Source: Nitrospirota bacterium
GTDB taxonomy: Bacteria; Nitrospirota; UBA9217
Assembly (NCBI GenBank): GCA_963740085.1
Contig: CAVUCU010000004.1
Coordinates: 706,011 to 770,010 of the forward strand
Direction: 5' to 3'
Length of the DNA: 64,000 bases
Made by a program: the position numbers and the translations under genes. Below the pieces are notes generated by a model. That model ran no database searches. It saw only the letters and a program-made list of their open reading frames with translations, and was not told the origin of the DNA. Shown in pieces: positions 1 through 64,000 of the stretch. Each line of letters begins with the position of its first letter. Within the stretch, counting starts at the first letter, position 1.

Positions 1-345
1 AATTCCAGTCGCACGGATAAGCAAGGCGCTCGAGAGAGACCTCTTGAGTGCAAATGCAGCGTCGTATCCTTCCTGTCTTAATAATTTCCAGTAATGAAGA
101 AGGCCGGCCAGTTTGCCCCGCTGGGAAGAAGAGCTGTATTTGTGGATCGTTTTAAACTCGAACGGGATGACCCGGTCCACATAGGGACAGCCGGTGAGCA
201 CCTGGCCGGAGAATGGTTCGAGCATGAGATCGATGCTCGCCTCCGGAAAGGACTGGCGAAGGTTCCTGAGGAACGGGACCGTCAGGACCGTATCGCCGAT
301 AAAACGATAGCGCATGACGAGTATTTTTTTTGCTTTTAGATTCAT
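1..345 (-). CDS. GT9 family LPS heptosyltransferase (WaaF/RfaF-like), 5' part; runs off window start
   Basis: Own translation from ATG at 345: MNLKAKKILVMRYRFIGDTVLTVPFLRNLRQSFPEASID...CPYVDRV, the typical GT9 N-terminus; follows gmhB. Confidence 0.8.
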   Translation of the reverse strand, partial: MNLKAKKILVMRYRFIGDTVLTVPFLRNLRQSFPEASIDLMLEPFSGQVLTGCPYVDRVIPFEFKTIHKYSSSSQRGKLAGLLHYWKLLRQEGYDAAFALKRSLSSALLIRATGI

Positions 346-414
346 GATGGATCTTGGTTCACGAACAATACGCTTGCGTTTCAGTGCTAAAAATGGACGT
401 CTTGCGAGTCCATC
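346..414. repeat. Short REP-like palindromic element (GATGGA...TCCATC)
   Basis: Inverted ends gatgga/tccatc plus inner hairpin atggac-N9-gtccat; related ends at 43403-43529. Confidence 0.4.
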
Positions 415-991
415 AGTCTTTTGTGATCCTTTGAATGATCCACTCAGCCGCTTCGAGGATGGTGCGCGCGACAAAGTCAGGGTCGCTGATGTGCCCGGGG
501 CGGATATTCCCGGGATCATCGGGAGCGAATCCGGATTGCACCAGGATCGAGTGCGCGCCCGCGCGTTGCCCGAGCTCCACGTCGCTCCACTTATCCCCGA
601 CTACGAAGGATTTTTTTACGTCAATATCGAGGTCCCGCGCCGCGCGGTCGATCAACCCGGTGCCGGGCTTTCTGCAGTCGCATGCGACGGTATAACTCGA
701 CGTACCCGCTGTCGGATGGTGGGGACAATAATACACCGCATCGATCCGCGCCCCTTCCTCTCGAAGCATCCGATCAAGACGCTCATGAGCGTCATGGACC
801 ATCGATTCGGTGAAATATCCACGGGCCACCCCGGACTGATTGGTCACCAGCACTACCTTCAATCCGGCCTCATTGAGCAGTCTGATCGCCGCGCCAGCGC
901 CGTCAATGAGCCGAAGATCGGCAACGTCGCGCAAATACCCTACCTCTACGTTCACGGTGCCGTCCCGGTCGAGAAATACCGCTCTAAGCAT
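413..991 (-). CDS. gmhB: D-glycero-D-manno-heptose 1,7-bisphosphate phosphatase (HAD IIIA)
   Basis: FLDRDGT, VTNQSG, YCPHHP...CDCRKP and VGDK motifs. Confidence 0.92.
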   Translation of the reverse strand: MLRAVFLDRDGTVNVEVGYLRDVADLRLIDGAGAAIRLLNEAGLKVVLVTNQSGVARGYFTESMVHDAHERLDRMLREEGARIDAVYYCPHHPTAGTSSYTVACDCRKPGTGLIDRAARDLDIDVKKSFVVGDKWSDVELGQRAGAHSILVQSGFAPDDPGNIRPGHISDPDFVARTILEAAEWIIQRITKD

Positions 992-2066
992 TTTTTAGTC
1001 CCTCGAGGAGAAACGTTTCCCATTCATCGTGTTCCGTTACGATCAGTTCGATCCTGAGCGCCCATACACCCTCAGCGTGCAGTCTCTTTAACCGTATTGC
1101 GTCCTTTTCCGTGGTAACGATCATACTGATCTTTTCATCCGCCGCTTTCTGATAAACCGCCGCCAAATCGGATTTTTGATAGTCGAAGTGGTCAGGATAG
1201 GTACAGGTCACGGCAATGTCCGCACCGAGTGATTTGAGCAGCAGGGTGAAAGAATCCGGATTCGCAATACCGGAAAGGGCGAGAACCGTCGAGCCGCGTA
1301 AAACGGCAAGTGGTTTTATATCAGAGCTCCGATAATCGATCAAATCCACCGGGACCTGTCGTGAGGTAAAGATCGGGGACCGGGTGTGCTGTCGAATGGT
1401 CTCTTTCAACCTCGCCACATCCACGGTAGTGTCCGTTTTGGTGATCAGAACAGCTTGGGCCCGTTTGAGTGCATGAATCGGCTCCCGCAAAATGCCGGCG
1501 GGAAACAGCTTGCCGTTCCCAAAGGGATTCCCGGCATCCAAAAGCACGATATCAAGCGCCCTCTTTAACTGGGTATGCTGGAACCCGTCATCGAGGAGCA
1601 CGACGTCCGGGCTGAATCGTTGTAAGGCACCCAGCGCCGCCTTATACCGCTTGCGGCCGACAACAACGGGTGTGCCGGGCAGCTTTGATCCGATCATCAC
1701 TGGTTCGTCGCCTCCGATTTGGGCATCAACAAGGACCGTGTGGCCGTCGGATACTACGATTATCTCCGCATCATCATTTCTTCCGTATCCCCTGCTGACA
1801 ACAACCACCCGCCGGTTGTTCCTCGACAACAATTGCGCGACCTGAATGACGGTCGGAGTTTTGCCCGTTCCGCCAAGGGTCAGATTCCCGACCGAGATGA
1901 CCGGGCACGATATTTCCCTTCGTTTGAATATATGAAGTCCGAAGAATAACCGGCGCAGATAAACAGCCGCCCCGTAGATCACGGAAAGCGCGGACAGGAT
2001 GACACCCCAGAAGGGGGACGTCCTTTTCCCGCGCATTAGATCTTCAAAGTATGACTTACTGAGCAA
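984..2066 (-). CDS. lpxK: Tetraacyldisaccharide 4'-kinase
   Basis: SVGNLTLGGTGKTP, SRGYG, GDEP, LDDGFQH, PAGILRE and TTEKD motifs. Confidence 0.95.
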   Translation of the reverse strand: MLSKSYFEDLMRGKRTSPFWGVILSALSVIYGAAVYLRRLFFGLHIFKRREISCPVISVGNLTLGGTGKTPTVIQVAQLLSRNNRRVVVVSRGYGRNDDAEIIVVSDGHTVLVDAQIGGDEPVMIGSKLPGTPVVVGRKRYKAALGALQRFSPDVVLLDDGFQHTQLKRALDIVLLDAGNPFGNGKLFPAGILREPIHALKRAQAVLITKTDTTVDVARLKETIRQHTRSPIFTSRQVPVDLIDYRSSDIKPLAVLRGSTVLALSGIANPDSFTLLLKSLGADIAVTCTYPDHFDYQKSDLAAVYQKAADEKISMIVTTEKDAIRLKRLHAEGVWALRIELIVTEHDEWETFLLEGLKNA

Positions 2067-3318
2067 CGATCAGCCTTCCAACGGCATCTATGGTTTTCTG
2101 TGCAGCACCCGAATTCATCTCGATCACGCTGAATGCCCGCTCTCCCATATTCCTCGCGAGTTCCTTATCGGACAGAAGGTTGTCGATCTGAACATAAAGC
2201 TCTGTCTTATCTTTTACCATGATCCCCCCGCCTGCCGAAAGCAATGCTTCAGAAATCTCTTTAAAATTAAACATGTAACGGCTGAAGATAACAGGTTTCT
2301 TCATTGCAGCAGGCTCAAGGAGATTATGACCGCCGACCTTCACGAGGCTGCCCCCGACAAATGCGATGTCACAGAGGGAATAGAACGACCGGAGCTCTCC
2401 GATCGTATCGAGGAGCAGCACGTCCTTGAGCCGGCCTTTCAGCATCGTTCTCCGCTGGCAATCATACCCGGCCTTGTTGATGAGACTTTCCACTTCATCG
2501 AATCGTTCTGGATGGCGCGGGGCGATGATGAGCAGAAGATCGGGATATTTTTTCCTGAGCAGCTTGAAGACATAGAGGAGCGCGGCCTCTTCCCCCCGGT
2601 GGGTGCTTCCCGCCGTGATGACCCTTGCTCCGGATGCAATGGGGAACGGGGCGGACGCGATCACCGGCAACTTCTGGTCGAACTTGAGGTTTCCGGTTAC
2701 CATGACCTTTTCCGGATCAGCCCCGATGTCCTTGATCCTCATGGCGTCAGCCTCCGACTGCATGCAGAAGAGGGTAACGTTGTCAAAAACCTGGCTGAAA
2801 AATGCCTTGAACTTCCGGTAATTTCTGCTCGAATTGGGCGAGATCCTTCCGTTGATCACTGCGGAGGGTATCCCGGCGCGTTTCAGTTCGCGAAAGAAAT
2901 TAGGCCATAATTCGGTTTCAGCCACCAGCACGATCTGGGGATTGATGCCCCGTATTACCCTGCGAACAATGTACGGGAAATCGAAGGGGAAGTAGAAGAC
3001 CGCATCCGCTTCAGGCACTCTCCGGCGCGCCGTGTAATTGCCGGTGACCGTTACCGTCGAGAGGATCAGCTTCCGGTGAGGGTACTTCTTTTTGAGCTCA
3101 CGAATGAGCGGATGCGCGGCCATAACCTCGCCAACCGAAACAGCATGGACCCAGATGGGACGGCTGCCCTTGATCGTCTTCATTACACCTTTGCGCAGAC
3201 GGCCGAGTTTCTGGGTCATACCCCCGCGGTACTTGGGCACGGTGATCAGCTTGAACAGGATCGCCGGAAGCAGCAGCACGGTCGCTATGATCAGAAGCAG
3301 GTTGTAGAGAATATACAT
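2056..3318 (-). CDS. waaA: 3-deoxy-D-manno-octulosonic acid (Kdo) transferase
   Basis: WVHAVSVGE, ETELWPN, GNLKFD, PRHPER and GGHNLLEP motifs. Confidence 0.95.
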   Translation of the reverse strand: MYILYNLLLIIATVLLLPAILFKLITVPKYRGGMTQKLGRLRKGVMKTIKGSRPIWVHAVSVGEVMAAHPLIRELKKKYPHRKLILSTVTVTGNYTARRRVPEADAVFYFPFDFPYIVRRVIRGINPQIVLVAETELWPNFFRELKRAGIPSAVINGRISPNSSRNYRKFKAFFSQVFDNVTLFCMQSEADAMRIKDIGADPEKVMVTGNLKFDQKLPVIASAPFPIASGARVITAGSTHRGEEAALLYVFKLLRKKYPDLLLIIAPRHPERFDEVESLINKAGYDCQRRTMLKGRLKDVLLLDTIGELRSFYSLCDIAFVGGSLVKVGGHNLLEPAAMKKPVIFSRYMFNFKEISEALLSAGGGIMVKDKTELYVQIDNLLSDKELARNMGERAFSVIEMNSGAAQKTIDAVGRLIVAQ

Positions 3319-3445
3319 GATGTACTACCTCACAAAAAATAACCATGAACCGGCAATGAAACCCGTTTCGTCTTGCGGGAATGGTGTTCGTGCCTGATCG
3401 CGCTGAGCCGGCGTTCGACGCCTCATATACGTGCATCGCAATCGA

Positions 3446-4090
3446 TTATCTGCTTGCGAAATAATCATCCGCCTGCGCCATCAGCCTGTTCAGCGCAGCC
3501 TCCAATTCCTTGCATTTCTTCTCGAGCTCTTCCGCACCTATTCCCTTCACGATGATCGGCTCGCCGTACAGGACGACTCCGCTGGTGAACGGCTTCGGGA
3601 GCATATACCTGTCCCAGATCTTATCGAGGATCCAATAGCTCTTTGCACTCGTGCACACGGGAACGATCTGCTTGTCCAGTTTGCCCGCCATATACGTTAC
3701 GCCCTGTTTTGCCTCGTAGATGGGGCCTCGCGGACCATCCACCGCAAGCGCGAGATCTTTTCCTTTTCGAAGCCTGTCGACCAGTCCCAGGAGCGCGCGG
3801 TCCCCCTTCCGCTTGCTCGAACCGCGGACAACATCGAAGCCGAACCACTTCAGGATGCCCGCCTGGATCTCGCCGTCACGGCTTTCACTGGCAGGAATGA
3901 CGACCCCGGTATTCCGGTGACTATGGAATAGTATAAACTGCCTCCCGTGCCAGAAGGCATAGATAAAGTTCTTCCCCTCCGATTTAAGCCGATCGGGGAT
4001 CTCCTTATGAACGAACTGTATCCGCAGCGTCCTGCTCCAGACCGAAAGCAGGATCGAGCCGATGAAGGATAGTATCCTTGCCCTGAACAT
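3446..4090 (-). CDS. lpxJ: DUF374 lysophospholipid acyltransferase family (LpxJ-like late lipid A acyltransferase)
   Basis: FWHG, SRDGE, RGSS and DGPRGP motifs; lipid A operon context. Confidence 0.75.
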   Translation of the reverse strand: MFRARILSFIGSILLSVWSRTLRIQFVHKEIPDRLKSEGKNFIYAFWHGRQFILFHSHRNTGVVIPASESRDGEIQAGILKWFGFDVVRGSSKRKGDRALLGLVDRLRKGKDLALAVDGPRGPIYEAKQGVTYMAGKLDKQIVPVCTSAKSYWILDKIWDRYMLPKPFTSGVVLYGEPIIVKGIGAEELEKKCKELEAALNRLMAQADDYFASR

Positions 4091-5841
4091 TACACCGTCC
4101 TTGCCGGCGTTTCGTCGCGAAATTGCCTCTCGTACAGGTTCTTATATTCACCGCCCCGTGCGATGAGGTCCTCATGCCTGCCCTGCTCCACGATCCTGCC
4201 GTCCTTCAGCACGATGATCCGGTCCGCGTTCATGATGGTCGAAAGACGGTGGGCGATCACGAAGCTCGTCCTGCCTTTCATGAGCATGTCGAGGGCGTTC
4301 TGCACTTCCCGCTCGGACTGCGTATCAAGCGAGGACGTGGCCTCATCGAGAATGAGAATGGGAGCGTTTTTGAGCAATGCCCTGGCGATCGCGATCCGCT
4401 GGCGCTGGCCTCCCGAGAGCTTGACGCCCGACTCGCCGATAACGGTGTCGTATCCCAGGGGAAGCGCCCGGATAAAGTCTTCGGCATAGGCTGACCGCGC
4501 CGCGCTGATAATGTCCTCTAAGGGTTTTCCGGTATCTCCGTAGGCTATATTGTCCTTCACGGTGTCGTTGAATAAGAACGTCTGCTGCGTAACGATGGCG
4601 GTCAGCGATCTGAGGGATTCGATCGACAGGTCGCGAATATCCCTGCCGTCGATCAGGATCGAGCCGCCGGTGACATCGTAAAAACGGGGGATGAGGTTCA
4701 CGAAGGTCGTTTTGCCTCCGCCGCTCTTGCCCACGATGGCGATCGTCTCCCCTGCTTTCACGGTCAGATCGATGTTCTTCAACACCATCTCGTCTTCATA
4801 TTTGAAGATAAGGTCCCGGAACTCTATTGTCTTGAAATCGCGGGATACAGAAAGCGCTTCTTTCCGGTTCTTGATCTCCGGCCGGGTGTCGAGAACCTCA
4901 AAGATGCGATGGGCGGCGGCAATGCCGTCCTGGACCGTGTTGTTCACACCGTTCAGGTCCCTCAGCGGGCGGTAGAAGAAAACGAGCGCCGCCATAAAAG
5001 AAAAGAAATCGCCAACCGTCATGACGCCCTTGGTGATATAGTAAAGGCCGAAGAGAATAACAAGGGATGTCCCGAGTATGGAGATCACCTCCATGACGGG
5101 GTGAGAGATCGCGCCGGTCTTGATCGCGCGCATCAGTGAGTTGAAAAGGTTCTTGTTCTTTTCGGCGAACCGAGCACTCTCGTATTCCTCCCTGCCGAAC
5201 GCCTTGACGATCCGGATACCCCCGATGGTCTCATGGAGGTGTGTCGTGAGAACACCGATCTGCTCCTGCATCTGCGTGCTCGCTGTTCTGAATCGTTTGC
5301 TGAATTTTGAGAGCGCAAAGCCGGCAAGGGGAAGCACGATGATCGAAAAAACGGCGAGCCGCCAGTTGAGATAGAGGATATATCCGGTAAGCGCGATCAT
5401 GGTGAAGATGCCCTGCACCAGACTCGACGGCGCCCTGGTGAGCGCGCCTTGCACCAGGTTCACGTCGTTGATGATGCGGGAGATGATGACGCCGGTCGGC
5501 GTCCGGGTGAAATACGAGAAGGACAGGGACTCGACGTGCGTATAGAGTTGATCGCGGATGTCATTCACGACCCTCTGTCCGACCCAGCCCATCATGTAGT
5601 CCCGGGCATAGGCCGCGCCGCCTTTCAGAATGGTCACGAGGACGAGCGCGGGAGGGAGATAGAGGCCGAGATCCATGTTCTTTGCCAGGATCACCTTGTC
5701 CAGCACAGGCTTTACCAGATAGGCCTGCGCCGAGATCAGCACGCTGGTAAGGCCCATAAAGAACACGGACCAGCCGATCCTCGCCTTGTAGGGCTTCAGA
5801 TAGGTGAAGAGCCTTTTGTAGATTTTCAGGTCTTTTTTCAT
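4090..5841 (-). CDS. msbA: Lipid A export ABC transporter permease/ATPase
   Basis: TM domain, GKSGGGKT Walker A, LSGGQRQR, ILDEATS; directly after lpxB. Confidence 0.9.
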   Translation of the reverse strand: MKKDLKIYKRLFTYLKPYKARIGWSVFFMGLTSVLISAQAYLVKPVLDKVILAKNMDLGLYLPPALVLVTILKGGAAYARDYMMGWVGQRVVNDIRDQLYTHVESLSFSYFTRTPTGVIISRIINDVNLVQGALTRAPSSLVQGIFTMIALTGYILYLNWRLAVFSIIVLPLAGFALSKFSKRFRTASTQMQEQIGVLTTHLHETIGGIRIVKAFGREEYESARFAEKNKNLFNSLMRAIKTGAISHPVMEVISILGTSLVILFGLYYITKGVMTVGDFFSFMAALVFFYRPLRDLNGVNNTVQDGIAAAHRIFEVLDTRPEIKNRKEALSVSRDFKTIEFRDLIFKYEDEMVLKNIDLTVKAGETIAIVGKSGGGKTTFVNLIPRFYDVTGGSILIDGRDIRDLSIESLRSLTAIVTQQTFLFNDTVKDNIAYGDTGKPLEDIISAARSAYAEDFIRALPLGYDTVIGESGVKLSGGQRQRIAIARALLKNAPILILDEATSSLDTQSEREVQNALDMLMKGRTSFVIAHRLSTIMNADRIIVLKDGRIVEQGRHEDLIARGGEYKNLYERQFRDETPARTV

Positions 5842-6977
5842 GTCGCAAGCAAATCCCTGACGACTGCTGCGGCCCGCGCTGACGCGCCGGCATCTCCAAG
5901 CCGCTTCCGCACACCATCGAGACCCGAGCGGATCCGATCATAATAGACAGGATCGATCAGCATCCTGGCAACGGCATCGGCCATGTGCTGCGGCGTCGAT
6001 TCCTTCTGGATCAGCTCGGGAACCAGCCGTTCGTCCGCTACGATATTCACCAGGCCTACATGTTTCAATCCGGCATGCACCAGCCTTCTGAGGATAGCGT
6101 ATGTTATGGCCGATATGCGATACACGATCACCATCGGTATCGCCATAAGACCTGTTTCAAGTGTGGCCGTACCGGAGGCGACGATCGCGGCGTCCGATGC
6201 CCGCAACGCGTCGTATACCCTCCCCTCGATCACTCGGACAGGGACACCGCTCTGCTCCATGAACGTGCGTACGAAGCCCTGGTCCAGCGTCGGTGCAACG
6301 GGAAGAATGAACTGCAGGTCCTGAAACCGGGTCGAGAGTATTTTTGCGGCAGCAAGCATGTCGGGAAGGAGATGCGTCAGTTCCGATCTTCTGCTGCCCG
6401 GCAGCAGAGCGATGGTGCGCCGGGATCCCTCAAGGCCGAACGCGCTCTTCGCCTGTTCCTTCGTAAGGTCCGATCGCACTACGTCCGTGAGCGGATGGCC
6501 CACAAACCGGACGTCAACGCCCGCCTTCTCGTAGAGCGGCACTTCGAAGGGAAATACGACGATCATTGCCTTTACCAGCCGTGCGATCGTCTTGATCCTG
6601 CCTTTTCTCCAGACCCACACCTGGGGGCTTATGTAATAGAGAACCGGGATGCCGAGCCTTTGGGCCGCCTTGCCGAGCATGATATTAAAGTCAGGGAAAT
6701 CGATCAGGACGAGGAGGTCGGGCCGCTCGTTCTTCAGAAAACGTTTCAAGGCTGAATAGACCCGGTAGATCGCGCCGAGATGGGTCAGCACCTCGGTGAT
6801 CCCGACGACCGAGATCTCCTTTGCGTCGGCAAGCATCCGGACGCCGGCCCCCTGCATCTGCTTGCTGCCGACGCCGTAAATAACCATCCCGGGGTCCTGC
6901 TTCCAGATCTCCCGTGCGAGGTTTGCGCCATGCAGATCGCCGGATGCCTCCCCCGACATGATCATGATCTTCTTCAT
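5838..6977 (-). CDS. lpxB: Lipid-A-disaccharide synthase
   Basis: GEASGD, IDFPDFN, SPQVWVW, FVGHPL, LLPGSR and SGTATLE motifs. Confidence 0.95.
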   Translation of the reverse strand: MKKIMIMSGEASGDLHGANLAREIWKQDPGMVIYGVGSKQMQGAGVRMLADAKEISVVGITEVLTHLGAIYRVYSALKRFLKNERPDLLVLIDFPDFNIMLGKAAQRLGIPVLYYISPQVWVWRKGRIKTIARLVKAMIVVFPFEVPLYEKAGVDVRFVGHPLTDVVRSDLTKEQAKSAFGLEGSRRTIALLPGSRRSELTHLLPDMLAAAKILSTRFQDLQFILPVAPTLDQGFVRTFMEQSGVPVRVIEGRVYDALRASDAAIVASGTATLETGLMAIPMVIVYRISAITYAILRRLVHAGLKHVGLVNIVADERLVPELIQKESTPQHMADAVARMLIDPVYYDRIRSGLDGVRKRLGDAGASARAAAVVRDLLAT

Positions 6978-7018
6978 ACCGTTCTTCTGATTTCTGTCTC
7001 CTGACCACTGACCCGGTT

Positions 7019-8119
7019 CTACAGCGCCTTTTTCACAGCGTCAGCCACTTTTTTGATCTGCTCCTCCGTCAGTTCGGGATACAGGGGAAGCGATAACACC
7101 TCGCGCGCAGCCTGCTCGGCGACGGGCAGGCTCCCGGGCTTCATGCCAAGGTCCCTGTATGCGGCCTGCATATGCAGCGGAACGGGATAATAGATCATGG
7201 ATGAGGTTATCCTCCCCGCATCCAGCTTCTGCTTCACCGCATCCCGGTTCTTGACCCTGACCGTGTACTGGTGAAAGACATGCCGTGTCCCGCCCAGTTC
7301 CGACGGTGTCCGGATCCCCGAGTCGGCGAGGTCTTTTGAATAAAGCGCGGCATTGTTCCTTCGCATGGTGTTGTACGCATCGATATGCTTGAACTTGATC
7401 CGGATGATCGCGGCCTGGATCTCATCGAGCCGGCTGTTAAACCCGACCTCTTCGTGGTAATATCGCACCGCGCTGCCGTGGTTCCTCAGGCTCAGCAGAT
7501 GCTCTGCAAAAGCACTATCATCGGTGGTCACCATGCCGCCGTCGCCATACCCGCCGAGATTCTTGCTCGGGAAAAAGCTGAAGCAGCCGAGATCACCGAT
7601 GGCGCCGGTCTTCTTTCCCCGGTATTCCGCTCCAAAGGACTGCGCGCAGTCCTCGATGATCCTGAGATTGTGCTTCTTTGCGAGCCCCATAAGCGCATTC
7701 ATGTCCGCGGGCTGTCCGTAAAGATGCACCGGGATTACGGCCTTTGTTTTTCCGGTGATCGCAGGCCCGATCTTTGAAATATCGATGTTGAACGAATCAG
7801 GATCGATGTCCACGAAGACCGGCACCGCGCCGGCATAGGATATCGCCTCGGCCGTTGCGATGAAGGTGAAGGGCGTGGTGATCACCTCATCACCCCGTTT
7901 GATCCCAGCGGCAAGCAGCGCAAGATGCAGGGCATCCGTGCCGGAAGCAACAGCCACGGCATGTTTCACACCGTGATAGCGCGCGATCTCCTCTTCAAGC
8001 GCCTTGCCCTGCGGGCCAAGGATAAAATGGCCGCTCTGTATTACGCCGAGAACAGCGTTGTTGATCTCGTCCTTGATCGCTTCGTACTGGACCTTGAGGT
8101 CGACCATCGGTATCGTCAT
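7019..8119 (-). CDS. gnnB: DegT/DnrJ/EryC1/StrS PLP aminotransferase; GnnB-like (UDP-GlcNAc3N synthesis)
   Basis: SGTDAL, VHLYGQ, IEDCAQ, SFFPSKNLG; lies between lpxA/lpxI and lpxB. Confidence 0.75.
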   Translation of the reverse strand: MTIPMVDLKVQYEAIKDEINNAVLGVIQSGHFILGPQGKALEEEIARYHGVKHAVAVASGTDALHLALLAAGIKRGDEVITTPFTFIATAEAISYAGAVPVFVDIDPDSFNIDISKIGPAITGKTKAVIPVHLYGQPADMNALMGLAKKHNLRIIEDCAQSFGAEYRGKKTGAIGDLGCFSFFPSKNLGGYGDGGMVTTDDSAFAEHLLSLRNHGSAVRYYHEEVGFNSRLDEIQAAIIRIKFKHIDAYNTMRRNNAALYSKDLADSGIRTPSELGGTRHVFHQYTVRVKNRDAVKQKLDAGRITSSMIYYPVPLHMQAAYRDLGMKPGSLPVAEQAAREVLSLPLYPELTEEQIKKVADAVKKAL

Positions 8120-8137
8120 ACTCAGGGGAACTCCTCT

Positions 8138-9088
8138 CTACGACACCGGAACGAATCCGGTTATCCTTTGCGTTATGGTGTCTGTGATGGCCCTGGCGAG
8201 GGCAAGCGCCCGCCTGCCTTCAATGCCCGTCACCAAGGGCCGGGCACCGCTCCGAACACTCTGAACGAAAGCCCGGATCTCATCTTCCAGCGTATCGCGC
8301 CGGTCGCTCGAAATGTCCTGGACCTTCAATTGAGGAATGACTCCCGGATTTATACGCGAGACGGTCGCTTTCTGTGCCTGGTAATCGGACGTATAGATCG
8401 CGTTCAAGTCAAATATCCTGAGCAGTCGTTTTTTTTCATCCGAGATCCTGCTGGCAGTGACATCGGCGATGCATCCATTCTGAAAGGTGATCCGTGCCGT
8501 TGCCATATCGATCTCGGCCGTCATGAACGAAACGCCGGCGGCGCTGACTTCTTTCGGCGGCGATCCGGAAAGGTCCATGACGATATCGAGGTCGTGGATC
8601 ATCAGGTCAAGCACCACATTCACGTCCGTGCACCTGACGGTATACGGCGCTGAACGCTCAGCCGTGATATATCGCGGCGTTTTGAGCAGCGACTTGACGG
8701 CTGTGATCGCGGGATTGAATCGTTCGATATGCCCAACCTGCAGGACCACCTTCTTACGGGCCGCAAGATCAATAAGTTCATCCGCCTGCCCGATGGTCTC
8801 GGTCATGGGTTTCTCGAGAAGAACGTGGACGCCCTGTTCCAGAAATTGTTTCGCAATGCGATGGTGCAAAATGGTCGGCGTCACGATACTTACGGCGTCC
8901 ACCTTCCCGATCAAGGAGGCCGGATCAACCGAGGACCGGGTGTTCAACTTCGCGGCGAGAAGCGTTGCGCGCTCGAGATCCGTATCCACCAGTCCTGCCA
9001 GTTCGACTCCGGGAATGTCCGCGTATTTTTCCGCATGAAACTGACCCAGGTACCCTGTGCCGATGACGCCTACCCGTAAATTCTTCAT
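8138..9088 (-). CDS. gnnA: Gfo/Idh/MocA oxidoreductase; GnnA-like UDP-GlcNAc 3-dehydrogenase
   Basis: GxGxxG Rossmann, EKPM, GHIERFNP, DLMIHDLD; paired with a DegT gene in the lipid A operon. Confidence 0.75.
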   Translation of the reverse strand: MKNLRVGVIGTGYLGQFHAEKYADIPGVELAGLVDTDLERATLLAAKLNTRSSVDPASLIGKVDAVSIVTPTILHHRIAKQFLEQGVHVLLEKPMTETIGQADELIDLAARKKVVLQVGHIERFNPAITAVKSLLKTPRYITAERSAPYTVRCTDVNVVLDLMIHDLDIVMDLSGSPPKEVSAAGVSFMTAEIDMATARITFQNGCIADVTASRISDEKKRLLRIFDLNAIYTSDYQAQKATVSRINPGVIPQLKVQDISSDRRDTLEDEIRAFVQSVRSGARPLVTGIEGRRALALARAITDTITQRITGFVPVS

Positions 9089-9906
9089 GCAAGATCCTTC
9101 GGGTCCTGCACCGCGATGATCGTGATGCCGGCACGGTCTGCTTCATGGATCACTGTTTCCCGTTCCAGGATAATGGTCTTGCCCGCTTCAACCGCCAGGC
9201 AGGTCGCTTTTACGTCTTCCATGGATTTGATCGTCTGGGTCCCGATCGCGGGGAGGTCGAACCGAAGGTCCTGCTGCGGTTTGCATACCTTGACAACGAC
9301 CGCACCCTTGCCGCAAAGTTTCCCGCCGCGGCGAATTGCCTCATCAGTGCCCTCAATGGCCTCCACGGCAAGAATGACCTGGTCCTTGAGCACGACGGTC
9401 TGGCCGATGTCCAGACGGCCGATCTCTTTCGCCGTCTGCCAGCCGAATTCGATGTCCCGACGCTCGTTTTTCGCAGGCTTTCTTTTCGTCAATACGCCCC
9501 GCTGCGCCACGATGCTGTCAAGATAGAGCGTCGACTCGCGCACGACGATCCCTTCGGACTCAAGTTCATCCGCCACAGCGCGAAGCAGGGAATCGTCCTT
9601 TTTGTGAACCATTTTCGCGAGCAGCGCCATTCCCCGCAGATCGGGCAGCGTATTGCCGAATAATCGCGTTTTCCTGATGCCGCCGGCCATAAGTACGTCA
9701 ACGACACCCTGTTCTTTGAATATCTGTATGATCTTGCCGAGCTGGCCCACCTTTACCCAGTAAATGCCGTCAACCAGATTCGCGAGCTCGGGCAGTGTCT
9801 CTCCCTCGTGCGCTACGGCGATGACCTGCATGCCCTTTAGTTTGGCGGCGCGCGCGAAGGCAATGGGGAAGTTTCCATTCCCCGCTATTAACCCGATCTT
9901 ACTCAT
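9085..9906 (-). CDS. lpxI: UDP-2,3-diacylglucosamine diphosphatase LpxI (DUF1009)
   Basis: GLIAGNG.FP, DIGQ, AVEAIEGTD and QDLRFDLP motifs; follows lpxA. Confidence 0.9.
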   Translation of the reverse strand: MSKIGLIAGNGNFPIAFARAAKLKGMQVIAVAHEGETLPELANLVDGIYWVKVGQLGKIIQIFKEQGVVDVLMAGGIRKTRLFGNTLPDLRGMALLAKMVHKKDDSLLRAVADELESEGIVVRESTLYLDSIVAQRGVLTKRKPAKNERRDIEFGWQTAKEIGRLDIGQTVVLKDQVILAVEAIEGTDEAIRRGGKLCGKGAVVVKVCKPQQDLRFDLPAIGTQTIKSMEDVKATCLAVEAGKTIILERETVIHEADRAGITIIAVQDPKDLA

Positions 9907-9958
9907 ACCCTGCATTACTTGTTATTACCGGCTCCTGACCCCTTACTTCTGTTTTCCA

Positions 9959-10732
9959 CTACCTCGTCACTCCGCGTTTTGAGTTGCGCATGAAATCGAT
10001 AAGGTAGCCCACTTCCTTGGAATGAGGAAACTCCTCCATTGCTTTTTTGAATGCCTCGTCCTGCATGAGTCCCGAGCGGAAGATGATCTTATACGTCTTT
10101 TTCAGTTCGTTGATGACCTGGTCGCTGAAGCCCTTGCGCTTGAGACCCACGAGATTCAGTCCATGGAGCTGCGCGCGGTTGCCGGTGGCGTTGACATAAG
10201 GCGGTACATCCAGCACAATGGCGGATTGGCCACCGATCATGGAGTATGCCCCAATTCGGACGAACTGATGAATTCCGATGAGCGCCCCGAGAATGGCGAA
10301 ATCTTCAACGATGACATGACCACCAAAGGCGGCGTTGTTGGCCATGATGATGTTGTTCCCGAGCTTACAGTCGTGGGCCACATGGATATAGGCCATAAGA
10401 AAGTTCTTGTTGCCGATCTCTGTTTTCCGATCGGCCTTGGTCGTGGCGCGATGCACGGTCGCGTACTCCCGGATGACATTATCGTCGCCGATAATCAAAT
10501 AGGTCTCTTCGTTTCGGTAGCCGATATCTTGCGGAGGCGTGCCGATGCTCGAAAAGGAATGTATCCGGTTCCGTTCCCCGATCGTTGTCCAGCCATCGAT
10601 CAGGACATGGGAAGCGATCTCCGTGTCTTTCCCGATCGTCACATGCTCGCCGATGACCGTATAAGGACCAATCGAAACGCCCCCGGCGATCCCCGCTTTC
10701 GGATGTATAATTGCAGTTGGATGAATATTCAC
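9959..10732 (-). CDS. lpxA: Acyl-ACP--UDP-N-acetylglucosamine acyltransferase
   Basis: Hexapeptide repeats, PQD, IREY, HVAHDC, HQFVRIG. Confidence 0.95.
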   Translation of the reverse strand: MNIHPTAIIHPKAGIAGGVSIGPYTVIGEHVTIGKDTEIASHVLIDGWTTIGERNRIHSFSSIGTPPQDIGYRNEETYLIIGDDNVIREYATVHRATTKADRKTEIGNKNFLMAYIHVAHDCKLGNNIIMANNAAFGGHVIVEDFAILGALIGIHQFVRIGAYSMIGGQSAIVLDVPPYVNATGNRAQLHGLNLVGLKRKGFSDQVINELKKTYKIIFRSGLMQDEAFKKAMEEFPHSKEVGYLIDFMRNSKRGVTR

Positions 10733-10751
10733 CTGGTGTTCCTGGTCCTTC

Positions 10752-11195
10752 CTATTTGTCCTTATCCACGACCATGGCCATCATTTCAGCCTCGGCAACA
10801 ACACCACCATCAACGATCGCGATCCCTCGCAGGCTCTTGATGGGACCGCGCGCCTTGATCAGATCCAGTTCGAACCGGACCTGGTCGCCCGGCGTAACCG
10901 GCTTGCGAAACTTGGCCTTATCGATGCTCATGAAATAAAGTACCTTTTTCTTTACCTCTTCCGGTGGCAGGGACATAAGCGCCATCACTCCGCCTGTTTG
11001 CGCCATCGCCTCCAGGAGCAGCACGCCAGGCATGATGGGATGACCGGGAAAGTGCCCTTGAAAAAACGGTTCGTTGATCGTCACATTCTTGAATCCCACG
11101 ATCCGTTTGTCCGCTTCGAATTCGAGGATGCGGTCGATCATCAAAAACGGATACCGGTGCGGAAGGAAGTCCATAACCTCATTGATAGTGAGCAT
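10752..11195 (-). CDS. fabZ: 3-hydroxyacyl-ACP dehydratase
   Basis: LPHRYPFL, NEPFFQGHFP, PGVLLLEAMAQ. Confidence 0.96.
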   Translation of the reverse strand: MLTINEVMDFLPHRYPFLMIDRILEFEADKRIVGFKNVTINEPFFQGHFPGHPIMPGVLLLEAMAQTGGVMALMSLPPEEVKKKVLYFMSIDKAKFRKPVTPGDQVRFELDLIKARGPIKSLRGIAIVDGGVVAEAEMMAMVVDKDK

Positions 11196-11196
11196 T

Positions 11197-12219
11197 CTAT
11201 TTTCCCTTCTCTTTCAATTCGTTTATCTGTTTCTCCAACGCAGCCACAAGCTTTTTCAACTCGGGCAACTTCGGCAGCACCGACTGAACCTTGAGCCAGT
11301 CTCTCTGCGGCATTGCGTAGGTTCCCCCTACCACCTGAGCAGGTTCAATGTCTTTAATGATGCCTGACTGGGATGATGCCATGACGCGATCGCCGATTAT
11401 CACGTGATCGGCAACGCCTACTTGTCCTCCCAAAACAACCCAGTTGCCGATCGTGCAGCTCCCGGCAATTCCAACTTGTGCGATAAGAATGCAGTGCTCG
11501 CCAAGCGTCACATTGTGGGCGATTTGCACGAGGTTATCGATCTTGGTTCCCTGCTTGACGATGGTGTTGCCGAGGGAAGCGCGGTCAATAGTACTGTTGG
11601 CGCCGATCTCCACATCGTCTTCTATGATCACACCGCCCACCTGCGGTATCTTGTGGTGTCGACCGCCGTCGGTCACGAACCCGAAGCCGTCTCTGCCGAG
11701 CACTGCCCCGGGATAGACGATCACCCTCTTGCCGATCCGTACGTTCTCGCCGATGCTCACATGCTCATGAATGACGGCATCATCATCGACAACCGAACCT
11801 CTGCCGATCGAGGCCCCGGGGCGCACCGTGACACGGTCTCCGATCTTCACATCATCAGCCAGAACAGCAAAGGGATAAATAGAGGGGTCTGCACCGATAA
11901 CAACGTTCGCGCCGATCGCAGCTTTCTCGCTGATGCCGCTCGCCTGGTAGGGTTTGACATAAAACAGCGCGAGGACCTGCGCGAATGCAAGCCGGGGATT
12001 TTTAAGCCGGAGCAGCGGCAGATGCATCGCGGGCGTGTCGAGCGGGACCAGGGCTGCTGAAGCCCGTGACTGTTCAAGGTCCTTGAAATGATTTTTCCCG
12101 TCGATGAAAGTGATCTGCCCTTCTCCCGCTTCATGGATACCGGCCGCACCGCGGATATCGAGTTCAGCGGGTCCGATCAGTTCCGCGCCAAGCTTGTCTG
12201 CCAGTTCTTTAAGCTTCAT
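11197..12219 (-). CDS. lpxD: UDP-3-O-(3-hydroxyacyl)glucosamine N-acyltransferase
   Basis: Hexapeptide repeats, [21 protein letters not shown]. Confidence 0.95.
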
Positions 12220-12253
12220 GACCTTCGCTTTTCCTTCACGCAGCCCGCCGCGA

Positions 12254-12820
12254 TTATTTTTTAACTTCGTCCTTCTTGACCTCTTCCTTCTTGTCCATTT
12301 CAGAAACGACCTTATCGGTCAGGTCCAGGTCCTCATCGGCATACAGAACTGCAGGGACCTCGGCCTTCGAAAGGATATTGATCGTCTTGTTCAGGACCAG
12401 GGAGCATTTTTCCCGTTTGGCGATGTCCTTGAGCACGAGTACCAGCTGCTGGTTGAAATCGTTCGACAACTCCTCGTTCTTCTTCCCGATCTCGCCGCTG
12501 AAATCATCACGCTTCTTCTGAAATTCGCTGATCTTGCGGCTGAGCGTCTCTTCTTTTCCCTTCTGCGCCTTTTCATTCAGCAGTTTGGCCTGTTTCTGCT
12601 TGGTGTAGTCATCCTGCAGCTTCTGTATCTCCTCGGAATCCAGGTCGAGGATCTTCTTGCGGCTTTCATAGTACTCCCGCACCACTCCCTGATATTTCTT
12701 GCCCAGCTTGGTCTTGTCAAATACCGCCTGGCTATCGACAAAGGCTACTTTTCCTCCAGCCGCCATGGCGGCCGTTGCAAGCAACAGCATGGTCACGCAC
12801 AAAACAATAATTCTTTTCAT
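12254..12820 (-). CDS. skp: OmpH/Skp periplasmic chaperone
   Basis: Signal peptide, KVAFVD, coiled coil, DLTDKV; between bamA and lpxD. Confidence 0.85.
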
Positions 12821-12927
12821 CTGGAACCTCCTTAAAGTATTTATTTGAATTGTAATGATCTAGCCACGCCGTGCACTCACCGTGGTAAAGTTTTGTGGTT
12901 TTATTCTTTGCCCCCTGTTCAGGCGTC

Positions 12928-15267
12928 CTAAAAGAGCGTCCCGATGGAAAATTCAAACTTACTTGGCTGATCCTCAGGCCTCTTTTTCACGATGTTTCCC
13001 CATTCGAACCTGAGGGGCCCGATGGGAGAAAGCCACCAGAATCCCCATCCGTAGGTCTGTCGAAGTTCGGAAAACTTCACGGTCTCGTAATTATCGAATG
13101 CCTTCCCGATGTCATAGAAGATCACTCCTTTGAGCCGCGCAGCCGGGACGATCGGGAACGTATACTCGATGTTGTAAATGAGTTCCCTGTTTCCACCCCA
13201 GAGGTTCAAGGCTGCGTCCGTGGGACCGGCGGTGCCGAATCGAAAACCACGAAGCGTGGTAGGGCCGCCGACAAAGAAGCGCTCCCCCAGGGGAACGGGT
13301 TTGTCGATGAGGGATTCTACATACCCGGCCCTGCCGCGCACCATGAAGACGGTGTCCCAGAACACCGGGAAATACCACGCCGAATCGACCGCGGTCTTGA
13401 CAAAATTCGGGTCGCCGCCGAGCGGTCCGCCGGCATATTCCACGAAGACGCTGTTCCGGGACCCTGTTTTCGGATCGAGATAGTAGTCCCGCGAATCCCG
13501 TGAAATGCTCCAGGTAAGCGCATTCGTGCTGATCCGATCGCCGTAGATATCGAGCTGCCTCTGGAGGGCGAATGCCGGTATCGTATTTATGTCCGTCACC
13601 AGCGAGTTGTCGTAGCTGAATCTGAGCGAGGTCGATACATATTCGCCGAAACTCTTGCCCGCCGAAAGGGCAAAACCGTTTGTCTTGAGCCAATAGCCGT
13701 TGTAATCTTGTGACTGCTTATAGATGTCGACCTTGCCCCAGAGCGGTTGGTCAAACAGATACGGTTCCATGAAGGTGAGCATAAAAAGCTGGCTTACCGA
13801 GCCCCACTGGGTCTTGAATTTGAGGAGTTGGCCCCGGCCGCCGAGGTTGCCCTGCGTAACTTCTGCGATGGCCATCAGTTTGTCCACCGAGCTGTAACCG
13901 CCGCCGATGCTGAACGTGCCGGTGAGCTTCTCCTTCACCTTGACGTTCAAATCCATGACCGATTCCTGCTTCCGGCGTTCCGGCACGATATCTACGGTCT
14001 CGAAAAAATTGAGGTTGTTGATCCGTTCGTAGCTTCTTTTAAGAGCCTTTTTGCTGTAGAGGTCCCCTTCGTCAAGCCGCATCTCCCGACGTATCACCTT
14101 GTCGCGGGTCTTGCTATTGCCCGTGATGTCTATTCTTCCGATCTTGACCTCGCCGCCTTCCTGGATTTCTATCTGAATGGCAACGGTCCTTTTGTCCTGG
14201 TCTATGTTGAACTGCGGGATGACGTTCGCGAATGGCCTCGCGATGCTGTCGTAGCGGTCCATGATCCTGCCGACGTCCTGACGGAGCATCTCTCTGTTGA
14301 AAACATCGCCTTTTGCAAGCTTGATCTCTTTCGACAGCTCCGCATCGGAGATAAGCGTATTCCCCTTCACCGTGATGGAGCCCACCCGGAACTGTTCGCC
14401 TTCTTTGATATTGATGCGTATGACAAGCTCGCTCTTCCTGGTAAACTTTTTGAGTGGACCCCAGAAATAGCATTCACGAAAGGTGTATATCTCCGGCTCG
14501 ATGACAGGTTCGTCCACCACGACCTGGATGTAGCCTTTGTTGTAGTAGAGGTTCCTGATTGTCTCCAGATCATCCTTGAGCTCTTCCGTCCTCAGCGTGC
14601 CGCTGCGGTCGAGGAATGAAAAGATCCAGCGTTCCCGGTTCTTGAGGGCCGCCTTGATCTCCTTCGAGGAGATTGCCTTGTTGCCGGTAATGATGACTTC
14701 CTCTAATCGTACCTTTTCCCCCTCCTCAATGTGAAAGACAACATTCCTGTCGCCGCTGCGAAGTTCGGTGACGACGGGCACCACGACAGCGTCGTAGAAC
14801 CCATCATCCTGGTACTTGAGCCGTATTTTCTCCGCGTTGTCATTGATAAGCTGCACGTTGAAGGCGGTACGGGGAAGCAGGGTCAGGATTTCTTTCAGCT
14901 TTTCCGTCGTCAGTTCATTGTTTCCCTCGAAGGTAATTTCACGAATGAGCGGCTTTTCCTTGACGACGAAGATGACCTTGAGCCCGTTTTCAAAACCCTC
15001 GGTCCTTACCTGCACGTCCTCAAAATGTCCGAGCTGGTACAGCGCCTTGACGTCTTCCCGGATCATTGCCGGTGAAAAGACGTCACCTTCTTTTGTTTTG
15101 ATCTTGGCAAGGATCGTTGAGGTCTCTATTCTCTTGTTGCCCTTTACTTCGACCAGGGTCACCTTCGTATCATCTGCCGCACTGAAACCAGCAAAAACAG
15201 ACAGGATCAGGAGTGTCAGCACCCCGATGGCGGCACCGCATTTGCTCACGATTATAACTTCCTCCAT
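12928..15267 (-). CDS. bamA: Outer membrane protein assembly factor
   Basis: POTRA repeats (GN.RI, KTRDKVIRRE), LRGF motif, C-terminal FEFSIGTLF. Confidence 0.95.
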   Translation of the reverse strand: MEEVIIVSKCGAAIGVLTLLILSVFAGFSAADDTKVTLVEVKGNKRIETSTILAKIKTKEGDVFSPAMIREDVKALYQLGHFEDVQVRTEGFENGLKVIFVVKEKPLIREITFEGNNELTTEKLKEILTLLPRTAFNVQLINDNAEKIRLKYQDDGFYDAVVVPVVTELRSGDRNVVFHIEEGEKVRLEEVIITGNKAISSKEIKAALKNRERWIFSFLDRSGTLRTEELKDDLETIRNLYYNKGYIQVVVDEPVIEPEIYTFRECYFWGPLKKFTRKSELVIRINIKEGEQFRVGSITVKGNTLISDAELSKEIKLAKGDVFNREMLRQDVGRIMDRYDSIARPFANVIPQFNIDQDKRTVAIQIEIQEGGEVKIGRIDITGNSKTRDKVIRREMRLDEGDLYSKKALKRSYERINNLNFFETVDIVPERRKQESVMDLNVKVKEKLTGTFSIGGGYSSVDKLMAIAEVTQGNLGGRGQLLKFKTQWGSVSQLFMLTFMEPYLFDQPLWGKVDIYKQSQDYNGYWLKTNGFALSAGKSFGEYVSTSLRFSYDNSLVTDINTIPAFALQRQLDIYGDRISTNALTWSISRDSRDYYLDPKTGSRNSVFVEYAGGPLGGDPNFVKTAVDSAWYFPVFWDTVFMVRGRAGYVESLIDKPVPLGERFFVGGPTTLRGFRFGTAGPTDAALNLWGGNRELIYNIEYTFPIVPAARLKGVIFYDIGKAFDNYETVKFSELRQTYGWGFWWLSPIGPLRFEWGNIVKKRPEDQPSKFEFSIGTLF

Positions 15268-15323
15268 TCACCGCAATAAGAACGGAATACTATAGCATGG
15301 GGCGGGAAATGTGTAAACAAAAA

Positions 15324-16454
15324 TTATCCGGATAGCCTTGCCAGGACTTCATTCGACAGGAGAATTCCGCGGTCGGTGAGCCTCAGTCGCCCTTCCGCCA
15401 TGCGAAGAAGTCCCGCATCGCTGAGCGGGACCGCGTTTTTTTCAAGTCGGTGCAAAAGGTCGGCGCCGTACCCCTGTTCAAATCGAAGGAGGTCCAGTCC
15501 CTTCGTGGTCCGGAGTCCCAGGAAGATTGTTTCCCTCGCTGACACCTCCGGTGCGATAGTCTCCTGGGAGTCGATGGCGGTGCGGCCGCTTGACAGTCGT
15601 TGCGAGTATTCCGTTATATCGGGAACATTTGCAGATCGCCTCCCCGAGATGAACGACCATGCCCCCGGACCGAGACCGAGGTATTCTCCCCGGTCCCAGT
15701 AGTTCATATTATGCCGGCATTCGCGCCCGGGAAGCATAAAATTCGATATCTCGTAACGTTCATAGCCCGCATTGTTCAGCTTTATGACCGCGCGCTCGTA
15801 CATTGTTGCGATGACCTCATCAACAGGCATGGTGAATCTGCCTGCCTCTGCCTCCCGCATGAACTGTGAACCTTCGTCAAGGGAGAGGCTGTAGGCCGAT
15901 ACATGCTCGGGTTTGAGCGCGATAGCCGCATCAAGGGTCTCTTCCCAATGGGTCGCCGTTTGTCCCGGTATTCCATAGATGAGGTCTACGCCGATATTTT
16001 TGAATCCCGCGATTCTTGCAAGTCTGAACGCATCGGCGGCCTGTTCCCCCGAATGAAGCCTGCCCAGGGTTTGAAGTATCTCATCCGAGAAGGACTGAAC
16101 GCCCAGGCTCAGCCTGTTTACTCCCTGAGCAAGTAAAAGAGAGAGCATCTCGCCGGTGGCCGTGTTCGGGTTTGCCTCGACCGTAAATTCAACCCTGTCA
16201 TCGATCAAAAAATGTTCCCTGATGACCCTGACGAGCAGCTCCAGTTGCAGAGGAGAAAGAACGGTCGGCGTTCCTCCTCCTATATAAATGCTGTTAAAGG
16301 GCCGGTGACTGAAATCCTTCTGATACATTTCTGCCTCGCGTATCAGGCTGGACAGGAATTCATCAACTCGGCCGGGAGAGTACGCTGTTGAATAAAAGCC
16401 ACAGTACCGGCACTTTCTGACACAAAAAGGGATATGGATATAGAGAGATAACAT
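15324..16454 (-). CDS. hemW: Radical SAM heme chaperone HemW (HemN-like)
   Basis: YIHIPFCVRKCRYCGF, GGGTP, YEISNF, HNMNYW (HNxxYW signature). Confidence 0.88.
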   Translation of the reverse strand: MLSLYIHIPFCVRKCRYCGFYSTAYSPGRVDEFLSSLIREAEMYQKDFSHRPFNSIYIGGGTPTVLSPLQLELLVRVIREHFLIDDRVEFTVEANPNTATGEMLSLLLAQGVNRLSLGVQSFSDEILQTLGRLHSGEQAADAFRLARIAGFKNIGVDLIYGIPGQTATHWEETLDAAIALKPEHVSAYSLSLDEGSQFMREAEAGRFTMPVDEVIATMYERAVIKLNNAGYERYEISNFMLPGRECRHNMNYWDRGEYLGLGPGAWSFISGRRSANVPDITEYSQRLSSGRTAIDSQETIAPEVSARETIFLGLRTTKGLDLLRFEQGYGADLLHRLEKNAVPLSDAGLLRMAEGRLRLTDRGILLSNEVLARLSG

Positions 16455-16652
16455 ATTGGTTTTTCAGTTAACGATACGGATAAGATAAAATCGGTTGTCT
16501 TGTGCAGGCTCAATATGCAACCAGGATGCCAACAGGGAAATATGCTGAAGGTTGAGGGCTGAAGTGACATCATGCATCGTCCACTCCGGTCTATTCACCT
16601 TCAAGTTTATCCGCCTGACTTGTTGCGTAATTTGATTATCGGTTGTTGGATG

Positions 16653-17117
16653 TTACCCGGCATTCGGAGCAACGGTGAAAATCAGCGCAGACTCGTCACA
16701 GTCGGGGAACTTGACGCAGTTCAGGCAGTCGGTCCATATCTTATGAGGAAGCTCCTTCTTATCCGCCTCGGCAAAACCGAGCTTTTTGAAAAAGCCGGAC
16801 TGATAGGTCAGCACAAAAACCCGCTCTACCCGCAGTTCAGCGGCCTCTGCCAGGCACTGTCGCACCAGTTCAGCGCCGATGCCGCGGTTGACCCGGTCCT
16901 GCCTCACGGCGAGCGATCGTATCTCGGCCAGCCCCTCCCAGCTCACGTGGAGCGCGGCCGCGCCGACGAGCGAACCGCTGTCCTCGTAGACGTGGAAATC
17001 GCGGAGATGTTCATAGAGCTCGTTCAGGGTGCGGGGCAGCATCTTTCCCGAATCGGCATAGGTATTGACCAGCGATTGGATCGCCTTCACATCCATGAAC
17101 GTTGCTTTGCGGATCAT
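16653..17117 (-). CDS. GNAT N-acetyltransferase (short ArgA-like amino-acid acetyltransferase)
   Basis: MLPR, LAEIRSLAV, RGIG, LPHKIWTDCLNC.KFPDCDE motif. Confidence 0.8.
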   Translation of the reverse strand: MIRKATFMDVKAIQSLVNTYADSGKMLPRTLNELYEHLRDFHVYEDSGSLVGAAALHVSWEGLAEIRSLAVRQDRVNRGIGAELVRQCLAEAAELRVERVFVLTYQSGFFKKLGFAEADKKELPHKIWTDCLNCVKFPDCDESALIFTVAPNAG

Positions 17118-17308
17118 GGTCGAAAATTACTCTGTTGAGGGGACAAAGTCAAACAAAAAGTGGCCGATAACCCCGCAAACTGTCGATAGTGTTGCGTATC
17201 CAGCACCTCCCTTATCTTATTGAGAAGCGCCGTCGGCGAGGTCGGATTGAAAAGAAAGTTCACGCTTACATCACCCGACAACCATGATGTCCAATAGCAA
17301 AAGGACTC

Positions 17309-17338
17309 TTGACTTTAACGTGTTGATTGGAGTATATT
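17309..17338 (+). promoter_or_regulatory. Putative sigma70 promoter of clpC
   Basis: TTGACT-18 nt-TATATT about 50 nt upstream of the ATG. Confidence 0.35.
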
Positions 17339-17385
17339 TTAGCCAAGTGAAGTGAAATCATTGGTGTGAAGGTGGTCCTTCTATT

Positions 17386-19827
17386 ATGATGTTCGAAAAA
17401 TTCACGGAACGAGGAAGAAAAGTAATCGTCTACGCTCGGGAAGAGGCGGAGCGGCTCCAGAACGATTACCTGGGAACGGAGCACGTCCTTCTTGGCACGC
17501 TCCGCGAAGAAGACGGTATTCCCGTGGCAGTACTTCGCAAGATGGGCATTGATGTCGACCAGATCCGCATGGAGGTGGAGAGAAATCTTCCTTCGAGCGG
17601 GAACACCCTCACCTTCGGCGACATTCCCTTCACTCCCCGGGCAAAGAAAGTCCTTGAATATGCCGTTGAGGAAGCGCGGCTCCTCGGGCATAACTATATC
17701 GGCAGTGAGCACCTGCTCCTCGGGCTGATCCGTGAGGAGGAAGGCATCGGCGGCAAGATCCTTCGCAGTTTCGGCGTGAACCTGCTCGGCTCCCGCCAAC
17801 TGGTCATCAACTACCTTCGTCGTGCGGCGACCCAGGTGAGCGCGAAAAAGAGCCCTACCCCGGCCCTCGACGAATTCAGCAGAGATCTTACTCAACTGGC
17901 CAGGATCGGCAAACTCGATCCGGTCATCGGACGGGACCAGGAAATTGAGCGTGTTCTTCATATCCTCTCCCGCAGGACCAAGAACAACCCCGTCATTATC
18001 GGCGAGCCCGGCATCGGCAAGACGGCGATCGTCGAGGGGCTTGCTCAGCGGATCGTCAATTCAGACGTTCCGGAGAACATCCTGAACCGTCGCGTGGTAT
18101 CACTCGACCTGGGCGCCCTGATCGCGGGCACCAAATATCGCGGCCAGTTCGAGGAACGGCTCAAGATCGTCATGAAGGAGATCGTCCAGGCTGATAACAT
18201 CATCCTGTTCATAGATGAGTTGCACACCCTGGTGGGCGCGGGAGCCGCTGAAGGATCCATCGATGCGTCGAGCATGCTGAAGCCGGCCCTGGCGCGCGGC
18301 GAGGTCCATTGCATCGGGGCAACCACGCTTGACGAGTTCCGAAAGCACATCGAGAAGGACGGCGCCCTCAAACGGCGGTTCCAGCCGATCTACGTTCAGC
18401 CGCCCAGTGTTGATGAGACCATCAACATCATCAAGGGCCTCCGGTCAAAGTACGAATCACATCATAAGATCAAGATCACTGATGAGGCCGTTGTCGCTTC
18501 CGCACAACTCTCGGAGCGCTACATGACGGACCGGTTCCTTCCGGATAAGGCCATTGACGTGATCGATGAGGCGGGAGCGAAGGCGAAACTCAAACGCTAC
18601 ACTTGTCCCTCCGAGATGAAGGTCATAGAGAAGAAGCTTAAAAAACTCGAACAGGAAAAGAACCTTTTCTCGCGGATCAAGGACTACGTGCGGGTGGAGT
18701 CTATCCAGGAAGAGGAAGACCGGCTGCGCGAAACGCTCGAAGGCATTCACAAGGACTGGAAGGACGACCAGGAGAAGAACATCCCCGTTGTCGATGAAGA
18801 GGACATCGCGCTGATCGTGTCGCATATCACCGGAATTCCCCTTTCGCGGCTCGAGGAAAAAGAGGCCTCCCGGCTTCTCCGAATGGAAGAAGAGATCCAC
18901 AAGAGGATCGTGGGCCAGGACGCGGCGATCGAGGCGGTGTCCCGTGCCATTCGACGCTCACGGGTCGGGCTCAAGACCCGCAAACAGCCCATCGGCTCGT
19001 TCATCTTCCTCGGCCCCACCGGCGTCGGCAAGACCGAACTCGCCAGGTCGCTCGCTCAGTTCCTGTTCGACACCGAAGACGCGCTCATTCGCGTCGACAT
19101 GTCGGAATATATGGAAAAGTTCAGTTCATCCCGGCTCGTTGGTTCGCCTCCGGGGTATGTCGGGTATGATGACGGCGGGCAGTTGACGGAAAAGATCAGG
19201 CGCCGCCCCTACTCGGTCGTGCTCTTTGACGAGATCGAGAAGGCCCACCCGGACATCTTTAACATGCTTCTCCAGGTCCTGGACGACGGCTTCATGACGG
19301 ACAGCTTTGGCAGAAAAGTGGATTTCCGCAATACCATCATCATTATGACATCGAACCTCGGCGCCAGGATGATCGATAAGGATACGACGATGGGTTTCCA
19401 GCAGGCAAGCGCCAGGACGCAATATGATAAGATGAAGGACAACGTCACTTCGGAACTGAAGAGGGCGTTCAACCCCGAGTTCCTCAACAGGATCGACGAC
19501 GTGGTCGTCTTCCATCCGCTCACCAACGAGCACCTCATCAAGATCGTGGACATGCTGGTCCTTGAGCTGAACAACCAGATGGTGCATGACCGGAACATCG
19601 AGCTCGAGGTAAGCCAGGAAGTGAAGGAGTGGCTCATTCGGGAAAACTTCCAGCCCACCTACGGTGCGAGGCCCATGCGCCGGGCGATCCAGAAATATCT
19701 CGCGGATCCGCTTTCCGAGGACATCCTGAGAGGACGCTTTAAGGACGTGCACAAGGTGCTGGTGACGCTCAAGGACGGCGCGGCTGATTTTCGGGAAGTG
19801 GAGTCCGTCGTGCTTGCCAACGTCTGA
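17386..19827 (+). CDS. clpC: ATP-dependent Clp protease ATP-binding subunit ClpC
   Basis: MFEKFT N-domain repeats, two AAA+ modules ([16 protein letters not shown]), PPGYVGY, GARP. Confidence 0.93.
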
Positions 19828-19998
19828 TCGGAAAAGAGAGCATCCCGCCTGGTCCGCCTGAAAATGCCCGGGGGAGCTTAACGTTTCACCGGGTTATCTC
19901 TTCTGTTCTTCAACACCGTCATTCTGCGCAAGTCTCACTGAAATGCTCCTGACCATTCGCAATCCAAACTCCGACCTGAACTTTTCGGCCGGGTTTCC

Positions 19999-21366
19999 TT
20001 ATGTTCCCTGACTGCGAACCATCTCCTTCAGCTGGAGTATCCGCTCCCGTATCTTGACAAGCTTGCTGAATCCCAACTCGCCCACATAGGGGGCCATCGC
20101 TATCATGATCTTGCTTGAGGTCAATTTCTCCTTCGGGATCTTTTTCAGCACTTCCGTGACGATCTCCTTGATCCTCTTGTCATTCAGCATGTCCCCGAGG
20201 TCGCGTGCCACCCCTGTTCCTGCTGCTGTCGCTGACGTGATCCGCTCGTTCAATGCCGCCTTGTACTGCGGATCGATCATGCCGGTATATTCATAATAAT
20301 CGAGCGCTTTTCGTATCTCCCGCGGGGGCGTACTCATCTTCAGGATATGGCCAATGATCGCCTGGGTGTCCTTGTTGAATACGGCATCGTAGGGCAGGAT
20401 CCCCTTGTCCATCTCCTGCCGCCGGTCGATGACGATCTCAACTTCGTCCGCCATGAGCCCGAGATCATCCTCCGTCCTGCCTTTGAGCTCTTCAGGATAT
20501 TTGACCAGGGCGATCAGGTGGTTATGGAACTCCTTCATCGAACAGGGAGTTCCGTCTTTTTTTGTTACCCGGAACTTATCCAGCATCCTCCTGAACGCCG
20601 ACGGGTCATCGTCGCTCCGTTGAACCAGAAAGGTGAATTCCAGCCGGTTCAGCTCCTCGATCGGCCGGAACCTCTCCCGCGCCGTCAGGAGAACCTCGAT
20701 CCCGCTTCGTGCATGTCTGTACCGCATGCCCGGAAAGTCCTCGGCATCGATCCAGTTGTCGGGGTTGTCGACCAGGCTGGGAACAAAACCGAGATCGACC
20801 AGCGCATCGATGTTCTGCAGGCCCCGGATCATGACCGTTGTTCCGCTTTTCGCCTTTTCCACGGTCTCCAGGACGGTCTCGATCCTGCACTCGCGGGATA
20901 TCATTGCCTCCGCCTCGGTCTTTTCGGAGATCATCCTTCTTTCTTCCCGCTGGTATTCACGAGCAACGTTCGTGTAGACCTCACGCAGCATGAGACTTCC
21001 GAACATCAGATCGGAGAGCGGCATTACGTTGGTCTGGAGAAGATCGTCCAATGACGGCATATAGGGCGTTATGACGATCACGGACCCGCCGAGCGTTCCT
21101 CGTGTCTTGACAACACTGAAAAGGGACTCGTCACCGAACTTCAGGATGTCTCGTTTCCCTTTGCCGAGGACCTGATAGCCGACCGTCCCGTTCCTCTTGT
21201 CCACCTGTCCGTTTGTCAGCTCATACACTATCTGGGAGAACTCTTCCGGGGTGCCTCGAATGGGCCCGCATATCCCGGCCCGATCCGTTAAGAGCTGCAG
21301 CAGCGGATTTTGTTTGAAGCCGCCGAATAACTTCGTCCGTATCCGTTCGTATATGTCCTGGGTCAT
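19999..21366 (-). CDS. Hypothetical protein (455 aa, soluble)
   Basis: Long ORF with AAGGA RBS and gene-like codon bias; no recognised motif. Confidence 0.75.
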   Translation of the reverse strand: MTQDIYERIRTKLFGGFKQNPLLQLLTDRAGICGPIRGTPEEFSQIVYELTNGQVDKRNGTVGYQVLGKGKRDILKFGDESLFSVVKTRGTLGGSVIVITPYMPSLDDLLQTNVMPLSDLMFGSLMLREVYTNVAREYQREERRMISEKTEAEAMISRECRIETVLETVEKAKSGTTVMIRGLQNIDALVDLGFVPSLVDNPDNWIDAEDFPGMRYRHARSGIEVLLTARERFRPIEELNRLEFTFLVQRSDDDPSAFRRMLDKFRVTKKDGTPCSMKEFHNHLIALVKYPEELKGRTEDDLGLMADEVEIVIDRRQEMDKGILPYDAVFNKDTQAIIGHILKMSTPPREIRKALDYYEYTGMIDPQYKAALNERITSATAAGTGVARDLGDMLNDKRIKEIVTEVLKKIPKEKLTSSKIMIAMAPYVGELGFSKLVKIRERILQLKEMVRSQGT

Positions 21367-21449
21367 GTCTGTTCCTTATGTCTGGAGCGTCGTGGAACGA
21401 GAGATAAAACCTCTTCAAAAGAGTTTCAGTCGAACCGCAAGAAATGGCA

Positions 21450-22190
21450 CTAAAGATTCCCCGGGGCTTGAAGTTCCTTCATCACGCTCTCTCTGATGAT
21501 TTCACGGATCAGCGCGAGATCCGCCTCGCTTATCTGAGTGAATTTCATTCCCATCCCGGGGACCGTATACTGTCCCCCGGCCTTCTTCGTACTGAAAAGG
21601 ACGAGCGCAGTCGCCTCGATCTCCCGGTCGCCCAGGATAAGGGTAAGCGGAACAAGGGCGTTGACCGGCAACGGGTCAGGCGTCTTCACGTACAGACCTC
21701 CTTCGGAAAGACTGGTCACCTCTTCGATCCTGGTTTGGCCGCCTGCAGCCGGTCCCGTCTCCAGCCGGGCCTTGAACGAGGTATTGATGCGGATATTCTG
21801 ACGCGGAGTTGTTTCAGAAGCGGATTGAATCGCGCGGAAAAGCGCATCGGGGTCGACGGGTTTTGTGAAAAAACCGGCGCAGCCGGCCCGCGTGCAGGCT
21901 TCCCTGTTCGCTGCGTTTTTGTCCGCGGTATTGATCATGACCGGGATGAATCGAAGGCTCGCATTGTTCTTGATCTGTTTCAGAAGGTCAAGACCGCTCA
22001 TCTTCGGCAGGACGATATCCGTGATCACGACAGTAGGCGCGGAACGGGCTATCTTTTCCAGCGCGTCTTCGCCGCTGGAAACAGACTGGACTGCATACCG
22101 AAGCTCCCTCAGCAGCGATGCAATGTAGAAAATGGACGAGGGGCTTTTGTCCACAACCAGGATCGTGCGTTTCTCCGGCTCCATATTCAC
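21450..22190 (-). CDS. Response regulator receiver + PilZ domain protein
   Basis: ILVVD...VITDIVLPKMSG...TKP receiver; RQNIR...SLSEGG...GMGMKF PilZ. Confidence 0.8.
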   Translation of the reverse strand: MNMEPEKRTILVVDKSPSSIFYIASLLRELRYAVQSVSSGEDALEKIARSAPTVVITDIVLPKMSGLDLLKQIKNNASLRFIPVMINTADKNAANREACTRAGCAGFFTKPVDPDALFRAIQSASETTPRQNIRINTSFKARLETGPAAGGQTRIEEVTSLSEGGLYVKTPDPLPVNALVPLTLILGDREIEATALVLFSTKKAGGQYTVPGMGMKFTQISEADLALIREIIRESVMKELQAPGNL

Positions 22191-22378
22191 CTCACGATTT
22201 GTGTATCAAAAAACGTTGAGAACCGTTGGTATTGTGATAAAAGGCAACGGCGTATCCCATTGCGGGGCGGGGCGAGTCATGCCGGGACGGTAGCATACAA
22301 ACAGGTGAATGTCAAAATAAAATACGTCAATTACTCTGCCGCTCATAGTACTTTACGTTATAATACGCTCAAGGGGTC

Positions 22379-22720
22379 ATGATGAGTGCAAAACCCAAAG
22401 AACCGTTTACGCCTCCTTCGATGCATGATACGATCAGGCAGGAGCTCATTGCAGCGCTGCTGGAGGGGCCCTGCTCTGCCCGGGAGCTGTCGGCGGCAGC
22501 CGGGACGCCGGAGCGCGAGGTGCCGGTCCATCTTGAACATGTCAGAAGATCGATTACACCGTCAGGACAGCGTCTGACCGTTGTCCCGGCGCAATGTAAA
22601 AAGTGCGGCTTTGTCTTTTCAAAACGCGAAAAGCTGAAGAGGCCGGGGAAGTGTCCGGTCTGCAAAGGCGAGTCGATCCGGGAACCCCGGTTCATGATCG
22701 AGCGGTGCAGGGACGATTGA
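22379..22720 (+). CDS. HTH + Zn-ribbon transcriptional regulator-like protein
   Basis: TIRQ..SARELS..HLEH HTH; CKKCGF...CPVCK Zn ribbon. Confidence 0.7.
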   Translation: MMSAKPKEPFTPPSMHDTIRQELIAALLEGPCSARELSAAAGTPEREVPVHLEHVRRSITPSGQRLTVVPAQCKKCGFVFSKREKLKRPGKCPVCKGESIREPRFMIERCRDD

Positions 22721-22878
22721 CTGCAAAAAAATCTGGGGATTGCCAAAAATAAAAAGACCCGACCCCCGGCTGTTTTGTTTTTGCGAACATCGTGCTTGAC
22801 ATGCACATAAGGCGGTGGTAGGATTTTTCCTACAGCGCCGATGTGCTGAACTATTTTAATACAGGAGGGGTAAAGAAC

Positions 22879-23166
22879 ATGAAAAAGCGTGGGGTTATTC
22901 TGGTCCTTGTTGCGGTGATCCTTATGGTCGTTGCCGGTGTTGCATTCGCAATGGAAATGTCCGGAACCGTATCGGCAGTGGATACTGCGAAAGGAACGAT
23001 GACGATCAAGAATGAGAAGGTTGACGTCGGATTTGATTGCGAGGAAGGTTCCCTGATGAAGGACGTTAAGGTTGGAGAAATGGTAACCGTCCAGTATAAT
23101 GAAGTTAATGGAAAAAAGAAGGTTACGAAGATCACCCCGAAGAAAAAGGCTGCTGTCGGCTGTTGA
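22879..23166 (+). CDS. Small exported hypothetical protein (OB-fold-like; C-terminal KKKAAVGC)
   Basis: AGGAGG RBS, signal peptide ending AFA. Confidence 0.75.
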   Translation: MKKRGVILVLVAVILMVVAGVAFAMEMSGTVSAVDTAKGTMTIKNEKVDVGFDCEEGSLMKDVKVGEMVTVQYNEVNGKKKVTKITPKKKAAVGC

Positions 23167-23173
23167 TGAATTC

Positions 23174-23209
23174 CTGCATGGGGGCAGGCACGAGCCTGCC
23201 CCCATGCAG
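23174..23209 (+). terminator. Strong hairpin after the small exported protein
   Basis: ctgcatgggggcaggc-acga-gcctgcccccatgcag perfect 16-bp stem; weak U-tract. Confidence 0.55.
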
Positions 23210-23721
23210 CCTGTTGGCGGTTTTTCTCCAGACTTTTCCCTCTCTTGTCCTTGTCCACGTTCTTGACGCAGTTTATCCCATCTAAGACCTTAAAACGTCA
23301 GATGTCCCCAATTCAATCCTGATCCGCCCCGGGTGTCCGTTACGATAGGTCTAGCCCCTACCCGCCTCCACCAATTAGTGAATTCAAGCTCTTCATGGAA
23401 GCCGTAATTGTTCCTTGCCTTCCGTCAGGCTGGATAGGCTCCCGGCCAGCCTCTTTCTGCCCCCTCTTTCCGACTTTTTGCAGATATCATTCCGTTCTTG
23501 CCTGTTTCCCGAACAGAGTGCTATAGTATAAGAAAGAAGATTCGCGAAAAGCGGTCCCGGTGCATCGTGCGCTGCCGAATATCGGGATTTTCCCATTCAT
23601 TCCACGCCTGATTTTCCGCCTATCGATCTTGAATCTACGGTGGACAAGAAGGAGGGTTGAAAGCATGCGTGAAGAAAGGGCGCTCAACCCTATTGAGTGA
23701 CAGAAGAAAGGAATGATCGTC

Positions 23722-24003
23722 ATGAAAATTGAACTCATACAGAGGAAAAGATCGATCCTGATACCCGTTCTGATAGGCGGTGTCGTGGGGGCGGGGTTAG
23801 CGCTCTTGTTCGCGCCGAAATCGGGCCCCGATATCAGAAAAGACATGAAGCGGTTGGCCTTGAGCACAGGAGAGCAGGTTGCATCCGCAGTTGACAAGGG
23901 CAAGGATGTCCTCAAGGCAGGCAAAGGCGCGATAACTGCGGCAGTAGAGTCAGGCAACATAGAGTACTACGAAGGAAAAGACAAGTTCGAGCATGCTGTG
24001 TAG
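23722..24003 (+). CDS. YtxH domain protein
   Basis: LIGGVVGAGLALLFAPKSG.DIR motif. Confidence 0.8.
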   Translation: MKIELIQRKRSILIPVLIGGVVGAGLALLFAPKSGPDIRKDMKRLALSTGEQVASAVDKGKDVLKAGKGAITAAVESGNIEYYEGKDKFEHAV

Positions 24004-24246
24004 CAGTATGCGTTTTCGGGAGAGACGTGTTCAAGCAGGCGTATCAGGTAACGAGGCACCGGGCATTCGTCCGGTGCCTCTTCTTGTCTCACCCGGAGGC
24101 GCAACGAACGCCCCGGAACAGCCTCGAGCTGCCCGTTAAAGGAATGGACCGGGAATTCCATAAGGCGTAGAACCGTTTTAGGAACCGTTTCGTGTCAGGT
24201 CTTTTCTTTTGTGATCAAAAAGGGGAATATCAAAAAAGACCATACC

Positions 24247-25779
24247 CTATGATGTTTCGGGACCGCCTGTACGGCCGGATCTCAGCGGATGCTCCGGGAG
24301 GAAGAGCACCAGCAGAAAGGCCAGGGACGTGATGACGGCGCCGACGAGGAACGTGGTGCTGATCGCGTGGCGGTAGGCCCCGATCACGATCTCCCGCTGG
24401 GCATCCGGGAGCGCGGCGATATCCTGGATCCCCTGCTCCATGAGCGCGCGGCCTCGCTTGAGGAGTCCGGTCCCCTGTTCCATGTTCAGGTTCCGGAGCT
24501 GGGCCGTCATGAGGGCGCCGGACAGGGCAACGCCGAAGGTGCCGCCCAACTGTCGGAAGAACGCCGCTGTCGCCGTTGCCGCGCCCTGCTCGCGGGCGCC
24601 CACCGCGTTCTGCAGGGCGACGACGAGATTGGGCATGACCAGGCCGAAGCCGCACCCGAGAACGACGAGCGATGCCTCTATCACGCCGATACCCGCGTTC
24701 GACGCGGCCGCCCACATCACGACGATAAAGGAAAGCGAGGCGCAGCCCAGGCCGACGACGGGGTATATCTTGTACTTGCCGGTCCGGGAAACGAGACGAC
24801 CGCCGATAAAGGACGTCGCGATCAGCCCGCCGGTCATGGGCGCAAGCATGAGCCCGGCCCTGGCGGGCACCATGCCCATGACGAGCTGGAAGAAGAGGGG
24901 CAGGAATACGAAAGCGCCGAAGATCCCCATGAAGGCGAGCCCCATCACCGCAGAAGCGATCACCACGGTCCTGTTGTGGAAGATGTGCGGCGAGAGCACC
25001 GGCTCCAGAGAACGCCGCTCCGTACGGATGAGAAGAACAATGAGCACCACGGATGCCATGGCAAGCCCGATAATCAGCGGGGACGACCACGGGAACTGCA
25101 CGCCGCCCCAGGACAGGACAAGGAGCAGGGCCACGGTGGCCGAGGTGAGAAGCGCAACCGCCGTGTAATCGATGCGGTGCTGGACCTTGTGATGGGGCCT
25201 GTGGAACCCTAAGGCGATCATGGCAAGGGCCGGAATACCCACGGGCACATTCACGTAGAAGATCCAGCGCCACGACAACGCGCTCGTGATGAACCCTCCC
25301 AGGAGCGGTCCGGCAATGCTCGAGAATGCGAAGACCGCGCCGAAGAGCCCCTGGTAGCGGCCGCGCTCGCGGGGCGCCACCAGGTCTGCGATCGTGGTCT
25401 GGGCGAGTACCATAAGGCCGCCCGCCCCCATGCCCTGGATGCCGCGGAAGACCACGAGCTCGGTCATAGAGCGGGACAGGCCGCAGAGGCAGGAGCCGGT
25501 CAGGAATATGGCGATCGCGATGATAAAGAGCGGCTTTCTGCCGTACATGTCCGAGAGCTTTCCGTAGAGCGGCGTCGTTGCCGTCGAGGTCACGAGAAAG
25601 GACGTGATGACCCACGACAGATGATTAAGACCGCCCAGCTCGCTCACGATCTGCGGCAAGGCCACACCCACGATGTTCTGGTCGAGCGACGCCAGTGCGA
25701 GCGCCAGCATCAGGCCGCCGAACACGATCCGGACCTCGCGGGGCGTCGGCGGCGCTGTTTCATGAAGTTCAGAAGACAT
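24247..25779 (-). CDS. MFS drug:H+ antiporter (DHA2/EmrB-QacA family)
   Basis: LDQNIV, GKLSDMYGRK, FRGIQGMGAGG, WRWIFYVNVP; about 14 TM segments. Confidence 0.9.
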   Translation of the reverse strand: MSSELHETAPPTPREVRIVFGGLMLALALASLDQNIVGVALPQIVSELGGLNHLSWVITSFLVTSTATTPLYGKLSDMYGRKPLFIIAIAIFLTGSCLCGLSRSMTELVVFRGIQGMGAGGLMVLAQTTIADLVAPRERGRYQGLFGAVFAFSSIAGPLLGGFITSALSWRWIFYVNVPVGIPALAMIALGFHRPHHKVQHRIDYTAVALLTSATVALLLVLSWGGVQFPWSSPLIIGLAMASVVLIVLLIRTERRSLEPVLSPHIFHNRTVVIASAVMGLAFMGIFGAFVFLPLFFQLVMGMVPARAGLMLAPMTGGLIATSFIGGRLVSRTGKYKIYPVVGLGCASLSFIVVMWAAASNAGIGVIEASLVVLGCGFGLVMPNLVVALQNAVGAREQGAATATAAFFRQLGGTFGVALSGALMTAQLRNLNMEQGTGLLKRGRALMEQGIQDIAALPDAQREIVIGAYRHAISTTFLVGAVITSLAFLLVLFLPEHPLRSGRTGGPETS

Positions 25780-25866
25780 GATCGAGGAAGTATAAGGGGC
25801 TGCGTTCTTTTGTCAAGGGAGAATTTTCGAAGTGCGCTTTATCTCCGGGAGGTGTCCGGTTTTCCG

Positions 25867-26736
25867 CTACTTCTTCTCATTCAAAATCTTATACACTGCC
25901 GAGAAATCCTGTTCACCCAGGCCGTTCCGGACGGCGAGGGCATAGATCTCTTTCACCACGTTTGCCGCGGGTATGGCCACTCCCGCTTCGTATGCCGTAT
26001 CGGCAGCAAGCTGCAGGTCCTTGTGCATCCACTGGAGCGGGAATTCGGCATCGAACGTCCCTGTCTCGATCTTCCCCCGTTTGAACGCAAGGAACGGTGC
26101 TGCGACCGGCGAGCCCAGGATCGTGTCGAACAGCATGTCCTTTGAAATGCCGAGAGTTTCTCCGAAAACCGCGGCTTCGGAGAACGCGAGCATTGCCTGG
26201 GCAAGAATAAGATTATTCACCATCTTCATCGATGAGCCCATGCCGTGGCCGCCGATATGATACACGGCTTTCCCCATGGCATCGAGAAGCGGCCGCGCCT
26301 CTTCCACGTCCCCGCTCTCGCCTCCTACGAAGAACAGGAGCTGTCCCTGCTCGGCCGGACCCTTGGACCCGCCGACCGGCGCGTCGATGAACCTGACCCT
26401 GCGTTGTTTCGCTTCGGAAGCCAAAAGCCTGGAGAAGGAAGGGTTTACCGTGCTGCAGTCGATCCAGAGAGACTTGTCGACCAGGTGGTTCAAAAAACCG
26501 TATTTCCCGAGCAGGGCTGTTTCCGCGACCGCGTCCGGTTTCGCGAGCATGGTGAAGATGATCGTCACCTGTTTTGCCACGTCCAACGGCGTGGGCGCCC
26601 AGAGCGCACCGTTCGCGACCAGCGTCTCCGCTTTCTGTTTTGTCCGATTGTAGACAACGAGCTCATGTCCCTTTTTCTGCAAATTGGCGGCCATTCGGCT
26701 GCCCATGATCCCCAGTCCGATAAAACCGATCTTCAT
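25867..26736 (-). CDS. NAD(P)-dependent beta-hydroxyacid dehydrogenase (3-hydroxyisobutyrate DH family)
   Basis: GFIGLGIMG, DAPVGGS, KMVNN, KDL. Confidence 0.88.
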   Translation of the reverse strand: MKIGFIGLGIMGSRMAANLQKKGHELVVYNRTKQKAETLVANGALWAPTPLDVAKQVTIIFTMLAKPDAVAETALLGKYGFLNHLVDKSLWIDCSTVNPSFSRLLASEAKQRRVRFIDAPVGGSKGPAEQGQLLFFVGGESGDVEEARPLLDAMGKAVYHIGGHGMGSSMKMVNNLILAQAMLAFSEAAVFGETLGISKDMLFDTILGSPVAAPFLAFKRGKIETGTFDAEFPLQWMHKDLQLAADTAYEAGVAIPAANVVKEIYALAVRNGLGEQDFSAVYKILNEKK

Positions 26737-26864
26737 AATAAATAAGCTCCTCTCCCGTTATAGAGAATACAGATACCGCACGCCCTGGCCTTCCCTTGCC
26801 GCAAAGGTTTGGTTTAATTTTACCACAGGAGAACACAGGGAGCGGGATATGGCCCATTTTTTTA

Positions 26865-27158
26865 TCTGCCGTTCCCCTGCGACGGGCAGCTCTGACACAA
26901 GAGACACGCATAGCAATGCTGCACAGATCATAGTTACAGGAACAAGACAAGGCAGACACACGCCCTGCACTCGCGACGTAGCACTCGTAAACGCTGGGTG
27001 CAGGCGGCCGGGCCCTGTTTTAAAGGGCGAGGGTGGAGTGACGCGAGTCCCGCATATCAGGGTGGAGGTACGGTACCTCTTCCCGTCATGCAAAGCCAAC
27101 CTCGAATGCTTCTATCGGGGGTGGCCGAATGATGAGCTGCCCAAAATAATCAATGCAC
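26865..27158 (+). ncRNA. Putative structured ncRNA/dispersed element, type A, full copy A1
   Basis: Near-identical to 28748-29000 and rc(56184-56448); GGGCAGCTC(26884)/GAGCTGCCC(27134) pairing with CTGA/ATGATGA K-turn; several hairpins. Confidence 0.65.
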
Positions 27159-27272
27159 CTCGTTCGTCTCCCTCGTCCGTCATTGCAAATGCCGCCCCCC
27201 TCACGGTTGACGGCTGGGACAAAAGCGGATAGACTAAGTAACAGAAGCGACGTGTTTTAATGGGAGGGTCTC

Positions 27273-28727
27273 ATGCATACGGGTTGTTTCATCGGCATTG
27301 ATCAGGGGAGCAGCGCTACCAAGGCCATGGCCATCAGCACCGAAGGACAGGTGCTCTTCCAGGTCCGGAAGGACCTTGCGCCGCCTTTTCGGGACGGGAA
27401 CCGCATCGAGCATGATGCACAAGAGATCCTCCGGTCGATCTCCGATGCCCTGAACGAATCCATTCAGGCAGTCCAGGACTCCGGCGTTCGGGTCCTGGGC
27501 GTCGGGTTCTCATGCCAACGCTCCTCCTGCCTCGCCTGGAACGGATCAACAGGGGCCCCTCTCACACCGGTGATCAGCTGGCGCGATACCCGGGGGAGCG
27601 AACTCATCGAGACCCTCAGGGACCGGGGGCCGGAGATCCTTCGAAGGTCCGGCCTTCCACTCACGCCCTACTATTCCGCCTCGAAGCTGCGATGGATCAG
27701 GGACACCTTGGCAGCCGCAGGACAGACGGACGCGGTATACGGGACGCTCAGCAGTTTTCTGGTCCGGCATCTCACCGGGAACACAACGGACGCGATCGAT
27801 CACACCCATGCCGCCCGCACCCAGCTCATGAACATCAAAACGATTTCGTGGGACGAGGAGCTGATCGGGATCTTCGGTCTTACCGACATCACACTTCCGA
27901 GGATCGTACCCTCGGCGCGCGCCTTCGGGAACGCGCACAGCCCGGCGGGAGATGTCCCCCTGCTCGCCTGTCTCGGCGACCAGCAGGCGGCCATGATCGG
28001 GCTCGGTGTTTTCGAAAAGGGTGACGCGGGGATCAATCTCGGGACAGGCGGATTTCTGATGCTGAACACCGGCGCCGGACTCGTACCTGCCGAAGGACTC
28101 ATGGCATCCGTGCAGTATTCAGATGAAAAAGGACTGCATTATCTGCTCGAAGGAAGCGTGAACGCCGTTGGCGACGCCCTCGAATGGACAAGGACGAACC
28201 TCGGCCTCTTCAAAGAGTACGAGGAGATGGACGACCTCTGCTGGAAGGCCGCGACCGACACCATAGCATTCATCGGCCTGAACGGCACCGGCTCGCCGCA
28301 CTGGGAAACGAACATCTCGAGCGCTTTCCACGGTCTGGGGCCGGAGAGCACCTCGGCGGACATGGTGCGCGCCGTTGTGGAGGGCATCGTATTCTTCATC
28401 AAGGACATCGCCGAGGAGGTCCGCAAGAATGGGATCGAACCCGGGAAATTCGTACTCGCCGGAGGACTGTCCACCCTCACCTATCTCAGCCAGGTACTGG
28501 CCGATATCCTCAAAACGGACGTCCGCGTCAGCGCCGGCAGGGAGGCCTCGGCCCTGGGCGCTGCATTTCTGGCAGGCATTCAACACGGTGCGTGGAAGGC
28601 CGATGACATCAGGAGAATGGCGGCGCAGGGCGAGGTGGTGCACGGCGAGGCGAACCCCGGACTTGAAAGACGATATAAAAAGTGGAAGGAACTGCACCGG
28701 ATGACAAGACAGATCGACAGGATGTGA
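27273..28727 (+). CDS. FGGY family carbohydrate kinase (glycerol kinase-like)
   Basis: IGIDQGSSATK, QRSS, ISWRDTR, YYSASKL, ARTQL, GDQQAA, GTGGF. Confidence 0.88.
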   Translation: MHTGCFIGIDQGSSATKAMAISTEGQVLFQVRKDLAPPFRDGNRIEHDAQEILRSISDALNESIQAVQDSGVRVLGVGFSCQRSSCLAWNGSTGAPLTPVISWRDTRGSELIETLRDRGPEILRRSGLPLTPYYSASKLRWIRDTLAAAGQTDAVYGTLSSFLVRHLTGNTTDAIDHTHAARTQLMNIKTISWDEELIGIFGLTDITLPRIVPSARAFGNAHSPAGDVPLLACLGDQQAAMIGLGVFEKGDAGINLGTGGFLMLNTGAGLVPAEGLMASVQYSDEKGLHYLLEGSVNAVGDALEWTRTNLGLFKEYEEMDDLCWKAATDTIAFIGLNGTGSPHWETNISSAFHGLGPESTSADMVRAVVEGIVFFIKDIAEEVRKNGIEPGKFVLAGGLSTLTYLSQVLADILKTDVRVSAGREASALGAAFLAGIQHGAWKADDIRRMAAQGEVVHGEANPGLERRYKKWKELHRMTRQIDRM

Positions 28728-28747
28728 TCAGCCGGTGCTGTTTTTGA

Positions 28748-29000
28748 TCTTGCCTTTTCCCTGCGCCGGGCAGCTCTGACGCGAAAGACGCGCATAGCAA
28801 TGCTCCACAGATCCTCGTTACGAGAACAAGACAAGGCAGACACGCCCTGCACTCGCGACGTAGCACTCGTAAACGCCGGGTGCAGGCGGCCGAGCCAGGC
28901 TTCCCGGGCGAGGGTGGAGTGATGCGAGTCCTGCATATCAGGGAAGAGATACTGTACCTGTCCGCCATGCTGCGCGGCCGCGTGATGAGCTGCCCAAAAA
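28748..29000 (+). ncRNA. Putative structured ncRNA/dispersed element, type A, full copy A2
   Basis: Direct repeat of A1; GGGCAGCTC(28768)/GAGCTGCCC(28987); CGCGCA(28789)/TGCGCG(28971). Confidence 0.65.
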
Positions 29001-29073
29001 GAACACCAACTCACTGAGTTTAAGCTGGGAGGTAAATCGAACAACCCAAATAAACGCGTGAAGGTCCTCTTCT

Positions 29074-30609
29074 TTAATTCTGTCCTTTTTTAATTTCTTT
29101 TTGCCCCATTTCCTCTTTCCAGCGCGCGGGAAAAATAAAACGGACCGTCGTTCCCGCACCCAGCTCACTATCCAGGGTGATCTCGCCCATATGCTCTGTA
29201 ATGATCTGCCTGACCAGCGGAAGCCCCATTCCAGTCCTTCCCTTCGTGCTGTAAAAGGGTTCAAAGATCCTGTGAAGCTCTTCGGGGGTCAGTCCCTTCC
29301 CGGTGTCCTTGATCGTCAAAGAGAGGTTGTCATCCTTTTCTCCGGTTTTAATGATTATTTCACCCCCGGGCGTCGACGCGTCTACCGCATTCCCGATGAT
29401 GTGCTGTATGGATATCTTGATGAGCTGTCTGTTTGCATTGAACATGAGCTGCTTATCGTGCAGTTTCACCACGAGCCTCAGGCCGGCGTCCTTGATCTTG
29501 CGCTCCATAAGCCCCACGATCGTTGAGGTGATCTCGTTCAGGTCTTCGCGCTCGAACAAAAATCTCTTGCTTTTTACCAGGGCGTCAAAATCGGCGACGA
29601 TCGTTTCCATCCTCATGCATTCGTCCAGGATCATCTGAAATTTCTTTGCGGAAAGCCCCTCGATCTCTTTTTTTGAGAGCTGCCGGCAGAGTCCTCCGAT
29701 GACCGTTATCGGGTTCCGTATGCGGTCCGCGACCTTCAATCCGAACATCACCATTGTGCGTTCGGCAACGATATCCTCCATCTCATGGTTCAGATTCATG
29801 ACCTCCCTGTTTACGCTCTCAATAATATTTCTATCAGATTCGATCTTCCCGTAGAACCACTCGAACCTCATGTTGATGAGGTAAAAAACAATGGCAAAAA
29901 AGACCGTATAAAGCCCGATAAAGACCGCAACCGTCCGCCTGGCCTCTCCAAGAGCTACATGCACGGGAATATACACCATGAGGGCATCCACCCGCTCACC
30001 TACCTTCATCTGAAAACCTGCGTTAGCCCCGTATTGCGCCACCATTTCTTTCGGCGCCGCTTGAGGGTCGCCGTGACAGGAAAGACAGGACTCCTGAATG
30101 GGCAAACCGGCCCGGGCAAGGACATAATAATGAGCATCCTGTTCTTCTATGAGCCCTTTCCATTCCGAGATGCCGCTTTTGCTCCTGAATTCGTTGATGA
30201 TCCGCGTTTCAAGTTCATCGGCTCTATTTAAGGGATTTTTCGGATTCAAAGAGGCATTTTTAAAGCGATGACCGGGGAGCTCCTTCAGAACCCTGCGAGA
30301 AATGCTTCTCGCAATATAAGACCTCGACATACCCTGAATAATGAACCTGCCCGGCAGTTCCTTCTGTAAGACGGGTCTCAGTTCCTCGGCGACATAATGT
30401 CTTGTTTCTTCATAGGATCTTAGATACAGACTGGCGGTGTTATACGCATTGTCAATCGCATGCTGTTTGAGGATGTAATACGTAATGACGGAGATTATCG
30501 GCAGGGAGATAATATAGATCAGGGTCATGAGGGCGGCAAACCGTTTTTTTTGATTCAACTTTTCCCAGAGCACCGCGATAGGTAATTTTTTAAATGCGTT
30601 CATCGTCAT
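29074..30609 (-). CDS. Membrane sensor histidine kinase-like protein with Tll0287/DUF3365 heme-c domain
   Basis: TM, ASLNPKNPLNRAD, CLSCHG heme motif, TM, HisKA-like ADRIRNP, HATPase N/G boxes. Confidence 0.85.
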   Translation of the reverse strand: MTMNAFKKLPIAVLWEKLNQKKRFAALMTLIYIISLPIISVITYYILKQHAIDNAYNTASLYLRSYEETRHYVAEELRPVLQKELPGRFIIQGMSRSYIARSISRRVLKELPGHRFKNASLNPKNPLNRADELETRIINEFRSKSGISEWKGLIEEQDAHYYVLARAGLPIQESCLSCHGDPQAAPKEMVAQYGANAGFQMKVGERVDALMVYIPVHVALGEARRTVAVFIGLYTVFFAIVFYLINMRFEWFYGKIESDRNIIESVNREVMNLNHEMEDIVAERTMVMFGLKVADRIRNPITVIGGLCRQLSKKEIEGLSAKKFQMILDECMRMETIVADFDALVKSKRFLFEREDLNEITSTIVGLMERKIKDAGLRLVVKLHDKQLMFNANRQLIKISIQHIIGNAVDASTPGGEIIIKTGEKDDNLSLTIKDTGKGLTPEELHRIFEPFYSTKGRTGMGLPLVRQIITEHMGEITLDSELGAGTTVRFIFPARWKEEMGQKEIKKGQN

Positions 30610-30855
30610 TACCTGCGGAACAGCAGAAGCGTTGCGGATAAGGTCTTCTCACCATGCAGCTGATGATCGAGCAATGAAAACAGCTATCCACTCACCACGT
30701 GACGTAATGTGATAAACGGTACCAGCGCGTTCTCTGCGAAGGAGGGGTCATGCTGAAAGGATAGCAAGGAGAAAGCGTAATGTCAATTCGGAAGACCAGA
30801 CCGGATGACGAGAGAGATGGATAGGGTGTGAAAATGGGCGCCCCTGAGAATCGCC

Positions 30856-31704
30856 TCACCAATCCCCGCAAAAGTCGTAGGCCTGCACCGTGGTCAAGCG
30901 CTGAATGTTCTCCCCTGTTTCGGACATCCGGTAGAGGCTTGCCAGCGCGTCAGCATCCTCCCAGTCGGTGCTGCTGGAAAAGACGATATCTTTTCCGCGC
31001 CAGACAGGGGATGAATCAGCTCCCCGCGAAGGCGGCTCGTACAGAACAACCTCCCCGGTATCCACATTCAATCTGCGGAGATGGGGCGTTCCCCGGTCGC
31101 ATTGAAAGATGAGCCAGGAGCCGTCCGAAGACCAGGAGGGGTTCGCGTGCGGAACATCGTCCGTGGTGAGCTTCCGCATATTTCCGCCATCAGGGTCCAT
31201 GACCCAGATATGTGAGAACTTGGTTCCCGGGGGGAACTGGACGAACGCGATCAGATCGCCCCGGGGCGACCACATGGGGTTCATGTTCTCCGCGGGCCCG
31301 GCAGTGAGCGCGGAGAATCCCGTCCCGTCCATCTTGACCCGGTGCACCTGCTGGAGCCCGCCTTTATCAGCGCCTCCGAACACCAGCGTGCTGTCGTCGG
31401 CCGACCAGTCCACGCTGCTGATGTTGAGGTCGCCGTGCGTGATCTGGGCCGTTTTTCCGGTCGCGCGGTCCATCAGGAAGATGTTGTACAATCTCTTCTC
31501 GTGGTTCCTGGTGCTCACGAACGCGATCAGGGTCCTGTCCTTGTTGTAACGGGGCGCCGCGTTGTCGGCGTACTCGCCATTGGGCCCCGGGTTCATCGTG
31601 AGCCGCTTCTCGTTCTTTCCGTCAGGGTCGATGGCATAGAGATCGTTGAACATCTCCTTGCCGTCGCCGTTGAAGCGGGTAAATACGATCTGCATGTCGT
31701 CCAT
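30856..31704 (-). CDS. TolB-like beta-propeller (PD40 repeat) protein
   Basis: Repeated P.WS.DG..I.F motifs. Confidence 0.8.
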   Translation of the reverse strand: MDDMQIVFTRFNGDGKEMFNDLYAIDPDGKNEKRLTMNPGPNGEYADNAAPRYNKDRTLIAFVSTRNHEKRLYNIFLMDRATGKTAQITHGDLNISSVDWSADDSTLVFGGADKGGLQQVHRVKMDGTGFSALTAGPAENMNPMWSPRGDLIAFVQFPPGTKFSHIWVMDPDGGNMRKLTTDDVPHANPSWSSDGSWLIFQCDRGTPHLRRLNVDTGEVVLYEPPSRGADSSPVWRGKDIVFSSSTDWEDADALASLYRMSETGENIQRLTTVQAYDFCGDW

Positions 31705-31742
31705 GAGAAGACCTCTTTCCGTTCCCGGGGATCGCCCGACAC

Positions 31743-33272
31743 CTACCATTCAATGGGGAAATAATCCTTCAGGAACTTTCCGCTCCAGTGCTTCCCGGTC
31801 AGGATCCCGTCAAAAAAAGGATCGCAGACCCGCGCGGCCCCGTCAACGATATCCAGGGGCGGCTGGAAATCGTGGACCTCTTGCTTGAATTCGGACAGTG
31901 CCGCAGGATCTTCGTCCGTGACCCACCCCGTATCGACCGCGTTCATATGGATGCCGTCTTTGGCAAGATCCGCTGCCGAGGTATGGGTCATCATGTTCAA
32001 GGCTGCTTTCGCCATGTTCGTATGGGGGTGCCGTTCATCCTTCTTGAACCTGAAGAACTTGCCTTCCATGGCCGTCACATTCACAATATGCTTCTGCCCG
32101 GTATGGTCCCGCCGCATCAGCGGAACAAGCCTGTTGCACAGGATAAAGGGGGCCACGGAATTCACCAGCTGCACCTCGAGCATTTCCGTGGTAGAGATCT
32201 CGCCCATGCGCAGACGCCAGCTGTTCGTTCTGCGCAGATCCACCTGCTGAAGGTCCGCATCCACCCTTCCTCCGGGGAAGTGCGCCTCAGACCCGGCAAT
32301 ACGGTCATGGCCGGACGGGACCTGCGAAAGCCTGGCGGATTCAAGCAGACCGATGCCCAGCCGCTCTTCGTTCCATACCTGAGAAAGGGCGGTACTCCCC
32401 TCCTCGCTGCGGCTGCCGGCAAGCGCAAGCTGTTTTGTACACGCGACGTGATCGTCAAGCAGCACCTGGACCTCTTTGGGCAGTGCATGGCAGCCCTGTT
32501 CCTCTCTTTCCATCAGATGGGCATAGAACCCGGGCGGCCGCCTCACGGTCTGGGCAGCGTTATTGATCAGGATGTCGAGACGTCCGTACGTGTGCTCCAC
32601 ATATCGCGCGAACAGCTCGACGCTCGGAACATGCCGGAGGTCAAGACCGTGAACATGCAGCCGGTGGCCCCACGCGGCAAATCCGTCTTCCCGTGAATAA
32701 CGCAGGGCCGCATCAATGGGAAACCTGGTCGTCGCAATGACCGTAGCGCCGGCGCGCAGCATCATGAGCGCCGCCTGAAACCCGATCTTCACGCGTGCGC
32801 CGGTGATCAAAGCGACCTGGCCGGCAAGTGATGCGGTCTGGAAGCGTTTCCGGTAGTTCTGGTCCCCGCATTTCCTGCACATACAATCATAGAAAAAGTG
32901 CAGGTCCGTGAATTTTTCCTTGCACACATAGCAATTACGCGGAGAACGCAATTTTTCCCGACCCGGTTCGGTTCGGGGGGCAGTGTCCTCGATCCGCGCA
33001 GGGGCAATAAACGTGTCCCGGGCGCGGGCCGTGCGGATACCGGTCGCGTTTCTCGCCTGCCGGTCCTGTTCGAGCCTTGCCAGACTGCGCGTTTTGTTCA
33101 GCAACTTGTTCCTTTTCTTTCTTTCCGCCCGGTCGGGACGGGATAGTTCACCGGCCGCTTTCAGAAGCGCGCGTTGCTGTTCTTCCGGAAGACCTGCAAG
33201 CAGTCCCGCATCGCGCACAAGGTCCCCAAGCAGGGAGATGCTTTTTTCTACTTCCTCGGAATTGTGTTTCAT
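31743..33272 (-). CDS. Extended SDR family oxidoreductase with N-terminal Zn-finger
   Basis: CYVCK...[38 protein letters not shown]. Confidence 0.85.
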
Positions 33273-33549
33273 GACGCGATCTTCCTTCCTGAGGGATAAA
33301 GTACAAGGTCAAAGAATAAAGACCTGCCCCCGGGATGCCGGGATGCTTTTCTTGATAAAAAAAAATGATACACTTCTTAAGCGAAAGGGGCAAGCGGAAA
33401 GTGCGGCAGGATTGCATAATGCCGGGGAGAGATCGGGGTAACGTTATCGGATCGAATGCCTTGAACAGGTTCAGCCCGGTCGATTCTCAGGCGGATATAC
33501 GGAGTCGCGGAGAGAGTATTGCATCCCCTTGCAGGCCTGCGTCATGGGG

Positions 33550-33584
33550 AAAAAAGGCGGAACGGATCTCCCGTCCCGCCTTTT
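33550..33584 (-). terminator. Rho-independent terminator of hcp
   Basis: aaaaggcgg...ccgccttt hairpin; U-tract on the minus strand just after the stop. Confidence 0.65.
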
Positions 33585-33599
33585 CAGGTAATTTACGCG

Positions 33600-35288
33600 T
33601 TACGCGACAACTTCGTTTGCTTCGATACATTCAGCCTTTGTTTTTGACCAGCACGGGCCGAGGATCGTATTCAGATCTTCTTCCGGCGTCTTCGCGATCG
33701 GCTTGATACTGAAGTTCTTCACGAGCACGTCAAGTACGTTCGGCGTAATGAAGGCCGGGAGCGAAGGACCGAGCCTGATATCCTTGATCCCGAGAGAGAG
33801 CAGGGAGAGCAGTATGGCAACTGCCTTCTGCTCGTACCACGACAGGATGAAAGACAGCGGCAGATCATTCACGCCCACATTAAAGGCCTTCGAGAGAGCA
33901 ACGGCGATCTGGATGGCCGAGTAGGAGTCATTGCACTGGCCAATGTCCAAAAGCCTCGGGATGCCGCCGATATCGCCCAATTCCTTGTCAAAGAACCGGA
34001 ACTTACCGCATGCCAGCGTAAGAACCACGGTGTCCTTGGGCGTTTTTTCCACGAACTCGGTGTAGTAATTCCTGCCCGGTTTCGCCCCGTCGCACCCGCC
34101 CACGAGGAAGAAGTGCCGGATCTTTCCCGCTTTCACCGCGTCGATCACCTTGTCCGCTACGCCGAGCACGGCGTTCCGTGCAAACCCGGCGAGTACTTCC
34201 TTGCCCGGGGCGTCTTCCGTGAACCCGGGAAGCGCGCGCGCCCGGTCGATTGCCGGTGAGAAGTCGCCCGCAGCGATATGCGTGACATCGGGCCAGCCCA
34301 CGAGCCCGCAGGTGAAGATATTATCCTTGTAGGAAGCGAGCGGTTTCTGTATGCAGTTCGTGGTCATGATGATCGCACCGGGGAACTGTGCAAATTCCTT
34401 GTGCTGATTTTGCCACGCCGTACCGTAGTGGCCATAGAAGTGCGGATATTTCTTGAGGCCCGGATACGCGTGGGCCGGCAGCATTTCGCCGTGAGTATAG
34501 ACAGTGATCCCCTTGTCTTCCGTCTGCTTCAGGATGGCATCAAGATCCTTCAGGTCATGACCGGAGACGAGGAGCGCCTTGCCTTTCCTTGCGCCGAGCG
34601 GAACCTTGACCGGGACCGGGTGGCCGTAGGTCCCTGTATTGCCCGCGTCGAGCAGTTCCATGGTCTTGATGTTCACTTCGCCGCATTTGAGCGCAAGACC
34701 GACCCACTCGTTCAAGCCGAGGTCCGTGCCGGTCATGGCCGCCAGCGCCTCGCTCATAAAGGCGTAAACGGCATCGTCCGTCCTGCCGAGGATCCGGGCG
34801 TGATCAGCATACGCTGCAACGCCCTTGAGTCCGAAAAGGACGATATCCTGAAGCGACTGGACGTCGGGGTTCACGACCGCGTCGGGTATGTGCTCACGGA
34901 CCGCCCTTCCCTGCTTGACGAGGCCCTCGAGAGTGGATTCCGGCTTGTAGGAAGCGCTCGCATGGGCAAAATCGGTTTTGCCGTCCGACTGGCGTATCTT
35001 TGAGCCGAGTTTCTCCCGAAGTTCCACGCTCTTCCGGATCAGCGTTTCGAACCGCTTCGGGTCAAAGTCAACGTTCGTGAGCGTCGAAAAAAGAGCCTTG
35101 CTCATGAACACGTTCACGTCCTGGTCGATAACACCGACCTTCCTGCCCGCAACCGCATGGAGCGCCAGCCCTTTGAGTGAATAGATCAAGAGGTCCTGCA
35201 GCGCCGATACCTCCGGATCCTTCCCGCATACGCCGATCTTGGTGCAGCCCTTGCCGTTTGACGCCTGTTCGCATTGATAACAAAACAT
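33600..35288 (-). CDS. hcp: Hybrid cluster protein (hydroxylamine/NO reductase)
   Basis: MFCYQCEQ..GCT..GVCGK, SGHDL, YTHGEMLPAH, GGCDG, GQCND, WYEQKA. Confidence 0.96.
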   Translation of the reverse strand: MFCYQCEQASNGKGCTKIGVCGKDPEVSALQDLLIYSLKGLALHAVAGRKVGVIDQDVNVFMSKALFSTLTNVDFDPKRFETLIRKSVELREKLGSKIRQSDGKTDFAHASASYKPESTLEGLVKQGRAVREHIPDAVVNPDVQSLQDIVLFGLKGVAAYADHARILGRTDDAVYAFMSEALAAMTGTDLGLNEWVGLALKCGEVNIKTMELLDAGNTGTYGHPVPVKVPLGARKGKALLVSGHDLKDLDAILKQTEDKGITVYTHGEMLPAHAYPGLKKYPHFYGHYGTAWQNQHKEFAQFPGAIIMTTNCIQKPLASYKDNIFTCGLVGWPDVTHIAAGDFSPAIDRARALPGFTEDAPGKEVLAGFARNAVLGVADKVIDAVKAGKIRHFFLVGGCDGAKPGRNYYTEFVEKTPKDTVVLTLACGKFRFFDKELGDIGGIPRLLDIGQCNDSYSAIQIAVALSKAFNVGVNDLPLSFILSWYEQKAVAILLSLLSLGIKDIRLGPSLPAFITPNVLDVLVKNFSIKPIAKTPEEDLNTILGPCWSKTKAECIEANEVVA

Positions 35289-35344
35289 TCTGTAGTCCTC
35301 CCTCGATAAATTATATTTCAGTCGACATGGTGAAGCTGGGGTGA

Positions 35345-35387
35345 ACTATACACGACCACGGCTGCACTGCATATGACAGAGATCATA
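35345..35387 (-). promoter_or_regulatory. hcp promoter: CRP/FNR-family (HcpR-like) palindrome TATGA-N6-TCATA plus -10 TATAGT
   Basis: Palindrome at 35372-35387; -10 at 35345-35350 on the minus strand; box centre near -41.5. Confidence 0.7.
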
Positions 35388-35617
35388 CGAGTTGGACAAG
35401 ATCTGCAAAGGGAAAATCCTTGAGAAGAAACCATGGACTGGGGGAAAAGATACGGTCAAACATTAGAGAGCTGATCCCGGGCTGTTCCCCGCTTCTTCCG
35501 TTTGTGATGAAAAGCACTGCGCGAAACCGTCATTTTATGATATAGTTGTCTTGCTGCGATCTGTCCTGGATCGCAGGCAGGGAGTCGATCTCGCGCTCAG
35601 AACAAGGTACGGGGCCA

Positions 35618-36472
35618 ATGACAGGTAAGATCTCGCCGGATATCTCAGGTTATAAGACCTTATACAGGCTGTCGATCTATGTTGTGATCCTTGCCTGGAT
35701 CGTGCTCGGGCTCTATTTCCTGGTGTTCACGAAAGCGGAACACTCGTCAGCAGCGAAGATAGTACAATATTTTTTATCACCCGAACAGCTTGGAATAAAG
35801 TTCAGAACATTAATACTTCTCGCCCCGCTTATCCTTACCATTGTCAGCTATCTCATCTATGACCGGGCCAATCTTTTTCAGAAATCGATCGTCGCGGAGC
35901 AGCAATTGCGCATCCTCAAGGACGATCTCATCGTTTCGTTCGCGAACGCCCTTGACGCAAAGAGCTCCTGGACGCAGGGTCACTCGCAAAGGGTCACCTC
36001 CTACGCCCTCATGATCGCTGAGAAGCTCCATGTCAACGTCGAAGACCGGGAAACGCTCAGGATCGCGAGTTTACTGCATGACGTCGGGAAGATAGGAACG
36101 TATGATGTCATTCTTGACAAGCCGGGTCCGCTTACCGAGGAGGAATGGCACCTCGTCAAGCTGCACCCCGGCAAGGCCGAGGAGATCCTCAAACCGATAA
36201 AACAACTTCAGCATGTGCTGCCGATCATTAAATATCATCACGAGAGGATGGACGGGAAGGGATATCCGGACGGTCTTGCCGGAACAGAAATACCGCTATT
36301 GGCGAAAATACTCTGTCTTGCCGATTCCTTTGACGCCATGATCGAAAATAGACCGTATAAACGGGGAATGAGCAGGACCGAGGCCTACAGGGAGATCAAA
36401 GATAAAATGGATACGCAATTTGACGCGGTTGTTTCGACGGCATTCCTTAGCGCCATGGATACCGCGGAGTAA
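35618..36472 (+). CDS. Membrane-anchored HD-GYP domain phosphodiesterase
   Basis: 2 TM, GHSQRV, LLHDVGK, HHERMDGKGYP, ADSFDAM, RPYK. Confidence 0.9.
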   Translation: MTGKISPDISGYKTLYRLSIYVVILAWIVLGLYFLVFTKAEHSSAAKIVQYFLSPEQLGIKFRTLILLAPLILTIVSYLIYDRANLFQKSIVAEQQLRILKDDLIVSFANALDAKSSWTQGHSQRVTSYALMIAEKLHVNVEDRETLRIASLLHDVGKIGTYDVILDKPGPLTEEEWHLVKLHPGKAEEILKPIKQLQHVLPIIKYHHERMDGKGYPDGLAGTEIPLLAKILCLADSFDAMIENRPYKRGMSRTEAYREIKDKMDTQFDAVVSTAFLSAMDTAE

Positions 36473-36487
36473 TGATCCGCACTGATA

Positions 36488-36567
36488 CGCGTCAGAGCTG
36501 TCCGTCGCATGGGGAAGGCAAGATCAAAAATGCTTTACCCCCACCCTGCGCGTCCGCGGAGCGGCCC
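36488..36567. repeat. Truncated head-to-head A(-)/C(+) junction of the dispersed element family
   Basis: cgcgtcagagctgtccgtcgca..ggcaaga = rc of A 5' end; tcaaaaatgctttaccc...ggagcggcc matches 52821-52862. Confidence 0.7.
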
Positions 36568-36577
36568 TTTCGCCTTG

Positions 36578-37540
36578 TCACTTCGTCCCCATCACCAGCA
36601 CCGTATCATCGATCAGTTTTTCCCGGACATTATTAAACCCCGTTTTGGCAAGCCACTTCTTCATTTCCAGCGGCGTATAACTTCTCCCGGTTGACGTGTT
36701 CACGAGCATATTTACCGAGAAGAGAGCTCCAACAGGGGGGCAGGCCCTGTCCGGTTCGAGGAAGAATTCGTGGATCGCGACCCTCCCGCGCGGATTCAGC
36801 GCGTTGCGCGCCTTTTTCAGAAGCGCACAATTCTCTTCCGCTGAGTAAAAATGGAGCACCTGACTGATAAGGACGAGGTCGTAGCCTTTGCCGACCGGAT
36901 CCGTAAGGAAATCCCCTGCCTTGAGCTCGATCTTCCCGGCCTTTGACGTTCGAATGATGGACTCCGTAACGTTAAGCGTAGAAGGCACGTCGAAGAGCGT
37001 GACCGCGATGCCATGCTTTGCCAGTTCAATGCTGTAGGTGCCCGGTCCGCCGCCCAGATCCAGCGCCGTTTTAACACCCCGCAGGTCAAGGGCCCTCGCG
37101 ACCGCGGGAGCGAGAAATATGGAATTATCATGCATGGCCCTGATGAAGGCGTCATGATCGCGGCCTTCCGGACGGCTCGGCGTCCCGGACTTGATAACGG
37201 CGTCGAGGCCGGACCATGATCTCCAGAGCGTGTCCGCGTGGCGCAGACTATCTCCCTGGTACAAAGGGCTCTCTTTCAGCAGGAACTGCCTGGCCGTGGA
37301 GGTGATCCGGTAGCGTTTCCCCCGCTTCTCCAACAACCCGAGGCTTGCCACGGCGTCGAGCAGTATCTCGGTGGCGCGAAAGTTCGTCTCGAGAATATCG
37401 GCCAATTGCCCCGCGGTCCTGGCAATTTTCAGGTGTTCAAAGATATTGTAGTTGTTCGCGGTCAGCACAACGCGGGCGGGCGGAAACCCTCCCCACAGGC
37501 TCGCGAATTCCCGGGCCTGTTTCGCGATCGACTTGTTCAT
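36578..37540 (-). CDS. Class I SAM-dependent O-methyltransferase (dimerisation domain + Methyltransf_2)
   Basis: LDLGGGPG, GDF, SQVLH. Confidence 0.85.
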   Translation of the reverse strand: MNKSIAKQAREFASLWGGFPPARVVLTANNYNIFEHLKIARTAGQLADILETNFRATEILLDAVASLGLLEKRGKRYRITSTARQFLLKESPLYQGDSLRHADTLWRSWSGLDAVIKSGTPSRPEGRDHDAFIRAMHDNSIFLAPAVARALDLRGVKTALDLGGGPGTYSIELAKHGIAVTLFDVPSTLNVTESIIRTSKAGKIELKAGDFLTDPVGKGYDLVLISQVLHFYSAEENCALLKKARNALNPRGRVAIHEFFLEPDRACPPVGALFSVNMLVNTSTGRSYTPLEMKKWLAKTGFNNVREKLIDDTVLVMGTK

Positions 37541-37961
37541 TGCTCATTCCCCTTTTCAGTCATGAGTAGGATATCTCAGCCACGCGGCATGATAAGGAAC
37601 AGCGCCGTCTATCTCAAAAAGTCCTTGAAGTCGGTCTCCTTTTCGTTGCCAGGAGGTGCTATGATTCACGGCCCGGAGCATTCGATGCGTAAGTGAGGTG
37701 CATAGGACGGAGGATATCAACGTAAACGGGAAATGTCAAACACTAAAGATCAGAACCATGGTGTTCTCTTCCCGCGAAGGGACTGTACTTTATCAGGCAC
37801 TGATGATAATATCAAAACAATTCAGCAGGAGCGCTTTTACAGCCTGTCGAGAATCAACCCTCTGTACTTTTTACACGTCGGCGCATCTCCGATCAGAGGG
37901 CAAGGGGTACGTTGAGCGAAACAAAGGATATCCCCGGGAATAAAGCAGGGAGGTAACAAAA

Positions 37962-38408
37962 ATGAAAGTGGCGGAAATGATCAAACAGGTACTGAAGGAA
38001 AAGGGCTTCCGGAACTTGCGGGATGCGGCGAAGGCCCTCGGCATAAGCAAGGAGCTTCTGAGGCTCACGGTCAACAAGGAGCACCTGCCGAAGGATGCGA
38101 TCCTCGGCATGATGGCGGACAAGCTCGGCCTGGACCGGTCAGCATTGATCCTGGCGGCGCACCAGGAGAAGGTCCCCGTCGGCGTGCAGGGGTACTTCCT
38201 CTCCCCGACAGAAGATAAAAAATACGAGAAGAAGCGGGTTTGGCCCCTTTCCGAGGAGCAGTGCAGCTATCTCGAGAAGATCCTGAACGAAACGGAGATC
38301 CAGAACATCAGGAAGTTCCGGCAGCTCCCGGACGAGGCAAAGGAGCAGATCACGGGCTACCTCGATTATACCTGGGCGATGAAGAAGATCACGATGAAGA
38401 AAAGCTGA
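37962..38408 (+). CDS. Putative XRE-like HTH protein
   Basis: GGGAGG RBS; N-terminal LRDAAKALGIS helix-turn-helix. Confidence 0.65.
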   Translation: MKVAEMIKQVLKEKGFRNLRDAAKALGISKELLRLTVNKEHLPKDAILGMMADKLGLDRSALILAAHQEKVPVGVQGYFLSPTEDKKYEKKRVWPLSEEQCSYLEKILNETEIQNIRKFRQLPDEAKEQITGYLDYTWAMKKITMKKS

Positions 38409-38551
38409 CGTAAAGGCTGACGTAAAAGCGGGGTGAGGCGACTCAAGACCGACCTGGTCCGTCTCATCATATTACACAGATAGTCCCTTGCTTCTTATCC
38501 CCTGTCATTATATAATAGAAGGTAATTTAAAACGGATTACAAAGAGAGAAC

Positions 38552-40327
38552 ATGGCATTTACCGGAGATCTGGAATATCTGAACATAGTGGACATTATTC
38601 AGTTGGTCCACGCGACGAAGCAGTCGGGCATTTTTTCCGTTAAGACGGCCTACGGGGAGAGCAGGATCGTTTTCAGGGCCGGAAATATCGTCGGTGCAAA
38701 TCATATCGACAACAGCGTTCGCATCGGGACCGTCCTGGTAAAGACGGGCGCCATAACGGTCGACGATCTCAAACAGGCAATAGGCATCAGGAAGAACGCG
38801 GATGATAAAAACCGCATGCCGCTTCTCGCCACCCTGGTGCAGATGGGCAAGCTGAAGCGGGAAGACGCCCTGAGGGGATTGAAAAAGCTGGTTGAGCTTG
38901 CGATCGTTGAGCTGATGAGCTGGACGAAGGGCACGTTTACGTTCGACACTGAGGCGACCGTCGTATCCTTCGAAGGAGGGCAGGATCTCGCCGTTGATGC
39001 CCAAATGGTCTTGATGGATGCGCTTCGCATCTCCGACGAGCGGGAACGCGACCGCCGGGAGGGAAAAGAAGTACCTTCCATTGTGGAGCTCTATCCCGAT
39101 GTCCTTCCCGGGGAAGGCGAAGCTGAATCTGAAACGGAAGCCGAACGTTCGACGGTTACCGCGGACGATCTCGGGCTTGCCGACCTCGACCGTCTTGAGA
39201 AGAAGATACCCCGGCCGGCATCTGAAATGGAGCTCTACGATCCGCTCGAGATCCATCGCCGGACGATAAAGGAACTGCTCCCGGGTTTTTCTTCCGACGA
39301 ACAGGATGCATTTTTTTCTTTTCTGAGAAAATCCCTGGGCAGGAAGGCCGGTCCCGACGATAGGGGGAAACAGGCCGTCAAGGCCATCGTCCTGTACAGC
39401 AATGATGCGCTGATCAGTCATTCAGTCATGTCACTCTGTAACGATGAGGGAGCGCTCGTCTTTGCGACAGAGGACGATAAGGACCTCGACCGGATGCTAT
39501 CGCAGTGCCTCCTTTCCGCGAGAGTTCCCGTCGTTGTCTTCGACAGTCCCGCGGGATCGGAGGGCGGTTTTTCCCGGGATAAGATCGTGGCCCTGAGGAA
39601 GCAGGTGGGGGAAAAGTACCCCGCGGTCCCTGTGCTTCAATTCGCCTCTCGCCGGGACAGTGATTTCATCCTTCAATCGTACCATGACGGCGTGAGGGCT
39701 GTTCTCCCCAAGCCGTCAAAGGAAGACGAGAGACAAACGTATATCCGGGATACGATAACGTTCCTCCACGCGTTCAAGTCGTATGTTAAAAGTTTTAATG
39801 ATGCCGATATCTACGTCAAGAAACTGAAAGACGGCGTCGCGTCGCTTCGCGGGCTCACCAACCCCGCCGATGCGCCGCTCGTGGTCCTTACGGCTGTCTC
39901 CGGGATGTTCGAGCGCGCGGTCACGCTCGTCGTCCGTGCCTCGGAATTGGTCGGTGAAAGGGCCATAGGGATCGGTTCCGATAAAAGCCTGGGACCGGCT
40001 CCTGCGGGCAATCTCAAGATCCAGCTTTCCAAGCCTTCTGTTTTCCGCGACGTTGTCGAAAAAGGGCGGGCCTATTACGGAGAGAGCGGCGATGAAACGC
40101 TCAGGACATTTTTCACGGAAATAGGCGTGCCGCTGAGACCTGCCATCGTTCTGCTGCCCTTGATAAGCGATCGAAAGGTCTTAGCGGTGATATACGGGGA
40201 TTTCGGGCAGAAAGAGGCTTCTCCCGTCAGGCTCGATATGCTCGAGATCCTTGCTCAGCAGGCGGGCATAGTTCTGGAGTATGAGATTTTCCGAAGACAG
40301 GTGACGAAAGCGGCTCAAAAATCATAG
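38552..40327 (+). CDS. DUF4388 domain protein with degenerate receiver and C-terminal GAF-like domain
   Basis: MAFTGDL..L..DIIQL...SG, W..GTFTF; C-terminal LLPL..KVLAVIYGD. Confidence 0.75.
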   Translation: MAFTGDLEYLNIVDIIQLVHATKQSGIFSVKTAYGESRIVFRAGNIVGANHIDNSVRIGTVLVKTGAITVDDLKQAIGIRKNADDKNRMPLLATLVQMGKLKREDALRGLKKLVELAIVELMSWTKGTFTFDTEATVVSFEGGQDLAVDAQMVLMDALRISDERERDRREGKEVPSIVELYPDVLPGEGEAESETEAERSTVTADDLGLADLDRLEKKIPRPASEMELYDPLEIHRRTIKELLPGFSSDEQDAFFSFLRKSLGRKAGPDDRGKQAVKAIVLYSNDALISHSVMSLCNDEGALVFATEDDKDLDRMLSQCLLSARVPVVVFDSPAGSEGGFSRDKIVALRKQVGEKYPAVPVLQFASRRDSDFILQSYHDGVRAVLPKPSKEDERQTYIRDTITFLHAFKSYVKSFNDADIYVKKLKDGVASLRGLTNPADAPLVVLTAVSGMFERAVTLVVRASELVGERAIGIGSDKSLGPAPAGNLKIQLSKPSVFRDVVEKGRAYYGESGDETLRTFFTEIGVPLRPAIVLLPLISDRKVLAVIYGDFGQKEASPVRLDMLEILAQQAGIVLEYEIFRRQVTKAAQKS

Positions 40328-40356
40328 AATCAAAATCAAGGCCCTTAAACCAATTA

Positions 40357-40444
40357 TCACACGAAGCCACAGAGTCGCAAAGAAAGGCTTGAATTTTGAA
40401 TTAGGATCTTGCATTTCTTCGTGTCTTCTTGCCTTCGTGTGAGA
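40357..40444. repeat. REP-like inverted element (TCACACGAAG...CTTCGTGTGA)
   Basis: Perfect 10-bp inverted ends with short purine-rich sub-repeats. Confidence 0.55.
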
Positions 40445-40525
40445 CTGGTTTTGCCTTTGACTTTAAATCTTACTGTTGCTTCGTAAAGTATCATTAACGC
40501 CGGAACGCGGAGGTAGACGGTCGCC

Positions 40526-41596
40526 ATGGACAGTGCAATATTCAACCAGATCCTTCAAATTGCCTTCGATAAGAAGGTCTCGGATATCCATTTCGAGGTC
40601 GACAACCCGCCGATGTTCCGGGCGCGCGGCCATCTTCTTCGCTCCAAGCTCGGGAACTTGACAAAAAAAGATACCGAGTTCGTCGCGAACGCGGTTATGG
40701 AGCAGCACCTCCGGAAGCTGCCCGAAGACCTGAAGGAACTCGATACTTCCTATACTCTCGCGAATGTCGGCCGCTTCCGGGTGAGCATCTTCCGTCAGCG
40801 CGGCAATCTGGGCGTTGTCATGCGCGTCATCCCTCACCAGATCGGTACGTTCGAGGAGTTGAATCTTCCGCCGGTGCTCGGCAAGATCGCGCAGGTCCCG
40901 AACGGACTGATCCTCGTCACCGGGCCGACCGGCAACGGCAAATCAACGACTCTTGCTTCCATGATGCGGTTCATCAATGATAATTTCGATTATAATATCA
41001 TTACGATCGAGGACCCGATCGAGTTCCTGTTCACTTCGAACAAAAGCTGTATCATCCAGAGGGAAGTGGGCATCGATACGGAAAGCTTCACCGTTGCGTT
41101 ACGATCGGCAATGCGCATGAACCCGGACGCCATCATGGTCGGAGAACTGCGCGACCTCGAAACCATAGACGCCTGTATGAAGGCCTCCGAGACGGGGCAT
41201 CTGGTATTGTCCACTCTTCATACCCATAATACGTCTTCGTCCATAAACCGCATCGTTGGTTATTACCCGCCTCAGTCGCAGGAGAATGCCAGAAAAAGAC
41301 TGGCGGAGAGCCTTGTCTCGATCATCTCCCTGAGGCTGGTACGGGGAAAGGACGGCGAAACGGTTATGCCCGTCCTTGAAGTGATGTATGCAACGTCCAG
41401 CATCAAGGCGTGCATCAGGGACAATCATATCGACGAGATCGAGCAGTATATCGAAAAGGGACGCGACGAATACGGCATGCAGACCCTGGACCAGCATCTC
41501 ATTCAGCTCTGCAAAGCGGAACGCATAACTCTCGATGAGGCAAAGCACATCTCTCACTCGAAAGACCTTGAGCGAAAACTGATGTACGGTGAATGA
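40526..41596 (+). CDS. pilT: PilT/PilU family type IV pilus ATPase
   Basis: SDIH, GPTGNGKST, TIEDPIE, QREVG, GELRD, ETGHLV.STLH, GMQT. Confidence 0.85.
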   Translation: MDSAIFNQILQIAFDKKVSDIHFEVDNPPMFRARGHLLRSKLGNLTKKDTEFVANAVMEQHLRKLPEDLKELDTSYTLANVGRFRVSIFRQRGNLGVVMRVIPHQIGTFEELNLPPVLGKIAQVPNGLILVTGPTGNGKSTTLASMMRFINDNFDYNIITIEDPIEFLFTSNKSCIIQREVGIDTESFTVALRSAMRMNPDAIMVGELRDLETIDACMKASETGHLVLSTLHTHNTSSSINRIVGYYPPQSQENARKRLAESLVSIISLRLVRGKDGETVMPVLEVMYATSSIKACIRDNHIDEIEQYIEKGRDEYGMQTLDQHLIQLCKAERITLDEAKHISHSKDLERKLMYGE

Positions 41597-41718
41597 TACA
41601 GAAAGTAATTCTCCTCTCGATCAGCCCTGCCTTCCACGGAGAAAAGCGGCAGCGAGGATGTAAAAGCAGGGTCGGACAATACAATATCGACATGACCCTG
41701 TGACGACCCCGCTGCTCA

Positions 41719-42748
41719 TCATGCTTTCCTGGCTTCAGCCGGGATAACAAAAAGCGTGATCTTGTCTGTTCCCCGGATAAACCGTATTGGCATGCTCGAC
41801 CCCGCTACCTCATGGGTAAGGAGCCGGTGCAGATCATCGATTCCCGGCACCGGGATACCGCCGAATCCAATGATAATATCTCCCTCGTGAAGTCCCGCCT
41901 GTTGTGCCGGACTGTCCGGCTCGATCTGTTCAACTCTTACACCGCTCTCGACCGGGAGGTTGTAAAATCGCACAATGCGTCGATGCAGTGGAACATTACT
42001 GGCCGCCAACGCCGATATAGCTCCGGCGCACCCTTCCCTCCTTGATCAGGGCCGCTGCGATGAACTTTGCCGTATCAATGGCAATTGCAAAACACAGGCC
42101 CTGTGCAGGCATGATCATTGCCGTATTCACGCCGATCACCTCTCCCCGTGAATTGACAAGCGGACCGCCGGAATTTCCCGGGTTCAGTGCCGCATCGGTC
42201 TGGATCACGCTGTCGATGAGGCGCCCCGTACGGGAGCGAAGCGAGCGACCCAGCGCACTCACGACACCGGCGGTCACGCTGCACTGGAATCCGTAGGGAT
42301 TGCCGACGGCGATCACGAGCTGCCCGATGCGGGTGGACTCCGAATTGCCGAGCGGAGCAGCGGCCATTTTTGGCGCATGGATACTGATAACCGCCAGGTC
42401 GGTATCCGGATCATCCCCGACCAGTGTTGCTCCGTAGCGCTGTCCATCAACCAGGGTCACCCCGATCGCGGAGGCGCCGTGCACAACGTGGCTGTTGGTA
42501 AGAATAAAACCGTCAGGGGTAAAGAAAAACCCCGACCCGCTGCCCTGCGCCTCTCCCGGCCGCAGGCCCCCCACCTGGCGGGACACCTCGATGTTCACGA
42601 CGGTCGGGCTGATCCGCTCCGCGGCTTGCATCACGGCACGTGAGTACGCATCCAGAAGACCATCATCCAGGTACACCGATGAACCGGCAGCCTGTGCAGC
42701 TTCGGAGTACGGATTGCCGGTTGCGGCGATATCCAATACCTGTTTCAT
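41719..42748 (-). pseudogene. HtrA/DegP-like trypsin + PDZ protease, frameshifted (or sequence error)
   Basis: [17 protein letters not shown] protease stops at GVGGQ*; PDZ continues in another frame; one extra T near 41998. Confidence 0.75.
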
Positions 42749-42916
42749 CCTCTTTACCTCCTGGTGTATTTTACCACTGTTGTCAAGAGGATCGTGGAAA
42801 GACGGGCTGATGTTTTCCAGCGCGCAACTGCATTTTATTGTTTTAAATTTTATCCTGCCGGTTTATAATCATGCTAACGTTTGCCGATGCGGCGGAAAGG
42901 GAGACGGGGTCCCATC

Positions 42917-43237
42917 ATGAACCTGTGGAGCGTAGCTGCTCTTGTTTTAGTACTGAACCTGCCATTCGGCTACTGGCGGGCAAATGTGGACAAATTCTCG
43001 CGCCAGTGGTTCCTCGCGGTCCATGTTCCCGTGCCCTTTGTCATTGCGCTCAGGATACTGTCGGGGCTCGGCTGGCATTTTTCCACGTTTCCCGTCATGA
43101 TCGGCGCATTCTTCGCCGGACAGTATCTCGGAGGGATTCTGCAAGGACTCATGAAGCAGCATAGGACCCCGGTCACCGCATGCCTCGTGATGGATATCGC
43201 CGCCGGTCTCGGCGTGAGAAGACGCAATATTGGCTGA
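42917..43237 (+). CDS. Small membrane hypothetical protein
   Basis: NLPFGYWR...WFLAVHVPVP hydrophobic ORF with GGAG RBS. Confidence 0.65.
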   Translation: MNLWSVAALVLVLNLPFGYWRANVDKFSRQWFLAVHVPVPFVIALRILSGLGWHFSTFPVMIGAFFAGQYLGGILQGLMKQHRTPVTACLVMDIAAGLGVRRRNIG

Positions 43238-43402
43238 AGATCCCCGCTGGTTTTCTCCCCTCTTGCCGCAACACTCCCTGCTGATCTTCACTGCACCCGT
43301 TTCTTTCTTTATGATTCGATGTTGGAGAGCGGTGAATGGGAATGGGGCAAAAAACACTCAACGTGGTGATTTTGCGACTCTAGACGATGTATACTATACT
43401 TA

Positions 43403-43529
43403 TGATGGACTTGTTAAAAGATCTAATTTAACCGCTGAGGCACAGAGCACGCAGAGAATATCTTGAATATTTCAAAGTGCATTTCTCCGCGTCTCTGTGG
43501 AGGATTTGGCCTTTTTTACGAATGCATCA
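43403..43529. repeat. Nested REP-like element (GATGGAC..AAAAG ends around an ACCGC.GAG..CAGAG core)
   Basis: Outer imperfect IR tgatggacttgttaaaag/cttttttacgaatgcatca; inner cacagagcacgcagagaa/ttctccgcgtctctgtg. Confidence 0.5.
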
Positions 43530-43600
43530 CGAACGGGTATTTTCCCGAAAGGATGAACTCGCCAAAAGACATCTGCGTTGAGGAGCCAGGAGGCTATAAG

Positions 43601-44365
43601 ATGAACATCACGCCGTCAACAGATAAAGAAACCGGAAATCGCGCCATTGTTATCGCGGGCGGGCAAACCAGGGATATGCTCTCCCTTTCCTTTCTGCTTC
43701 AGCGGTTCGCATACAAGGTCTACAGCGCTCACACGTCCACCCAGGCCCTTGAGCTTATCTCATCGGCCCGTCCGGCCCTGGTCATTGCCGAACCGGTCCT
43801 CGCGGGGGCGAACCACACGGACCTCCTTCATCTGCTGATGAAGCGGGACAGGGCCGTCGCGTCCATTCCCGTGCTCTACATGGTTTTTCCCGGCGACTCC
43901 GCAATGGAGCAAAAATGTCTTCAGTACGGAGCGGCCGGCTGCATCTCAAAACCTGTCCAGGCCGAGGAATTGTTTCATGCAGTCCAGACAGCCGTCGAGC
44001 CAAAACCGCGCGCCGATATCCGGATCGACACCCGTTTGCCGGTTTCCCTGGACAATGTTCCTCTCGAGTGCTCCGACGATGAAGGCGGATGCGCGATCGA
44101 CCTGTCCGCGCATGGGATGCATGTTCCGATGGCCTCGCCCTATCCCCCGAACAGGCGGCTCAAGGTACGGTTCAGCATCAAAGACCGGACTATCTCGGCA
44201 GAGGGCCGGGTGATGTACAGCCATACCCCGGGGGCGGGATCAAACCGCAAACCCGGCATGGGGCTCAAGTTCAGTACCATCGAGCCGCAGGACCAGGAGT
44301 TCATCAGAAAGTTCATACGAGATGAGGTCATGAGGGATGTAGCAGCGGCATTGAGCGGGGCTTAA
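43601..44365 (+). CDS. Receiver (atypical) + PilZ domain protein; paralog of 21450-22190
   Basis: AGGAGG RBS; SKPV receiver end; RADIR...DLSAHG...GMGLKF PilZ. Confidence 0.8.
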   Translation: MNITPSTDKETGNRAIVIAGGQTRDMLSLSFLLQRFAYKVYSAHTSTQALELISSARPALVIAEPVLAGANHTDLLHLLMKRDRAVASIPVLYMVFPGDSAMEQKCLQYGAAGCISKPVQAEELFHAVQTAVEPKPRADIRIDTRLPVSLDNVPLECSDDEGGCAIDLSAHGMHVPMASPYPPNRRLKVRFSIKDRTISAEGRVMYSHTPGAGSNRKPGMGLKFSTIEPQDQEFIRKFIRDEVMRDVAAALSGA

Positions 44366-44503
44366 CAAACGCAATAACGGCGACGGAGGGAACCGGGCAT
44401 CTCCCGGAGAGTCGTCAGGATCACCCGGAGGTTCGTTCAGAAGGCTCGATACTGTCAACAGGAAAGACCTGGTCCAGGATGTTCATATAATGTTCCATTG
44501 GTG

Positions 44504-44923
44504 CTAAGATCGCCCCAACAAGCTCCTTTTCGCGTTGCCTCTCCCTGCAATATGACCGCCCGCCATGCCGATCGGCACCATCGCCGCAAAACTGACTGCT
44601 TCATACCAGAGAGGCAGGTTGGGTTCTCTCAAAAAAAGACCAAGCACCAGACCTATTCCCGCAACAACCGCTCCGTGCAGGATCTCGGCCTGCCCTGCAG
44701 CGCGCCCGGCGACATAACCGCCGATGAACGTAAAGCCGAGGCCGACGATCGTCATGAACATCAGTCCGCTGAAACCGTGCATTCGAGCGGTAATTTCATA
44801 CGTCGGGATCCCGTATGCCCCCATCGCAAACATCATCGTGAATGCAATGGTCAGTGTGCCGAGCGTATCAATGAGGAATCCCAATAATATGGCCCTGAAT
44901 TTAAGTCTCCGTATTTGAAACAT
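44504..44923 (-). CDS. Small integral membrane protein (about 4 TM)
   Basis: GGYVAGR.A...LHG hydrophobic ORF. Confidence 0.65.
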   Translation of the reverse strand: MFQIRRLKFRAILLGFLIDTLGTLTIAFTMMFAMGAYGIPTYEITARMHGFSGLMFMTIVGLGFTFIGGYVAGRAAGQAEILHGAVVAGIGLVLGLFLREPNLPLWYEAVSFAAMVPIGMAGGHIAGRGNAKRSLLGRS

Positions 44924-45144
44924 TGCACCTTTCTTGATTCTGCAAGATCCGAGCGTCCGCTTAAGATCTGACTTATCTCTGAGTACTGCAAATCAGTATG
45001 TTCGGCAATTGCCCGCCGGATAAAATGGTCAAGCGCAGCTTCGAGAATATCAAAGAGAAGAGAGGAAGTCAAACAGTAAAGAGTGAGCTGCCCAATAAAT
45101 AGATGCAGGCGTGGTGACGTTGTTTCCCGCGGGGCATAATAACG

Positions 45145-45186
45145 AAGAACCCTGAGCATAAGGTAAATTGCTCAGGGTTCTTTTTG
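45145..45186. terminator. Rho-independent terminator-like hairpin
   Basis: aagaaccctgagca-N10-tgctcagggttctt followed by T-run; downstream of the CMD gene stop. Confidence 0.6.
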
Positions 45187-45208
45187 GCTTGACTGTTGAA
45201 CAGTTGGG

Positions 45209-45604
45209 TCACGCCGCTTTCTTCATTCCCCTCGCGTGTTCTCCGGCACGCCTCAGTTCGTCCTTGAACTGCTCATAATCGACCTGCATGCCGTTTAAGT
45301 ATGCGCTCCAGCCGGCGCTGGACTTGGCGTAATGTACGGCTTCCTCGATCTCCATATCGGTAGCGCCGAACAACTTCGCCATCTCAGTATGGAACAGCGT
45401 GCAATAGCGGCATTTGGAAACAGCCGAAAGCCCCAAGCCAATAAGCTCGCGGTATTTGTTCGGGATTGCACCCGGCTCGACCTGAATTTTTTTAAAAAGT
45501 TCCCACTCATTCTCAAGAGTAGCGTCCGGTATGGTTTTGAGGAAACTGGGAACCAGCCCGAACGTCTCTTTCATCTCATTATATATTTGTTCCCTGGTCT
45601 TCAT
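45209..45604 (-). CDS. Carboxymuconolactone decarboxylase/AhpD family protein
   Basis: FGLVP, KYRELIGL, CRYC..FH, GAT..EI.EA. Confidence 0.85.
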   Translation of the reverse strand: MKTREQIYNEMKETFGLVPSFLKTIPDATLENEWELFKKIQVEPGAIPNKYRELIGLGLSAVSKCRYCTLFHTEMAKLFGATDMEIEEAVHYAKSSAGWSAYLNGMQVDYEQFKDELRRAGEHARGMKKAA

Positions 45605-45845
45605 GGCATTCTCCTTTCTCTGGAGGTCCATTCCGTCCTGTGCTGTACCGACAAGATGCGCTGCGAAATGTACCTCCTTAGCATCAACTACCCCTCTTAT
45701 AGATAGTATACCACCGCTTTCTCTTCCGTTTCAAACCGCATTGGTTCCCTGACCCCTAAGATGTTGAAATTAGGCCCGTACATGAGCCCGTGGTCATCAA
45801 CGGGTAGTGTCAAAAGTTCTATGAAAACCGGAGAGGCGAGTATGA

Positions 45846-45998
45846 AACCACAGAGATCACAGAGGAAAGTCAAAGATCAGAGGACGGGGCAAAGAATTGT
45901 TTGATTATGGCCGCATAGGCACAAAGGACACAAAGCAGACGATCCCCTTTGTGAATTATGTGCGTTATGTGGAGATATTCTCTGAGCTCTCTGTGGTT
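45846..45998. repeat. REP-like inverted element (AACCACAGAGA...TCTCTGTGGTT)
   Basis: Perfect 11-bp inverted ends with internal CACAAAG/CTTTGTG sub-repeats. Confidence 0.55.
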
Positions 45999-46106
45999 AG
46001 AATTTGACAATACGCATCAATGAATGAGGAGAAAAAATGATGATTGCTGATGATTTCGGGCGAGGATTGAGTTAAGATAAGGTAATCAAACGTAACGTGT
46101 CGCGCC

Positions 46107-47909
46107 ATGACGAACCTTCTCTCCTTCATATCCAGATCCCTCGCGGCAAAACTGATCATTGCCCTTGCCTCGCTCATCGTCATCGGAGGGGGCATGTCCT
46201 CGTACGCGTTGATCCATGCCGGCAAGAATAATCTTGTAAATGAAGCGGTTAAAGACGCCGCCTCTTCCTCGGACCTCGTTAAAAAGAGCGTGCACTACAG
46301 CATGCTCACGCGCAACAGAGAAGCCATACAGCGTACCATAGACGACCTGAAGTCTGCCAAGGATATTACGAAGATAAAACTGTTCGACAGCAAAGGAAGC
46401 ATCTTTTATTCTTCGGAGCGGGAGGAGATCGGCCGTCAGGTCAACAAGGCTGATCGCGCCTGTCAGGGCTGTCATAGTGATGATGGAAAACCTGCCAATA
46501 CTTTGAACGAAACAGGACAATGGACGACCTATCAAGGCGAAGCAGGCTACAACATGCTGACGTTCATCACACCGATCTACAACGAACCTTCCTGTTACAC
46601 GTCCGCCTGCCACGTCCATGCCCGGGACCAGCGGGTACTCGGCATCCTTGCGGCCGATTTTTCACTGGCCTCCGTTGATAAAAACATCAAAAGGCAGACG
46701 ATACATACGATCCTGTATGCCCTTGCCTTTATGGGCCTGATCTCCGTTGTCCTCTATCTCATCCTCCGGAAACTGGTATTGAAACCCGTCATCAGCCTCT
46801 CGAACGCCATGGCAACCGTCGCCGAAGGAGATCTGGGTCTCCGGGTGACCCCGGTTTCCCGGGATGAGATCGGCCTGCTCGTCCGCAGCTTCAATGACAT
46901 GATAAAAGAGCTCGGGACAGCGAGGGAAAAGATGGAGGATTGGACCGCGAGCCTTGAACGGGAAGTGGCAATAAAGTCGAACGAATTGAAGAGGTCCCAG
47001 GACAAGCTGATCGAAGCGGAGAAGCTTGCGGCCCTGGGAAGACTGACCGCTGATGTCGCGCACGAGATAAGGAACCCGCTCACCGTTATCGGGGGCTTTG
47101 CACGCAGGCTCCAGAAGAGCGCTACGGGAGAAAAAGAGAAGGAACGCGCCGAGGTCATCGTGTCCGAGGTCAGCCGGCTCGAGAAAATATTGCGGGATAT
47201 TCTTACGTTCTCTGGAGAAGTGCGGTCTCGCCTTGAAAAACACCCGGTCGGGGAAATTGTGCATGAGCTCGTGGACAGCCATAAACAGCTATTCATCGAG
47301 CAGGCCATAGCCATCGAGGTGGCAATAGAAAAAAACCTGCCGCCCATCCTCATAGACAAGGACCAGGTCAAGCAGGCGCTCACCAATCTCATCATGAACG
47401 CATGTGATGCAATGCCCTCCGGCGGGACCTTGAACATAACGGCGGAGATCGAATCCTTCAACGATGTGCGGTATGTCGTCCTGCAAGTGTCCGATACGGG
47501 GCACGGGATCGATGAAAAGGAATTTTCGCTGATATTCGAGCCCTTCTTTACGACAAAAGCGGCAGGCCGCGGCACCGGCCTGGGTCTTTCCATAGCGCGA
47601 AAGATCATGGAAGAACATGGTGGATTTATCAAGGCAGTGATCGCCCCGGGAAAAGGCGCCGCGTTCAGCCTCTATTTCCCCCAGCAGGGCGAAGAAGAAT
47701 CGCAAATGATAAAATGCTGGGAATTCAAAAAATGCGGCCGGGACAAGGATGCGACCTCGAAATGCCCCGCCTACGCGAATTTCGGCAGGATCTGCTGGGC
47801 AGTCGCGGGTACGTTCTGTGAAAGCAAAGTACAGGGGACCTTTGCGCAGAAATATGAAGATTGCAGGAAATGCGATTATTATCAGATGTTGAAAAAAGCG
47901 CGGGAGTAG
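46107..47909 (+). CDS. Heme-c sensor histidine kinase (HAMP-HisKA-HATPase) with C-terminal Cys/Trp-rich (two-CW-like) domain
   Basis: CQGCH and CYTSACH motifs, DEIG HAMP, AHEIRNPL, GTGLGL, CWEFKKC..CPA..CW..C..C..C. Confidence 0.9.
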   Translation: MTNLLSFISRSLAAKLIIALASLIVIGGGMSSYALIHAGKNNLVNEAVKDAASSSDLVKKSVHYSMLTRNREAIQRTIDDLKSAKDITKIKLFDSKGSIFYSSEREEIGRQVNKADRACQGCHSDDGKPANTLNETGQWTTYQGEAGYNMLTFITPIYNEPSCYTSACHVHARDQRVLGILAADFSLASVDKNIKRQTIHTILYALAFMGLISVVLYLILRKLVLKPVISLSNAMATVAEGDLGLRVTPVSRDEIGLLVRSFNDMIKELGTAREKMEDWTASLEREVAIKSNELKRSQDKLIEAEKLAALGRLTADVAHEIRNPLTVIGGFARRLQKSATGEKEKERAEVIVSEVSRLEKILRDILTFSGEVRSRLEKHPVGEIVHELVDSHKQLFIEQAIAIEVAIEKNLPPILIDKDQVKQALTNLIMNACDAMPSGGTLNITAEIESFNDVRYVVLQVSDTGHGIDEKEFSLIFEPFFTTKAAGRGTGLGLSIARKIMEEHGGFIKAVIAPGKGAAFSLYFPQQGEEESQMIKCWEFKKCGRDKDATSKCPAYANFGRICWAVAGTFCESKVQGTFAQKYEDCRKCDYYQMLKKARE

Positions 47910-47957
47910 CTTGACGTCAAGCGCCTCGGAGTCGGTGCGCGGCGCTGGATCGGTCGA

Positions 47958-48212
47958 TCACTCTCCGGAACCTCCTCCGTTGATCAGAAACCGCTCCCGG
48001 ATGATCCTCATGAAACGCGGTTTATAGATGAGTTCGAAAACGTCATCCTTGCCCGGGAAAAGGTTCCGCGCGGCCTGCCGCGTCTTCTTCAGGATGTCGA
48101 ACGCTTCCCGAAGCGTCAGGTCCGCCTGCTGCATGAGTATCGCAAGGTTGAGGTCCACGACGAACCGCAACATCCGCAGCCTTCTCTCTTCTTCCTGCAA
48201 TGCCTCGTTCAT
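47958..48212 (-). CDS. Small hypothetical protein (84 aa)
   Basis: AGGAG RBS; EERRLR...LFPGK..FELIY.PRF.R. Confidence 0.7.
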   Translation of the reverse strand: MNEALQEEERRLRMLRFVVDLNLAILMQQADLTLREAFDILKKTRQAARNLFPGKDDVFELIYKPRFMRIIRERFLINGGGSGE

Positions 48213-48238
48213 ACGCCATCTCCTGAACGTGCTTTTTC

Positions 48239-48355
48239 TGTCTGCCTTATGATACTGCGGCGTTGTTCTCATTTCAAGAGCGGAATGCCAGAGGCAAACA
48301 GTTCTGCCGTTCCCCTGCGCCGGGTAGCTCTGACGCGAGAGACACGCATAGCAAT
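48239..48355. repeat. Truncated type A 5' end (+, 48303-48355) head-to-head with a degenerate B-like remnant (-)
   Basis: tctgccgttcccctgcgccgggtagctctgacgcgagagacacgcatagcaat; minus strand reads tttgcct...cattcc...aaggcagaca. Confidence 0.7.
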
Positions 48356-48446
48356 CAGGATGATAATTGGCAAATGGCAATAAAGAAGGCCGGATGATCA
48401 AAGGAGAACTTCAAAATAAGACCCGACCCTGCGATGTTTCGGAGAA

Positions 48447-49034
48447 CTACTCTATATCGGCGAAATCCCTTCTGACCGTTTCAATATTCTCACGGTATCC
48501 TGCCCCGTCCCCAAAATCGAGGAATTTAACATAACGATGATGCAGGGTCGTCATTTTGCGTGCATGTCTTATGGGGCACCAGTACTGCTCGGTCCTTCCC
48601 GCGATCTCCTGCGTATATGCGATCAAGCCGTTCACGTAGGCGCAGTACTGGCAGTTCACCTTCTCGATGATGTTCAGGTACAGCAAGGCATGGCGGTCAA
48701 AAATAATGAAGCCCTCGCGCTTCACTTTGGGGATCCCATAGATCGGGAAACAGATCGCCTGGAACAGGGTCATCATGAGGTCAAAAAGGAGTGCTGCGGG
48801 CAACACGGACCAGATGATCGGCGCGCTCAGGATCACCGGCCAGGTCGAACTGCGGATGAAAGGGATAATCTTCGCGACAAGGGCCTTCTGCTCGTGATGG
48901 ATCCATTCCTCGAAGGTGACCTTCTTGCCGAATACCTTATAGTAATACTCATCTTCCTTTTTCTGGATCTCCAGCGCGATCTCCTTCTCCAGTTCTTTCA
49001 TCCTCGCGACCAATATATGCAGCCTGCTTTCCAT
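48447..49034 (-). CDS. Hypothetical membrane protein (NCxYCxY...EQYWCPI motif)
   Basis: AAGGAG RBS; Cys motif; hydrophobic segment. Confidence 0.75.
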   Translation of the reverse strand: MESRLHILVARMKELEKEIALEIQKKEDEYYYKVFGKKVTFEEWIHHEQKALVAKIIPFIRSSTWPVILSAPIIWSVLPAALLFDLMMTLFQAICFPIYGIPKVKREGFIIFDRHALLYLNIIEKVNCQYCAYVNGLIAYTQEIAGRTEQYWCPIRHARKMTTLHHRYVKFLDFGDGAGYRENIETVRRDFADIE

Positions 49035-49305
49035 AAAATCAGCTCCTTACTTATTCTGTGTTGGAGAATGTTCCGGCAGCTGTTCCAGTCCTGGTCGCTC
49101 TTGAAGACTCTCTTCTTATCATTGCGCGGCCGAGTGACGAGCTGCTAAAAAAGGATAGATGCACATGGAACGGGTTGCCAACCTGGATAAGCTTCTGCAA
49201 ACAGATAATTCATGAAGATGAAGAAAGCGATACTCGCAATTAAGGGACCCCATGAAACCTGCCCCTGAGCGCCGACAAGTGGAATACAAAAAACCTTATT
49301 TTTTT

Positions 49306-50655
49306 TCAGTGCATGTGCGTGCCGCTCTTGAGTTCTTCGTGAACAAATATGATATGTCCGCGGAGCACATAGAACTGGTCCGCGAACGACGCCGGCACTT
49401 TCATCTTGTTGACCTCCATCTCGATCTGGTCGATCCGCCCGAGCAGTGCCTCCCTCAGGTCGGGCGCGGGCCGCGCCATCATGTCCCGTTCGAGCGCCAG
49501 CAGCTCACGATACCACCGATAGATGCGCCGGCGGACCCGCCATCGGTAGAGCGCGGGAATGATCCGCAGCACCGGGAAAAGAACGATGACGGTCGGCACG
49601 AAGACCACGAGAAAACGGTTTACCAGACTTGCCGCGCCGAACGGAAGATACCGGTAGATAAAGGTCTTGCCCGACTTGTAGTAACGCAGCGCATCGGCGC
49701 TTATGCGGAATTCATGCTCCAGCGGGACCGGAAATTCACCCTGGCGTTTGAACAGGCCCGCTCTTCCATGAACTTCCTTCGCCGCCTCAAGCAGCAGATC
49801 CGACAACGCGGGATGCAGATCTTCGCGTGCAATAAGCTCGACCGTGGGGCCGATAAGACGGAGATCGTGCCGCGGGATGTCCTTCCCCAGATCGAGGGAG
49901 CCTTCCGGCAGCTCCAGCTTGTTCAAATAGCTTATGCGGCGCGTATAGCCGTCGGCCTGGATGAAATCAAATAGACGGATCCCCGGGCTCCGCAGAAGTG
50001 TGCGCATGACCTCGCGGGACGAGGCGTCTCCCATCATGAATGCGGCGTCGATCGTACCATCCAGCAGCGCCTTTTCCGCATCTTCCGCGTCCAGGTCTTT
50101 CAATTGGGTAGGGCCGCCGGGTACAATGCCGTTGGCCTTCAGGAGGACCAGCGCCAGTGAGCGGGTTCCACTGCCCTCGGGACCGATGGAGAGCCGCTTG
50201 CCGGTCAACTGGGAAAGAAGGTCCAGGGGCGCCGTGCTTCGGTAGAAGATCAGAAGCGGCTGATAGTAGACACTGCCGAGAGAAACGAGCTTGTCGATAT
50301 TCATTCCCGCGGACAGGCCGCCCTGGACAAATCCAACGTCGACGCGGAACTTGGGATCCGTCAGTCTCCTGAGGTTTTCGAGCGAGCCTTCGGACGGAAG
50401 GAGCTTCAGTTTCACGCCGTTGCGAGCCAGGATCTTCGCATACCTCCCGGCATTCACCTGGTTCACACTGTCCTCGGGTCCGGTCGTCATGATGATCGTG
50501 GAAGGCGGGGCCGTGTAAAAGAACCAGAACAGAGCGGAGAGAACACCCAGGCTGAACACCAGGATGACGCTGAGCGATACCGCGCGACTGAGCCCGAAAA
50601 ACTCCGCGAACAGCGACTGGATCCGGATGAACCCGGTTTCCCGACTTTTCCTCAT
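49306..50655 (-). CDS. TAXI family TRAP solute-binding protein, membrane-anchored variant
   Basis: GSLENL, FVQGG, GPEGSGT, A.RYY; N- and C-terminal TM segments. Confidence 0.8.
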   Translation of the reverse strand: MRKSRETGFIRIQSLFAEFFGLSRAVSLSVILVFSLGVLSALFWFFYTAPPSTIIMTTGPEDSVNQVNAGRYAKILARNGVKLKLLPSEGSLENLRRLTDPKFRVDVGFVQGGLSAGMNIDKLVSLGSVYYQPLLIFYRSTAPLDLLSQLTGKRLSIGPEGSGTRSLALVLLKANGIVPGGPTQLKDLDAEDAEKALLDGTIDAAFMMGDASSREVMRTLLRSPGIRLFDFIQADGYTRRISYLNKLELPEGSLDLGKDIPRHDLRLIGPTVELIAREDLHPALSDLLLEAAKEVHGRAGLFKRQGEFPVPLEHEFRISADALRYYKSGKTFIYRYLPFGAASLVNRFLVVFVPTVIVLFPVLRIIPALYRWRVRRRIYRWYRELLALERDMMARPAPDLREALLGRIDQIEMEVNKMKVPASFADQFYVLRGHIIFVHEELKSGTHMH

Positions 50656-50749
50656 GATACCAACCTCTTTCTCTTTACCAGGCCACAAAGGTCACAAAGG
50701 GCTCAAAGAAAATCCTTTGTTTTTAAAGCCTCATCCATCATCAACGTCG

Positions 50750-51625
50750 CTAATTTTTAAGATATTTGCCAAACCATCCCAGGCAGCGTTTCCATGCGTC
50801 TTTTGCTGCTTCAGGTCGATAACTGGGACGGTAGTCCGCAAAGAAGGCATGCGGCGCCCCGGGATATATGATGAATTCCGCCGTCCCTCCCCCTGCCTTA
50901 AGAGCAGTCTCCATTTCCATAACATCGGCTGCGGGAATCCCCATATCCTCACCGCCGTACAGTCCGAGAACGGGCGCTTTGATATGCCCTGCGACATCGA
51001 GGGGCCCTTCCGAACGAATGCCGGGTTTCTTTTCCGGTTTGATACTGCCATACCACGCGACTGCCGCCTTCAGTTCACGGTTGTGGGCGGCATACAGCAG
51101 CACGTACATCCCGCCGCGACAGAATCCCGTGACGCCGATCCGGTCTGGTCGGGCAGCCGGATGTTTTTTGGCATAGGAAACGAGCGCGTCCAGATCCGCC
51201 ATGACCCTCTTGTCAGGGACCGAATCGGTGATCTTGCGCACTGACGGCATATCGGGCAGATGCAGAACGCCGCCTTCCCGGGCATAGGGCTCAAAGGTGA
51301 TGGCCAGAAAGCCCTCTTTGGCAAATCGGCGCGTCACATCCTTGATGTGTTCATGCATCCCGAATATTTCAGGGATCACGAGCAGGACCGGGTATTTCCC
51401 GGCAGCCGCGGGCCGCGCCTCGTAAAGGGGGACCTGAAATCCTTCCGAAAGTACCGTGCCGTCGGCAGTAATGATTCCTTGCGTGGAAGTGGCGATCACT
51501 TCTCCTTCGACAGACTTAGAGGCCAAAGCGAAACCTGCCAGGTTGATACCCGCGGAGCTCATCTGGGCAAGGAACTGTCGCCGGGACATACCCTTATATG
51601 CGTTTGCCAGCCAGTCTTCAACCAT
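50750..51625 (-). CDS. Dienelactone hydrolase family protein with Tat-like signal
   Basis: SRRQFL, EIFG, GFCRGG nucleophile, YPGAPHAF. Confidence 0.88.
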   Translation of the reverse strand: MVEDWLANAYKGMSRRQFLAQMSSAGINLAGFALASKSVEGEVIATSTQGIITADGTVLSEGFQVPLYEARPAAAGKYPVLLVIPEIFGMHEHIKDVTRRFAKEGFLAITFEPYAREGGVLHLPDMPSVRKITDSVPDKRVMADLDALVSYAKKHPAARPDRIGVTGFCRGGMYVLLYAAHNRELKAAVAWYGSIKPEKKPGIRSEGPLDVAGHIKAPVLGLYGGEDMGIPAADVMEMETALKAGGGTAEFIIYPGAPHAFFADYRPSYRPEAAKDAWKRCLGWFGKYLKN

Positions 51626-51680
51626 GCATGCCTCCTTGTTGAACAATGTTAGGGTCAGGCGTTCACTCGCACCGAATTAC

Positions 51681-51760
51681 TGATCGTTGGGTAATGCATC
51701 TCCAGGTGAGCAGCTCTCTGCTGTTAAGTATGGCCGTATCTCTGTGCTGCATCCATGAGA
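51681..51760 (-). mobile_element. Decayed fragment of a transposase-like C-terminal HTH (copy 1)
   Basis: Translates LMDAAQRYGHT*QQRAAHLEMHYPTI; near-repeat of 54546-54625. Confidence 0.5.
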
Positions 51761-51772
51761 GGCGCTCTCTTT

Positions 51773-52615
51773 TTACTGCAGCACCACGTAATCTGCGTCG
51801 TGGAGCGAAACTGAACCCCGCTCGATCTGTCCGGGGACCACAGGCAGAACAACTTTGTACGTAATGGATGACTGCCGGGCAACCTGTTCCGGAATGCCCC
51901 GCTTCCAGGCATGGCCCACTCCGGAGAGCACGATCATGGTTCTGCCGGGGTGCTTCTTGCGATATTCGATCAGCTTCCAGGCCATGCTCTTATCCCATAC
52001 CATCTGCGCCTCGCAGAAGTTCAGGAACCGCCTGTCTACCTGTCGCGAGTGGCCCGCATAAGCTTTTCTGATAAATTGCATGTACGTCGGGTCGATGTCG
52101 CAGCTGATCCCCGGTGGAAGTTTTTGTTTCTGCTCCGCCTTCAACGAAATAAAGCCGCTCTGTGCAACATCTTTGACGATATCATCCGGGATATTGAGCC
52201 CGACGAGCGGTATCCGATGCTCCCGCGCGAAGAGAAAGATGCGGCGGTATGCGGGCCAGGGCTGTTGCCAGTTATCATAGTACGTCGGCAGGAATTGCTC
52301 CAGGGTCGAAGAACCGCTTACCCATGAATTCAGGTCTTTTTGGCTATCGGACCTGAACATCTCCATGCCAATGGAGAGAGGCCTGCCCGATCCGCGAAAC
52401 GACCTGATGATCCTGAGTTCCAGGTCGTGGTGCGCCTGTTCATCATGTACTTCCCCGACGAAAACGACGTCGGCATTCCTGATCTCCCGGATCATGCCGT
52501 TGAAAGAAATAACGGCGCCGTCGCGTACGCGCAGGATATCGCCGGCGGCGCATACACGGGAGAAGCAGGCGAAGACCAGAATAGCGGTTGCCAGGATGAA
52601 AGTTCTTGATCTCAT
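51773..52615 (-). CDS. ChaN family (DUF399) heme/iron-associated exported protein
   Basis: Signal peptide, FVGEVHD...HH, GMEMF, AQ.VWD..MA, GVGH..RGIP. Confidence 0.8.
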   Translation of the reverse strand: MRSRTFILATAILVFACFSRVCAAGDILRVRDGAVISFNGMIREIRNADVVFVGEVHDEQAHHDLELRIIRSFRGSGRPLSIGMEMFRSDSQKDLNSWVSGSSTLEQFLPTYYDNWQQPWPAYRRIFLFAREHRIPLVGLNIPDDIVKDVAQSGFISLKAEQKQKLPPGISCDIDPTYMQFIRKAYAGHSRQVDRRFLNFCEAQMVWDKSMAWKLIEYRKKHPGRTMIVLSGVGHAWKRGIPEQVARQSSITYKVVLPVVPGQIERGSVSLHDADYVVLQ

Positions 52616-52749
52616 ATCATGATTTTTGCGCGAACTGCCGCCAAAGTCAAGGGCAACATGAAATATCATGTCATCGACCATCTTCTGCGCATTATTGATC
52701 AGAGGGCAAGGGGGTAGGTTGACAAGAGGAAATCACAGTTAGAAACAGC

Positions 52750-52819
52750 GTAACTATGATGTGCAGCATTGCTATGCGTGTCTCTCGCCTCAGAGCTACC
52801 CGGCGCAGGAAACGGCAGA
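52750..52819 (-). repeat. Truncated type A element (5' about 70 nt)
   Basis: rc = tctgccgtttcctgcgccgggtagctctgaggcgagagacacgcatagcaatgctgcacatcatagttac. Confidence 0.75.
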
Positions 52820-52820
52820 A

Positions 52821-53046
52821 TCAAAAAGCTTTACCCCGACCCCGCACGTCCCCGGAGCGGCCATTACACCCTGCACCCGAGGTTCCGCTCGTAATCCCTG
52901 CGCGCAGGCGATATTTTGGGCACCCGTCCTGGCCTAAGGAAGCGTCCCCTTGGGGCGAACGCGAAGTACTGCCTGCACCAGCGTTATCGCAAGAGCACGG
53001 TGTCTGAGGCCATAGGCCGGGTTTACGCGGGCGGGCGGTCCGCCCC
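52821..53046 (+). ncRNA. Putative structured element type C, head-to-head with A
   Basis: Shares ccctgcac..ctcgtaa..gcaggcg hairpin with A and hairpin-GGGCGA..AGT.CTGC core with A/B; 5' end recurs at 36524. Confidence 0.5.
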
Positions 53047-53130
53047 AATCTCCCCTCTGCAACTAATAGAAAACAGAAACTATGATATAATGTCTTTATC
53101 AATCATCCAGGTGCATAAAGGAGGCGTACG

Positions 53131-53280
53131 ATGGGAGACAAGGGCGGCAAGAAGAACAAAGATAAGAGCCAGAAGCAGAAAACAACGAAGCATTTGCATG
53201 AACTACAGCAAAAAAAGGACCATCAGACGACGAGCACGCTTGAGGTAAAAGGCGGCCTTTTAGGGTCAAGAGCATCGTAG
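53131..53280 (+). CDS. Small Lys-rich protein (49 aa, MGDKGGKK...) missed by the ORF track
   Basis: AAGGAGG RBS 6 nt before ATG; open to TAG at 53278-53280. Confidence 0.6.
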   Translation: MGDKGGKKNKDKSQKQKTTKHLHELQQKKDHQTTSTLEVKGGLLGSRAS

Positions 53281-53595
53281 GATCTGGAAATCGTCCGCGC
53301 CGGCCTCCAGACCCTTCAGCATCGATTCCCGGTCATGCAGTGCCGACACCATGATTATCGGGATGTTCGCCGTGTCCACTTTGGTCCTTATGTGACGGCA
53401 CACCTCGTATCCATCCATGAACGGCATCATGATGTCGAGGATGACGAGGTCGGGCCTTGTCTCCCTGCACCTCTTCACCCCCTCTTCGCCGTTCGAGGAT
53501 AAGATCGCTTCATATCCCAGGTCGCTCACCAACATGCTTATCAGCTCACGATTCACTTCCTCATCGTCCGCGATAAGGACCTTTTCCTTGGCCAT
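53266..53595 (-). pseudogene. Response regulator receiver domain, probably 3'-truncated
   Basis: LIADD...ILDIMMP.MDG...GADDF then QILRCS* instead of the conserved L.KP. Confidence 0.6.
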
Positions 53596-53687
53596 TGATC
53601 CGGTATAAGGCAACTTTCACGAATTACAGCAGAAGCAGGCTGATGACGGAAGGCACGAAAAAATAGACCTGTCCCCGGAATGTTCGT

Positions 53688-54491
53688 TTACGACCGCTTT
53701 GCCGGACGCCGTTTGCCTCTGGCGGCGGACGGCTTTCGCGAAGCGATCTTCATTTTCTTTTGCCCCTTCACCGGTCCCGGCGACTGCACGTCCAGGGGCT
53801 CCCCTTGCAGCCGTTTATAATAGAAGTTCTGTCCGTACAGCACACTGACCGGATTGTGGCCCGTCACCCGGTCCTTGACCACCAGGGTCGTGACCGGGGC
53901 ATCCGAGTGCCTGCTGAACAGCATATCGTGTCCCACGCAAAGCCCTACGATGATGTTCATGTCCGTTTGCGCCGTATTCAGGAGCCGCGCCTGGGCAATG
54001 GGGTTGCAGGCAGGTTCGAACGTACCCGGCCTCACTTTGTCCGCCTCCGTAATTCCCAGTTCAAGCTTGTCCTTGCTGCCGGCCTTGCAGCAGACCGAGA
54101 GGGGTTCGAAGCCCTGCGCGCGCAGGATCAGCGCCAGCCGGTTCGTTTCGTCAAGCAGGCCGATGCAGGTGGCTATCCCGATCCTCCGGTACTTCATCAG
54201 CTTCGCGAAAGCGATGGTATCCTCTACCCGCGTCCACCGCGCATTGATCGTGTCTTTGCCCGGCGTCGGCTGATAGCACATGCCTTCGACCTGCGCGGCC
54301 ACCCGGGCGATCTTCGCGTCCTCGCTCGAGCCCCGGTATTCATCGAAGGCATCGTTAATGAGCGGGAGGTGTTCCCGGGAGGGACAGTATCCGGGCTTGG
54401 CCGGAGCCTGCGCCTGATCGGCGCTCCAGCAATTTGTCTTTCCGAGTTTCTGCCACACGGCTCCGCAAAGACTGCAGTTGAATTTTGTCAT
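53688..54491 (-). CDS. DUF1847 family Cys-rich putative metal-binding protein
   Basis: TRVED, GIATCIGL, SVCCKAG, CNPIAQA, GLCVGHD, KDRVTGHNP. Confidence 0.85.
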   Translation of the reverse strand: MTKFNCSLCGAVWQKLGKTNCWSADQAQAPAKPGYCPSREHLPLINDAFDEYRGSSEDAKIARVAAQVEGMCYQPTPGKDTINARWTRVEDTIAFAKLMKYRRIGIATCIGLLDETNRLALILRAQGFEPLSVCCKAGSKDKLELGITEADKVRPGTFEPACNPIAQARLLNTAQTDMNIIVGLCVGHDMLFSRHSDAPVTTLVVKDRVTGHNPVSVLYGQNFYYKRLQGEPLDVQSPGPVKGQKKMKIASRKPSAARGKRRPAKRS

Positions 54492-54545
54492 GTAAAAACC
54501 TCTCTTTGTTATTTTGGTGTCAGTCCATTCCTCGCCCGGGACCGC

Positions 54546-54653
54546 TGATCGCTGGGTAATGCACATCCAGGTGAGCAGCTGTCTGCTGTTGAGTATAGCC
54601 GTATTTCTGAACTACATCAATGATCTTTTTGTCTCCAACAAGGGGAATGTCAA
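54546..54653 (-). mobile_element. Decayed fragment of a transposase-like C-terminal HTH (copy 2)
   Basis: Translates GDKKIIDVVQKYGYTQQQTAAHLDVHYPAIS; 54620-54653 recurs at 60825-60858. Confidence 0.55.
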
Positions 54654-54726
54654 GCCACCGGACCGTAAAGGCTTTGCGTTGATGCGATGATGTGTGGATG
54701 CGTAGATCCGGGAACCGTGAAAAACC

Positions 54727-54814
54727 CCACATTCACGCATTCACTCTTAAACGCTTGAACTTATAACACCCCGCATTCACGCTTCTACTCATACACGCCT
54801 GAACTTGCAACACC
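54727..54814. repeat. Tandem 2 x 44-nt imperfect repeat directly after the ychF stop
   Basis: 35/44 identity by manual alignment. Confidence 0.7.
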
Positions 54815-55900
54815 CTATACATTGAACCTGAAATTGATGATATCCCCGTCCTTTACTTCGTAGGTCTTTCCCTCGAGCTTGAAATGCCCTTTTTCCCGTG
54901 CCGCATGCGTACTACCGGCGGCGATAAAGTCATCATAGGAAACGACCTCAGCCCGGATAAAACCTCTCTCGATATCCGAATGGATCCTGCCTGCCGCCTG
55001 CTGCGCGTTCATGCCCTTTTCTATGGTCCAGGCCCTGACCTCGTCCTCACCGGAGGTCAAAAAAGAGATCAGCCCGAGCAGGTCATACGAAACACGGATC
55101 AGCTTGTTCAGCGCGGGTTCCTGAATCCCGAGGTCGTCAAGGAACACCTTCGCCTCCCCGGGAGAAAGCTGGGCTATCTCCATCTCGATCTTCCCGCACA
55201 TGCTGAGCACCTTCACCTGCCGTCCCTTGAAAAATGCCTGAAGATCAGAGACCGTCTTGCCTGTTGCTTCTGAATTCATTTCCTGTTCAGCAACGTTCAG
55301 CACAATGACCTCCGGCCTGATGGACATGAACTGCAGATGGCGCATGGCCTTCCGGTCCTCCCCGGAAAAATCCGCGTCCCGAAGCGGCTTCTCGGATTCC
55401 AAGACCTCCTTGCATTTCTGCAAAAGCTTTCGCTCGCCCTCATCAGGCTTCTTTCCCCTCTTCAGACCCAGTTCCATCCTCTCCAGCCTTTTCTCAACAA
55501 GTTCAAGATCGCCGAAGATCATCTCCAGCTCGATCGTCTGCGCATCTCTGAGCGGGTCAACGCTGCCGATCGGATGGGACACTGCTTCGTTCTCGAAAGC
55601 CCGCACCACGTGGACAATGGCGTCCACGTCCTTGACCAGGTCGAACACCTTCCTGTTCTGCTCCATGTCTCCCTTGGTCAGCCCGATATAATCGACATAC
55701 TCGACCGTTGCATAGGTGGTCTTCTTCGGCTTGTATATCTCCGAAAGCCTGTCGACCCTGATGTCCGGCACCTTCACCACGCCGTGATGAGGTTCCGCCG
55801 TCACGGTCGCATAGACCGTCGTCTCCAGATTCAGACCCGTCAGGGCATTAAATATCGTTGTCTTGCCTGAATTCGCAAGGCCGGTAATCGCCGTCTTCAT
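54815..55900 (-). CDS. ychF: YchF/Obg-family ATPase (DUF933/TGS C-terminus)
   Basis: GLANSGKT, VPD.R, EVRAWT, IHSDIERGFIRAEV, LEGK.Y.V.DGD..FRFNV. Confidence 0.88.
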   Translation of the reverse strand: MKTAITGLANSGKTTIFNALTGLNLETTVYATVTAEPHHGVVKVPDIRVDRLSEIYKPKKTTYATVEYVDYIGLTKGDMEQNRKVFDLVKDVDAIVHVVRAFENEAVSHPIGSVDPLRDAQTIELEMIFGDLELVEKRLERMELGLKRGKKPDEGERKLLQKCKEVLESEKPLRDADFSGEDRKAMRHLQFMSIRPEVIVLNVAEQEMNSEATGKTVSDLQAFFKGRQVKVLSMCGKIEMEIAQLSPGEAKVFLDDLGIQEPALNKLIRVSYDLLGLISFLTSGEDEVRAWTIEKGMNAQQAAGRIHSDIERGFIRAEVVSYDDFIAAGSTHAAREKGHFKLEGKTYEVKDGDIINFRFNV

Positions 55901-56183
55901 TTTATTCTCCTTCTTGATTAATCCCTGATGTCAGGATCCAACCACACCCTGCACTCGTTTATGGCCGCGTTTTTCGTTCTTTGCGGTGAACGCTTTGATA
56001 AGAAGGTGGTCCTTATAACAAATCGAATGATATATTTACCGCGGAGTCGCGGAGAATTATTGTTTCATAATAAAACCGGTTCTTCTGACTTTTCTGTGGG
56101 CCATTTAATTGCATGTATCGCTTTTTATTCTTCATGAACAATCTGTTTCCCGAATGTTATCTAAGTTGGCGCTTGTCCCAGGT

Positions 56184-56448
56184 GTGCATTGATTTTTTTG
56201 GGCAGCTCATCACTCGGCCACGCAGCATGCCGGGAAGAGGTACAGTATCTCCACCCTGATATGCAGGATTCGCATCACTCCACCCTCGCCCTTCAAAATG
56301 GGCTCGGCCGCCTGCACCCAGCGTTTACGAGTGCTACGTCGCGAGTGCAGGGCGTGTCTGCCTTGTCTTGTTCTGGCAACTATGATCAGTGCAGCATTGC
56401 TCTGCGTGTCTTTCGCGTCAGAGCTGCCCGGCGCAGGGGAACGGCAGA
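56184..56448 (-). ncRNA. Putative structured ncRNA/dispersed element, type A, full copy A3
   Basis: Reverse complement of A1/A2; compensatory CACGCA/TGCGTG versus CGCGCA/TGCGCG in A2. Confidence 0.65.
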
Positions 56449-56452
56449 ACTC

Positions 56453-56680
56453 TTTGCCTTTCCAGAAGCCCCTGCATTCCATGAACAGGTTCGCGCACAA
56501 GCATGCGCATGCTGACACGATCAAAAAAAGCACAAAGCCAGGCAGACACGTCCGAGCCCGTTCCCCCGGGCGAGGGGAAGTGCTGCGAGATGCTCGAAAG
56601 GCTTGTTATCAGTACCGGCAATCATGCCCTGCGCGAAGCTGTGAACTGGGGTGCAGAATAAAACAGGATCGTGACATGTG
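56453..56680 (+). ncRNA. Putative structured element type B, copy B1
   Basis: Repeat of 58754-58978; CTGCATTCCA(56472)/TGGGGTGCAG(56647) pairing; shares GGCAGACACG, CCGAGCC-hairpin-GGGCGAGGG, GTACC and CATGC..TGCGCG with A. Confidence 0.6.
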
Positions 56681-56774
56681 CTGAACCAGAAACAGATAAA
56701 AGCGACCCACACAAAACCCGGAAGACCGATAAAACTTTGAAGTATTGGTTTTAACAAACAAGAAAGTCAGCTTT

Positions 56775-56805
56775 TCTCTGCGTCCTCTGCGTTCTCTGCG
56801 GTGAA
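56775..56805. repeat. CTCTGCG 9-mer tandem REP-like repeat
   Basis: tctctgcgtcctctgcgttctctgcggtgaa; related motifs near 26819, 33500, 43430, 50681 and 56037. Confidence 0.55.
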
Positions 56806-56983
56806 TAACGATCACGCAGCTATTGTATTCTCAGTCGGATACATTTTCAACTTGAATTGTTCAATAGTCCGGCCGACGCCGTGGCGGCGTCAGCGGTGAG
56901 GAGAATCTGAAAGGATTCCCGTGGAGGGACCCCGGTTTTCGCTGCGCAAAGGATGCGACAACGTTCTCCTCAGGCGCCCTTGA

Positions 56984-57430
56984 TCATGCTGCTTTACGCT
57001 CCTCCGCCTGGAGAATATAGCTCCGGAAGTCTCTTTCAATATTTCTGATGAATCTCTCGCGACGCTCCGTATAATGGACCGTCTTGACCCTCATGTAAAT
57101 CCTGTAGTCGACGTAGAAGTACAGCTCGAAGCTGCCCGCCCCGAGCCCTGCCAGTAAAAAGTTGTTCTTGAGCCGCATCAATTCAGGCGTGACCCCAAAA
57201 TCCATAGTAAAAAGGGCGACGACGAACATTATCAGTGCAACAAGGATCACGTAAAAATTCCTGAAAAACCGCCTCTCCAGCTCAGAATACTCGACAGCTT
57301 CCACATGATCGAACATTTTGCCCGCTTTGGCCTTGAACGTTTCCCAATCACTTATCCGTGCGAGGTAAATAAGGGCCTTCCGGTAGTTTTCCACATCCTG
57401 ATTGAATTGTTTTTCCAGTCCCCTTTTCAT
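56984..57430 (-). CDS. Hypothetical membrane protein (2 TM)
   Basis: AAGGAGG RBS; 148 aa ORF. Confidence 0.7.
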   Translation of the reverse strand: MKRGLEKQFNQDVENYRKALIYLARISDWETFKAKAGKMFDHVEAVEYSELERRFFRNFYVILVALIMFVVALFTMDFGVTPELMRLKNNFLLAGLGAGSFELYFYVDYRIYMRVKTVHYTERRERFIRNIERDFRSYILQAEERKAA

Positions 57431-57759
57431 GCCGCACCTCCTTTCACAAAAACAATTCCTCCTCTCTCCGTTTTTTTCGGTTTGCCGCACTGCCGCTTTG
57501 CCGGCACACAAGATCTTTATGAGGCGTATGACGGCCTGGTCTCTATATAAAGTATAGCAACTATTCTGCCGTACCTCAACTTCGGGCGGGGCCGGAACGA
57601 GCCGGACCTTGCCAAGCGGATCTCTCACGGTAGTGACTGCGCAATGTATTCGATACAGGTCGAACGGGATGGAATGGCAGGACAGGAGCGGCAAAAAAAG
57701 AGAAGACTGCAGTAAAGACCTGATCCTGAGATGTTTTAATCAAGACACAAAACATGATC

Positions 57760-58608
57760 CTATAGGTTTCCTGAAGAGCTTCTTTCCAGGGCAGCCGGAA
57801 CGACAAGAACGATATCAGCAAGGCCTTTGCAAGCATCGTCAAACCCGGGCGTGTCCCTGCTGACCGAAGAGATGGTCCGGACCGCGATCTCCGGATCATA
57901 CTGTTTGAGATACCAGCAGATCCCACCGTAGTTCTTTGAATGATAATCACCGTTATAATGAAGGAACAGCTCCTTCGGACCGCGGTTCTTCAGGATAAAG
58001 TATGCCATGGTGGCGTCCTTGACCGCCTGTGCGGCGACGAAGTTCTGCGCGTCCATATGCGCGCCATGGGCCATGCCGATCTCCATGACCTTCCGGTACC
58101 CCGGGGCTGAAAGATCCAGCGGAATGGGAAGCGGAGCGATCGATCTCTTCGCCTCATCGGACAGACGTTCGAGCGCCTCCATTCCCTCCCGGGCCACGAG
58201 GCCGGCATAGCGCCTTGGGACATTGGTCGCGATGAACCGAAGTCCGTGCTCTTTGGCAACATCAACGAGCGGACGATAATCGCTGTCGTAATTGTCCCAG
58301 ACCCTGGCCTCCCGCGCCAGGTTCTCATGCTCGATGAGTCCCGCCAGATATTCATCCACGATCAGCTGGTTGTCCGCCTCCAGCATTTCCGCGCCCAGCA
58401 CCAGATCGCCCTTCTTGATCCCGACAAGGTCCCGCGTCAATTCCAGCTGCAGCCGGTGGACCAGCGGGTGATCGTGGATCTCGCCGAAGAGGATGACGTC
58501 GGCCCGGACGCAGCGGTCCAGCATTTCCCGGTACCGGATCTCCTTCCCTCCCCCGTCATAGAGGAGATACAACGGCTTGTTGTCCGGAATTGTCCTGCGA
58601 TGTCGCAT
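57760..58608 (-). CDS. ChaN family (DUF399) protein, no evident signal peptide
   Basis: LFGEIHD...H.LQ, GAEM.E, WDNY..DY.PL, ATNVPR, AQAVKDATMA, NGDYHS. Confidence 0.8.
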   Translation of the reverse strand: MRHRRTIPDNKPLYLLYDGGGKEIRYREMLDRCVRADVILFGEIHDHPLVHRLQLELTRDLVGIKKGDLVLGAEMLEADNQLIVDEYLAGLIEHENLAREARVWDNYDSDYRPLVDVAKEHGLRFIATNVPRRYAGLVAREGMEALERLSDEAKRSIAPLPIPLDLSAPGYRKVMEIGMAHGAHMDAQNFVAAQAVKDATMAYFILKNRGPKELFLHYNGDYHSKNYGGICWYLKQYDPEIAVRTISSVSRDTPGFDDACKGLADIVLVVPAALERSSSGNL

Positions 58609-58707
58609 ATCGACTTCTTCTCCTCACTCCGCTTACACAGGCTCGTGTTCCATAGCCATACTGCAAGGATAGCATATCCGGAAGAGATTCTCGGGATGTT
58701 CCGGCTC

Positions 58708-58749
58708 CGTGTCTCGCGTCAGAGCTGCCCGGCGCAGGGGTAAAGCAGA
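58708..58749 (-). repeat. Truncated type A element (5' about 42 nt)
   Basis: rc = tctgctttacccctgcgccgggcagctctgacgcgagacacg. Confidence 0.75.
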
Positions 58750-58753
58750 AATC

Positions 58754-58978
58754 TTTGCTTTTCCAGAAGCCCCTGCATCCCATGAACAGGTCCGCGCACA
58801 GCATGCCAATCTAGAAAAGACCGAAGATGCCACAAAGCCAGGCAAACACGACCGAGCCTGTTCCCCCGGGCGAGGGAAAGTGCTGCGATGATCGAAAGGC
58901 TTTGTTATCAGTACCGGCAATCATGCTCTGCGCGGTGTTGTGAACTGGGGTGCAGAAAATAAAAAGATCGTTACCTGT
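58754..58978 (+). ncRNA. Putative structured element type B, copy B2
   Basis: Repeat of B1 with compensatory changes (CCGCGCA/TGCGCGG versus TCGCGCA/TGCGCGA). Confidence 0.6.
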
Positions 58979-59062
58979 AATGAATTAGAAATAAAGACAT
59001 GGCAATTCAGTGCGTTGGCCAGGAGAAGATGAAGTGAAAGCTCAATCATAAATATAACGTTC

Positions 59063-59098
59063 AAAAATATGCTGGAGCATCAGGATCGATGCTCCAGC
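59063..59098 (-). terminator. Rho-independent terminator
   Basis: gctggagcatc-N6-gatgctccagc stem followed by atattttt on the minus strand. Confidence 0.65.
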
Positions 59099-59109
59099 GA
59101 AATCGAATG

Positions 59110-59490
59110 CTACCGTCGTGAACCTCTCATGCCGTTGCCCATTCCGCCGCCCATGCTGCCGGCACCCGTACCCATACGCTCACGGATCTGGTCGCGGTCC
59201 CGGAGCTGATCAGGAACACCGTCCCCGGTACCGTCTTTCAGCCGGTCACGGTCCCGCGTCTTGTCCAGAGCCTGATCCGCGGTATAGGTGCCGGTCCCGT
59301 CTTTCAGCTTGTCATGGTCTCTGACATGATCCGGGACACCATCGCCGGTATCGTCCCTCAACTGGTCCCGCGTCTGGTCCAGGGCTATGACCGGATATCC
59401 GGCAGCCTTTTCTTTCGCCGGCGCAAGCCCTGCAATGCCGAAAAACATGAAGCTTGCTGCTATGAGTACAGCAATCTGTCTCGTAAACAT
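59110..59490 (-). CDS. Small exported repeat protein (DQTRD.L.DGTGDGVPD repeats, Gly/Met tail)
   Basis: GGAGGA RBS, signal peptide, internal repeats, downstream terminator. Confidence 0.7.
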   Translation of the reverse strand: MFTRQIAVLIAASFMFFGIAGLAPAKEKAAGYPVIALDQTRDQLRDDTGDGVPDHVRDHDKLKDGTGTYTADQALDKTRDRDRLKDGTGDGVPDQLRDRDQIRERMGTGAGSMGGGMGNGMRGSRR

Positions 59491-59819
59491 GGTCGATCCT
59501 CCCTTTTTTGTTGGTGTGTTTTCCGCCGTCCCTGTTATTTTCGATCAACAGCCTGTCATTTCGCAGCTCCTCGGCCGAGGTGAGTATCTTCATGCGCTGC
59601 GCTGTGCTGTGTACACCCATAAGACGACGGCCCGCGAAAAAGGTTACAGAGAAAGTTGTAAATCAAAGACGGGGACGGGATGCATGATTGCGCTCCCTGT
59701 ATCAGACTGGAGGGAAGCAACCGGTCGGTAGGCGACCGGTCAAAGGACGGGACCATGTAAAAGTGGGGATATGATGAAAGGATATCAGTGGAAAAGTGAA
59801 AAGGCAAACAGTAAAGACG

Positions 59820-60668
59820 TTACAGCACCGCCGCGACCGCCGCGGCCAATGAGGTCGTCGGTCTGTTAATGAGCTTGCTCAGTTGATGGCCGTCGTCGAA
59901 CAGTCCGCCTTTGGAGATGCCCGTGTCGGAATCGGTGCGCACTGCGGCGATTGGTTCAGGCATTCCAGCTTTCACGAGGACCTTCTTGTATTCGGCCTCC
60001 GGCAGATTCACATAACCGACGTTCTTGCCGGATCGGCGCGAGATTTCAGCGGCAAACTCGGCCAGGGTGAAGGCGGTATCCCCGGCCAGTTCGTAGACCC
60101 GTCCTGCCTGGTTTTCCGTGATCAACACCGCCGCATCTGCTTCCGCGTAGTCGGCGCGAGCGGCGGCGGAAATGCGTCCTTCGCCCGCGCAGCCATACAC
60201 CGCGCCCTGCGCCAGCGCGCCGGCTATGCCGGCCGTATAGTTCTCGGTATACCAGCCATGGCGCAGCAGCGCAAACGGAACGCCGGATGCGCGGATATAT
60301 GCCTCGGTCTCCTTATGTTCGGCGGCAAGACCCAACGGAGAGGTGTCGGCATGCAGGATGCTGGTGTAAGCCAGGAGCTTTACGCCTGCCCGTTTGGCAG
60401 CGTCGATGACGGAACGATGCTGTTTTCCGCGCTGCCCAAGCTCGCTGGAAGAGATCAGCAATACCTTGTCCGCGCCCTTCAGCGCAATGTCCCACATCGC
60501 AGGCTGGTTGTAATCGGCGTTACGTATGTGCACGCCTAATGCCGCGATGCTTTTGGCCTTTCCTACGTTTCGGACGACCGCAATGATGCCGGATGCAGGC
60601 ACTTTTTTGAGCAGCGCCGCGACGACCAAACGTCCCAAATGTCCGGTGGCTCCGGTAATGGCGATCAT
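59820..60668 (-). CDS. NmrA-like atypical SDR; NAD(P)H:quinone oxidoreductase (YtfG/QorB-like)
   Basis: ITGATGHLG, LLISS, AYTS, EH..TE, LRHGWYTEN, R.DYAEA. Confidence 0.85.
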   Translation of the reverse strand: MIAITGATGHLGRLVVAALLKKVPASGIIAVVRNVGKAKSIAALGVHIRNADYNQPAMWDIALKGADKVLLISSSELGQRGKQHRSVIDAAKRAGVKLLAYTSILHADTSPLGLAAEHKETEAYIRASGVPFALLRHGWYTENYTAGIAGALAQGAVYGCAGEGRISAAARADYAEADAAVLITENQAGRVYELAGDTAFTLAEFAAEISRRSGKNVGYVNLPEAEYKKVLVKAGMPEPIAAVRTDSDTGISKGGLFDDGHQLSKLINRPTTSLAAAVAAVL

Positions 60669-60873
60669 AAGAACTCCCTTCGATTCAATGATAAGTGTTT
60701 TCCATCAGAAAGCAGGCATGACAGGTTAAATTATAGCACCTTAATCTGCTGGAGAGCATTTGGGATGTTGATTATGTGTTGCGATGAATGACAATGCGGA
60801 GACAAAGCAAGGAGGGATGAGAAGATGATCTTTTTGTTTTCAACAAGGGGAATGCCAAAATAAAGGACCTGAC

Positions 60874-61293
60874 CTAAGATCTCTTCTTATTCGCCGCCTT
60901 GACTTCGATGTATGGCTTGTACTTCTGGTCCTCGTCGAGGATATGTATGTTCAGCCAATTCGCCATGACCAGCATCACCTCGATCGTGGTCGGGGAATTT
61001 CCGCTGTCGAACGCCTCCTTGAGGCTCTGCGCTTTCCTGACCAGGGTATCGTGCATCTCCTTATGAAAGTCAAAGTCAGGATACCCGTGCTGGAGCAGCA
61101 GCCGTTCCTCGGCCTTGAAATGATAATCGGTAAAGTCCACGAACTCGTCTACGACCGTACCTATCATGTCACTGCCCTTGCCCGCGTGCATCGCGTCGTA
61201 CATGGCGTTCACGAGGTCGAAAAGCTTTTTGTGCTGCTCGTCGATCTCCGCCACATTGACCGAATATTTATCTTTCCATTTTAAATAGCCCAT
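60874..61293 (-). CDS. Bacteriohemerythrin
   Basis: W...YSV...IDEQHK, HF..EE, H...H, WL..HI...D. Confidence 0.92.
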   Translation of the reverse strand: MGYLKWKDKYSVNVAEIDEQHKKLFDLVNAMYDAMHAGKGSDMIGTVVDEFVDFTDYHFKAEERLLLQHGYPDFDFHKEMHDTLVRKAQSLKEAFDSGNSPTTIEVMLVMANWLNIHILDEDQKYKPYIEVKAANKKRS

Positions 61294-61374
61294 GAAAACT
61301 CTCCCCGTGGTCGGAGAACGGAGGGTGCGGGTCCGTATTTCACAACAGCCTCAAGAGACCCTGAGATTCTGCCG

Positions 61375-61854
61375 TTATTTCTCCAACTCCTTCAATGAAT
61401 CCAGCATAAGCTTCTTGCCCTGAATCAGCCTGTTGACCAGGACCAGGTCTTCCGGATGCACCCGGAACCATTCGATCATCTCGGTTAGTTCAAGGATCGG
61501 CGTTGCGCACGCTGCCGGCGGCGCCTCCCGGGCCGGCGCGGCTTTTACCGGCTCTTCTTTAAAGAGTTCTTCCTGGCCGGACTCGGGTGCGGGCTCGTGA
61601 CCGGACAACATCCATTCAAGACTGAGATGATGCCTCAGGCAAATATTATAGAGCAGCTCGGCGGTCGGCCGGACTTCACCTCGCTCGATCTTACTGACCT
61701 CGGCCCGCGTTATGCCGAATTGTCTGGCGAAGTCCGCCTGAGTAGCGGTACCCCGAACGTGCTTGATCTTGGACCCAAGCGCCTTATAATCGATCGCAAC
61801 ATATTCTCCGGCCACGGCGTCCGGCCCAATGGCCCCTATTTCGTCTGTTGACAT
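61375..61854 (-). CDS. XRE family HTH transcriptional regulator
   Basis: TQADFA..GIT...VSKIERGE..P...LEWMLSG. Confidence 0.8.
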   Translation of the reverse strand: MSTDEIGAIGPDAVAGEYVAIDYKALGSKIKHVRGTATQADFARQFGITRAEVSKIERGEVRPTAELLYNICLRHHLSLEWMLSGHEPAPESGQEELFKEEPVKAAPAREAPPAACATPILELTEMIEWFRVHPEDLVLVNRLIQGKKLMLDSLKELEK

Positions 61855-61881
61855 AGCGTGCCTCCCCTCCGCTGGGTGACC

Positions 61882-63699
61882 CTAAGATGTTCCCTGTTTC
61901 GCCCTGCCCAGGGCTGCTGCCGCCGAGATCAGGGAAAGATGCGTCAGCGCCTGGGGGAAATTGCCCAGCATTTCCCTTGTTCCGGTATCGTACTCTTCGG
62001 CGAACAGTCCGAGATCGTTCCCCGTCGAAACTGCCTGCTGGAAAACGGCTTCTCCGTCGGCGGTCTTGCCCTGCATGGCCAGACATTCGGCAAGCCAGAA
62101 CGAACAGGCCAGAAAAACGCCTTCCTCGCCCTGCAGATCATCGCTGCGGTATCGCCGCAGCAGTCCCTCCTGGCCGAGGTCCTGTTGGATCGCCTCAACC
62201 GTGCGCACCATGCGCTCATCATCGGCGGCCAGGATGCCGAAGATGGACATGAGAAGCAGTGAGGCGTCCATGACGGGATAACCCGAAGCCTGAATGAACA
62301 CGCCGCGGTCATGATCGTACCCTTCGTCCCCGATCCATTGTTGGATTTCGACGCGAGCCCGGCGCCAGTCGTCGAGCGGCGCCTCGCGCCCGAGTTCCTC
62401 GGCCAGCCGGACGCCGCGATCGACCGCCAGCCAGCACATCGCTTTGGACAATACGAAGTGGCGCGGTTCGCCGCGCATCTCCCAGATACCCTGGTCGGGG
62501 TTCCGCCACTTCCGCATTGCCGCGTTGACCAGCTCGACGAGAAATTCCCAATAGTCGTCATCAGGGGAGTGGTCGCGCCCGTGCCAATTCCACGCAAGGT
62601 CGAGCAGTTCTCCATACACGTCGAGCTGGACCTGTTTTTCTGCGCCATTGCCGACCCGTACCGGGGCCGCGCCGCGGTAGCCTTCCATGCCCGGGACCTC
62701 GTACTCATGAAGGCGGCGTTCGCCCCCCACGCCGTAGAGGATCTGGAGCTCGTCGGCACTCCCCGCGCAGCTGCGTTCTATGAAGCGGCGAAAGCCGTCG
62801 GCTTCGCGCCGGTAGCCCAGCTCGGTCAGCGTATGAACGGTGAAGTAAGAATCACGCACCCAGGAGAAGCGATAGTCCCAGTTGCGCGAGCCTCCCGGCG
62901 CCTCGGGAAGCGACGTTGTTGCTGCAGCGGCGATGGCGCCGCTCGGCGCGTTGGACAGACCCTTGAGTACGATTGCGGAGCGGATCACCAGTGCAGGTTC
63001 CGGACCCTCGAATCGTCCCTGTCCCGCCCATGTGCTCCACCACTCAACAGTCCGGTGAAGACGGTCGACCGCCTCGTTCATGGACGTCGGCGCGATCAAC
63101 CCGTCCTCGAGATCCTCGGGCCGCCCGAACTGGATAGAGAGGTGCCTTCGTTCACCCTCTTTCACGATGCAGGCGCCTGACAGTGAGTGGTGGTCCGACG
63201 CAGAAAGGAGCGCGGTGCCCGAGATCAGCAGGCCGGTGCTGCCGCCGAGCGCGAGATACCCTTCTTCAACCTTCCGGATCCAGGGCTTGATGGCGCCGTA
63301 GTCGAACCGCGGCGCGCATTCGACCGTAAACTCCATCTGACCGCTGAGCCCCTCGATGATCCGTAGAACCTGCCGGAAGGGTTTGTGCCGTCCTCCCTCG
63401 CGCATGGGGAAAAAGTCGAGCATGCGGGCTTTTGCCTCTCCAGCCAGAAACGTGGTCTCCAGGACCAGCGTGTTCTCAAGGTAACGGCGGCTGATCCCCG
63501 CTTTTTCCACGGGTGCGATCAGGCAATACCCGCCCTTGTCCCAGTCCAGCAGCCGGCCGAAACAGGAAGCGGAATCGATGCGAGGCATACAGCACCAGTC
63601 GATCGAGCCCGTCCTGGAAACGAGAGCGGACAGGTGGCAGTCGGAAATGAAGGCATAATCGGAGATCGGCGGATATTTCCCCTCCCGGCTCACACTCAT
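61882..63699 (-). CDS. Glycoside hydrolase family 15 protein (glucoamylase/trehalase-like)
   Basis: IDWCC.PR.DS, AAATTSLPE..GG.RNWDYRFSWVRD, QLDVYGE, GIWE, LGNFPQALTH. Confidence 0.92.
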   Translation of the reverse strand: MSVSREGKYPPISDYAFISDCHLSALVSRTGSIDWCCMPRIDSASCFGRLLDWDKGGYCLIAPVEKAGISRRYLENTLVLETTFLAGEAKARMLDFFPMREGGRHKPFRQVLRIIEGLSGQMEFTVECAPRFDYGAIKPWIRKVEEGYLALGGSTGLLISGTALLSASDHHSLSGACIVKEGERRHLSIQFGRPEDLEDGLIAPTSMNEAVDRLHRTVEWWSTWAGQGRFEGPEPALVIRSAIVLKGLSNAPSGAIAAAATTSLPEAPGGSRNWDYRFSWVRDSYFTVHTLTELGYRREADGFRRFIERSCAGSADELQILYGVGGERRLHEYEVPGMEGYRGAAPVRVGNGAEKQVQLDVYGELLDLAWNWHGRDHSPDDDYWEFLVELVNAAMRKWRNPDQGIWEMRGEPRHFVLSKAMCWLAVDRGVRLAEELGREAPLDDWRRARVEIQQWIGDEGYDHDRGVFIQASGYPVMDASLLLMSIFGILAADDERMVRTVEAIQQDLGQEGLLRRYRSDDLQGEEGVFLACSFWLAECLAMQGKTADGEAVFQQAVSTGNDLGLFAEEYDTGTREMLGNFPQALTHLSLISAAAALGRAKQGTS

Positions 63700-63844
63700 G
63701 TGCGCCTCCTCTGGTTTCAATGATACATTGCTCGCTGGCTCAGGATTTGACTTATAGAGGAATTATGCATGACAAGATGGCCGGCGATCGCACTATTTTT
63801 TGGGGGGCAGGTCCAAACAACGCCATATGACCAAGTTGTTGCTC

Positions 63845-64000
63845 TTATTTCTTAAGCGTCTTCACGAGCCCGAAAACAGTGCATGCGGCGCCCGCGATGA
63901 ACAAAAACAGGACCCTGTTCGAAACGCCGGCGCCCATCATCCTGCCTGCGCGAGACCCGAAGGTTCCGTAGTCATTGAATCCCAGTACCAGCAGAACGAT
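63845..64000 (-). CDS. 3' end of a small membrane protein (DUF3185-like); runs off window end
   Basis: Own translation: IVLLVLGFNDYGTFGSRAGRMMGAGVSNRVLFLFIAGAACTVFGLVKTLKK*. Confidence 0.55.
   Translation of the reverse strand: MVLLVLGFNDYGTFGSRAGRMMGAGVSNRVLFLFIAGAACTVFGLVKTLKK

Follow-up and report, generated by a model that had tools for sequence, protein, structure and literature searches.

A lineage-specific superfamily of rod-folding, non-coding dispersed repeats in a group of Nitrospirota

The structured intergenic elements that we call type A, present in several copies in a 64-kb stretch of a Nitrospirota genome (the window, C4:706011-770010; assembly of 3.46 Mb in 7 contigs), are one unit type in a lineage-specific superfamily of non-coding, rod-folding dispersed repeats. 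Units of this superfamily measure approximately 165-260 nt, with about 200 nt being typical. We lean, with some reservation, towards the view that they are selfish, non-autonomous structured repeats, which would need a single-strand fold for their own propagation, would be organised in the manner of REPINs or BIMEs and, in this genus, would travel as hitch-hikers of a MITE.

The original prediction listed three full copies of type A (A1, A2, and A3) along with several fragments, and described a unit of 250-290 nt. All three copies and every listed fragment were recovered by BLAST, repeat finding, alignments, and R1, a covariance model that was made from 22 cross-class sequences and applied within the class (Table 1). 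The full copies are 85-89% identical in the alignment (reference A2) and obtain R1 scores of 98-166 bits; the 3' scrap shows 2 mismatches to the 14-mer of the 3' arm, and the tail following it also matches. The source genome as a whole contains 16 full-length type A copies, the majority of which are a short form of about 208 nt, and 26 R1 matches. A two-arm pattern, GGGYAGCTCTGA...GATGAGCTRCCC, matches 14 times in the source genome and is present in 9 of 64 genomes of the family, with 0 matches for the reversed control; the type A pattern is not due to chance. The borders of the unit had to be revised, as the conserved repeat extends far past both of the ends first assigned to it. Nor does a free-standing unit of 250-290 nt describe the element, given that A3 is nested in a composite and that one of the internal hairpins is a separate insert. 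An intergenic location is common to all copies, and A2 starts 19 nt past the stop codon of a gene encoding an FGGY-type kinase.

Table 1 Type A copies and associated features in the window (R1 E-values are approximate, owing to a brief calibration).
Feature	Position	Strand	Score or remarks
Type A copy A1, solo unit	26862..27150	+	R1 98.3 bits; extras: 42-46 nt hairpin module and ~26-nt inserted hairpin in 3' arm
REP-like hairpin module (42-46 nt), nested in A1	26963..27004	+	
Type A copy A2, solo unit	28746..29003	+	R1 153.9 bits
REP-like hairpin module in A2	28845..28886		
Type A 5' fragment	36427..36525	-	R1 20.9 bits
3' scrap: closing-helix end and tail start	45082..45107	+	
Type A copy, interior swapped for ~770 nt with a 195-aa ORF	48300..49243	+	5' arm 48300-48355; 3' arm and tail from ~49120
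195-aa ORF between type A arms	48447..49034	-	No Pfam match
Type A 5' fragment	52753..52822	-	R1 30.1 bits
Composite MITE-like element: left TIR, B, A, tail, right TIR	56078..56728	-	
Type A copy A3, within composite element	56192..56451	-	R1 166.3 bits; alignments
REP-like hairpin module in A3	56311..56352		
Sibling unit B' (type B, opposite strand)	56450..56664	+	R1 30.5 bits, E 2e-8
Truncated second doublet	58685..58963		A 5' end 58685-58752 (-) joined to B' 58751-58963 (+); R1 29.5 and 24.2 bits; direct repeats D3, D5, D6

The insert is the CCUGCACUC...GGGUGCAGG hairpin, which had been taken for an internal hairpin of type A. It is an independent module of 42-46 nt that is carried by only 5 of the 16 type A copies of the source genome, and it is found on its own elsewhere in this genome and many times in other genera. 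Similarly, the hairpin thought to be specific to A1 recurs (about 7 further copies, 3 other genomes). The absence of a conserved ORF was confirmed: copies differ from one another by indels of 1, 2, 5, about 26, and 46 nt, which break every frame, and none of the 5 longest ORFs that overlap the copies matches Pfam (E up to 0.1), so that a reading as coding DNA was rejected.

Each unit starts with a leader of about 22 nt that ends in CCCCUGCGCC, followed by a 9-bp closing helix (P1) and then by an invariant GA-rich internal loop, in which CUGA lies opposite RYGAUGAG. Inside the GA loop are the long-range helices P2 and P3 (the latter being the GCAUGC helix) and a class-specific interior; an A-run is also part of the unit. 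The leader (...CCCCUGCGCC), P1, the CUGA/RYGAUGAG loop, P2, P3, and the A-run are all kept in other genera, and the leader and the GA/AG/UU core are invariant over at least 9 genera despite differing interiors. These interiors fall into at least 5 classes, each present in more than one genus, and several classes may share one genome. A P4 hairpin (GCAGC...GCUGC) is common to classes 1, 2a, and 4, and GNRA-type loops are present.

The long-range helices compensate across classes and genera. P1 occurs in different lineages as GGGCAGCUC/GAGCUGCCC, GGGUGGCUC/GAGCCGCCC, GGGUGGCUC/GAGCCACCC, and GGGCGGCUC/GAGCCGCCC; in the cross-class set, its position 5 takes the states A-U (11 sequences), G-C (6), and G.U (2), and its position 4 the states C-G (11), U.G (9), and U-A (2), the U.G state also being found in 39 of 56 class-1 copies. 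In P2, five of seven pairs vary between classes with retention of pairing. Over the 22 cross-class sequences, the arms pair in 91.9% of cells vs 87.8% in shuffles, 7 of 21 pairs have both sides changed (shuffle mean 3.9; 7 is reached by 3 of 500 shuffles), and the covariation score is 0.217 vs 0.129 in shuffles (reached by 0 of 500) and at most 0.121 with slid partners, with the caveat that shuffle controls overstate significance because the sequences of a repeat family are kin. More weight can be placed on the slid controls and on the P1 states, which recur and look independent of one another. Three helices proposed from the window copies alone also stood up in 56 distinct class-1 copies: the 9-bp closing helix is paired at 99.6%, the arm pair said to be compensatory is AU in 32 copies, GC in 23, GU in 1, and unpaired in 0, and the GCCC/GGGC hairpin shows compensation (GC 41, AU 13). 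An RNAalifold consensus for class 1, in which CGCA pairs with an internal UGCG, was set aside because the cross-class comparison favours the P2/P3 rod.

The predicted fold favours the + strand, which folds better for 19 of 22 cross-class copies and for 54 of 56 class-1 copies. Three consensus pairs are G.U, functional on the + strand only, and none is A.C. The rod is computed to have a stability of -60 to -90 kcal/mol. Relative to shuffled sequences, the fold energy of a source-genome copy is unremarkable (z -0.96), but a class-3 copy (z -2.40) and the sibling unit B' (z -3.35) have exceptional values.

The proposal that the arms form a box C/D kink-turn was upheld for its core and weakened for its flank. 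Across 22 cross-class and 56 class-1 sequences, G33, A34, G198, and A199 never vary and U32 and U200 show at least 90% conservation, so the tandem sheared G.A and A.G pairs, the U.U pair, and the adjoining Watson-Crick helix are all present at the sequence level. A regular C helix, with a Watson-Crick -1b.-1n pair directly after the 3-nt bulge, was not found: the C-stem is at most 2 bp long, with 70.7% pairing in the cross-class set, 6 of 22 sequences have C.A as the -1 pair, and the -1n base is missing in 19 of 56 class-1 copies. The spacer after CUGA ranges from 1 to 3 nt, and the energy model favours a 3-bp CGC/GYG helix beside a 3x2 loop over the kink-turn. The core can be drawn as a kink-turn of the box C/D type with P1 as its non-canonical helix; nevertheless, a kink-turn is not established because the C-stem is weak and the spacer varies. 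A small GNRA-capped stem on the non-bulged strand may give a k-junction-like structure (compare PMC10573300). The source genome encodes a putative L7Ae-family protein (C1:39177-39443), a threshold-level match (22.5 bits for a cut-off of 22.1). For the postulated UCUGCC/GGCAGA pseudoknot, one compensatory change between classes was observed (C-G to U-A); this putative interaction of the leader with GGCAGA competes with the P4 hairpin for GCAG.

By BLAST, 17 of 24 relatives from the same family contain the element, as against 0 of 16 genomes from ten other families of the phylum. R1 has matches in 31 of 64 family genomes, representing 16 of 19 genera of the order (order, class, and family coincide here), with 0 to 34 matches per genome and more than 340 in total; members of the same genus cover this whole range, from 0 in G008 (100% complete) to 34 in G001. 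When up to 2 mismatches are allowed, the 5' arm pattern is present in 16 of 63 family genomes; among 337 genomes of the phylum outside the family it is hit 9 times, in 8 genomes, which is of the same order as the reversed control (11 hits). Exact matches numbered 60 when one genome from each of 185,579 species was scanned. The 3' arm is absent beside all 16 of those located in records not labelled Nitrospirota; the remaining matches belong to Nitrospirota MAGs and to one MAG labelled otherwise that a genome search placed in the family. The 656-bp composite had no match in plasmids and phages in the distant search mode, and a single exact 5'-arm match in viral contigs was dismissed as chance because R1 has no match there. 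As the original prediction had it, the element is not a recognised RNA: neither the window nor any of 6 loci taken from other genera matches Rfam 15 at the gathering score, and at E up to 10 the only Rfam matches near copies were chance-level lncRNA and snoRNA matches off the element. No published description of the element was found in a literature search at the abstract level.

Units occur singly, as inverted doublets with a sibling type, or in arrays. A3 belongs to a composite of approximately 650 bp with imperfect 25-bp TIRs (56704-56728 and 56078-56102), and the type B sequence that makes up its upstream half is, on the opposite strand, a sibling of type A (R1 match of 24-65 bits). B' is predicted to fold as a rod (z -3.35; 1 of 200 shuffles folds as well) and shares with type A the P4/H1 interior, GGCAGACACG...GGGCGAGGG...GUGCUGC; the composite is therefore a head-to-head inverted doublet. 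Such A/B' pairs were found in the window and in G009, G052, G053, and G054, whereas the two types meet tail-to-tail in G020 and G009, where a terminator-like hairpin with a T-run after the unit consists of two identical tails in inverted orientation. In G004, tandem arrays have a period of about 426 nt.

Enclosed in this genus by 25-bp TIRs and 8-bp TSDs, the doublet looks like a MITE. The TSDs are AT-rich (TTATTTTT, AATTTTAA, and AAAAGACT in the source genome, CTTTTTTT in the congener G008); for the A3 composite, the flanks share GTTTTAT and the TSD matches at 7 of 8 positions. The composite lacks coding capacity, is present in tens of copies, and exists in several internal variants. There are 8 near-full composites in the source genome, and the composite TIR occurs 18 times there and 42 times in G001. 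G008 possesses the same TIR shell with other contents and without type A. TIRs together with a TSD of fixed length are a property of the composite only: type A by itself does have arms that form inverted repeats, but no TSD flanks A1. Three of these features, namely the nesting within TIRs and TSDs, the hairpin as an insert, and the sibling relation of types A and B, were absent from the original prediction.

The suggestion that type A is mobile was borne out by the TSDs that flank the composites and by a locus at which A1 is missing. At the orthologous intergenic site of the congener G003, whose flanks are 87% identical, an insert of about 297 nt is lacking between CATTTTTT and CGTYCGTC, and there is no target duplication; type A can therefore also move or be copied alone, as judged from this one locus. 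The A2 site in G003 holds a deleted remnant. Truncated or interrupted copies are frequent in the window and in the genome. Among 56 distinct class-1 copies, pairing (93.6% of cells vs 92.3% in shuffles) and double-changed pairs (6 vs 4.7, with 103 of 500 shuffles reaching 6) are near the shuffle values. Their non-Watson-Crick cells comprise 51 G.U over 16 pairs and 30 A.C over 14 pairs. These departures from pairing within a genus are nearly strand-neutral with a mild G.U bias, and the copies look like decaying insertions.

We searched for a partner enzyme among the candidate transposases. No TIR pair in the source genome encloses a transposase of its own, as an autonomous IS with the composite ends would, and the TIR pairs inspected in G001, G004, and G008 are of MITE size (480-800 bp) with no autonomous partner. 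The sole long TIR pair, on contig C1 of the source genome, holds a nested IS1111-type element that has its own subterminal inverted repeats. This element is an intruder and not the parent because empty sites exist in two other copies. A Y1/RAYT partner was rejected for want of adjacency and co-occurrence: R1 has no match at the 4 Y1 loci of the source genome, Y1 transposases are encoded by 54 of 64 genomes irrespective of the element, and the Y1-less genomes G009, G022, G005, and G062 carry it with 19, 26, 14, and 4 R1 matches, respectively. The 195-aa ORF situated between type A arms (Table 1) is a single-copy passenger found in 8 of 64 family genomes with no co-occurrence and was likewise discarded.

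Several known RNA identities were considered as well. The source genome has no match to the TnpB TNB-domain, which removes an omega RNA, and the only adjacent DEDD transposase is the nested insertion, which removes a guide RNA of the IS110 type. A riboswitch or other cis-regulator was rejected in view of the lack of a conserved downstream gene class; the 10 proteins flanking 7 loci in other genera are mutually unrelated and include a beta-propeller, flavin reductase, radical SAM enzymes, DUF1554, DEAD helicase, GDPD, and AFOR. As regards the general proposal of a multi-copy structured RNA that is either mobile or similar to a ribozyme or RNP, its multi-copy, non-coding, single-strand-folding, and mobile character was retained, and the ribozyme was dropped, as nothing points to one.

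The reading of the units as selfish repeats, to which we give guarded preference, is based on a fold that is kept between lineages, near-neutral decay within a genome, a patchy and uneven copy number, and the lack of any host-gene logic. The single-strand rod of the + strand, whether carried by RNA or by single-stranded DNA, would be a requirement of the mobilising or copying machinery, so that only copies with an intact fold would multiply, and the fold would thereby serve mobility. Once inserted, copies would decay almost neutrally. Spread in this genus would take place chiefly as a MITE passenger moved in trans by a cut-and-paste transposase, with solo insertion without target duplication as an additional route, and effects on neighbouring transcripts (stabilisation, termination, or protein binding) would be secondary. 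Against this stand the absence of a mobilising enzyme from our searches, the fact that the TSD-less solo insertion comes from a single locus, and the unexceptional fold energy predicted in the source genome (z -0.96); moreover, the conserved GA/AG/UU loop, the GNRA-like loops, and the G.U pairs fit a functional RNA equally well. The main rival is a genuine non-coding RNA family, trans-acting or serving as an RNP scaffold, in which the rod with its kink-turn or k-junction-like GA loop binds a protein, the interiors carry the specific function, and a MITE captured and amplified one class. We regard such a family as possible, if rather doubtful. An invariant core and leader over at least 9 genera with differing interiors, compensatory changes in P1 and P2, consensus G.U pairs functional on the + strand only, GNRA-type loops, a P4 hairpin shared by classes 1, 2a, and 4, an encoded L7Ae-family protein (threshold match only), and the hairpin with a T-run after the unit in G020 and G009 all argue for it. 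However, the distribution is patchy and the copy number uneven even within a genus, many copies are broken, there is no conserved upstream promoter because the flanks differ, the "terminator" hairpin is explained by the inverted meeting of two tails, the C-stem of the kink-turn is weak, and no gene neighbourhood is conserved. It is unlikely, in our judgement, that the units are RNP-scaffold RNAs in which a rod resembling a kink-turn or k-junction recruits a protein, at least 5 interchangeable interiors act as specificity or guide domains, and the system itself is mobile; if true, the units would constitute a mobile element of a new kind, RNA-guided or RNA-templated and lacking a protein gene in cis.

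The structure would be functionless if the arms were TIRs of an inner transposon, co-evolving since one protein binds both ends as double-stranded DNA, with the interior as filler. The arms do enclose the variable interior as an imperfect inverted repeat of about 45 nt, co-evolving TIRs can mimic base-pair covariation, and the variation within a genus is close to neutral, but double-stranded recognition needs neither the 3-nt asymmetry nor the GA/AG mismatches that are kept in every class. Furthermore, the intermediates are G.U rather than A.C (P1 position 4 is U.G in 39/56 copies and position 5 changes via G.U), the leader and the A-run are on one side only, and A1 lacks a target duplication, leaving this explanation distinctly improbable. 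Finally, the units could be cis-acting transcript elements (3'-end stabilisers, terminators, or insulators) similar to REPs or BIMEs and kept for their benefit to neighbouring operons; the wholly intergenic copies, the position of A2 shortly after a stop codon, the stable predicted rod, and the arrays and alternating orientation reminiscent of BIMEs would all be consistent with that role. We consider it very unlikely, since the orientation with respect to neighbouring genes is inconsistent at the examined loci and close relatives have gained and lost copies with no visible effect.

These results describe a well-defined family of large structured dispersed repeats, reaching about 30 copies in a genome, in a class of Nitrospirota that is uncultured and has received little study. 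They also provide a covariance model and an anatomy in which a leader and an A-run accompany three long-range helices, a GA loop, and class-specific interiors. The family accounts for most of the intergenic repeats of the window, which offers a worked example of units nested in MITEs that are themselves targets of other small repeats and of an IS1111-type element. For annotators and for those who search for RNA motifs, it is a caution that selfish repeats can yield strong covariation. Should transcription and protein binding be demonstrated, the units would represent a new class of bacterial RNA whose core resembles a kink-turn; should they turn out to move as folded single strands, the mobilising enzyme would be worth seeking.

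Among known systems, the composite resembles bacterial MITEs (reviewed in PMC10969869) in its TIRs, its AT-rich 8-bp TSDs, its non-coding nature, its tens of copies, and its internal variants. Type A itself, in contrast, is a passenger: the shell and type A each occur without the other (type A on its own as A1, as A2, and in other genera), A1 lacks a TSD, and no autonomous partner was found for the TIR pairs. The similarity to box C/D kink-turns and k-junctions (PMC10573300) lies in CUGA opposite RYGAUGA, which would form G.A, A.G, and U.U beside a Watson-Crick helix, and in the small GNRA-capped stem that may sit on the non-bulged strand. Type A differs from box C/D RNA in its C helix (at most 2 bp, 70.7% paired, with -1 often C.A) and its variable spacer. 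Its terminal helix is the non-canonical one, contrary to the order in box C/D RNA, and it has no guide or box C'/D' layout. A single type A copy recalls the guide RNAs (bridge or seek RNAs) of IS1111/IS110 elements by its position, about 400 nt downstream of a gene for an IS1111-type DEDD transposase, but that IS is nested, with empty sites, and the remaining type A copies have no transposase nearby.

The REPINs and BIMEs of proteobacteria are REP doublets and mosaic REP clusters, respectively, with units of about 35 nt and an association with RAYT/Y1 transposases. Type A is unlike them in the size of its units (~200 nt vs ~35 nt), in its multi-helix rod with class-specific interiors, and in having no RAYT/Y1 association, as assessed by adjacency in the source genome and by co-occurrence over 64 genomes. 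It is like them in consisting of dispersed intergenic repeats with conserved arms and a maintained hairpin that fold as single strands, in the arrangement of homologous units as inverted pairs or alternating arrays, and in its patchy, lineage-specific occurrence. In kind, the element falls among the known dispersed structured repeats and is not a new category.

All 16 full copies of type A, the dispersed structured repeat unit with 5' and 3' arms, found in our own genome (G000) lie on contigs C1 and C4 (2.39 Mb), and contigs C3, C5 and C7 (1.04 Mb) have none. A replicon, an effect of binning or chance may account for this placement. Typical copies of the element also occur on contigs of G062 (loci L170 and L185), a MAG whose depositor label is Betaproteobacteria. 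A genome search assigned this MAG to the same Nitrospirota family as our own genome, so its label or binning may be wrong.

The 5' and 3' arms of one type A copy exactly flank a 195-aa ORF, for which there was no Pfam match; it has one copy in our own genome and is present in 8 of the 64 family genomes. Matches to R1, the covariance model built from 22 cross-class sequences, were weak in two tandem arrays of G004 (period ~ 426 nt), which may be arrays of type A and its sibling unit, type B. Tandemly repeated heptamers of the GTAGGAA and GAACCCT types directly adjoin type A or type B units.

Features of the repeat neighborhoods (window coordinates unless a contig or locus is named).
Feature	Location	Strand	Remarks
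195-aa ORF	48447-49034	-	strong ribosome-binding site, hydrophobic core
Tandem arrays	G004:C3:15024-16523; G004:C12:2035323-2036390
Heptamer tandem repeats	L062 900-975 (G020); G000:C4:386700-386750
REP-like hairpin module	26963-27004; 28845-28886; 56311-56352; C1:3192-3396; C4:499563-499765		42-46 nt
CCATGCGAAAATTT...GAGTTTCCGAAATGTACCGAGGACGACCGAGCATG module	L060 (G000:C4:499300-499900); L062 1190-1400 (G020); L240, L242 (G008)
Direct-repeat family AAAAAGACCCGACCC...TGTTT	22751; 24233; 48415; 53661		25 nt, four copies, at gene ends
Direct-repeat pair	51646-51758, 54511-54623		113 nt, 78% identity, unrelated to type A
Direct-repeat pair	54620-54664, 60825-60869		45 nt, 82% identity, unrelated to type A
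Interrupted MITE copy	G000:C1:1497009-1499147 (L059)		beyond the window

The REP-like hairpin module is hosted by other repeats, into which it is inserted in both orientations, and it is solitary and numerous in other genera of the family (e.g. G013, G009, G020 and G002); no Y1 transposase adjoins it in our own genome. The CCATGCGAAAATTT...GAGTTTCCGAAATGTACCGAGGACGACCGAGCATG module is also dispersed and occurs in more than one genus. In G008, this module replaces type A within the same TIR shell, that of the ~ 650-bp composite (MITE) with 25-bp TIRs and 8-bp target duplications. The 25-nt direct-repeat family may represent a terminator-like motif.

One MITE copy (L059), bounded by a perfect 8-bp duplication (AAAAGACT), is interrupted by a nested insertion of ~ 1.55 kb. 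In two other MITE copies the target is empty and reads ...CTTCCTTAG|GCCAAGAC... The insertion, an IS1111-type element, encodes a 395-aa DEDD transposase and has subterminal inverted repeats of 13 bp.

What the first reader, a model, noticed from the sequence alone, without database searches (positions are those of the whole stretch)
56184..56680. Head-to-head pairing of related elements on opposite strands (A/B and A/C)
Seen at five loci: the 5' end of A abuts the 5' end of a related element on the other strand with about 1-4 nt between. Loci: A3/B1 (56448|56453), A/B2 (58749|58754), A/C (52819|52821), A/C fragment (36523|36524) and A/B-like remnant (48298|48303). A2 also keeps the first bases of the C junction (rc tcaaaaa). 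The A/B junction is itself an imperfect palindrome that co-varies: GGCAGA-actc-TTTGCC versus AGCAGA-aatc-TTTGCT. Decayed copies keep this junction and lose the distal parts. Inference: there is no room for an intervening promoter, so either each element holds the promoter for its partner (a bidirectional/ambisense two-RNA module), or the junction is the origin or joined ends of one mobile unit, as in REPIN-like or HUH/rolling-circle elements or a retro-copied ambisense RNA. This is the best candidate for an undescribed system in the window.
Basis: partly seen in the sequence, partly recalled or inferred. Interest (0 to 1): 0.88.

Follow-up and report, generated by a model that had tools for sequence, protein, structure and literature searches.

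The report
Two-armed ISL3-type miniature transposon family
The head-to-head "pairs" are the two inner halves of one small non-autonomous transposon that has spread through these uncultured Nitrospirota genomes; each half carries a conserved, folded module of about 200-290 bases whose own function is still unknown.

Summary
A and B are distant homologues on opposite strands (nhmmer cross-hits near 1e-30). In the window's genome 13 of 15 long B copies abut the 5' end of an A.

The pair is one mobile unit, not two neighbouring genes. The intact window copy (56078-56728) ends in about 27-bp terminal inverted repeats. These resemble the ends of autonomous ISL3-family transposase elements in related genomes. 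Of 22 such units, 13 are flanked by a perfect 8-bp AT-rich target duplication, against 1.9% (at 7 of 8 or better) in mismatched-flank controls.

There are at least four paralogous arm types (A, B, C, D). They always combine heterotypically: 83 non-redundant pairs, none homotypic.

Each arm holds a module with a long closing stem, inner helices with compensatory changes and a 3' A-run. It folds better on the outward-reading strand. Modules also occur alone and in tandem arrays.

No promoter motif, Rfam match or RNA data were found. An IS110-family element exists, but as an insertion into a C arm.

Verdict: a new variant of a known kind (MITE) with an unusual, possibly functional, structured payload.

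The parts
56070..56077 (.). left copy of the target-site duplication (ataaaacc)
   Evidence: 7 of 8 bases repeated at 56729-56736.
56078..56104 (+). left terminal inverted repeat, 'A-type' (begins GGTTCTTCTGAC)
   Evidence: Metagenome contigs of other copies leave the window sequence exactly at 56078 (table 7).
56193..56449 (-). A module, read on the - strand from 56449. It has a 5' leader, the closing stem GGGCAGCTC/GAGCTGCCC, inner helices and an A-run (T-run 56193-56199 on the + strand).
   Evidence: nhmmer. RNAalifold on 30 A modules: -102.1 on the given strand against -92.6 on the reverse complement.
56306..56353 (.). optional REP-like hairpin module nested in the A module
   Evidence: Present in 3 of 12 aligned units. 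The most widespread piece in other genera. Stands alone between genes in G013. Contigs that skip 56293-56353 appear, table 5.
56450..56450 (.). junction: one base between the two 5' leaders
56451..56664 (+). B module. It has a 5' leader (56451-56471), a closing stem (56472-56497 with 56631-56656), inner helices P2 and P3, and an A-rich run (56657-56664).
   Evidence: Alignment A1 and pair counts. Strand asymmetry.
56665..56728 (-). linker and right terminal inverted repeat, 'B-type' (GGTCTTCCGGGTTTTGTGTGGGTC on the - strand, 56702-56728)
   Evidence: Loose ends at 56727/56732.
56729..56736 (.). right copy of the target-site duplication (ataaaact)
58709..58998 (.). decayed unit: first 44 nt of A (-) | B module (+, model positions 1-249), both terminal repeats lost
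52750..53039 (.). decayed unit: first 74 nt of A (-) | C module (+), both terminal repeats lost. Bases 52934-52935 (CT) are the empty target of the IS110-family element.
36494..36577 (.). remnant of an A|C junction: about 30 nt of A's 5' end, then about 55 nt of C's 5' end
48283..48372 (.). remnant: about 15-20 nt resembling B's 5' leader (-) | the first 76 model positions of A (+). The rest of A (model 200-348) follows at 49108-49255 after about 735 nt of other sequence.
26865..27159 (+). A module alone (model 2-258, with the REP-like insert), no terminal repeat, upstream of an FGGY kinase gene
28750..29005 (+). A module alone (model 3-251), preceded by the first bases of a C leader (rc tcaaaaa), just downstream of the same FGGY gene

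Best explanation
A/B, A/C and, elsewhere, C/B, D/B and D/C are the two inner halves of one non-autonomous transposon (a MITE) of the ISL3 type.

Its layout is: left terminal repeat, linker, module pointing left | module pointing right, linker, right terminal repeat.

The whole 500-680-bp unit is moved by an ISL3-family DDE transposase supplied in trans. It lands in AT-rich DNA and duplicates 8 bp. That the unit has transposed as a whole is shown. That the enzyme is ISL3 is inferred from the likeness of the ends and the length of the duplication.

The two modules are diverged paralogues drawn from at least four types (A-D). Each is a 200-290-nt cassette with a short 5' leader, a closing stem of about 23 bp that pairs its two ends, inner helices and a 3' A-run. 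Only unlike types are found together. I infer that a long near-perfect palindrome would be unstable.

I also infer the following, none of it shown:
- The modules are a selected payload that folds as single-stranded nucleic acid on the outward-reading strand, most likely as RNA within read-through transcripts.
- The head-to-head design ensures that one module is in the folding sense whichever way the element inserts.
- Decay proceeds by hairpin-mediated deletions that spare the junction.
For: 1. Multi-copy unit with unrelated flanks.
- blastn gives 37 matches in the genome.
- 12 units align end to end, while their flanks do not.

2. Terminal repeats.
- A regex scan found 25 TIR-like sites in the genome.
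- The motif occurs in 28 of 61 genomes of the family; the reversed-pattern control gives 0.

3. Target duplication. Of 22 TIR-bounded units, 13 have 8/8 and 15 have at least 7/8 identical flanking bases. Mismatched left/right flanks reach that level in 1.9% of 462 pairs.

4. ISL3 link.
- PF01610 genes occur in 10 of 26 related genomes.
- They are bounded by very similar repeats with the same left/right asymmetry (L128, L129, L130, L132). L128 has a perfect 8-bp duplication.

5. Boundaries. Contigs of other copies in soil metagenomes diverge from the window at 56078 and 56727/56732, and depth is 5-15 times higher over the unit.

6. Arms are homologous. A fourth type, D, was found. The census gives 83 non-redundant head-to-head pairs (AB 30, BD 22, BC 19, AC 8, CD 3, AD 1) and none homotypic.

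7. Structure of the B module, on 37 sequences from several genera.
- 94.4% of cells are paired.
- 10 of 36 pairs changed on both sides, a count reached in 0 of 500 shuffles.
- Slid controls reach at most 46% paired.

8. Strand preference.
- G.T cells 78 against A.C cells 22.
- Alifold energy -93.5 against -82.6 for B, and -102.1 against -92.6 for A.

9. Modules stay 75-80% identical between genera, while linkers and terminal repeats differ.
Against: - No ISL3 transposase gene was found in the window's own genome, which is 98.5% complete.
- The same-genus ISL3 copy examined (L127) shows no matching repeats.
- No empty site was found. Flanking genes of other species did not align at DNA level, and no metagenome contig bridges the site. 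Mobility therefore rests on target duplications alone.
- Modules also occur without terminal repeats and with sharp boundaries, namely two A modules in the window and tandem D|B arrays in two same-genus genomes. An ordinary MITE model does not predict this.
- Inverted repeats that must match each other can co-vary at the DNA level, so compensatory changes alone do not prove an RNA.
- No promoter, terminator, Rfam family or RNA read supports transcription.
- The loci used for the census were fetched by likeness to A|B or by a B motif, so B is over-represented.
- Copies made by transposition are not independent. The lack of homotypic pairs rests on perhaps ten independent junction types.
Confidence: 0.72

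Rival explanations
1. Divergent two-RNA module. A and B (or C, D) are independent small-RNA genes transcribed outward from a shared central control region. The transposon ends are a later capture.
For: - The folding strand of each arm is the outward-reading one.
- The 5' boundaries of modules are sharp, and the junction outlasts the rest during decay.
- Modules occur without terminal repeats and in arrays.
- Modules are better conserved across genera than linkers and terminal repeats.
Against: - No sigma-70-like motif lies in the unit.
- The sequence upstream of B differs completely between the A|B, C|B and D|B contexts. The only shared motif, the partner's G-rich stem strand, lies at variable distance, 31-44 nt by my count on the and sequences.
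- There is no terminator-like end; the modules end in an A-run, not a U-run.
- No Rfam match.
Confidence: 0.12
2. The modules are themselves mobile cassettes that move as single strands or through RNA (HUH/Y1-type, REPIN-like or retro-copied). They prefer to land 5'-end to 5'-end. The ISL3 ends merely carry some of them.
For: - Module-only copies start at the leader and end just after the A-run.
- A 3' A-run and a stem pairing both ends recall retro-copies and hairpin-recognised elements.
- Short fillers at junctions are made of two facing 5' ends of a third type.
- Four Y1_Tnp genes exist in the genome.
Against: - No RT and no TnpB in the genome.
- The Y1 genes are not next to any module and share no repeats with them.
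- The bases just upstream of the leaders show no conserved target motif.
- The A-run has a fixed length.
- Fillers and module-only copies can also arise by hairpin-mediated deletion.
Confidence: 0.08
3. Neutral relic. The arms are only long sub-terminal inverted repeats of a fold-back MITE, with no selected function. The apparent structure reflects the history of arm duplication and the need for both ends to bind the same transposase.
For: - MITE transcripts generally form stable stem-loops (review PMC10969869, passages seen).
- Copies are related by transposition, so shuffling controls overstate support (the caveat stated in the output).
Against: - The stems lie within one arm, not between arms.
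- Compensatory changes are seen in three separate helices across genera.
- Wobble pairs are biased to one strand.
- Modules are better conserved than the terminal repeats, the reverse of what a neutral interior predicts.
- Autonomous ISL3 elements in relatives have no such arms: they measure 1378-1385 bp between repeats, and no A-D profile hit falls in L127-L132.
Confidence: 0.08

Closest known systems
ISL3-family insertion sequences and MITEs derived from IS elements
   Same: - Terminal inverted repeats of about 25 bp that resemble those bounding PF01610 transposase genes in related genomes.
- An 8-bp duplication of AT-rich target. A preference of the ISL3 member IS31831 for A/T-rich regions is stated in PMC1590026 (passage seen).
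- No transposase of its own, many dispersed intergenic copies, and decay of the direct repeats with age, as the MITE review describes (PMC10969869, passages seen).
   Different: - The interior is not a remnant of the transposase gene. It is two facing paralogous structured modules drawn from four types and always unlike.
- The modules are more conserved between genera than the ends.
- The modules also live outside the transposon, alone and in arrays.
BOX elements of Streptococcus pneumoniae and other modular intergenic repeats (Correia/NEMIS, ERIC, RUP)
   Same: Modular build from a few box types, strong predicted folding, intergenic location and presumed mobilisation in trans. The review passage seen mentions BOX and SPRITE elements; the rest is recalled.
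   Different: - The modules here are far larger (200-290 nt against tens of nt).
- They are arranged head-to-head rather than in series.
- They are bounded by ISL3-type repeats with 8-bp duplications.
- No sequence likeness was tested or is claimed.
REPINs (REP doublets moved by RAYT Y1 transposases)
   Same: - Two related units in inverted orientation forming one mobile unit.
- A nested 50-nt hairpin here looks like a REP and stands alone in another genus.
   Different: - REPINs are about 100 nt and lack terminal inverted repeats and 8-bp duplications (recalled).
- Here the Y1 genes are not associated with the elements.
IS110/IS1111-family elements that insert into repeated sequences
   Same: A 1553-bp element encoding a DEDD_Tnp_IS110 + Transposase_20 protein sits at one precise site of a C module. 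It is flanked by CT on both sides, and the window holds the empty site. Targeting of repeats by this family is recalled knowledge.
   Different: It is a guest in one arm, not the engine of the A/B/C pairs. The other three IS110-family genes of the genome lie elsewhere.

Membership tests
MITE of the ISL3 type | Terminal inverted repeats like those of the autonomous family | tested here: met
   - Unit ends are GGTTCTTCTGAC... and GGGTCTTCCGGGTTTTGTGTGGGTC.
- PF01610 genes in L128, L129, L130 and L132 are bounded by closely similar repeats, including the same left/right difference.
MITE of the ISL3 type | Target-site duplication of the family's length (8 bp) | tested here: met
   - 13 of 22 units have 8/8 and 15 of 22 have at least 7/8; the control gives 1.9% of 462.
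- Autonomous L128 has 8/8.
- That 8 bp is the ISL3 norm is recalled, and is consistent with L128 and L132 here.
MITE of the ISL3 type | Small, no transposase gene, many dispersed copies with unrelated flanks | tested here: met
   - Units are 500-680 bp.
- Indels between copies break every frame.
- 12 full units plus fragments lie in one genome with unrelated flanks.
MITE of the ISL3 type | Cognate autonomous element in the same genome | tested here: not met
   - No PF01610 match in the own genome.
- Present in 3 of 8 same-genus genomes, but the one examined (L127) lacks matching repeats.
- The best matches are in another genus of the family (L129) and in another family (L128).
MITE of the ISL3 type | Shown mobility (filled versus empty site, or assay) | tested here: inconclusive
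   - Flanks did not align in other species.
- Metagenome contigs are short and none bridges an empty site.
Structured non-coding RNA family | Conserved secondary structure with compensatory changes | tested here: met
   - 94.4% paired; 10 pairs changed on both sides; 0 of 500 shuffles reach this; slid controls reach at most 46% paired.
- Caveat: the sequences are related copies.
Structured non-coding RNA family | Membership of a described family | tested here: not met
   - No Rfam 15 match at gathering score in the whole window.
- Only chance-level hits at E up to 10 in 55900-57000.
Structured non-coding RNA family | Evidence of a transcript with defined ends | not testable with these tools
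   - No RNA run holds the sequence.
- No promoter-like or terminator-like signal fits the module ends.
REPIN / RAYT system | Association with a Y1 (RAYT) transposase gene flanked by the repeats | tested here: not met
   - Four Y1_Tnp matches in the genome.
- No A-C profile hit, even at E up to 1, within about 2 kb of them, and no shared repeats.
IS110-family element (bridge-RNA type) | The DEDD recombinase gene lies inside the repeated unit as its own engine | tested here: not met
   - Only 1 of about 14 units holds such a gene.
- Comparison with the window's C module shows it is a discrete 1553-bp insertion.

The most novel reading that the evidence does not exclude
The A-D modules are a previously undescribed class of structured RNA (or single-strand DNA) of about 200-290 nt that is the selected payload of this transposon family. 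Under this reading:
- The modules are conserved across genera more strongly than the transposon ends.
- They are carried in unlike head-to-head pairs, so that any passing transcript or replication fork exposes one module in the folding sense.
- They can persist or amplify without the transposon, as single copies and as tandem D|B arrays.

A bolder form is that the modules are mobile cassettes in their own right.
Probability: 0.3. Interest if true: 0.7.

Novelty: new variant of a known kind. Interest (0 to 1): 0.45.

Why it matters
It turns a puzzling "ambisense pair" into a defined element with ends, a target duplication and a candidate enzyme. Annotation of these uncultured soil Nitrospirota can therefore mask or label it.

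It also gives a clear case in which the interior of a bacterial MITE is better conserved than its ends. That interior is not random filler. It is a pair of folded modules with compensatory changes.

If the modules prove functional, this would be a new RNA class spread by a transposon, and an example of an orientation-proof design. The strict avoidance of like-with-like pairs may also offer a natural read-out of how long a palindrome these bacteria tolerate.

Tried and rejected
- Rfam: nothing at gathering score in the window. Only two chance-level hits at E up to 10 around the finding.
- Protein coding in B and in the array spacer: rejected. The conserved ATG/GTG is followed by indels, and 1-nt indels between array copies break both candidate frames.
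- Cis-regulatory leader: rejected. The genes downstream of B modules are heterogeneous.
- Sigma-54 and sigma-70 readings of the junction, checked by eye: the spacing is off by one for sigma-54 and is absent in other contexts. The scan tool found no sigma-70-like site inside the unit.
- Link to RT, TnpB or Y1 enzymes: no RT or TnpB, and the Y1 genes are not associated.
- Genes around the arrays in two same-genus genomes are ordinary, with no mobile-element enzymes.
- Empty-site search with 2.6 kb of the window in the genus: only element copies matched, not the flanks.
- Same-genus autonomous ISL3 copy: no matching terminal repeats found.
- The widespread GATCTTCCGGG... repeat variant turned out to belong to D|C MITEs, not to an autonomous element.
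- Plasmid collection: no match.
- Viral contigs: one 18-mer hit that no profile confirms, so chance.
- Sequencing runs: no RNA holder listed.
- Reads laid were DNA contigs only. Parts without cover and the lack of a bridging contig say nothing.
- I did not build a covariance model and did not run protein searches of the large databases. Neither was needed for the question.
- Supplementary files of papers were not consulted.

Full report
**What is there**

Window 56078-56728 is one copy of a repeat of about 650 bp. blastn of 56150-56700 against the window's own 3.46-Mb genome gave 37 matches, about a dozen of them full length. A MAFFT alignment of 12 units with 150-nt flanks shows sharp edges. 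Likeness starts at GGTTCTTCTGAC... on the left and stops at ...CCCGGAAGACC on the right, and the flanks are unrelated. So this is not a segmental duplication.

Profile searches (nhmmer, two rounds) gave these counts in the genome:
- 16 A copies above 200 bits.
- 15 B copies above 150 bits.
- The A profile hits B arms in inverted orientation at E about 1e-30, so the two arms are distant homologues.
- 13 of the 15 B copies have the 5' end of an A beside their own 5' end: ten with a 1-2 nt gap and three with a filler of 62-73 nt.
- Of the 16 A copies, 11 face a B, 3 face a C, and 2 face nothing or only a few bases of C.

**The pair is one transposon**

The two outer ends of the unit are imperfect inverted repeats of about 27 bp.

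I took every pair of such repeats 350-2500 bp apart in the window and in all fetched loci. That gave 22 units, including two autonomous elements and one false pairing of two neighbours. I then compared the 8 bases outside each end:
- 13 of 22 are identical 8/8.
- 15 of 22 match at least 7/8.
- Mismatched left and right flanks reach that level in 1.9% of 462 pairs.

The duplicated octamers differ from copy to copy and are AT-rich. For the window copy the flanks are ataaaacc and ataaaact.

Soil-metagenome contigs of other copies leave the window sequence exactly at 56078 and at 56727/56732. Summed depth is 5-15 times higher over the unit than beside it.

**Which enzyme**

The genome has no ISL3 transposase (PF01610), no reverse transcriptase and no TnpB. 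PF01610 genes are present in 10 of 26 related genomes, including 3 of 8 of the same genus.

Four of the six fetched ISL3 loci show bounding repeats very like those of the unit. For example, GGCGCTTCCGGGTTTTGTGTGGGTCC appears in L128 and GGGGTCTTCCGGGTTTAGTGTGGGTCC in L129. They also show the same difference between a 'TCTTC(C/T)GAC' end and a 'TCTTCCGGG' end. L128 has a perfect 8-bp duplication.

The repeat motif occurs in 28 of 61 genomes of the family, and the reversed pattern in none. I therefore read the unit as a MITE of the ISL3 type. The same-genus ISL3 copy that I looked at has no matching ends, so the actual helper is not identified.

**Who carries it**

A B-module 18-mer found dozens of contigs whose public titles read 'MAG: Nitrospirota bacterium'. 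Single hits in other phyla are at the level expected by chance for an 18-mer in 596 Gb.

With the whole unit as query, 21 of 41 related genomes matched. That breaks down as 19 of 24 in the same family and 1 of 16 in other families of the phylum, the latter at E 5e-4. Nothing was found in the plasmid collection, and nothing real in viral contigs.

**Anatomy of an arm**

Read from the junction outward, each arm has the following parts.
- A leader of 10-25 nt.
- A long stem that pairs the start and the end of the module. In B this is CTGCATCCCATGAACAGGTTCGCGCA with TGCGCGGACCTGTGAACTGGGGTGCAG.
- An inner helix P2 (GCAGACAC with GTGCTGC) that encloses either a short hairpin P3 or a longer alternative module.
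- A run of 6-8 A.
- About 70 nt of linker and terminal repeat.

On 37 non-redundant B modules from several genera I wrote four helices by hand (36 pairs) and counted them:
- 94.4% of cells form standard pairs.
- 10 pairs show changes on both sides. No shuffle of 500 reaches this.
- Sliding the partner by 1-3 columns drops pairing to 23-46%.

The clearest case is column 13/209, with A-U in 21 sequences and G-C in 16. The sequences are related copies, so these counts overstate independence.

The fold prefers the outward-reading strand:
- G.T cells number 78 against 22 A.C cells (41 against 22 without one invariant wobble).
- The consensus energy is -93.5 against -82.6 for B, and -102.1 against -92.6 for A.

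A has the same plan: the closing stem GGG(C/T)AGCTC with GAGCTGCCC, then the A-run. C has it too: GCACGTCCCC with GGGGATGTGC, then the A-run (sequences).

**More arm types and a rule**

A unit in the own genome (C4:499316-499963) pairs C with a fourth type, D. D proved to be the 200-nt 'spacer' of tandem arrays with a period of about 428 nt in two same-genus genomes. Those arrays are therefore repeated D|B units that have lost their terminal repeats. D|C MITEs of about 510 bp occur in two further genomes.

Over the window and all loci, non-redundant head-to-head pairs number 83: AB 30, BD 22, BC 19, AC 8, CD 3 and AD 1. None is homotypic. The loci were chosen by likeness to A|B or by a B motif, and copies are not independent, so the firm statement is only that no like-with-like pair was seen. 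My inference is that long near-perfect palindromes are not tolerated.

One end of a unit is always of the 'A-type' repeat and the other of the 'B-type', whatever modules lie between. So the modules behave as exchangeable cargo between a fixed left and right end.

**The junction**

- A|C has no base between the leaders.
- A|B has one base in 15 of the 30 listed pairs. In about a dozen it has a filler of 62-73 nt that is itself two facing C-type leaders.
- Some C|B pairs carry a 35-nt filler made of two facing A-type leaders.

Sixty modules had no full partner. Many of these keep 10-30 nt of a partner's leader, or a partner reduced to the two strands of its closing stem. This fits deletion across the base of hairpins, which would spare the junction. 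That is inference.

One variant junction keeps the symmetry and four do not.

**What speaks for and against RNA**

For:
- Compensatory changes in three helices.
- Strand-biased wobble pairs.
- Modules 75-80% identical between genera, while linkers and repeats differ and flanking genes do not align at all.
- Module-only copies with sharp ends, such as the two A modules that bracket an FGGY kinase gene in the window.

Against:
- No promoter-like site in the unit.
- No shared sequence upstream of a given module in its different contexts.
- An A-run rather than a U-run at the end.
- No Rfam family.
- No RNA run to look at.
- Downstream genes are of all kinds, and neighbours are ordinary housekeeping genes. 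The modules are therefore not leaders of one gene family.

**Guests**

A 1553-bp element encoding a DEDD_Tnp_IS110 + Transposase_20 protein sits in the C arm of one unit (own genome C1:1497241-1498793). It is bounded by inverted GGCTGACAGTT and by CT on both sides. The window's C module is the uninterrupted site, with the CT at 52934-52935.

A hairpin of about 50 nt is present in some A, B, C and D modules, in either orientation. In another genus it stands alone between genes, like a REP sequence.

**Verdict**

Its cause is that the two elements are the halves of one ISL3-type miniature transposon. What remains open, and is the interesting part, is why these transposons carry two unlike copies of a conserved folded module, and whether that module acts as RNA.

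Noticed in passing
own genome C1:1497241-1498793 (L142:642-2194); empty site at window 52934-52935: An IS110-family element (395-aa DEDD_Tnp_IS110 + Transposase_20 protein). It has an untranslated 3' end of about 340 nt, inverted GGCTGACAGTT near both ends and CT on both sides. It is inserted at one precise site of a C module. Its 3' end holds a stretch resembling the target (GGCCTAGGGAA against GGCCTAAGGAA), as a guide RNA might.
   Followed up: partly
window 56306-56353, 26955-27010, 28845-28895; L017:9673-9724 and 14630-14681: A REP-like hairpin of about 50 nt (CCTGCAC...GTGCAGG) is nested in some modules in either orientation. In another genus it stands alone between genes at about 90% identity, in many copies.
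   Followed up: partly
L013:6026-7567, L014:2159-3276 and 6569-7244, L015:8314-9390 and 11298-11969: Tandem arrays (period about 428 nt, 95% matches within an array) of D|B units without terminal repeats, in two same-genus genomes, among ordinary genes.
   Followed up: partly
window 26865-29005: Two A modules without transposon ends lie in the same orientation just upstream and just downstream of an FGGY-family carbohydrate kinase gene (27273-28727).
   Followed up: no
window 51773-52681 and 57760-58608: Two paralogous ChaN-like haem-binding genes (Cofac_haem_bdg) each have a truncated A|C or A|B junction 70-100 nt upstream of their start. Short direct repeats (51646-51758 with 54511-54623) suggest an old local duplication.
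   Followed up: no
window 48373-49107: An A module is split. Model positions 77-199 are replaced by about 735 nt that hold overlapping ORFs of 203 and 195 aa with no Pfam match.
   Followed up: no
window 56040-56055 and 56775-56810; L150, L146, L104 upstream flanks; own genome C1:117317, 378774, 462146: Short tandem heptamer-like repeats (for example cgcggag, tctgcg-type, ggggtca, gggttca, aagtagg) lie beside several units and elsewhere in the genome.
   Followed up: no
window 56821-56933: A further stretch of about 110 nt, just right of the unit, matches single places in two same-genus genomes at 76-80% (query 1707-1834). It holds the only sigma-70-like site of the region (56850-56822, - strand).
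   Followed up: no

What the first reader, a model, noticed from the sequence alone, without database searches (positions are those of the whole stretch)
56453..56680. Type B element is a diverged structural homolog of A with a replaced closing helix
Seen: B1 (56453-56680) and B2 (58754-58978) keep A's colinear motifs: TYTGCY, TGA, CGCGCA, AGCA(A)TGC, AGGCARACACG, CCGAGCC-hairpin-GGGCGAGGG, AGTG.TGCGA, TATCA, GTACC, CATGC..TGCGCG, GTGA and an A-rich tail. They lack the CCTGCAC hairpin, and the closing helix GGGCAGCTC/GAGCTGCCC is replaced by CTGCATYCCA/TGGGGTGCAG. B1 versus B2 shows U-A to C-G and U.G to C-G changes. Inference: replacing a whole helix sequence while keeping the pairing is strong evidence of selection on structure; the invariant single-stranded motifs are candidate catalytic or protein-binding residues.
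Basis: seen in the sequence. Interest (0 to 1): 0.75.

Follow-up and report, generated by a model that had tools for sequence, protein, structure and literature searches.

The report
Structured arms of an ISL3-type MITE
The "type B" element is a real, diverged copy of "type A" that keeps the same folded shape, but the two together are the opposite arms of a small mobile DNA element that has spread through one bacterial family.

Summary
B1 and B2 are colinear homologues of A. A covariance model trained on A alone finds them at 54.6 and 44.0 bits, against 15 bits or less for background. The closing helix has a different sequence in B but still pairs.

In this genome 13 of 15 B copies sit head-to-head with an A copy. 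The A(-)|B(+) pair in the window, about 56077-56728, ends in imperfect 25-bp terminal inverted repeats and is flanked by the direct repeat ATAAAAC. Other copies have exact 8-bp AT-rich flanking repeats. In metagenome contigs the same inverted repeats enclose 1.3-kb elements that encode ISL3-family transposases.

A and B are therefore the two arms of a non-autonomous ISL3-type MITE. It occurs in at least seven genera of one family; related records are labelled Nitrospirota. This genome has no ISL3 transposase.

The intra-arm fold (P1-P5, tandem G.A motifs, an invariant U.G pair) is kept by compensatory changes and is more stable on the sense strand. That suggests selection on a transcript, but transcription, its strand and any function are not shown. 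There is no Rfam match. Moderate interest: a new variant of a known kind.

The parts
56077..56728 (.). Whole composite A(-)|B(+) unit: a non-autonomous ISL3-type MITE of about 652 bp
   Evidence: The unit aligns as a block to copies in other species while the flanks do not. Termini and flanking repeat read.
56070..56076 (.). Left copy of the flanking direct repeat ATAAAAC (target-site duplication)
   Evidence: The same 7 nt recur at 56729-56735. Other copies have exact 8-bp repeats.
56729..56735 (.). Right copy of the flanking direct repeat ATAAAAC
56078..56102 (+). Left terminal inverted repeat (A-type end, GGTTCTTCTGACTTTTCTGTGGG..)
   Evidence: The same end type pairs with the B-type end in metagenome MITEs.
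56703..56727 (-). Right terminal inverted repeat (B-type end; its reverse complement reads GGTCTTCCGGGTTTTGTGTGGGTC)
   Evidence: the 25-mer with up to 3 mismatches occurs in 28 of 61 family genomes and 0 times in the backward control. It flanks ISL3 transposases in L267 and L268.
56103..56192 (-). 3' extension of the A arm (after the A-tract), homologous to the B extension
   Evidence: Alignment of 18 A 3' flanks.
56193..56449 (-). A arm core (long variant)
   Evidence: R1 scores it at 245.9 bits. Hand-built helices P1-P5 checked on A1.
56309..56352 (-). 44-nt CCTGCAC hairpin nested in the A arm between P4 and P5; an independent small repeat
   Evidence: Present in 5 of the 16 full A copies in the genome. 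Found alone at about 90% identity in many family genomes (hits to query 149-200). DNA and RNA run contigs lacking it are listed, table 5.
56453..56471 (+). B1 leader (UCUUUGCCUUUCCAGAAGCC), conserved and unpaired in the model
   Evidence: A2 conservation line.
56472..56481 (+). B1 P1 5' strand, CUGCAUUCCA
   Evidence: Pairs with 56647-56656. A2 columns 30-39 with 253-262 pair in 96.3% of cells. Also in the MFE fold of B1.
56482..56484 (+). UGA of the tandem-G.A internal loop (opposite GAAC at 56643-56646)
   Evidence: Read from the sequence; conserved in A2. The loop geometry is inferred.
56485..56497 (+). B1 P2 5' strand
   Evidence: Pairs with 56630-56642. 8 of 13 pairs change on both sides across 40 sequences.
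56501..56505 (+). B1 P3 5' strand, GCAUG (pairs with 56623-56627)
   Evidence: Two alignment registers in A2. Compensatory variants in L085 and L089 read by eye. P3 pairs in A3.
56542..56586 (+). B1 P4-P5 hairpin module shared with A (GCAGACAC..CCGAGCCC-loop-GGGCGAGG..GUGCUGC)
   Evidence: R1 aligns it with high posterior probability. P4 pair 114-170 is AU in 24 and GC in 14 sequences. The P5 G.A/A.G tandem is replaced by U-A/C-G in 4 of 20 A copies.
56630..56642 (+). B1 P2 3' strand
56647..56656 (+). B1 P1 3' strand, UGGGGUGCAG
   Evidence: The U.G pair at A2 columns 35-257 is present in 40 of 40 sequences.
56657..56702 (+). B1 A-rich tract and conserved 3' extension leading into the right inverted repeat
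58686..58750 (-). Remnant of an A arm (5' part only) abutting B2
   Evidence: R1 scores it at 23.6 bits.
58753..58962 (+). B2 core: a decayed second copy with no recognisable terminal repeat
   Evidence: R1 scores it at 44.0 bits. No inverted-repeat hit near it.

Best explanation
B1 is the right arm, and the adjacent A copy on the opposite strand is the left arm, of a roughly 650-bp non-autonomous transposon (MITE) of the ISL3 family.

Each arm has the same layout: leader, a rod-like fold (P1, a tandem-G.A loop, P2, P3, and a P4-P5 hairpin), an A-rich tract, a 3' extension, and a terminal inverted repeat. The two arms are diverged inverted copies of one ancestral module, so B looks like 'A with another closing helix'.

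Shown: the unit is defined by its 25-bp terminal inverted repeats and its 8-bp AT-rich target-site duplications. It was presumably moved in trans by ISL3 transposases that carry the same terminal repeats and are present in related genomes but not in this one.

Shown: each arm can fold on itself, and this fold is kept through compensatory substitutions across genera.

Inferred: the fold matters in a single-stranded form, most likely a transcript of the sense strand. Because the arms point outwards, any transcript that crosses the unit ends with one arm in sense. Such a structure could act as a stable RNA domain that affects processing or stability of neighbouring transcripts, or as a small RNA. 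The actual role is unknown.
For: Homology and fold:
- The A-only model R1 finds B1 and B2 at 54.6 and 44.0 bits, and 12 of 15 B copies genome-wide.
- On the unfitted B alignment A2 (40 sequences, 9 genomes plus MAG contigs), 84% of cells pair against 22-45% for slid controls. 17 pairs change on both sides; 0 of 500 shuffles reach this.
- On the joint alignment A3 (74 sequences), P1 pairs in 98.9% of cells and 8 of 9 pairs change on both sides.

Strand:
- In the B rod (P1 plus P2), G.U occupies 80 cells and A.C 6 cells.
- The sense strand folds more stably than the antisense in 35 of 40 B and 19 of 20 A sequences, by a mean of -7.4 and -8.1 kcal/mol.

MITE:
- 13 of 15 B copies abut an A copy head-to-head.
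- The arm ends are homologous and inverted.
- Six G000 units have flanking repeats at their exact termini: four match 8 of 8 bases and two share a 7-base repeat.
- 8 of 16 inverted-repeat pairs in metagenome contigs have 8-of-8 repeats, including the B|A units L241 and L281.
- Flanks are unrelated between species.

Autonomous partner:
- L267 and L268 carry 411- and 407-aa ORFs between the same inverted repeats. They match Pfam DDE_Tnp_ISL3 at E 9e-62 and 3e-71, and also the ISL3 zinc ribbon and HTH domains.
- L291 is a 1302-bp IS with an 8-of-8 target-site duplication.
- In six family-genome places the inverted repeat lies 30 bases beyond the aligned end of an ISL3 transposase match.
- G000 has no ISL3 transposase.

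RNA: an RNA-library run holds contigs of relatives over both arms.
Against: - No promoter or terminator is evident in or beside the arms. The 5' ends of the arms are 7 nt apart, leaving no room for a central promoter.
- The RNA evidence is contigs only, from relatives, of a multicopy sequence. It shows neither strand nor ends.
- A full-length read-through transcript is predicted to pair arm with arm: 126-128 inter-arm pairs against about 90 intra-arm pairs. This competes with the intra-arm fold.
- Most G.U cells come from two fixed positions.
- Copies are related by amplification, so the shuffle controls overstate independence.
- B-like modules also occur in tandem arrays in genomes where the inverted-repeat pattern is rare (G004, G005; 1 and 3 pattern hits). 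The module is therefore not tied to the MITE.
- One G000 unit with both ends recognisable (C1:1501078) shows no flanking repeat.
Confidence: 0.72

Rival explanations
1. A and B are genes for a new class of structured non-coding RNA (protein-binding, regulatory or catalytic). The MITE is only a vehicle that spreads them, and the module is what selection acts on.
For: - Compensatory changes in P1-P5.
- An invariant U.G pair in 40 of 40 B sequences and conserved tandem G.A motifs.
- Near-invariant single-stranded leader and tail.
- B-like modules in tandem arrays of about 427 nt period in G004 and G005, where the inverted-repeat pattern is rare.
- Sense strand more stable than antisense.
- Contigs over the arms in an RNA library.
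Against: - No promoter or terminator seen.
- No conserved neighbouring gene and no orientation rule relative to neighbours.
- No Rfam family matches.
- A variant with the B interior replaced by a 16-nt hairpin still has 4 identical copies in G001.
- Transcription and strand are not shown.
Confidence: 0.25
2. The fold is a by-product with no RNA function. The arms were built by nested insertions of palindromic repeats. Pairing is kept by descent from a few master copies and by replication template-switching that perfects quasi-palindromes.
For: - Mosaic make-up: the 44-nt CCTGCAC hairpin is an independent repeat nested in some A copies.
- 7 of 15 B copies have P5 replaced by a piece also found in another repeat ('element C').
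- MITEs with the same inverted repeats carry unrelated interiors.
- Copies fall into a few subfamilies, so many 'double changes' may be single events.
Against: - Template-switch correction would give Watson-Crick pairs. Yet the U.G pair at A2 columns 35-257 is never 'corrected' in 40 sequences from several genera, and the G.A tandems persist.
- The long-range helices P1 and P2 lie about 165 nt apart, and P2 still has 8 of 13 pairs with double changes.
- Several pairs show three or more pair types.
Confidence: 0.22
3. The intra-arm hairpins act at the DNA level. Either they form in single-stranded or cruciform DNA needed for transposition, or they are binding sites for the transposase or a host factor.
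For: - The strand asymmetry and the G.T-tolerant pairing would also fit single-stranded DNA.
- P1 is almost invariant in sequence within each type, as a protein site would be.
Against: - MITEs with the same inverted repeats and exact 8-bp duplications have entirely different interiors of 311-342 bp.
- A mini-B variant lacking the interior has multiplied. The interior is therefore not needed for movement.
- The autonomous IS copies have only about 63 nt and 20 nt of non-coding ends and no A- or B-like sequence.
- From recall, ISL3 elements are DDE transposons with no known hairpin requirement.
Confidence: 0.08
4. B encodes a small protein. An ATG-initiated frame runs through B1 from the conserved CCATGAAC.
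For: An open frame of about 70 codons can be read in B1 from 56482 (read by eye).
Against: - Copies differ by indels that are not multiples of three. For example, a 2-nt insertion in 3 of 15 G000 B copies, B1 among them, and blocks of 17 or more nt replaced.
- A has no ATG at the homologous place.
- Conservation follows base pairs, not codons.
Confidence: 0.01

Closest known systems
Bacterial MITEs derived from insertion sequences (for example the Correia element, ERIC, and pneumococcal BOX/RUP/SPRITE)
   Same: - Small, non-coding and multicopy.
- Terminal inverted repeats shared with an autonomous IS, and target-site duplications.
- Insertion into AT-rich intergenic DNA.
- Transcripts predicted to form stable stem-loops.
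- Elements nested in one another.
These general features come from passages of the review PMC10969869 read. For this element they are shown.
   Different: The usual MITE hairpin is arm-with-arm. Here each roughly 300-bp arm has its own multi-helix fold with compensatory changes, the two arms are about as far apart as two RNA subfamilies, and the closing helix differs completely between them. I found no ISL3-derived MITE with such arms in my searches (listing only).
ISL3-family insertion sequences
   Same: - Terminal repeats beginning GG.TCTTC.
- 8-bp target-site duplication: L291 matches 8 of 8, and MITE copies do too.
- Transposase with zinc ribbon, HTH and DDE_Tnp_ISL3 domains between the same repeats.
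That 8-bp duplications are typical of ISL3 is recalled from ISfinder, not checked here.
   Different: The window unit has no transposase and shares only the roughly 25-bp ends with the IS. Its interior is not IS-derived.
Interspersed repeats with RNA-like compensatory changes (Bacillus cereus group bcr repeats; recalled from Kristoffersen et al. 2011, not read here)
   Same: Chromosomal multicopy repeats, some of them MITE-like, whose predicted RNA structure is kept by compensatory substitutions.
   Different: Unrelated sequence and host. This comparison rests on recall only.
Kink-turn / box C-D-like motifs
   Same: The A arm has CUGA after the P1 5' strand and GUGAUGA before the P1 3' strand. 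This allows tandem sheared G.A pairs plus a U.U pair, as in box D and box C (read; the motif definitions are recalled).
   Different: The strand order is reversed relative to terminal C/D motifs. B has UGA opposite GAAC with no 3-nt bulge. A variant in L073 has a continuous P1 with no G.A loop. No protein partner is known, so it is not filed as a member.
REP / BIME / REPIN elements
   Same: Intergenic palindromic repeats, often in inverted pairs, in mosaic arrangements.
   Different: REPs are 20-40 nt, lack terminal inverted repeats and target-site duplications, and are linked to RAYT transposases (recalled). Here each arm is about 300 nt, with ISL3-type ends and 8-bp duplications.

Membership tests
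MITE (non-autonomous IS derivative), ISL3 family | Terminal inverted repeats matching those of an autonomous IS | tested here: met
   The same 24-25-nt ends flank the ISL3 transposase ORFs in L267 and L268. In six family-genome places they lie 30 bases beyond the aligned end of an ISL3 transposase match.
MITE (non-autonomous IS derivative), ISL3 family | Target-site duplication of the length made by the parent IS (8 bp) | tested here: met
   G000 units: four flanking repeats match 8 of 8 bases, two share a 7-base repeat (the window's is ATAAAAC), and one unit has none. Metagenome pairs: 8 of 16 match 8 of 8. The autonomous L291 matches 8 of 8.
MITE (non-autonomous IS derivative), ISL3 family | Short, with no transposase inside | tested here: met
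   The unit is 652 bp. ORFs across it are not conserved between copies. No ISL3 domain is found anywhere in G000.
MITE (non-autonomous IS derivative), ISL3 family | Many copies at unrelated sites | tested here: met
   13 composites plus solo arms in G000. Flanks are unrelated between species. All neighbour-gene orientations occur.
MITE (non-autonomous IS derivative), ISL3 family | Observed mobility (empty versus filled site, or a transposition assay) | tested here: inconclusive
   The flanks of the window copy have no DNA-level match in 8 genomes of the genus, so no empty site could be compared.
Structured non-coding RNA family | Conserved secondary structure supported by covariation | tested here: met
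   Caveats: the sequences are related copies, and A3 is fitted to the model.
Structured non-coding RNA family | Made as an RNA of defined strand and ends | tested here: inconclusive
   Only contigs from one RNA-library run of relatives; no strand or end information. The promoter and terminator scan shows nothing in the arms.
Any described Rfam family (including self-cleaving ribozymes) | Match to a curated covariance model | tested here: not met
   No hit at gathering score in the window. Only one chance-level miRNA hit at E 7.4 in 56100-59100.
Kink-turn / box C-D motif | Canonical stem, 3-nt bulge, tandem sheared G.A pairs | tested here: inconclusive
   Tandem G.A is possible in both A and B. 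A 3-nt bulge fits only one register in some A copies and never in B (read).
IS110-family bridge/seek RNA | Non-coding RNA next to an IS110-family recombinase and part of that element | tested here: not met
   The single IS110-family ORF in G000 (C1:1497346-1498455) has its own inverted ends. It sits inside a different repeat ('element C'), not in A or B. Its family was assigned by eye from the translation, not by a Pfam run.

The most novel reading that the evidence does not exclude
A and B are two subfamilies of a previously undescribed, roughly 200-nt rod-shaped non-coding RNA. Its features are tandem G.A loops, an invariant U.G pair, and a conserved leader and tail. ISL3-type MITEs copy it around the genomes of a Nitrospirota family, making it a 'mobile RNA gene' whose product binds a protein or acts on neighbouring transcripts.
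Probability: 0.27. Interest if true: 0.7.

Novelty: new variant of a known kind. Interest (0 to 1): 0.45.

Why it matters
The finding shows that an apparently free-standing pair of 'structured RNA' candidates is a transposon. This matters for genome scans: MITE arms can pass covariance-model and covariation tests.

It is also unusual for a bacterial MITE. Each arm keeps its own multi-helix fold through compensatory change across genera, with the closing helix swapped between arms. If the fold works in RNA, this would be a case of a structured RNA domain being spread by a DNA transposon through a poorly studied, mostly uncultured lineage. It would also give a defined module (P1-P5, G.A loops, U.G pair) to test for protein binding or for effects on neighbouring transcripts.

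Tried and rejected
- **Rfam.** At gathering scores over the whole window and at E up to 10 over 56100-59100 there was nothing usable.
- **Cis-regulator or leader RNA.** Rejected, because neighbouring genes show every orientation and no shared gene.
- **Intrinsic terminator.** Rejected. The A-tract follows the hairpin on the sense strand and the T-tract precedes it on the antisense strand, so neither strand reads hairpin-then-U.
- **Sigma-54 promoter at the A/B junction.** GGCAG-N-TTTGC is off by one base from the recalled GG-N10-GC spacing and is absent from solo copies. Dropped.
- **Hammerhead-like reading of CUGA/GUGAUGA/GAAA in A.** The order of the motifs does not fit (by eye). Dropped.
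- **CsrA-type GGA site in the B tail (ACAGGAUCG).** There is a single site only. Not pursued.
- **IS110 bridge RNA.** Considered when an IS110-like ORF turned up beside an A copy. Rejected because that IS is single-copy and is inserted in another repeat.
- **Empty-site comparison within the genus.** Failed because the flanks are too diverged.
- **Autonomous partner next to the GGATCTTCC... repeat variant in G001, G005 and G018.** The loci I fetched held no transposase. The partners came from metagenome contigs and from a protein search instead.
- **Plasmid and phage collections.** No match to the unit.
- **Pattern scan of genome contigs with a 15-mer.** It returned 120 stretches. Of the 80 I scanned, 11 hold real elements, all labelled Nitrospirota or Nitrospirae, and 69 are chance matches.
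- **Sequencing runs.** No run held half or more of the stretch's sampled words. The parts without cover and the small shares are not used as evidence of habitat or absence.
- **Script.** A regular expression for the ends printed nothing, so I read the ends from coordinates instead.
- **Literature.** Searches for a described RNA or repeat of this kind in Nitrospirota, or for an ISL3 MITE with structured arms, gave nothing relevant in the listings. I read passages of PMC10969869 only. Supplementary files were not consulted.

Full report
**What is there.** Rfam 15 has no match in the window at gathering scores. Around the finding at E up to 10 it gives only a chance-level miRNA hit. BLAST and nhmmer against the window's own 3.46-Mb assembly find 15 full B copies, 16 full A copies and several fragments. 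A profile built from A alone hits B copies colinearly at E 1e-7 to 6e-4, and the reverse also holds.

I aligned 20 A sequences, 15 from this genome and 5 from relatives. I left out the intermediate L073. I annotated six helices by hand (P1, P2a, P2b, P3, P4, P5) and checked them on the alignment:
- P2b pair 43-237 is A-U in 7 and G-C in 13 sequences.
- The P5 tandem G.A/A.G is replaced by U-A/C-G in 4 sequences.
- P5 pair 148-164 is G-C in 13 and A-U in 7.

The resulting model R1 scores B1 at 54.6 bits (E 1.1e-15) and B2 at 44.0 bits (E 1.7e-12) over the full model with filters off. The best hit outside the family scores 11.4 bits; a 14.8-bit hit is probably an A fragment. Genome-wide it recovers 12 of 15 B copies; the three missed are long variants. 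The printed alignment shows B1's P1, P2b, P4 and P5 paired under the A structure, with P2a and P3 mis-registered. The refutation condition 'an A-trained model fails to detect B' is therefore not met.

**Structure of B.** I collected 40 distinct B-type sequences: 14 of the 15 G000 copies, array units from two congeners, copies from other genera, and Nitrospirota-labelled MAG contigs. I aligned them with MAFFT, not fitted to any structure. With P1, P2, P4 and P5 annotated:
- 84.0% of cells pair, against 22-45% when the 3' partner is slid by 1-3 columns.
- 17 of 38 pairs change on both sides, against 10.2+-1.4 in shuffles; 0 of 500 shuffles reach this.
- P2 has 8 of 13 pairs with double changes.
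- P4 pair 114-170 is A-U in 24 and G-C in 14 sequences.
- P1 is nearly invariant within B: one pair is A-U in 26 and G-C in 8, and the U.G pair at columns 35-257 is present in 40 of 40.

P3 falls in two alignment registers, so I left it out of that count.

In the joint A+B alignment made by R1 (74 sequences, fitted to the model and therefore biased towards it), P1 pairs in 98.9% of cells and 8 of 9 pairs change on both sides. For example, one pair is C-G in 33, G-C in 33 and U-A in 6. This is the 'replaced closing helix'. ViennaRNA folds B1 alone into the same P1-P5.

**Which strand folds.** In the B rod (P1 plus P2), G.U occupies 80 cells at 10 positions and A.C 6 cells at 5 positions, but two fixed positions supply 66 of the 80. 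The sense strand folds more stably than the antisense in 35 of 40 B and 19 of 20 A sequences, by a mean of 7.4 and 8.1 kcal/mol.

13 of the 15 B copies lie head-to-head with an A copy on the other strand. Their 5' ends are 7 nt apart, or 52-67 nt in three cases, and two of the A partners are truncated. Conservation continues past the A-rich tracts, about 65 nt beyond B and about 120 nt beyond A. The two extensions are homologous and end in an imperfect inverted repeat: GGTTCTTCTGACTTTTCTGTGGG at one end and CCCACACAAAACCCGGAAGACC at the other. Between species only this roughly 650-bp block aligns; the flanks do not.

At the exact termini, G000 units carry these direct repeats:
- TTATTTTT, ATAAAAAA, TTAAAATT and AAAAGACT, each matching 8 of 8 bases.
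- ATAAAAA, a 7-base repeat.
- ATAAAAC at the window copy, a 7-base repeat (56070-56076 and 56729-56735).
- One unit with both ends recognisable has none.
- In the rest, one end is decayed.

**The parent element.** The 25-nt end, with up to 3 mismatches, occurs in 28 of 61 genomes of the family and never in the backward control. A scan of metagenome contigs with the end gave 62 stretches. In these I found 16 inverted pairs 311-1322 bp apart, and 8 of them have identical 8-bp flanks. Three pairs hold B|A composites (L241, L281, L247). Others hold unrelated structured interiors.

The two long pairs, L267 (1322 bp) and L268 (1311 bp), each contain one ORF of 411 or 407 aa. These match Pfam DDE_Tnp_ISL3 (E 9e-62 and 3e-71), Zn_ribbon_ISL3 and HTH_Tnp_ISL3. 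Homologues occur in 16 of 61 family genomes, and in six places the inverted repeat lies 30 bases beyond the aligned end of the transposase match. L291 is a complete 1302-bp copy with an 8-of-8 duplication. G000 has no ISL3 domain or homologue.

The window unit (56077-56728) is therefore a non-autonomous ISL3-type MITE, with A and B as its arms. B2 is a decayed copy: its A arm is reduced to 65 nt and it has no recognisable end.

**Distribution.** DNA or profile matches to arm cores occur in at least 14 genomes of 7 genera of the same family. None was found in 24 genomes of 11 other families of the phylum. Many of the 28-of-36 family hits are only to the 44-nt hairpin. Public contigs with real elements are all labelled Nitrospirota or Nitrospirae: 11 of the 80 loci I scanned. 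Plasmid and phage collections have no match.

**What keeps the fold.** The interior is not needed for movement:
- MITEs with the same ends and exact duplications carry other interiors.
- A variant with the B interior replaced by a 16-nt hairpin has 4 identical copies in G001. The same joint appears in an RNA-library run.
- The IS itself shares only the ends.

Yet the arm fold is kept across genera, with wobble and G.A pairs that a DNA palindrome-correcting process would tend to erase. I therefore favour selection on a transcript. This step is inference:
- The RNA evidence is contigs of relatives with no strand information.
- No promoter or terminator is evident.
- A full-length transcript is predicted to pair arm with arm.
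- B-like modules also form tandem arrays of about 427 nt period in two congeners where the inverted-repeat pattern is rare. That fits a module with a life of its own.

**Comparison and verdict.** The unit meets four of five MITE criteria; observed mobility could not be tested. It meets the covariation criterion for a structured RNA but not the expression criterion. The closest known things are IS-derived bacterial MITEs whose transcripts fold (review passages). What differs is the self-contained, covarying, multi-helix fold in each arm and the helix swap between the arms. I rate it a new variant of a known kind, of moderate interest. There is roughly a one-in-four chance that the arms are a genuinely new RNA class spread by a transposon.

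Noticed in passing
window 52822-53038 (- strand); G000:C1:1497100-1498830: There is another rod-like repeat, which I call 'element C', with a closing helix of the form UUUUGGCACCCGUC/GACGGGUGCCAAAA. In G000 contig C1 a homologous copy is split by the genome's only IS110-family-like element, which has a roughly 370-aa ORF, its own inverted ends and is about 1.55 kb long. The whole sits inside a MITE-ended unit with an 8-of-8 flanking repeat, AAAAGACT. The family of the ORF was judged by eye only.
   Followed up: partly
window 56309-56352, and within 26958-27014 and 28840-28896: A 44-nt CCTGCAC...GTGCAGG hairpin is nested in 5 of the 16 full A copies in the genome. It also occurs alone, at about 90% identity, in many genomes of the family. 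It looks like an independent small palindromic repeat.
   Followed up: partly
L091 (G004:C12:2034300-2040300), L092, L093: Head-to-tail arrays of B-like cores alternate with a roughly 200-nt 'D' module that contains strong hairpins, with a period of about 427 nt. The inverted-repeat pattern is rare in these genomes. The D module alone fills 311-342-bp MITEs in metagenome contigs.
   Followed up: partly
window 56770-56933: The stretch just right of the MITE matches two congeners (G006, G007) at 76-80% identity, although the neighbouring genes do not match. Contigs from runs filed or guessed as RNA cover 56770-56808, at depth 36 in one run. It may be another conserved non-coding element.
   Followed up: no
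window 26864-27149 and 28748-29002 (+): Two solo A copies in the same orientation bracket a single ORF (27274-28727). The first copy carries an extra insert of about 26 nt near its 3' end.
   Followed up: no
window 48302-48459 (+), 52719-52820 (-), 36428-36523 (-): These are A-arm fragments: 5' parts scoring 40.8 and 30.2 bits with R1, and a weak 14.8-bit piece.
   Followed up: no
window 54620-54664 / 60825-60869 and 51646-51758 / 54511-54623: Two further direct-repeat families, at 82% and 78% identity, are unrelated to A and B.
   Followed up: no
L073 (G021:C13), locus positions about 1417-1630: This is a third arm type with an A-like leader and interior. Its P1 is a continuous 13-bp helix (GGGCAUCUUGCAG/CUGCAAGGUGCCC) with no G.A loop. 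It scores with both the A and the B profiles.
   Followed up: partly
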